18,380 nt of DNA from Spirochaetota bacterium. GTDB taxonomy: Bacteria > Spirochaetota > UBA4802 > UBA5550. Made by a program: the position numbers and the translations under genes. The stretch is taken from assembly GCA_050298055.1 (NCBI GenBank), contig JBNKTL010000031.1, positions 39,658 through 58,037 of the forward strand, read 5' to 3'. The notes under the pieces are model-generated. The model ran no database searches and was not told the DNA's origin. It saw only the letters and a list, made by a program, of their open reading frames with translations. This document shows, in pieces, positions 1 to 18,380 of this stretch. Numbering within the stretch: position 1 is the stretch's first letter; each line of letters opens with the position of its first letter.

Positions 1-1026
1 GCACCGCAGGCGCAACCAATTCTTTCAGCGGAAATATCATTTGGCAAATTACCTGAAGAGCTTGGGCTGAAAGGATGTAGAGATAATGTAGTTTGCAATG
101 CCGGTGGCGCATCTACTACCAACTGTTTGCGTATGGCGGAGCAATGGATAACAAGTGGTGTTGCAAAGGCCGTGCTTATTCCTCATGTTACGGTACATTC
201 AACAATACCCCTGCCGGAAGTGGTGAATTTTTTCGCACAGGCGGGAGTCGACATGCAGTGGGAATATCCTTTCGGTTCCACATACAATATTATCATGGGT
301 CTCATTGCCAACAGGTTTATGTATGAATCCGGATGTACTCCGGAAGAAATGGCATCTGTGGTAACAGCCTTAAGAAGCTGGGCATCGAAAGATCCCAATT
401 CAATATTCTACAACAAGGATGCTCCGTCGGTGGAGAAGGTTTTATCGTCAGATATACTCAATACACCTTTGCACAAGCGTGAAAGTAACATCCTGGCTGA
501 TGGCGGATGCGCAATGGTTGTCGTTTCCGCAGAGGATGCCAAAAAAATGGATGTGCCCGCAGCGTATAAACTTGGCGAATCGGCCCGTTACTTCAGCGGC
601 ACACCGGTTCTTCGGGATTTTAGTGTGGTGGAAGATGGCCTCGCGGTTACAGCCAAGGAAGCCATGAATGAAGCCGGTATCACAAAGGATGATGTCAGTA
701 TCTGGAACTGTTACCTTGCCTATCCTCTTGCACATCCCCTGATGGCTGAACTCCTCGAGGTGGCGCCGAAAGGGCAGGGGGGTAAGTATTTTCTTGAGGG
801 GAGGATGTCCTTTGGGGGGGATATCCCCTGGTCAACCATCGGTGACGCTCCGGGAAGGGGACACACCGGTTCCGGTGTCAGTGCCGCCACATATGTGGAG
901 ACAGCCCGGCAGCTCATGGGAAAGGCCGGAGAGCGGCAGGTGAAAGACTGTAAATATGTATACCAGAATACCAGCGGAGGTTCGGGAATGAACAATATAG
1001 CGACTATCTGGGGGAGGGAAATATAA
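1..1026 (+). CDS. Thiolase-fold protein (SCP-x/Ltp2-like, non-canonical), 5' end outside the window
   Basis: Frame 1 is open from base 1 (APQAQ...VVCNAGGASTTNCLRM...). Thiolase-type motifs ADGGCAMVV and GRGHTG. Stop TAA overlaps the ATG of a DUF35 gene. Confidence 0.85.
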   Translation, partial: APQAQPILSAEISFGKLPEELGLKGCRDNVVCNAGGASTTNCLRMAEQWITSGVAKAVLIPHVTVHSTIPLPEVVNFFAQAGVDMQWEYPFGSTYNIIMGLIANRFMYESGCTPEEMASVVTALRSWASKDPNSIFYNKDAPSVEKVLSSDILNTPLHKRESNILADGGCAMVVVSAEDAKKMDVPAAYKLGESARYFSGTPVLRDFSVVEDGLAVTAKEAMNEAGITKDDVSIWNCYLAYPLAHPLMAELLEVAPKGQGGKYFLEGRMSFGGDIPWSTIGDAPGRGHTGSGVSAATYVETARQLMGKAGERQVKDCKYVYQNTSGGSGMNNIATIWGREI

Positions 1027-1439
1027 TGAATTTTGATATGACAAAACCGGTGCCATTGACACAGCCATGGTCAGAAAAGTTCTGGGAAGGAACCAGGGAA
1101 GGGAAATTACTCATCCAGACATGTAAGGATTGCGGTGCAAATATTTTTTATCCCCGCAAGTTCTGTCCCGAATGCTGGTCGGATAACCTTGATTGGATCG
1201 AATCCAGCGGCAGGGGAATAGTACATACATTCACCACAGCTTACAGCATGGTTGAGCCCCGCTTTATGGATGAGCTCCCCTATACCATCGCCTTCGTGGA
1301 CCTGGAAGAGGGGATAAGGATGATGACCCGTATTGTTGAATGTGATCCGAATGACATCAGGATAGGTATGGATGTTGAAGTGACTTTTTTCCAGAGGGAA
1401 GATTTCTATCTGCCCTATTTTAAACCTGTGGTAAAGTGA
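1026..1439 (+). CDS. DUF35-family Zn-ribbon/OB-fold protein (ChsH2 C-terminal-like)
   Basis: FWEG...LLIQTCKDCG...YPRKFCPEC zinc ribbon, then PY..AFVDLEEG.RMMTRIV OB-fold. Translationally coupled to the thiolase-fold gene. Confidence 0.9.
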   Translation: MNFDMTKPVPLTQPWSEKFWEGTREGKLLIQTCKDCGANIFYPRKFCPECWSDNLDWIESSGRGIVHTFTTAYSMVEPRFMDELPYTIAFVDLEEGIRMMTRIVECDPNDIRIGMDVEVTFFQREDFYLPYFKPVVK

Positions 1440-1448
1440 GGAAGCGCC

Positions 1449-2276
1449 ATGAATGATTATGAGACAATCCTCTATGAAATCAAAGAATCAGTCTGTTATA
1501 TCACTTTGAACAGGGAGGATAAAAAGAATGCTATCAACAGGGAGATGGCTGCGGAACTTCTCGATGCCTTCCGCAAAGTACGCGGTGAAAGCCAGATCGG
1601 TGTTGTAGTTCTTTCCGGCGCCGGGAAAACATTCTGTGCCGGCGGAGATCTTTCGGTATTCCCGTCGCTTGCGGAACACCAGAATTCACTCAACTGGCTT
1701 GCCCGCGAGGGGTATGACATCAACAAGGCAATCGAACAATGTGAGAAGGCGGTGGTGGTAAAAGTCAGTGGCTACTGCCTGGCCGGCGGCATGGAGCTGG
1801 CTCTAATGTGTGATTTGATATACGCATGCGAATCAGCCAGGTTCGGGTTTACTGAGATTAACATGGGGATACTCCCCGGGTGGGGAGGAACCGCGCGTAT
1901 CGCGCGTTCTATGCCGGTCTTCAGGGCGCGAGAAATACTCTACAGCGGCAGGAAAGACTACCCGGCGAAGGAGATATACGAAATGGGTCTTCTTACCCGG
2001 GTGTTTCCCGATGAGTCCTTCGAGAAGGACTTTGAGTCGGTTGTTGCGAACCTGGCAACCAAGAAGCCGATAGCAGTAAGAATGGGAAAGGAAGTCATGG
2101 CGAAATCCCTGGAATGCGGAAGCATAGACGCGGCACTGGCCATAGAAAGGAACGCCATCCAATGGCTGGTATATGAGCCCGGCGTCCAGTCCATCATGGA
2201 CAATTTCAGGAAGAAACCGGAGGACCTGGTGAATTCGCAGAAAGAAGCAAATATCGCGTCTGATGTGAAAAAATAA
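1449..2276 (+). CDS. Enoyl-CoA hydratase/isomerase (crotonase family)
   Basis: ITLNR..KKNAIN, FCAGGDL, GYCLAGGMELALMCD and FTEINMGILPGWGG; both catalytic Glu positions present. Confidence 0.92.
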   Translation: MNDYETILYEIKESVCYITLNREDKKNAINREMAAELLDAFRKVRGESQIGVVVLSGAGKTFCAGGDLSVFPSLAEHQNSLNWLAREGYDINKAIEQCEKAVVVKVSGYCLAGGMELALMCDLIYACESARFGFTEINMGILPGWGGTARIARSMPVFRAREILYSGRKDYPAKEIYEMGLLTRVFPDESFEKDFESVVANLATKKPIAVRMGKEVMAKSLECGSIDAALAIERNAIQWLVYEPGVQSIMDNFRKKPEDLVNSQKEANIASDVKK

Positions 2277-2344
2277 ATATTCATCAGGGGATGTAAGGAG
2301 CGCCTCACTTCCCCCTATTGATAACTGATACAGGAGTAGAAACT

Positions 2345-3508
2345 ATGAACTTCGGATTAACAGATGAGCAGATGATCATTCAGGATACATTTAAGGCGTT
2401 TTGCCAGAAGGAACTTTCCTGGGAATATGTCAGATGGATGGATGAGAATGTTGATTTCCCCCCCGATGAACTGTGGCAGAAATTCGTGGAGATGGGGATA
2501 TTCAGCGCGGCGGTGCCGGAAGAATATGGCGGGCAGGGGCTCGGCATTATCGAAAATATGCTGGTCTTCGAACAGATCTGTAAAAGATCAATGTCGGTAG
2601 CCCTGGCAGTCGGTGTCACCAGCGGTTTCGGTGTCCGGTTTATCGCTGAATTGGGCACAAAGGAGCAGAAGGAGAAATACCTGCCGCTAATCGCGGAGGG
2701 CAAATACAAGACCTGCATGGCCCTCACAGAGCCGTCAGGGGGTACAGACATACTGGGAGCTCTTTCTACCACCGCTGTTGAGAAGAGCGACCGTTTCGTT
2801 ATAAACGGTCAGAAGGTCTTTATAACCGGCGCCCACGTGGCGGATGGACTCATGACAGTATGTAAAACGGAAAAAGATGCCAGGAAATCACAGTCATGGA
2901 CAAGTTTTATCGTCCCGGGGGACGCAAAGGGTATAACCATAAATAAAATCAGTAAAATCAGCTGTCACCATTGTGAGTCGGTTGAGATCTTTTTCGATAA
3001 TGTCGAAGTGCCAAAGGAAAACATGCTTGGTACTCGTGGCAATGCTTACATGGAAATCATGACCGTGCTGAACCCGGAGCGGATCGGTGTTGCCATGATG
3101 GGTGTGGGGATCATTGCCGCTATCTATGAAGCGTGTATGCAATATGTACAGGAAAGGGAAGCGTTTGGCGGGCCCATAAGCCGGTTCCAGATTCTGCAGA
3201 ACTACCTGGCAGACATGTACATAAACCTGGAAAATTCCAGAAACCTCACCTACAAATCAGCCTGGCTTTGTGATAGCGGAAAGCCTTATCACCTTGAAGC
3301 AACCATGGCCAAGCTTGTAGCGGCGGAAGGCGCGAGGCATGCCGGGACATTCGGTTCCGAAATATTTGGAGGATACGGGATCTGTACTGAGTATCCTGTG
3401 TCTATGTTCCTGCGGGACGCTTACCAGATGCAGTTCTCACCGATATCCAACGAGATGAGCCGGAACATGCTGATGCAGTTCCAGGGGCTCCCTAAATCAT
3501 GGTCATAA
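2345..3508 (+). CDS. Acyl-CoA dehydrogenase
   Basis: MNFGLTDEQ start with AGGAG RBS (ATG 2345 preferred over TTG 2318). Motifs PEEYGGQG, ALTEPSGGTD, INGQKVFIT, REAFGGPI..FQ, FGGYG. Confidence 0.93.
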   Translation: MNFGLTDEQMIIQDTFKAFCQKELSWEYVRWMDENVDFPPDELWQKFVEMGIFSAAVPEEYGGQGLGIIENMLVFEQICKRSMSVALAVGVTSGFGVRFIAELGTKEQKEKYLPLIAEGKYKTCMALTEPSGGTDILGALSTTAVEKSDRFVINGQKVFITGAHVADGLMTVCKTEKDARKSQSWTSFIVPGDAKGITINKISKISCHHCESVEIFFDNVEVPKENMLGTRGNAYMEIMTVLNPERIGVAMMGVGIIAAIYEACMQYVQEREAFGGPISRFQILQNYLADMYINLENSRNLTYKSAWLCDSGKPYHLEATMAKLVAAEGARHAGTFGSEIFGGYGICTEYPVSMFLRDAYQMQFSPISNEMSRNMLMQFQGLPKSWS

Positions 3509-3527
3509 AAAAAAATGGAGGAAAGTT

Positions 3528-5090
3528 ATGTATACACTTGGTGATCTACCCCGGAACGGGGCAACATTTTATCCCGATAGCACAGCCGTTGTTTATGATG
3601 ATACACGTCTGACATACCGGGAATTCAACAATCGCATTAATCGTTTTGCCAATGCACTGGTAAAAGGAGGATACAAGAAAGGTGACCGTATCTGTGTCAT
3701 GGCGGATAACTGCTCAAAGTACCTTGAAGTATATTTCGGCGCGGCAAAGATCGGCGTGTGCGTAACACCGATTAACATCCGGCTGGAAGAAAAGGAACTC
3801 GTCTACATCATTAATCACTGTGAAGCCACCATGTTTGTTGTCGGTGACGGTCTTGAAGAACGTGCGGCATCCATGAAAGACAAGCTGAGCAGCATAAAGG
3901 AATGGATTTCCCTGGATAACCCGGTTGAGGGGTTTCAGGATTATGAGAAGCTCCTGGCAGGTTCGTCCGACGAGGAACCGGACCAGGATATCCATGACGT
4001 TCAGGAGGATGATCTTGCGGTCCTTATGTACACCGGGGGCACCACGGGGCTCCCCAAGGGCGTCATGCTGAACCATCGGAATTGTATGCTGTCCGGATTG
4101 ACAGCAGCCATCGGTATGGAATTTACCAGGCGGGATTCCACCTGCTACGTGCTCCCTGTCTTCCACGTTTCATGGTGGCCCATTCTCGCCATATTTTTTG
4201 TTTATGGGAAGGTCTGTATCAACAGGAAACCGAACCTTGCTAAAATTTTTGAGCTGATCCAGAACGAGAAGTGCACACACATCAATCTCGTCCCCACCAT
4301 ATACGGCTGGCTTGTAGATAATCCCGATGTCGGGAAGTATGACCTGTCCAGTCTGCGTATCTGCTCTTATGCGGGAAGCCCGTTCCCCACTGAAGTGCTT
4401 AAGAAGTGCATCAGGAAGTTCGGGAATATATTCGCGCAGGGATACGGCGCCACTGAAACTGCAGGTGCCGCCATAGGGATGCTGGGGGAGGAAGACCATT
4501 TCCTTGACGGACCAAAATCAAAATACCTGACAAGTGCCGGGAAGCCCTCTCCCTGTTCACGGGTGAAAATCGTGGATGACAAAGGCAATACTCTGAAACC
4601 CGGTGAGAGGGGGGAGATATGCGCGAAGGGAAAGCACATCATGATGGGTTACTGGAAAAACCCGGAGGCCAACAAAGCCGCCCTTGTGGATGGATGGTAC
4701 CATACCGGTGACATCGGTTATATGGATGAAAAGGGGTTTATTTTCATGACTGACCGGAAGGCCGATATGATCATCACCGGGGGAGAAAACGTTTACCCCG
4801 CCGAGGTCGAGAATGTAATCTACGAACATCCTTCCGTCCTTGAATGCTCGGTTGTTTCGGCTCCCAGTGACAAATGGGGGGAGATCGTCCAGGCTGTTGT
4901 TGTCATCAGACCCGGTGAAACCGTAACGGAAGATGAAATAATCGAGCATTGCAAGAAGGGCCTTGCCGGATACAAATGCCCGAAAGCTGTGGCCTTCTGG
5001 GAATCAATCCCCAAGACCGTTGTCGGTAAGATTATCAAGAAGGATATCAAGGCCAAATTCTGGGAAGGGCATAACAGAACTATAAGTTAA
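3528..5090 (+). CDS. Long-chain acyl-CoA synthetase / AMP-binding CoA ligase
   Basis: YTGGTTGLPKG AMP-binding motif, GYGATE, GWYHTGD, DRKADMIITGGENVYPAEVE. GGAGG RBS. Confidence 0.93.
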   Translation: MYTLGDLPRNGATFYPDSTAVVYDDTRLTYREFNNRINRFANALVKGGYKKGDRICVMADNCSKYLEVYFGAAKIGVCVTPINIRLEEKELVYIINHCEATMFVVGDGLEERAASMKDKLSSIKEWISLDNPVEGFQDYEKLLAGSSDEEPDQDIHDVQEDDLAVLMYTGGTTGLPKGVMLNHRNCMLSGLTAAIGMEFTRRDSTCYVLPVFHVSWWPILAIFFVYGKVCINRKPNLAKIFELIQNEKCTHINLVPTIYGWLVDNPDVGKYDLSSLRICSYAGSPFPTEVLKKCIRKFGNIFAQGYGATETAGAAIGMLGEEDHFLDGPKSKYLTSAGKPSPCSRVKIVDDKGNTLKPGERGEICAKGKHIMMGYWKNPEANKAALVDGWYHTGDIGYMDEKGFIFMTDRKADMIITGGENVYPAEVENVIYEHPSVLECSVVSAPSDKWGEIVQAVVVIRPGETVTEDEIIEHCKKGLAGYKCPKAVAFWESIPKTVVGKIIKKDIKAKFWEGHNRTIS

Positions 5091-5124
5091 CTATTTTAAT
5101 TAAACTGTTTTAAGGAGAAAAATT

Positions 5125-6525
5125 ATGAGTTTTGACAAACTATTCGAACCCACAAGCATCGGTACCCTCGAGTTGAAGAACCGGATCGCCATGGCGCCGA
5201 TGAACATGGGATACACGGACCCCCTGGGATACCCCGGAGACCAGGTAATGGCCCATTACGCGGCACGTGCAAGGGGAGGATTTGGTCTTCTCATTACCGA
5301 AGCTGTTATGATTAATCCTCATGACTGGTACGGCGGTGATACAATGAATGTTTCACATCTCACTGACTACCGCTACTACAGGTTCTGGAGCAAGGTGGTT
5401 GAGACTGTCCACTCCTATGATAAATGCAAAATTGCTATTCAACTAAGCCCGGGATGGGGGAGGCAGGGACACCCGCCGGTGAGCAACCCCGCCGTATATC
5501 CTGCAGCCCCTTCGGCGGTACCGCTTCATATTGATGTGAGAAATGTCCTGAGCAACAAGGGATGGGCAACCCAGATCAAGAGGAATATCAAAGAAACGTC
5601 AGGCAATGATGCAAACTTTGATGAACTGCTTAAAATCCCCGACGAGGTGTATTACTCGGAAGACTTTCAGAGTAATCTGAAGAAAATGCTTTCGGCTACA
5701 GATCCTTTCCTTTATCATAACATCTTCCGTGAAGCCCCGCGGGAGATTACCATTGAAGAGATAAAAGAGCTGGAAGATCGAATGGCTTCACAGGCAGAAG
5801 CCGCGTTCCAGCTGGGATTTGATGCTGTGGAGATACACAGTCCCCACGGGTACCTGATCCACCAGTTCCTCTCACCGATTATGAACAAACGGGTCGATGA
5901 GTATGGGGGCAGTGTGGAGAACAGAGCCCGTTTTCTCACCAATATTATAGACAAGATTCGTAATAAGGTAGGCAAAAACAAAGCGGTTTGGTGCAGACTC
6001 AGCGGAGACGATCTGCAGCCGGGCGGAGCCTCACATGAAGACCAGTGCAAGGTGGCGTCATTGTGCAGGGATGCAGGAGTTGATGCCATTGATATCTCTC
6101 AGGGAAGTTATGCCACATCCGGCAGCACATTCGCATATCATGGTGAAGGAGATTTTACCAGGTGGGCGAAAGGATTTAAGGTGGCCACTGGTTTGCCTAC
6201 AATCGTTCCGAATTTCATGTCACCCGAAGAATGCGTAAAAGCCATAACAGAGCAATCTGTAGATATCGTTTCTCTCGGACGACAGTCAATAGCAGATCCG
6301 TTCTGGCCGGTAAAAGTTAAGGAAGGAAGGGTAAAGGACATTGTCAAATGTACCCGATGCCAGCAGTGCTACATGCATTTTATGCTGAACAAATGGCTCA
6401 CCTGTTCGGTGAACCCCACCGCCGGCAGGGAACGCAACTTCCCGGAACTCTGGCTGAATGGTTCAAAACTGGAGTCACGGGTGGAGAAGTTCAAGAAAAA
6501 GGCCTCAGGGCTCCCGCAAATCTGA
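5125..6525 (+). CDS. NADH:flavin oxidoreductase (Old Yellow Enzyme/2,4-dienoyl-CoA reductase-like TIM barrel with Fe-S motif)
   Basis: LKNRIAMAPM, GFDAVEIHSPHGYLIHQFLSP..NKR.DEYGGS.ENR, C-terminal CTRCQQC...CSVNP. AAGGAG RBS. Confidence 0.9.
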   Translation: MSFDKLFEPTSIGTLELKNRIAMAPMNMGYTDPLGYPGDQVMAHYAARARGGFGLLITEAVMINPHDWYGGDTMNVSHLTDYRYYRFWSKVVETVHSYDKCKIAIQLSPGWGRQGHPPVSNPAVYPAAPSAVPLHIDVRNVLSNKGWATQIKRNIKETSGNDANFDELLKIPDEVYYSEDFQSNLKKMLSATDPFLYHNIFREAPREITIEEIKELEDRMASQAEAAFQLGFDAVEIHSPHGYLIHQFLSPIMNKRVDEYGGSVENRARFLTNIIDKIRNKVGKNKAVWCRLSGDDLQPGGASHEDQCKVASLCRDAGVDAIDISQGSYATSGSTFAYHGEGDFTRWAKGFKVATGLPTIVPNFMSPEECVKAITEQSVDIVSLGRQSIADPFWPVKVKEGRVKDIVKCTRCQQCYMHFMLNKWLTCSVNPTAGRERNFPELWLNGSKLESRVEKFKKKASGLPQI

Positions 6526-6548
6526 TTATTGATAAATGGAGAGGAACA

Positions 6549-7568
6549 ATGGAAGATAATTATTTTAAGATAGATCCGGAATGTCATCTCATCGGCGATA
6601 TAGAGCCGGTAAACTATTTCCCGGGGGTCCAGATGTGGTGGCGCGCTATTGAGAATATCAGGCGCCCCCTTATGACCGGAACCCATCCGAAACTTCTCGG
6701 CAAATTCGTAGAGGGTATCGAGGAATGGGAACTGTCAAAGAATTCATCGCCGGAGAATATTATCCGTTCAATGGACAAGTACGGCGTAGACATCGCCTGT
6801 CTTCTGCCGGAGTCAATGATGGATACTACCGGCTACACCAGCCGGTGGTGTTCAAACGGGGAAATGGCCAGGATTGTGGAATCAAATCCTGACCGTTTCA
6901 TGTACCAGCCTAATATATCCCCGATAAAACAACGGGGAGTAAAAAACGCCATCTGGGAACTGGAGTACTGGGTAAAAGAAAAAGGGGCGAAGATATTCAA
7001 GTACTATTCTCCCGAAGACACTTACATGAACGATCCTGAACTGTGGCCTTTCTATGAGAAGGCTCAGGAACTGGGGATCGTCCTTGACCTGCACACCGGT
7101 ATGGTGTGGGTGCCGCCGGGAAAGAGTAAATACTGCCACCCGGAACAGATTGATGATATTGCCCGGGACTTCCCGGACCTGAAGATAAACGCGTTTCATA
7201 TGGGTTATCCATACGGTGACGTGCTCAACATGATTGCGCTGGGGCACCCCAATGTATATATCTGTATGAGTCTCCTGGTCCCCTGGGCCACTACCGCCCC
7301 TCGAAAATTCGCACGCCTTCTCGGGGAAGCCATGCGTTTTGTCGGTCCCGACCGGATTACCTGGGGAACGGATTATGCGGGCTTCAGCGCCCAGATCATG
7401 GGTGCCGTAAACGGTCTCTGTGAGTTCCAGATCCCTGAAGACATGCAGTTGGAATATGGTTATCAGCCGATAACAGATGAAGACCGGGCTAAGATGTTTG
7501 GCCTCAATCTGGCACGTCTGATGGGAATTGATACCTCCAAAAGAAGGATAAAGGAAAAAGTTAAATGA
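6549..7568 (+). CDS. Amidohydrolase_2-family metal-dependent hydrolase/decarboxylase
   Basis: Likely start ATG 6549 (GGAGAGG RBS, just after the OYE stop) rather than 6348. Motifs P.YEKAQELG..L.LHTG, FPDLKI..FHMG and DRITWGTDY. N-terminal metal motif reads DPECH. Confidence 0.85.
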   Translation: MEDNYFKIDPECHLIGDIEPVNYFPGVQMWWRAIENIRRPLMTGTHPKLLGKFVEGIEEWELSKNSSPENIIRSMDKYGVDIACLLPESMMDTTGYTSRWCSNGEMARIVESNPDRFMYQPNISPIKQRGVKNAIWELEYWVKEKGAKIFKYYSPEDTYMNDPELWPFYEKAQELGIVLDLHTGMVWVPPGKSKYCHPEQIDDIARDFPDLKINAFHMGYPYGDVLNMIALGHPNVYICMSLLVPWATTAPRKFARLLGEAMRFVGPDRITWGTDYAGFSAQIMGAVNGLCEFQIPEDMQLEYGYQPITDEDRAKMFGLNLARLMGIDTSKRRIKEKVK

Positions 7569-8035
7569 CCTTTAGAGGTCAAACAGTAAAAGGCGTTGTG
7601 TACGGCATCCTCGTTACTATTGCCGTCCTTATCTTCTATAATGATATTTCTAGAAATTGGTCCTACCTCTTCAATCCGTTTAATGGAGGGGTAGGGACCC
7701 GTTCGAAGAACAGCAGCGATATGACGGTGATTCTGCTGGGAACAGGAACAACGGTCAGAATTCATGGAAGATCGAGTCCTGCCGTGGCGATACTTACCGG
7801 TTCAAAGACCATCCTTTTTGATTGTGGAGGCGGTGTGGCGGGGCGGCTGGTTGATGCGGGGATCTCTCCGTCGAGGGTATCGGTTGTATTTATCACACAT
7901 CACCACTCGGACCATACTTCAGGCTTTACGGATCTCTTTGTCAGCGGATTGTCCGGTGGTCCTGAAACAATGAGAGAAATCTATCGAGGCAGGATGACCG
8001 TGGGAAGGGACCTCATGGAGTTTCAGGTACGGTAG
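7565..8035 (+). pseudogene. Metallo-beta-lactamase-fold (RNase Z/arylsulfatase-like) gene, apparently C-terminally truncated, with N-terminal hydrophobic anchor
   Basis: ILLGTG, LFDCGGG and FITHHHSDH motifs, but the ORF ends about 40 aa after HxHxDH, without the later metal ligands. Confidence 0.65.
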
Positions 8036-8068
8036 CGTGGTTAAGATGCTGATTTCCGGAGAATATGT

Positions 8069-8896
8069 ATGAGTGTAAAAGGAAAAACCGCCCTGGTAAC
8101 CGGAGCATCAAAAGGAATCGGCCGGGCTATTGCCCTTGCTCTCGGCAGAGCTGGGGTAAACGTTATCGTTACCGATGTACTCATGAGAAAAAGGGAAAAC
8201 AACAGGGATGAATTGAAAAGATTTGGCCCGCTGGTGAGTTACTTTGCAGAAAGCGATGCTGTTACAACAGAGTCTACTGCGGAAGAGATTAAGAAGATGG
8301 GAGTGAAAAGCGCGGCCATGAGAATGGATGTCACAGACAGGGAAGAGATAAAAAAGGTTATCAACACAGTAGAATCTGACTTTAACGGAGTGGATATACT
8401 TGTCAATAATGCCGCGCTGATGGATGTGATTGGAAAATTTGAGACCCAGGACCACTGGAGATGGATGAGCAGTATTGAGGTTAATATTGCCGGCGTTTTC
8501 AATTGTTCCCAGGCAGTGTGGAATCATATGATGACGAAAAAGTGGGGCAGAATAATAAACATATCTTCCATAACAGGGACCATGGGAGCGAAGGAGCATA
8601 CAAGCTACGGGGCTTCCAAAGCCGGTATCATAGGGTTTACAAAATCCCTGGCTCTGGAAGGAGGGAGATACAACATTACCGTCAATGCCGTATGTCCGGG
8701 ATTTATCGAAACCGAAACCGTTTCTCTCTATGATGAAACCATGAAGGAACGGATTGCCAGAAAAACCGTCTTTCACCGTCTTGGAAAACCGGAAGAGGTG
8801 GCATCATTGGTGCTCTTTCTCGCATCTGAAGATGCATCTTATATCACTGGTGCGGCTATCCCCATAGCTGGCGGGATTGATTTATTGAAATTTTAA
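8069..8896 (+). CDS. Short-chain dehydrogenase/reductase (FabG-like 3-oxoacyl reductase)
   Basis: TGASKGIG, DILVNNA, GRIINISS, YGASK catalytic motif, NAVCPGFIET. Confidence 0.92.
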   Translation: MSVKGKTALVTGASKGIGRAIALALGRAGVNVIVTDVLMRKRENNRDELKRFGPLVSYFAESDAVTTESTAEEIKKMGVKSAAMRMDVTDREEIKKVINTVESDFNGVDILVNNAALMDVIGKFETQDHWRWMSSIEVNIAGVFNCSQAVWNHMMTKKWGRIINISSITGTMGAKEHTSYGASKAGIIGFTKSLALEGGRYNITVNAVCPGFIETETVSLYDETMKERIARKTVFHRLGKPEEVASLVLFLASEDASYITGAAIPIAGGIDLLKF

Positions 8897-8958
8897 TATT
8901 AATATTCTTTGAATATCATTTGGTCTCTCAGTGTGTAGTAATCATATTATACGAATAA

Positions 8959-9801
8959 ATGAAGATAAAAGACAACCTAACCATATCAGAACTTTCCCGA
9001 ATCGCAGGAATTCCTGCCACAACTATACAATTTTATAGAAGGGAAGGACTTATTACAGCGCCGGTTAAAAGGGGGAAAACAAGAGCATACTACAATGAAG
9101 AACATATTTTACAGCTGGAAAGAATCAAACAGCTTCGTGAAGAAAATAAACTATCCATTAAAGAGATAAAAAAGACTTCAGAGTTTTTAAACATCATCAA
9201 GGCTAATAATAATTCTGAAGAAACTCCTTCCATCGACAGGAAAAACAGTATAATTGAAACCGTCATTGATTTATTCAGAAATAAAGCATACGATTCAATC
9301 AGCATTAACGATATTGTTGAAAAAGCAAATATCAGCAAAGCCACTTTCTACAAACATTTTTACAGTAAAGAAAATCTCTTTTATGAATGCGCTGACAGGG
9401 TATTCTATAATATTGATAAGGATTTAAAGGATCTGCTTAAAGAAAAAAATATAGTTGAACGACTTATCCTCAGGGCTACTGTTTTTGTCAGAAAGCACCA
9501 TCATATGATTGATATGCTGCATATTCTGCGAGGTGCATCACCCGGAGATGATTCAAAAAATAAAATCAAACTTAACCGGATAATGGAAAATCTGACAATG
9601 CCGATAGCCAGGGATCTTGAGGAAGGAGTAGAGCAGGGATTCTTCAGGGATATTGATACTACTATAGTTTCCCATCTGCTTATAGGGGCTGTGGAGTATG
9701 GCATTTATTTTTGTGAAGGGAAAAGTCCCGAAGAGATTGAAAAAAATATTGAGGATGGCTTAAGTATGATTTTACAAGGATTTAAGCATAACTCTTTATG
9801 A
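8959..9801 (+). CDS. MerR-HTH / TetR fusion transcriptional regulator
   Basis: N-terminal MerR HTH (TISELSRIAGIPATTIQFYRREGLI) followed by a TetR HTH (SINDIVEKANISKATFYKHFYSKENL) and a helical C-terminal domain. Confidence 0.85.
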   Translation: MKIKDNLTISELSRIAGIPATTIQFYRREGLITAPVKRGKTRAYYNEEHILQLERIKQLREENKLSIKEIKKTSEFLNIIKANNNSEETPSIDRKNSIIETVIDLFRNKAYDSISINDIVEKANISKATFYKHFYSKENLFYECADRVFYNIDKDLKDLLKEKNIVERLILRATVFVRKHHHMIDMLHILRGASPGDDSKNKIKLNRIMENLTMPIARDLEEGVEQGFFRDIDTTIVSHLLIGAVEYGIYFCEGKSPEEIEKNIEDGLSMILQGFKHNSL

Positions 9802-9822
9802 AAAGGTAAAGTCTATTTAATT

Positions 9823-10674
9823 ATGATTGATTCAAATAATTATTACAAGATCTCAGAACTTTCTCAAATATCAGAAACACCTGTTCCAACAATTCGTTAC
9901 TATATTAAAGAAGGCCTTCTGCCTCCGCCTATTAAAACAGGGAAAACTTTCGCCTATTATTCCGATGACCATCTTTCAAGGCTGCATAAGATCAAAAAGC
10001 TGCAAAGGGAAAATCCTCCCTCCCTCGCGGCGATCAAAGAAGAACTGGATAATCTGCCGGTTATATCACCTCCTGAAGAAGGAACGGTAATTGTCTCAAG
10101 TGAAAAGAGAAACGCAATCGTATCAGCAGCCATTAAACTCTTCATCGAAAAAGGTCTTGGAGGAACCAGTATTGATGATATAGTCACCAGTTCAAAGATA
10201 GGCAAGGGTACTTTTTACAAATACTTCAAAGATAAAAATGATTTGTTTTTCCAGTGCGCAGACAGGGTTTTCTATGAAATGTACAGCCATGTCTGGAAAG
10301 AAATAAAAGATGAACGCGACATGACCCGCCGGCTTTTCAAGCGCGCCGAGGCCTTCTTTTATTCTTATCCGAAATGGGTAGACATGATGAATCTCGTACG
10401 GCATGCCTCCACAGGAGAAGACCCTTTTTTCAAAAACAGGTTTAAAGAAATTTTAAACCAGATAACTCAACCAATAGCTCGAGATATAAAAGTCCTCCAG
10501 CAGGAAAATAAAATAAACCGTAACCATGATTGTCTGGGTTTGGCTTACCTGCTTATGGGACTGACGGAATACGGAGCCTGGCTAATATACAATAGTAATA
10601 ATAAAGCAAAGGATATTTCCATGATCATTCGTGACCTGATGATCAATGGTCTACAAAAGAAGGATAGTGTGTGA
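9823..10674 (+). CDS. MerR-HTH / TetR fusion transcriptional regulator (paralogue of the upstream gene)
   Basis: KISELSQISETPVPTIRYYIKEGLL plus TSIDDIV..SKIGKGTFYKYFKDKNDL. Shares CADRVFY and PIARD with the upstream gene. Confidence 0.85.
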   Translation: MIDSNNYYKISELSQISETPVPTIRYYIKEGLLPPPIKTGKTFAYYSDDHLSRLHKIKKLQRENPPSLAAIKEELDNLPVISPPEEGTVIVSSEKRNAIVSAAIKLFIEKGLGGTSIDDIVTSSKIGKGTFYKYFKDKNDLFFQCADRVFYEMYSHVWKEIKDERDMTRRLFKRAEAFFYSYPKWVDMMNLVRHASTGEDPFFKNRFKEILNQITQPIARDIKVLQQENKINRNHDCLGLAYLLMGLTEYGAWLIYNSNNKAKDISMIIRDLMINGLQKKDSV

Positions 10675-10784
10675 CAGTCAAGAGTATGCTGGACACTCAT
10701 TTCCTGCAATGGATCTTATCTGTCCGGTAAGGCTAATTTATTTCTCCCCGAAACAGTGTTTTGAATCGTTAAAAAGGTTTTCAT

Positions 10785-11447
10785 TTAATTGGCAGCTGTT
10801 TCAGATTCGAAGTCTCCACCGGATATATCCGGGTAATCTGTCCTGAAAATGTGAGGATAGTACTTTTTTAACTCGGACATCATCAGGTCATAGGGAAAAT
10901 CCTTGAATGAACCATAATCATGTACATACTCCATGTGCTTGTTCCCCTCCCTGTCAAACGGGTGAAAGAGGGAGTCGTTCTTCCCGTCAAATTCAAGGGG
11001 ATGCACACCGAACTTTTCACAGAGTGACAGGTTGAACGCCGGGGTTGCCTTTACCCAGTATCCGTCAACATACAGTTCTGTCGCCCCGTGAAATACGAAG
11101 AGGTCGGTTTTGAGTATATTCAGAAGATTCTCCGTCGAAAGGTGATTGATGACATTGGCAAAGTTCAGCCGGGAAGGGATCCCCGCACATCGTGCTGCTG
11201 CAGCAAGGAGTATAGCCTTCTGGATGCAGAATCCCTCAAGGACCTCGAGAGTATATTGAGCCCTGTACTTCTCCTTATCGAAAGTCATTGTGTAAGGGTT
11301 ATACTTGATCAGGTCTCTCACTGCATAGTAGAGTTTTACCCCAATCTCCCTGTCACTCTCCCCGGGACTGGTATGCTTATGGACAAATTCCTTTACGGCA
11401 GCAGAATCGGAATCTATATAATATGTAGGTAGAAGATATTCATTCAT
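10785..11447 (-). CDS. Transglutaminase-like superfamily protein
   Basis: LYYAVRD.I.YNPY, GFCIQKAILLAAAARCAGIPSRL (catalytic Cys), FHG..ELYVDGYWVKATP. Confidence 0.85.
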   Translation of the reverse strand: MNEYLLPTYYIDSDSAAVKEFVHKHTSPGESDREIGVKLYYAVRDLIKYNPYTMTFDKEKYRAQYTLEVLEGFCIQKAILLAAAARCAGIPSRLNFANVINHLSTENLLNILKTDLFVFHGATELYVDGYWVKATPAFNLSLCEKFGVHPLEFDGKNDSLFHPFDREGNKHMEYVHDYGSFKDFPYDLMMSELKKYYPHIFRTDYPDISGGDFESETAAN

Positions 11448-11895
11448 GGTGCTTGGAACCTAAAAACTATAATGAACCTGGCCTGTCACGACTATTTGTC
11501 AATAATATTACCGATATTTATCAGAACGATATCTTTATATTCTATTTCATGTAGCGCTTCATCATTTACACGAAAAACATGTTTTCCTTTATAAGAATAT
11601 TACTCTCGTGTCTCTTCATAAAGAAAATAAAGATTTAAAGAACTGTTTATTCTGCAATCTGGCTTTCACACAAAAAATCAAGTGAATAAATTACTATCAC
11701 ACATTTTCGATCCCCTTTCACACAGCTCTTATTCCCTTTTGGGATTTATCAGGATGTAAGCAACACATGACATGATTCATTTCTCTTTAAGTAATAATAA
11801 ATTTACACTTATAAAAGGTGTGTATAAGAATCTGTCAATATCTATAGGGATATATTGGGATGTTTCAGTAAACCCAAAGATTTAAAATGTAACTT

Positions 11896-11943
11896 CGGAT
11901 TTCTAATCCGTAGGTCCCAGGTTCGAATCCTGGCAGGCGTGCA
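11896..11943 (+). mobile_element. 3' fragment of tRNA-Arg(UCU); probable att core of a tRNA-targeting integrative element
   Basis: CGGA-TTTCTAA-TCCG anticodon arm (TCT at 11902-11904), AGGTC variable loop, CCAGG-TTCGAAT-CCTGG T arm and CAGGCGT-G acceptor 3' strand. No D arm or complementary 5' acceptor strand upstream. Confidence 0.85.
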
Positions 11944-11976
11944 TGTATTGTTCAGAAATTGAGTACTTTTGTGTAC

Positions 11977-12014
11977 AGTCCTTATTTAATGTGAATAAAT
12001 AAGGACTTTTTTTT
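11977..12014 (+). terminator. Rho-independent terminator downstream of the tRNA fragment
   Basis: Perfect 12-bp stem AGTCCTTATTTA / TAAATAAGGACT with a 7-nt loop, running into T8. Confidence 0.75.
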
Positions 12015-12118
12015 GTTATCTGCTTTCTAAATGGCATAATTGCCCTCCTTGTCTGAAGACAATACCAACGTTTCTTTTTCCAATAATGGTTTGATTGATA
12101 TCATATTGCAATTAATTT

Positions 12119-12295
12119 TTATGTGATCTTATACTTTTTGATGTCTTCAGTTATTTCATCCAAATCAAATAAATACATTTTATGTGTTGGCTTATATGAT
12201 CTGATTCTGCCTTCTTTTGCCAACCTGCGTATTGTTTTAATAGGCAATCCGGTACAGTTAGATATTTCTTTTGAAGTATAAAATAATTTTTCCAT
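12119..12295 (-). CDS. Small HTH DNA-binding protein, excisionase/RDF-like (58 aa; not in the ORF track)
   Basis: Manual translation: MEKLFYTSKEISNCTGLPIKTIRRLAKEGRIRSYKPTHKMYLFDLDEITEDIKKYKIT. Winged-HTH (HTH_17-type) pattern; AAGGAG/GGAG RBS upstream; lies next to the att-like tRNA fragment. Confidence 0.75.
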   Translation of the reverse strand: MEKLFYTSKEISNCTGLPIKTIRRLAKEGRIRSYKPTHKMYLFDLDEITEDIKKYKIT

Positions 12296-12620
12296 TTTAC
12301 TCCATCTCCTTAACAGTAAACTTTCTTATTTATTAGTAGTTATTTGAAATTTATGAATTTCTAAAAGGGTTTTTAAAGCCTTATAAGAAGTTATATATCC
12401 TTATATTTAACTATATAGTTGCTGGTAGGGGGGTGTCTTTTCTTAGGTAAAACTATATAAATATACGATATTATTAGCATATATTATCATCCAATTAACC
12501 GATGCTCTCAAGCTTCAGTCTGTCTCCGGGAGTGATAAGATGGTTCTCAGGGAGATGGGGGAGTTTAAGAGGTTCCTGGAGGTGAGGTATGAGATTTATG
12601 TATATCGGTTTGAGTAAGGT

Positions 12621-12656
12621 GGTCATCGAGTAGCTGCGAAGCAGTTTATCGAGATC
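12621..12656. repeat. Isolated imperfect palindrome (REP-like hairpin; candidate terIS-side structure)
   Basis: GGTCATCGAGTAGCTGC-GAA-GCAGTTTATCGAGATC folds into a bulged hairpin about 120 bp upstream of the transposase. Confidence 0.45.
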
Positions 12657-13663
12657 TTGCCATGGAGACGCCAATATATTGAAATATAAGTGTTACTTTT
12701 TGTAATATTAGATATTAATTATCTTTTAAGAAAAAGTTTTAATAGTTCTCAATCCTCCATCGTATAGAACTATGTGTACATCTGTTCAGAAAATAAGGAA
12801 AACCCTCTCTATGAACCTGGACTTGAAAGGTGGAGCTATTACAAAACCATCTGGACCAGGCACTGGATAGATTTTTTAAAAATATATCCGCATGAATATG
12901 AAAAAACATACGGGCCTCTTGATGATGATAAAATTCGTGAGGTAAAGAAACTTGTAAGATGTGGTAAATTTCAGAATGGTTTCCAGAGACATACATGCCC
13001 TGCTTGTGGGACAGTTCTTGTGGTTCCATTCACATGTAAATCTCGCCTTTGCCTGTCATGCTACAGAAAACGACTCTTTGGATGGTCTTTAAATCTTTCA
13101 CTCATAATGAACACTGGTCTCCAGCATAATCATGTGACATTTACGATCCCTGGCACTGTTTCAAAGATGCTTTTTGAAAGGAATTATGACTCGGCTCTGA
13201 TGATTAATCTCGCGGCAAATATTTATAGGAATATTCTTGTATCATCAGCAAAGCTGAAAGGCAGGGAGTTCCAGCCTGGTTTAATGGCAACCCTGCATAA
13301 GAGCGGGAACAGCCTTAACTATAATCCACATGTTCATCTTGTGGGCACCACCCAGGTTGTCGATACATCAACAGGTGAGATTATTGATGTTCCTTATATC
13401 CCATACCGCAGGGTAAGGCACATCTGGAAAATGGCTTTTCTAAAGCATATATTAAAACAGGAAATCATCTCAGCCGAAGAATATGAAGAGTTCAGTGATA
13501 TGTATTCAAACGGTTTTCATGTCTACTTTCAGCCCATCACCGGAGACAGCAATGAAGTTCTTTTCCGGACATCGGAGTACATAGCCACCGGGTACTTCCA
13601 TAACAGCCAGATAACAGCGGTTGATCATGCGAAAAAAACCGTGACATTCAAATACAGGAAGTG

Positions 13664-13716
13664 GCCGCTGTTTGTACATCCATGTACACAGCGGCATGCA
13701 CAGCATCCTGCTGTTT
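13664..13716 (+). repeat. 53-bp double-hairpin insertion 1 in the transposase
   Basis: GCCGCTG-TT-TGTACA-TCCA-TGTACA-CAGCGGC, then ATGC, then ACAGCA-TCC-TGCTGT-TT. Removal gives ...YRKW-IDRQTG... in frame (boundary ambiguous by 1 nt). Confidence 0.8.
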
Positions 13717-13840
13717 GATAGACAGGCAAACCGGGAAAAAACTCTATTCCACAAAAACCATGGACATTTACCTTTTCATGGCATCCATGCTGTTTTTTCT
13801 TCCCGATAAAAACAGAAAGATGATCCGGTACTACGGCATT

Positions 13841-13896
13841 GCCGGCATTATCTGAACATCCTGTTCAGTGCCGGCAGGCAGACATCCTGTCTGCAC
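13841..13896 (+). repeat. 56-bp double-hairpin insertion 2 in the transposase
   Basis: GCCGGCA-TTAT-CTGAACA-TCC-TGTTCAG-TGCCGGC, then AG, then GCAGACA-TCC-TGTCTGC-AC. Removal gives IRYYGI-YSGNIEEKL in frame. Confidence 0.82.
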
Positions 13897-14155
13897 TATT
13901 CCGGCAATATTGAAGAGAAACTTGAATTGATTGAAAGGCGTACATGGGCAAAAGCCGTTGAACATTCATTTGAGAAAAATCCGGAAATTTGCCCTGAGTG
14001 TTCATCATTCATGAAGAATGATGTTGTATTTTCGTTCCATGCTGACAGGGAAATAAAGAAACTTGTAAAGACCCATAGAATAATTAACGGGTATTTCATT
14101 CCTTTTAAGAAATCCAGGCCTCCCTGATTATAGGTTTTGAATGAGAAATTTTGGA

Positions 14156-14184
14156 TTGACATATTTATTTTATTGACATTTAAT
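14156..14184 (+). promoter_or_regulatory. Putative sigma70 promoter pointing into the repeat and cargo
   Basis: TTGACA (14156-14161), 17-bp spacer, TTTAAT (14179-14184). A second TTGACA lies at 14173-14178. The region is AT-rich, so chance matches are possible. Confidence 0.45.
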
Positions 14185-14242
14185 GAGTAATATTCAAAAT
14201 CATTTGATAATTGTGATGTGTTCGTTTGGTTTTTTTGGCGCG

Positions 14243-14347
14243 AAATTTTAATTACTGGTTGCATGCAGGGGAGACCCTGTCAATAAAAAATCGTTCACTC
14301 ACATACATATAAGATGCAGTATGTCACATGTGACTATAGGGTTTAAC
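14243..14347 (+). repeat. 105-bp direct repeat, copy 1 (candidate oriIS-type end)
   Basis: Identical to 18199-18303. Contains a CAGGG-GAGA-CCCTG hairpin and the palindrome GTCACATGTGAC; ends CTATAGGGTTTAAC; lies 115 bp after the transposase stop. Confidence 0.95.
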
Positions 14348-14442
14348 AGGTGGTTGCATATGTATAGAAGAAGTTTCCTAAGAAACATAATATATTTCAA
14401 AAAAAAATACCAATAACTATTCTTTTATTAAGGAGTAAAGTA

Positions 14443-14634
14443 ATGGAAGAAAAATGCCCGTTTTGTTATGGTTCAGGTAAATGTAGTTATTGTTTAGGTC
14501 ATAAAGATCTACCAACAGGTTTAGTCCCACCTGTTATGCGTGTTGGCTTTTATAATGATTATATGTGTGAATGCCCAATATGTGTAGATGGTAAATGTAA
14601 AGTATGTAGAGGAACTGGAGTAATTAATACATAG
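14443..14634 (+). CDS. Small Cys-rich protein with DnaJ-type zinc-finger repeats
   Basis: AAGGAG RBS; four CxxC pairs including CPFCYGSG and CKVCRGTG. Confidence 0.7.
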   Translation: MEEKCPFCYGSGKCSYCLGHKDLPTGLVPPVMRVGFYNDYMCECPICVDGKCKVCRGTGVINT

Positions 14635-14886
14635 TAATAAAAATATTGTCCAAACCTCCCCGCACATCAAACTATAAAAACAGAAACATTCAACCAAACG
14701 GTATTTATATCGTACGCTTTTAGTAGCCTCACCACACAGCGGGGTTCCCAGGAGGAACCCCGAATCTTATAAAGGATTAATATATTGACAAAAATTTTAA
14801 AAGAATTTATTAATGGTTATTGAAGTGCTGTACTACCATTTTTTTCTCACATATTTAATTAATCGCTATTTTACAAGGAGAATGTT

Positions 14887-15387
14887 ATGGCAATGATACC
14901 ATGTCCAGAATGTAAAAAGCAGATAAGTGATAATGCAGAAAGTTGTCCAAACTGTGGGTATAAATTATCTCAAGAAAAGATCGACGAAATTAAAAACGAA
15001 GGAGAAAAAAAACAGAATTTTGCTAAAATTGGATGTTTTACAATTATTATTATTTCCGCAATTCTTTATATTATAGGCTCTTCAACAGATTCAGAAAAAA
15101 AATCAGCACCAAAATCAAAACAGGAATTACGTAAAGAACAAATTGAAAAGAGTTTTAGTGCATGGGACGGTTCACATAGAGGATTGACTAATATCATTAA
15201 ACAGTCAATGAACGATCCGGGATCATATGAACATGTTAAAACAGTATACTGGGATAAAGGAAATCATCTTATTGTTCAAACAACATTTCGTGGAAAAAAT
15301 GCTTTTGGTGGCTTAGTTGTTAATTGGATAAAAGCAAAAGTTGATTTGGATGGAAATGTAATTAAAGTTATTGCGCAAGGACCATGA
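14887..15387 (+). CDS. Zinc-ribbon domain membrane-anchored hypothetical protein
   Basis: AAGGAG RBS; CPEC...CPNCG ribbon, one hydrophobic helix, C-terminal domain with FRGKNAFGG. Confidence 0.8.
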   Translation: MAMIPCPECKKQISDNAESCPNCGYKLSQEKIDEIKNEGEKKQNFAKIGCFTIIIISAILYIIGSSTDSEKKSAPKSKQELRKEQIEKSFSAWDGSHRGLTNIIKQSMNDPGSYEHVKTVYWDKGNHLIVQTTFRGKNAFGGLVVNWIKAKVDLDGNVIKVIAQGP

Positions 15388-15432
15388 TAAGTAATAGAAT
15401 AAATTGATGAATATATAAGGATATAATAATCA

Positions 15433-16176
15433 ATGAATTCAGGACTAATATTATTATTGTGGGGATTTATTGGTACTTTTATTTTATGTATTTTTTTTAC
15501 AATGTCATTGCATCCATGGCAAATTGGAAAAGAAATACCCAAATACTCATTATTTTCATTATCATTCTGGTTTAAAAAAAATCACATTTATGACATTCCC
15601 CGAGAAGAACAAAATTCAAATATAAAAGTTAAAAGATGGATTTTTTATCCTCGTTTATTAATTTTGAATTTATCATCATTCTTAATTTGCACTCTCTCAT
15701 ATTATTATTTATCTGCATATTCTCTATGGAAAATTATTTTTATGATTTGGGGAATTGTTTTTTTATTATTTCCATTGTTAGGATCATGGTGGATGTATTG
15801 GTATGATCCATATAAAGAAGATAGAGTCCTAAGAAAAGCTTATATATATTGGTGTTGGATTGTTTTAATTATTATTTTAATAGCATTTGCTTGCCAAAAC
15901 AATATTTTAAATATCAAATATTTATTAACTCAAATTCTCAATGAACTTCCTCACAAAGGTATATTATTAAGTAAGGCATCATTAATAATACTTGTTTCTT
16001 TTGCTTGGTATCGTTCACATGCAGATTCAAAACCATTTGAAAAATCAATAATAGAACAAGGGAAAGCATTGGGTATTAATATTGATTATGGTAGTTGGGT
16101 TTCTCATATGCATCATATTTATGATTTTGGGATTTTTTATTCGGCACTTATTATTATATTTGAAGTTAATATATAA
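15433..16176 (+). CDS. Hypothetical multi-pass membrane protein
   Basis: 247-aa ORF in very AT-rich DNA with several hydrophobic segments; no recognisable motif. Confidence 0.65.
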   Translation: MNSGLILLLWGFIGTFILCIFFTMSLHPWQIGKEIPKYSLFSLSFWFKKNHIYDIPREEQNSNIKVKRWIFYPRLLILNLSSFLICTLSYYYLSAYSLWKIIFMIWGIVFLLFPLLGSWWMYWYDPYKEDRVLRKAYIYWCWIVLIIILIAFACQNNILNIKYLLTQILNELPHKGILLSKASLIILVSFAWYRSHADSKPFEKSIIEQGKALGINIDYGSWVSHMHHIYDFGIFYSALIIIFEVNI

Positions 16177-16268
16177 TTTTATCTTCATGTAAATTCCCCA
16201 CATACAGTCAGATACGGGCTGCTGCCCGATCAGCTGTTGCTGGATATTATACTTAGGAGCAATAGACC

Positions 16269-16898
16269 ATGGAATGGATAATCGGTAGTGTAATGCTCAT
16301 TTTTGGTTTTTTTCTCGACCGAGGATATGAGTATTGGAAGAAGAAGAAAGCTGGCCTGACTGGTCTTGCACATGGGATCATTTCAAAGCTCGGTAAATCA
16401 GTCCAGTCCTTCACTGGAAATTATTTTATTGCCCATAGCCCAAATGACAACTTCAAGATAGCAAAGCATGTTTATGAACATGTCACAGGCGACGTGATTG
16501 CCACATGCTTTCGTGAAAATCCATTCTCCTATGGAGCACATGATCTTGCCAGACTCCTTCCAACCGGTACTTCCTTTGCCCGTTTGACGACAGAGACAGT
16601 ATGTTCTGAAACCGAAAGAAACAAAGCTGAAGATGCTCTCAAGGATCTTGTCCCAAACACGAAAATTGTCAGTGTGCCGGCAGGGGACTATTTCACAAGG
16701 ATTGATGGCATCTACGCCAAGTTGTCTGATGAAACATACATTGCATTTGTCACTTTCCCTAAGATAGGAACCGAACACAGAAACAGAGGGATTGTCTTCT
16801 ATGGTAACACAGCAAAAGCCTTCTACGACTACCATCGTGATTTGCGGGATGCCCCATATGCTGTTCTTGAAAATAAAATAAAAAAGGGAGCACAATAA
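16269..16898 (+). CDS. Hypothetical protein with N-terminal transmembrane segment
   Basis: AGGAG RBS; 209 aa; hydrophobic N-terminus followed by a basic WKKKK patch; family not recognised. Confidence 0.75.
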   Translation: MEWIIGSVMLIFGFFLDRGYEYWKKKKAGLTGLAHGIISKLGKSVQSFTGNYFIAHSPNDNFKIAKHVYEHVTGDVIATCFRENPFSYGAHDLARLLPTGTSFARLTTETVCSETERNKAEDALKDLVPNTKIVSVPAGDYFTRIDGIYAKLSDETYIAFVTFPKIGTEHRNRGIVFYGNTAKAFYDYHRDLRDAPYAVLENKIKKGAQ

Positions 16899-17016
16899 CC
16901 AGGTTAACCTGACGCTATTATTGTCACTCTATTTGTAAAAGCTAGAAATTGTATATTATCCTTAACTTTCACAAAGATCACCTAGAAAATTTCATAAGAC
17001 AATCCTAAAAAAAATA

Positions 17017-17058
17017 AACGCTACGTACAGTGTAATGAACGCTACACACAATGTAATG
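17017..17058. repeat. 21-bp tandem duplication (2 copies, 18/21 identical)
   Basis: AACGCTACGTACAGTGTAATG / AACGCTACACACAATGTAATG. Confidence 0.7.
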
Positions 17059-17323
17059 AAAGACACATATTAAATGCCCTGATTTACGATATCGATAATA
17101 CCAACCTGTTGTAGAAATTCGTCAACCAGCTTCCCCCTTTTGCTTCAGTGAAGAATCCTTTTTATGTTTCTTCTGAATTAAAAGAAAATCTAATTAACTG
17201 GATTAATTTTCCCAAGTAATGGAAAATAATACTTTACTATTATTAATTTTTCCCATATTGTATGCTGTTTAGTAAGATACAGCTAGTAATAAAACAAAAA
17301 CAAATAATAACTCGATAAGAAAT

Positions 17324-18079
17324 ATGCGAGGACTTAATATAATATTTTTAATAGTACCATTGTTTGTAATATTTTTTGCTCTATTGCACTATTTTATATT
17401 TCGATGTGACACCACTTCTTACAGTCTTAGTAGCGAAATTGCCATCAAGTCTCAACTTGATGAGGAAAAAGCCGATCTCAAAAAAATTCTTACAATGAAA
17501 AAGCGCAAAGATATTCTTGCATATATTGTCACTTGCGATTTGCCGAACACTCTCGAAATATCAATCACTTCTAATATTTTATCAACAAAATATGAGGATA
17601 AATTCGAAAATATTTCTTTTTCATTTAAATCAATTAAATATCTAGAACTTAGTCCAAAAAAATGGAATCAAAATACTGATAGAATAGACCCGCCAAAATT
17701 TATAAATTTGATCTCTGTAAATGATGGGCATGATGTAATATCTATAATGCTTTCAGAGTCACCATATGTAGTAACAAATTTAGATTTATTCATTAAAAAT
17801 GAAGCAAAGCTATTTCAGAAGAAAATATATTCCTATCGAAAAAAAATACAACGTAATATTCTTAAAAAGTCACCATTTGGGTTTTGGGATTTTTTATATT
17901 TTACTGTTATAACCTCAACCACAGTTGGCTTTGGCGATATATCGCCTGTTTCTAAAGCTGCTCAGTTTGTAACAATGGCAAATTCCATTACTGGTTTAAT
18001 AATGTACGCTTTTCTCGGGACATTTATTTATGATAGAATAACAAATGCCAAAAAATTCATTAAACAGGACGGATTGTAG
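17324..18079 (+). CDS. Potassium channel family protein (Ion_trans_2 pore domain)
   Basis: FWDFLYFTVITSTTVGFGDISP pore helix and selectivity filter followed by a TM helix; N-terminal TM helix. Confidence 0.85.
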   Translation: MRGLNIIFLIVPLFVIFFALLHYFIFRCDTTSYSLSSEIAIKSQLDEEKADLKKILTMKKRKDILAYIVTCDLPNTLEISITSNILSTKYEDKFENISFSFKSIKYLELSPKKWNQNTDRIDPPKFINLISVNDGHDVISIMLSESPYVVTNLDLFIKNEAKLFQKKIYSYRKKIQRNILKKSPFGFWDFLYFTVITSTTVGFGDISPVSKAAQFVTMANSITGLIMYAFLGTFIYDRITNAKKFIKQDGL

Positions 18080-18198
18080 TATACGGTTTGTAAAACACAA
18101 TGTTTGTTTACAACTTTTTTTCCTTTAATAACAGTTACAAAATAAATTCGCCTATCTCTTATGCCTAACATTCACCAAAATCATTATCGAAATTTCAT

Positions 18199-18303
18199 AA
18201 ATTTTAATTACTGGTTGCATGCAGGGGAGACCCTGTCAATAAAAAATCGTTCACTCACATACATATAAGATGCAGTATGTCACATGTGACTATAGGGTTT
18301 AAC
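18199..18303 (+). repeat. 105-bp direct repeat, copy 2
   Basis: Base-for-base identical to 14243-14347; identity stops abruptly after GTTTAAC. Confidence 0.95.
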
Positions 18304-18380
18304 GTAAGCGTCAAAATAACCCCACATAAAATTACCCGGAATCAATGGCCTTACTGTTAAGACAATACGGCAAAAGTTCT

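Follow-up and report, generated by a model that had tools for sequence, protein, structure and literature searches.

Within the window, by which we mean the whole stretch of 18,380 nt of Spirochaetota DNA that was analysed, a transposase gene is broken by two short double-hairpin inserts (Table 1), which raises the question of what these inserts are, how they came to lie there, and whether the gene that carries them is dead or regulated. The first-pass annotation had described both inserts from the letters of the window, and their lengths (53 and 56 nt) and coordinates were upheld.

Two double-hairpin inserts break an IS91-family transposase gene

Each of the two out-of-frame insertions disrupts the transposase reading frame, and their precise removal leaves 414 codons open from the GTG at 12774 to the stop at 14127, with the IRYYGIYS motif included, as had been claimed. 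The junctions were compared with uninterrupted homologues, and at least 12 of 23 homologous loci span both of them gap-free, confirming the proposed ends. In all, the homologues collected amount to 168 distinct genes or gene pieces, of which 58 have a long open frame; the closest ones come from records titled Spirochaetota. The gene belongs to the IS91 family (Zn-binding domain and Y2 HUH domain): the N-terminal piece matches PF14319 and PF04986, and with NCBIfam NF033538 the first piece (297 aa) reaches 121 of the 125 bits of the cut-off, which the intact homologue L002 passes with 151.6. Both inserts are predicted to fold more stably on the plus strand than any of 200 shuffled sequences (z = -6.2 and -7.9), and on either strand the z values lie between -5.0 and -7.9.

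A conserved CGT...(A/G)TGTA(C/T) word is present at the start of the gene in the intact homologues L002, L278 and L393 and at 12740-12800 of the window; the transposase start has no obvious ribosome-binding site, and is possibly leaderless.

Table 1. Coordinates of the transposase gene, the inserts and the associated sites in the window
Feature	Position	Strand	Remarks
IS91-family (HUH Y2, Zn-binding) transposase gene	12774..14127	+	414 codons; pieces 12774-13663, 13717-13840 and 13897-14127
Further family site	13517..13518	+	Empty in the window; filled in an X3 allele (loose end)
Insert 1	13664..13716	+	53 nt, inside the Trp297 codon
Insert 1, long bulged hairpin	13664-13695	+	Loop CATCCATG; followed by linker
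Insert 1, short hairpin	13700-13714	+	Loop CATCCTG; followed by 2-nt tail
Insert 2	13841..13896	+	56 nt, between Ile338 and Tyr339 of the RYYGIY motif
Insert 2, hairpins	long 13841-13875, short 13878-13894	+	2-nt tail
Further family site, Gly403^Tyr404	14091..14092	+	Empty in the window; filled in X3 and X5
Conserved motif behind the gene (GGCGCGAAATTTTAA-like)	14237..14347	+	Behind most intact homologues; runs into the 105-nt repeat

Empty and filled alleles

Contigs from four DNA runs were compared with the window region. A single 910-nt contig of run X2, which belongs to another study, omits exactly 13664-13716 and 13841-13896, with a junction ambiguity of one base at insert 1 and none at insert 2; it has no further letters differing from the window between the two sites and two beyond them. 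This empty allele is joined exactly, with neither a target-site duplication nor a deletion, in agreement with the earlier statement that no duplication is present. In run X3 the filled and empty forms of insert 1 are both found, and in run X5 a diverged piece runs gap-free across insert 2 with 21 differences in 185 bases. Filled/empty polymorphism extends to four sites of the transposase gene, including two that are empty in the window (Table 1), of which 14091^14092 is also occupied in L003, L010, L167 and L523, and in the sediment samples filled and empty alleles of one gene exist side by side. From the X2, X3 and X5 contigs it is therefore clear that the insert ends are exact, that nothing was duplicated or deleted, and that the family is active in this lineage.

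The idea that empty junctions might reveal removal of the inserts stood in part: such junctions do occur in DNA (X2 and X3), but as alleles in other samples, and an ancestor that was never hit would look equally so. In the window's own genome (G000, where it lies on contig C31) neither the 16- nor the 20-base empty junctions were found, and the one 12-mer is a chance match. The undecayed look of the gene had been read as a sign of removal; recent hits account for it most simply, and 6 of 12 well-aligned carriers have further lesions. On the best explanation, the IS in the window was killed recently and is not under regulation, and annotators should be aware that split transposases of this kind are insertion victims, not frameshifting genes.

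A repeat family of one spirochaete order

The inserts belong to a ~55-nt double-hairpin family with about 20 copies in G000, so the proposal, which depended on the existence of further family members, passed this check. A structural scan of G000 gave 20 hits (some three of which appear spurious on visual inspection), compared with 0, 1 and 0 in shuffled sequences, which excludes a chance origin of the double-hairpin structure. The model R1, trained on 13 transposase inserts, likewise gave 20 hits in G000, and copies in 34/40 relatives, 89/122 genomes of the order and 17/151 of the phylum, with a top copy number of 74 per genome; a family model search of the window returned inserts 1 and 2 only, in line with the annotation, which had noticed no other complete copy. 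Among 76 distinct copies, 87.8% of the cells are paired, a figure lowered by one mis-specified short-stem pair, compared with 66.7% after shuffling and at most 41.7% after sliding; the alignment of the copies leans towards the structure because it was fitted to the model. Scan, distribution and covariation together bear out the suggestion of a structure-conserved, REP/MITE-like miniature family.

The consensus consists of two side-by-side hairpins inside exact ends. The loops read C-N-T-C-C-(N)-T-G, with C-N-T-C-C conserved, and on the opposite strand 129 of 140 matched loops are CA(N)GGANG, GGA being lost in the other 11. The unit starts with G-Y-C-R in a paired stem in 77/77 aligned copies, and its last four bases are mostly G-T-C-N. 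Stem pairs are Watson-Crick in 1272 cases versus 31, and the wobbles are split 9:11 between the strands, symmetrically, as DNA palindromes predict; wobble pairs were also considered as a guide to the strand of function, and being symmetric they indicate none.

Outside the transposase genes the copies are mostly extragenic. None of the 13 non-transposase nhmmer hits in G000 splits an ORF, and about half of the 22 non-transposase copies listed there are nested in host repeats or in one another, and G000 also contains empty paralogues of these host sequences. The best 30 copies in G007 and G011 are all intergenic, those between co-directional genes pointing one way in six cases and the other way in eight (by eye), and inspection by eye of the complete genome G011 gave no replication-strand bias. 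In viruses, 0 of 42 pattern-matched loci passed the model, and one distant transposase was found in viral contigs. The pattern scan of genome contigs mostly returned chance matches (14 model hits in the 80 loci scanned of 120 matches), its five best model hits being Spirochaetota records.

Family copies often adjoin small toxin-antitoxin modules (HicAB, ParE, BrnT, PIN, DUF4160/DUF2442, MNT-HEPN), as seen at L098, L101, L102, L480, L483, L485, L487 and L144.

Density and polarity in transposase genes

With nhmmer, 155 kb of transposase gave about 29 hits and 395 kb of flank gave 1, an in-gene density that is overstated because the model was trained on transposase inserts, and 4/5 flank hits abut an aligned transposase piece. 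Relative to the non-ORF DNA of G000 (649 kb) the enrichment is few- to ten-fold, and in high-copy genomes there is about none. Element-anchored scans that used no transposase reference still gave transposase sites (L167, and 2/9 loci, L521/L522).

The orientation is strongly biased: all 25 in-gene nhmmer hits have the CATCC strand as sense, and 17/19 transposase sites point the same way (P = 7e-4). The two antisense sites are a distant relative in L413/L418/L420/L425, which was recognised by eye and is missed by R1, and a precise 57-nt copy in L521. A second, unrelated repeat family is sense-only in transposase genes as well (10/10, not counting two more pattern matches judged to be chance or the double-hairpin element). 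Since this unrelated repeat has the same polarity and the intergenic copies are unbiased (6:8), the polarity is a property of the target.

The same transposase genes also carry at least five other insert types. L014, L016 and L019 contain other frame-breaking inserts of 40-43 nt (three sites, one orientation), 41 nt and 70-74 nt, which are common to three diverged genes in incompatible patterns. At L015:5435-5747 the same transposase is interrupted by 313 nt that have inverted ends and contain a small GIY-YIG-like ORF (motif by eye). At L271:778-836 the CLSC zinc motif contains an in-frame family copy of 60 nt, and the frame stays open.

Recurrent insertion at the same base

A hand-made list holds 31 events, two of them doubtful (codons 185 and 253), and includes 23 same-base pairs against 0.37 expected with 1245 positions and 3.1 with 150. 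Insertions are found at codon 86 (five lineages), at codon 403 (four, with L523 in addition), at codon 297, where insert 1 lies (three), and at codon 339, where insert 2 lies (two); the base of insert 1 is also hit in L302/L318/L340 and L167, and that of insert 2 in L521 and L522, there by the same subfamily as insert 2. Together with the polarity, these same-base pairs substantiate the targeting that had been suspected from two hits in one gene. Elements at the same site are 80% alike and those at different sites 65% (P < 1e-4); only 7 of 16 elements have as nearest neighbour another element from their own site, and flanks at same-base sites are only 27-83% alike.

Carriers with a common insert have dS values of 0.4-1.6 and dN/dS of 0.04-0.14, and on the tree they are mixed with intact genes. 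The transposase family is mosaic, and L302 and L318 share an identical insert in a near-identical tract, because of which some insert sharing must be put down to recombination, not new insertion; five other comparisons gave no such co-conversion tract. Around codon 86, two carriers resemble each other no more closely than a carrier resembles an empty gene. In L016, L376 and L378 inserts are common in three mutually incompatible patterns, and their closest relative, L277, is intact. We conclude that the double-hairpin family is real, mobile and unusually targeted.

A possible route of insertion

On balance, and with moderate confidence, we regard the ~55-nt repeat as a non-autonomous, REP-like element of one spirochaete order whose insertion into single-stranded targets is precise and inactivates the gene that it enters. 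An enzyme acting in trans, most probably a single-strand nuclease of the HUH type (Y1/Y2), would recognise the hairpins and would cut and join one strand. A rolling-circle IS would expose one defined strand as single-stranded DNA, the strand that gets re-inserted, so that its gene would be favoured and the polarity fixed. The HUH chemistry is suggested by the mode of insertion, in which hairpin DNA enters with strand polarity and without duplication, as this chemistry gives (IS200/IS605 and REP/RAYT; PMC8266576), and the single-stranded intermediate of the IS is proposed as target because of the polarity of the second repeat and because only bottom-strand single-stranded IS91 circles insert, as described for E. 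coli IS91, not the window family (PMC13181058). With exact ends, polarity and preferred sites known, the element is testable. If targeting of the single strand of a rolling-circle transposon holds, it would be a hyperparasite that limits IS91 elements, and would point to a very small substrate for precise, scar-free insertion.

A bolder version, which we hold to be possible though doubtful, is that these elements are a protein-free class of ~55-nt hairpins parasitising rolling-circle IS, whose subfamilies each home to their own base-exact sites in the IS91 transposase and switch the IS off, possibly reversibly. Homing would proceed through the single-stranded IS intermediate, intron-like but without splicing or endonuclease, and would be the first worked mobility route for twin-GGA-loop (TwoAYGGAY-like) repeats.

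The first-pass annotation had also named an HUH-type enzyme as a possible mover, and here the searches gave no confirmation, as no Y1/RAYT, GIY-YIG or RT gene is consistently linked to the copies. Family copies are present at 1/37 Y1_Tnp loci (~0.8 kb away), at 0/9 further RAYT-like loci and at 1/15 GIY-YIG loci, and at L101 one RAYT-like gene lies ~300 bases from two copies, on one side. RVT_1 has no match in two high-copy genomes, PF04986 has none in the genomes with 74, 62, 38 and 31 copies, and Pfam searches of 71 of the 150 neighbouring ORFs gave no consistent partner.

No guide or target rule emerged by position, loop anchor or longest shared word among 18-22 events, with tests of low power for subfamily-specific rules: the best element-flank matches (10/18 and 12/22) fall inside the shuffled range, and the flanks of insert-2 subfamily members elsewhere are unrelated. 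Two candidate rules, a 7-nt match next to insert 2 and covariation between loop and target at codon 403, did not generalise.

Relation to known repeats and insertion sequences

The family resembles the REP/BIME/REPIN repeats and their RAYT (TnpA-REP, Y1 HUH) in being short non-coding palindromes with a bulged stem (PMC6006769, PMC8266576, PMC3733652), dispersed in many, mostly extragenic copies with lineage-specific expansions and nested in other repeats. As described for subclass 2.4 REPs, which occur inside their own tnpA genes (PMC6006769), it inserts in a transposase gene. It differs from REPs in that the unit comprises two different hairpins, reading frames are disrupted by its insertion and its preferred gene encodes an IS91 Y2 transposase. 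A REP foot (GT[AG]G or CGTC, also GTAG/GGAG) is absent on both strands, and no cognate tnpA-REP gene flanked by repeats was found in 6 genomes, from which partners can have been lost. The terminal inverted repeats and target-site duplication of classical MITEs are likewise lacking.

Elements of the IS200/IS605 family have hairpin ends, make no target-site duplication, use strand-specific single-stranded targets and leave an exact empty site. The present family agrees with their derivatives in its hairpin ends, the lack of duplication and the exact empty site, but no fixed or guide-encoded 4-5-nt target word and no autonomous partner with the same ends were found. By analogy, the family would appear to work like a REP or a non-autonomous IS200/IS605 derivative, yet it lacks their tags and partners.

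With TwoAYGGAY (Rfam RF01731) and Bacillaceae-1 (RF01690), for which CsrA binding and mobile-like spread have been proposed (PMC2864571, PMC4333381, bioRxiv 10.64898/2026.09.22.753630), it shares two hairpins with GGA-type loops on one strand and a variable copy number; it is distinguished from TwoAYGGAY by its size (~55 nt), its occurrence in Spirochaetota and direct empty-site evidence of precise insertion. None of four genomes has an RF01731 hit over the cut-off of 43 bits (best 37.7 bits), and G000 has none; hits overlapping family copies score 23-25 bits, and the window has no hit. AYGGAY is present in 7/140 matched loops and AGGAN in 114/140, and the basal stem common to both hairpins, a trait of TwoAYGGAY, is absent in the consensus structure. 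In the literature searched, which excluded the supplements of PMC6006769, PMC2864571 and bioRxiv 10.64898/2026.09.22.753630, there was no account of the ~55-nt family and no description of hairpin repeats aimed at IS91 genes. PMC4853749 was considered, and is not close.

Alternative explanations

Among the alternatives, it seems unlikely that the IS91-like transposase itself mobilises the element, with the double hairpin as a minimal ori/ter mimic and cis preference steering the element into the gene of the enzyme itself. The absence of duplication is as in the IS91 family and its miniature derivatives, and the terminal G-T-C-N resembles the IS91 cleavage words GTTC/GTCC/CTCG given in PMC13181058. 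Outside the window's family, element and transposase tend to co-occur (16 both, 5 transposase only, 12 element only, 25 neither; Fisher P = 0.002), although kin are not independent and part of the association is just the insert lying in the gene. Against this stand left flanks without an IS91-type target word, inserts that have no similarity to the ends of the host IS, and the plentiful copies in genomes without a detectable Y2 transposase, such as the four high-copy genomes that lack a PF04986 match.

Splicing or excision of the inserts is disfavoured. This improbable reading holds that the inserts are removed from RNA as micro-introns or reversibly excised from DNA, so that carriers stay functional and the insert is an off-switch. 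The sites lie in conserved motifs, are common to diverged genes and have one orientation, the elements are often more conserved than their flanks, and the low dN/dS of carriers at considerable dS, the incompatible insert patterns next to the intact L277 and the empty junctions in DNA could all be read in its favour. However, most copies are intergenic in either orientation and none was seen to split another ORF in G000, the same polarity is found in an unrelated repeat, and there are no matched take-off/landing codons, no group I/II core (no Rfam intron match) and no wobble asymmetry. Because intact genes lie between the carriers on the tree, the low dN/dS may predate the hit. Nor are carriers protected, as further lesions are found in 6/12 well-aligned carriers and 20/73 non-carriers (P = 0.17; the window gene and more distant copies fell below a 70% alignment filter).

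We think it no less improbable that there is no targeting at all, dead or dispensable IS genes being a neutral sink, with recombination between IS spreading a few old insertions. The mosaic family, the one common insert in a co-converted tract, the other insert types in the same genes and a density not far above that of intergenic DNA in high-copy genomes would fit, but a sink predicts no strand bias, and only 2/19 sites are antisense. Both window sites recur in genes with saturated synonymous divergence, and the codon 86 carrier pairs show no excess likeness near the site. The flanks between the two window sites are identical to the empty allele, and hence no foreign tract entered the window gene.

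Least probable is that the element is primarily an RNA module, consisting of two CsrA-binding hairpins on the opposite strand and spread by an RNA route or retained for regulation: its CA(N)GGANG loops resemble CsrA sites (CsrA binds GGA in hairpin loops; PMC8151843), CsrA is present in 5/5 genomes tested and the two sub-threshold RF01731 hits overlap copies on the GGA strand, but CsrA is common anyway and its binding to these loops putative, wobble asymmetry is lacking, 11/140 loops have no GGA, the GGA strand is mostly antisense in the transposase, and the two high-copy genomes gave no RVT_1 match.

Surroundings in the window

The conserved motif behind the gene (Table 1), which has no similarity to the inserts, is probably the IS end. 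It runs into an exact 105-nt direct repeat (14243-14347 and 18199-18303) that brackets ~4 kb of small, mostly unassigned ORFs and has related copies on many contigs, and this repeat possibly represents the IS end plus one-ended transposition or a cassette block. The stretch directly after the second copy (18304-18330) resembles a Tn3-family terminal repeat, and run X1 has loose ends at 14340 and 14347 with a similar word. Upstream of the transposase gene, 11870-11945 is the 3' half of a tRNA-Arg(TCT) gene that is present in full on contig C56, and looks like the att end of an island holding the IS. Beside it, at 12059-12298 on the minus strand, a small ORF-like stretch, with stops within the coordinates taken, is possibly an excisionase-like gene. 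Finally, a short tandem unit (TGTAATGAACGCTACA-like) at 17023-17068 has many copies across G000.
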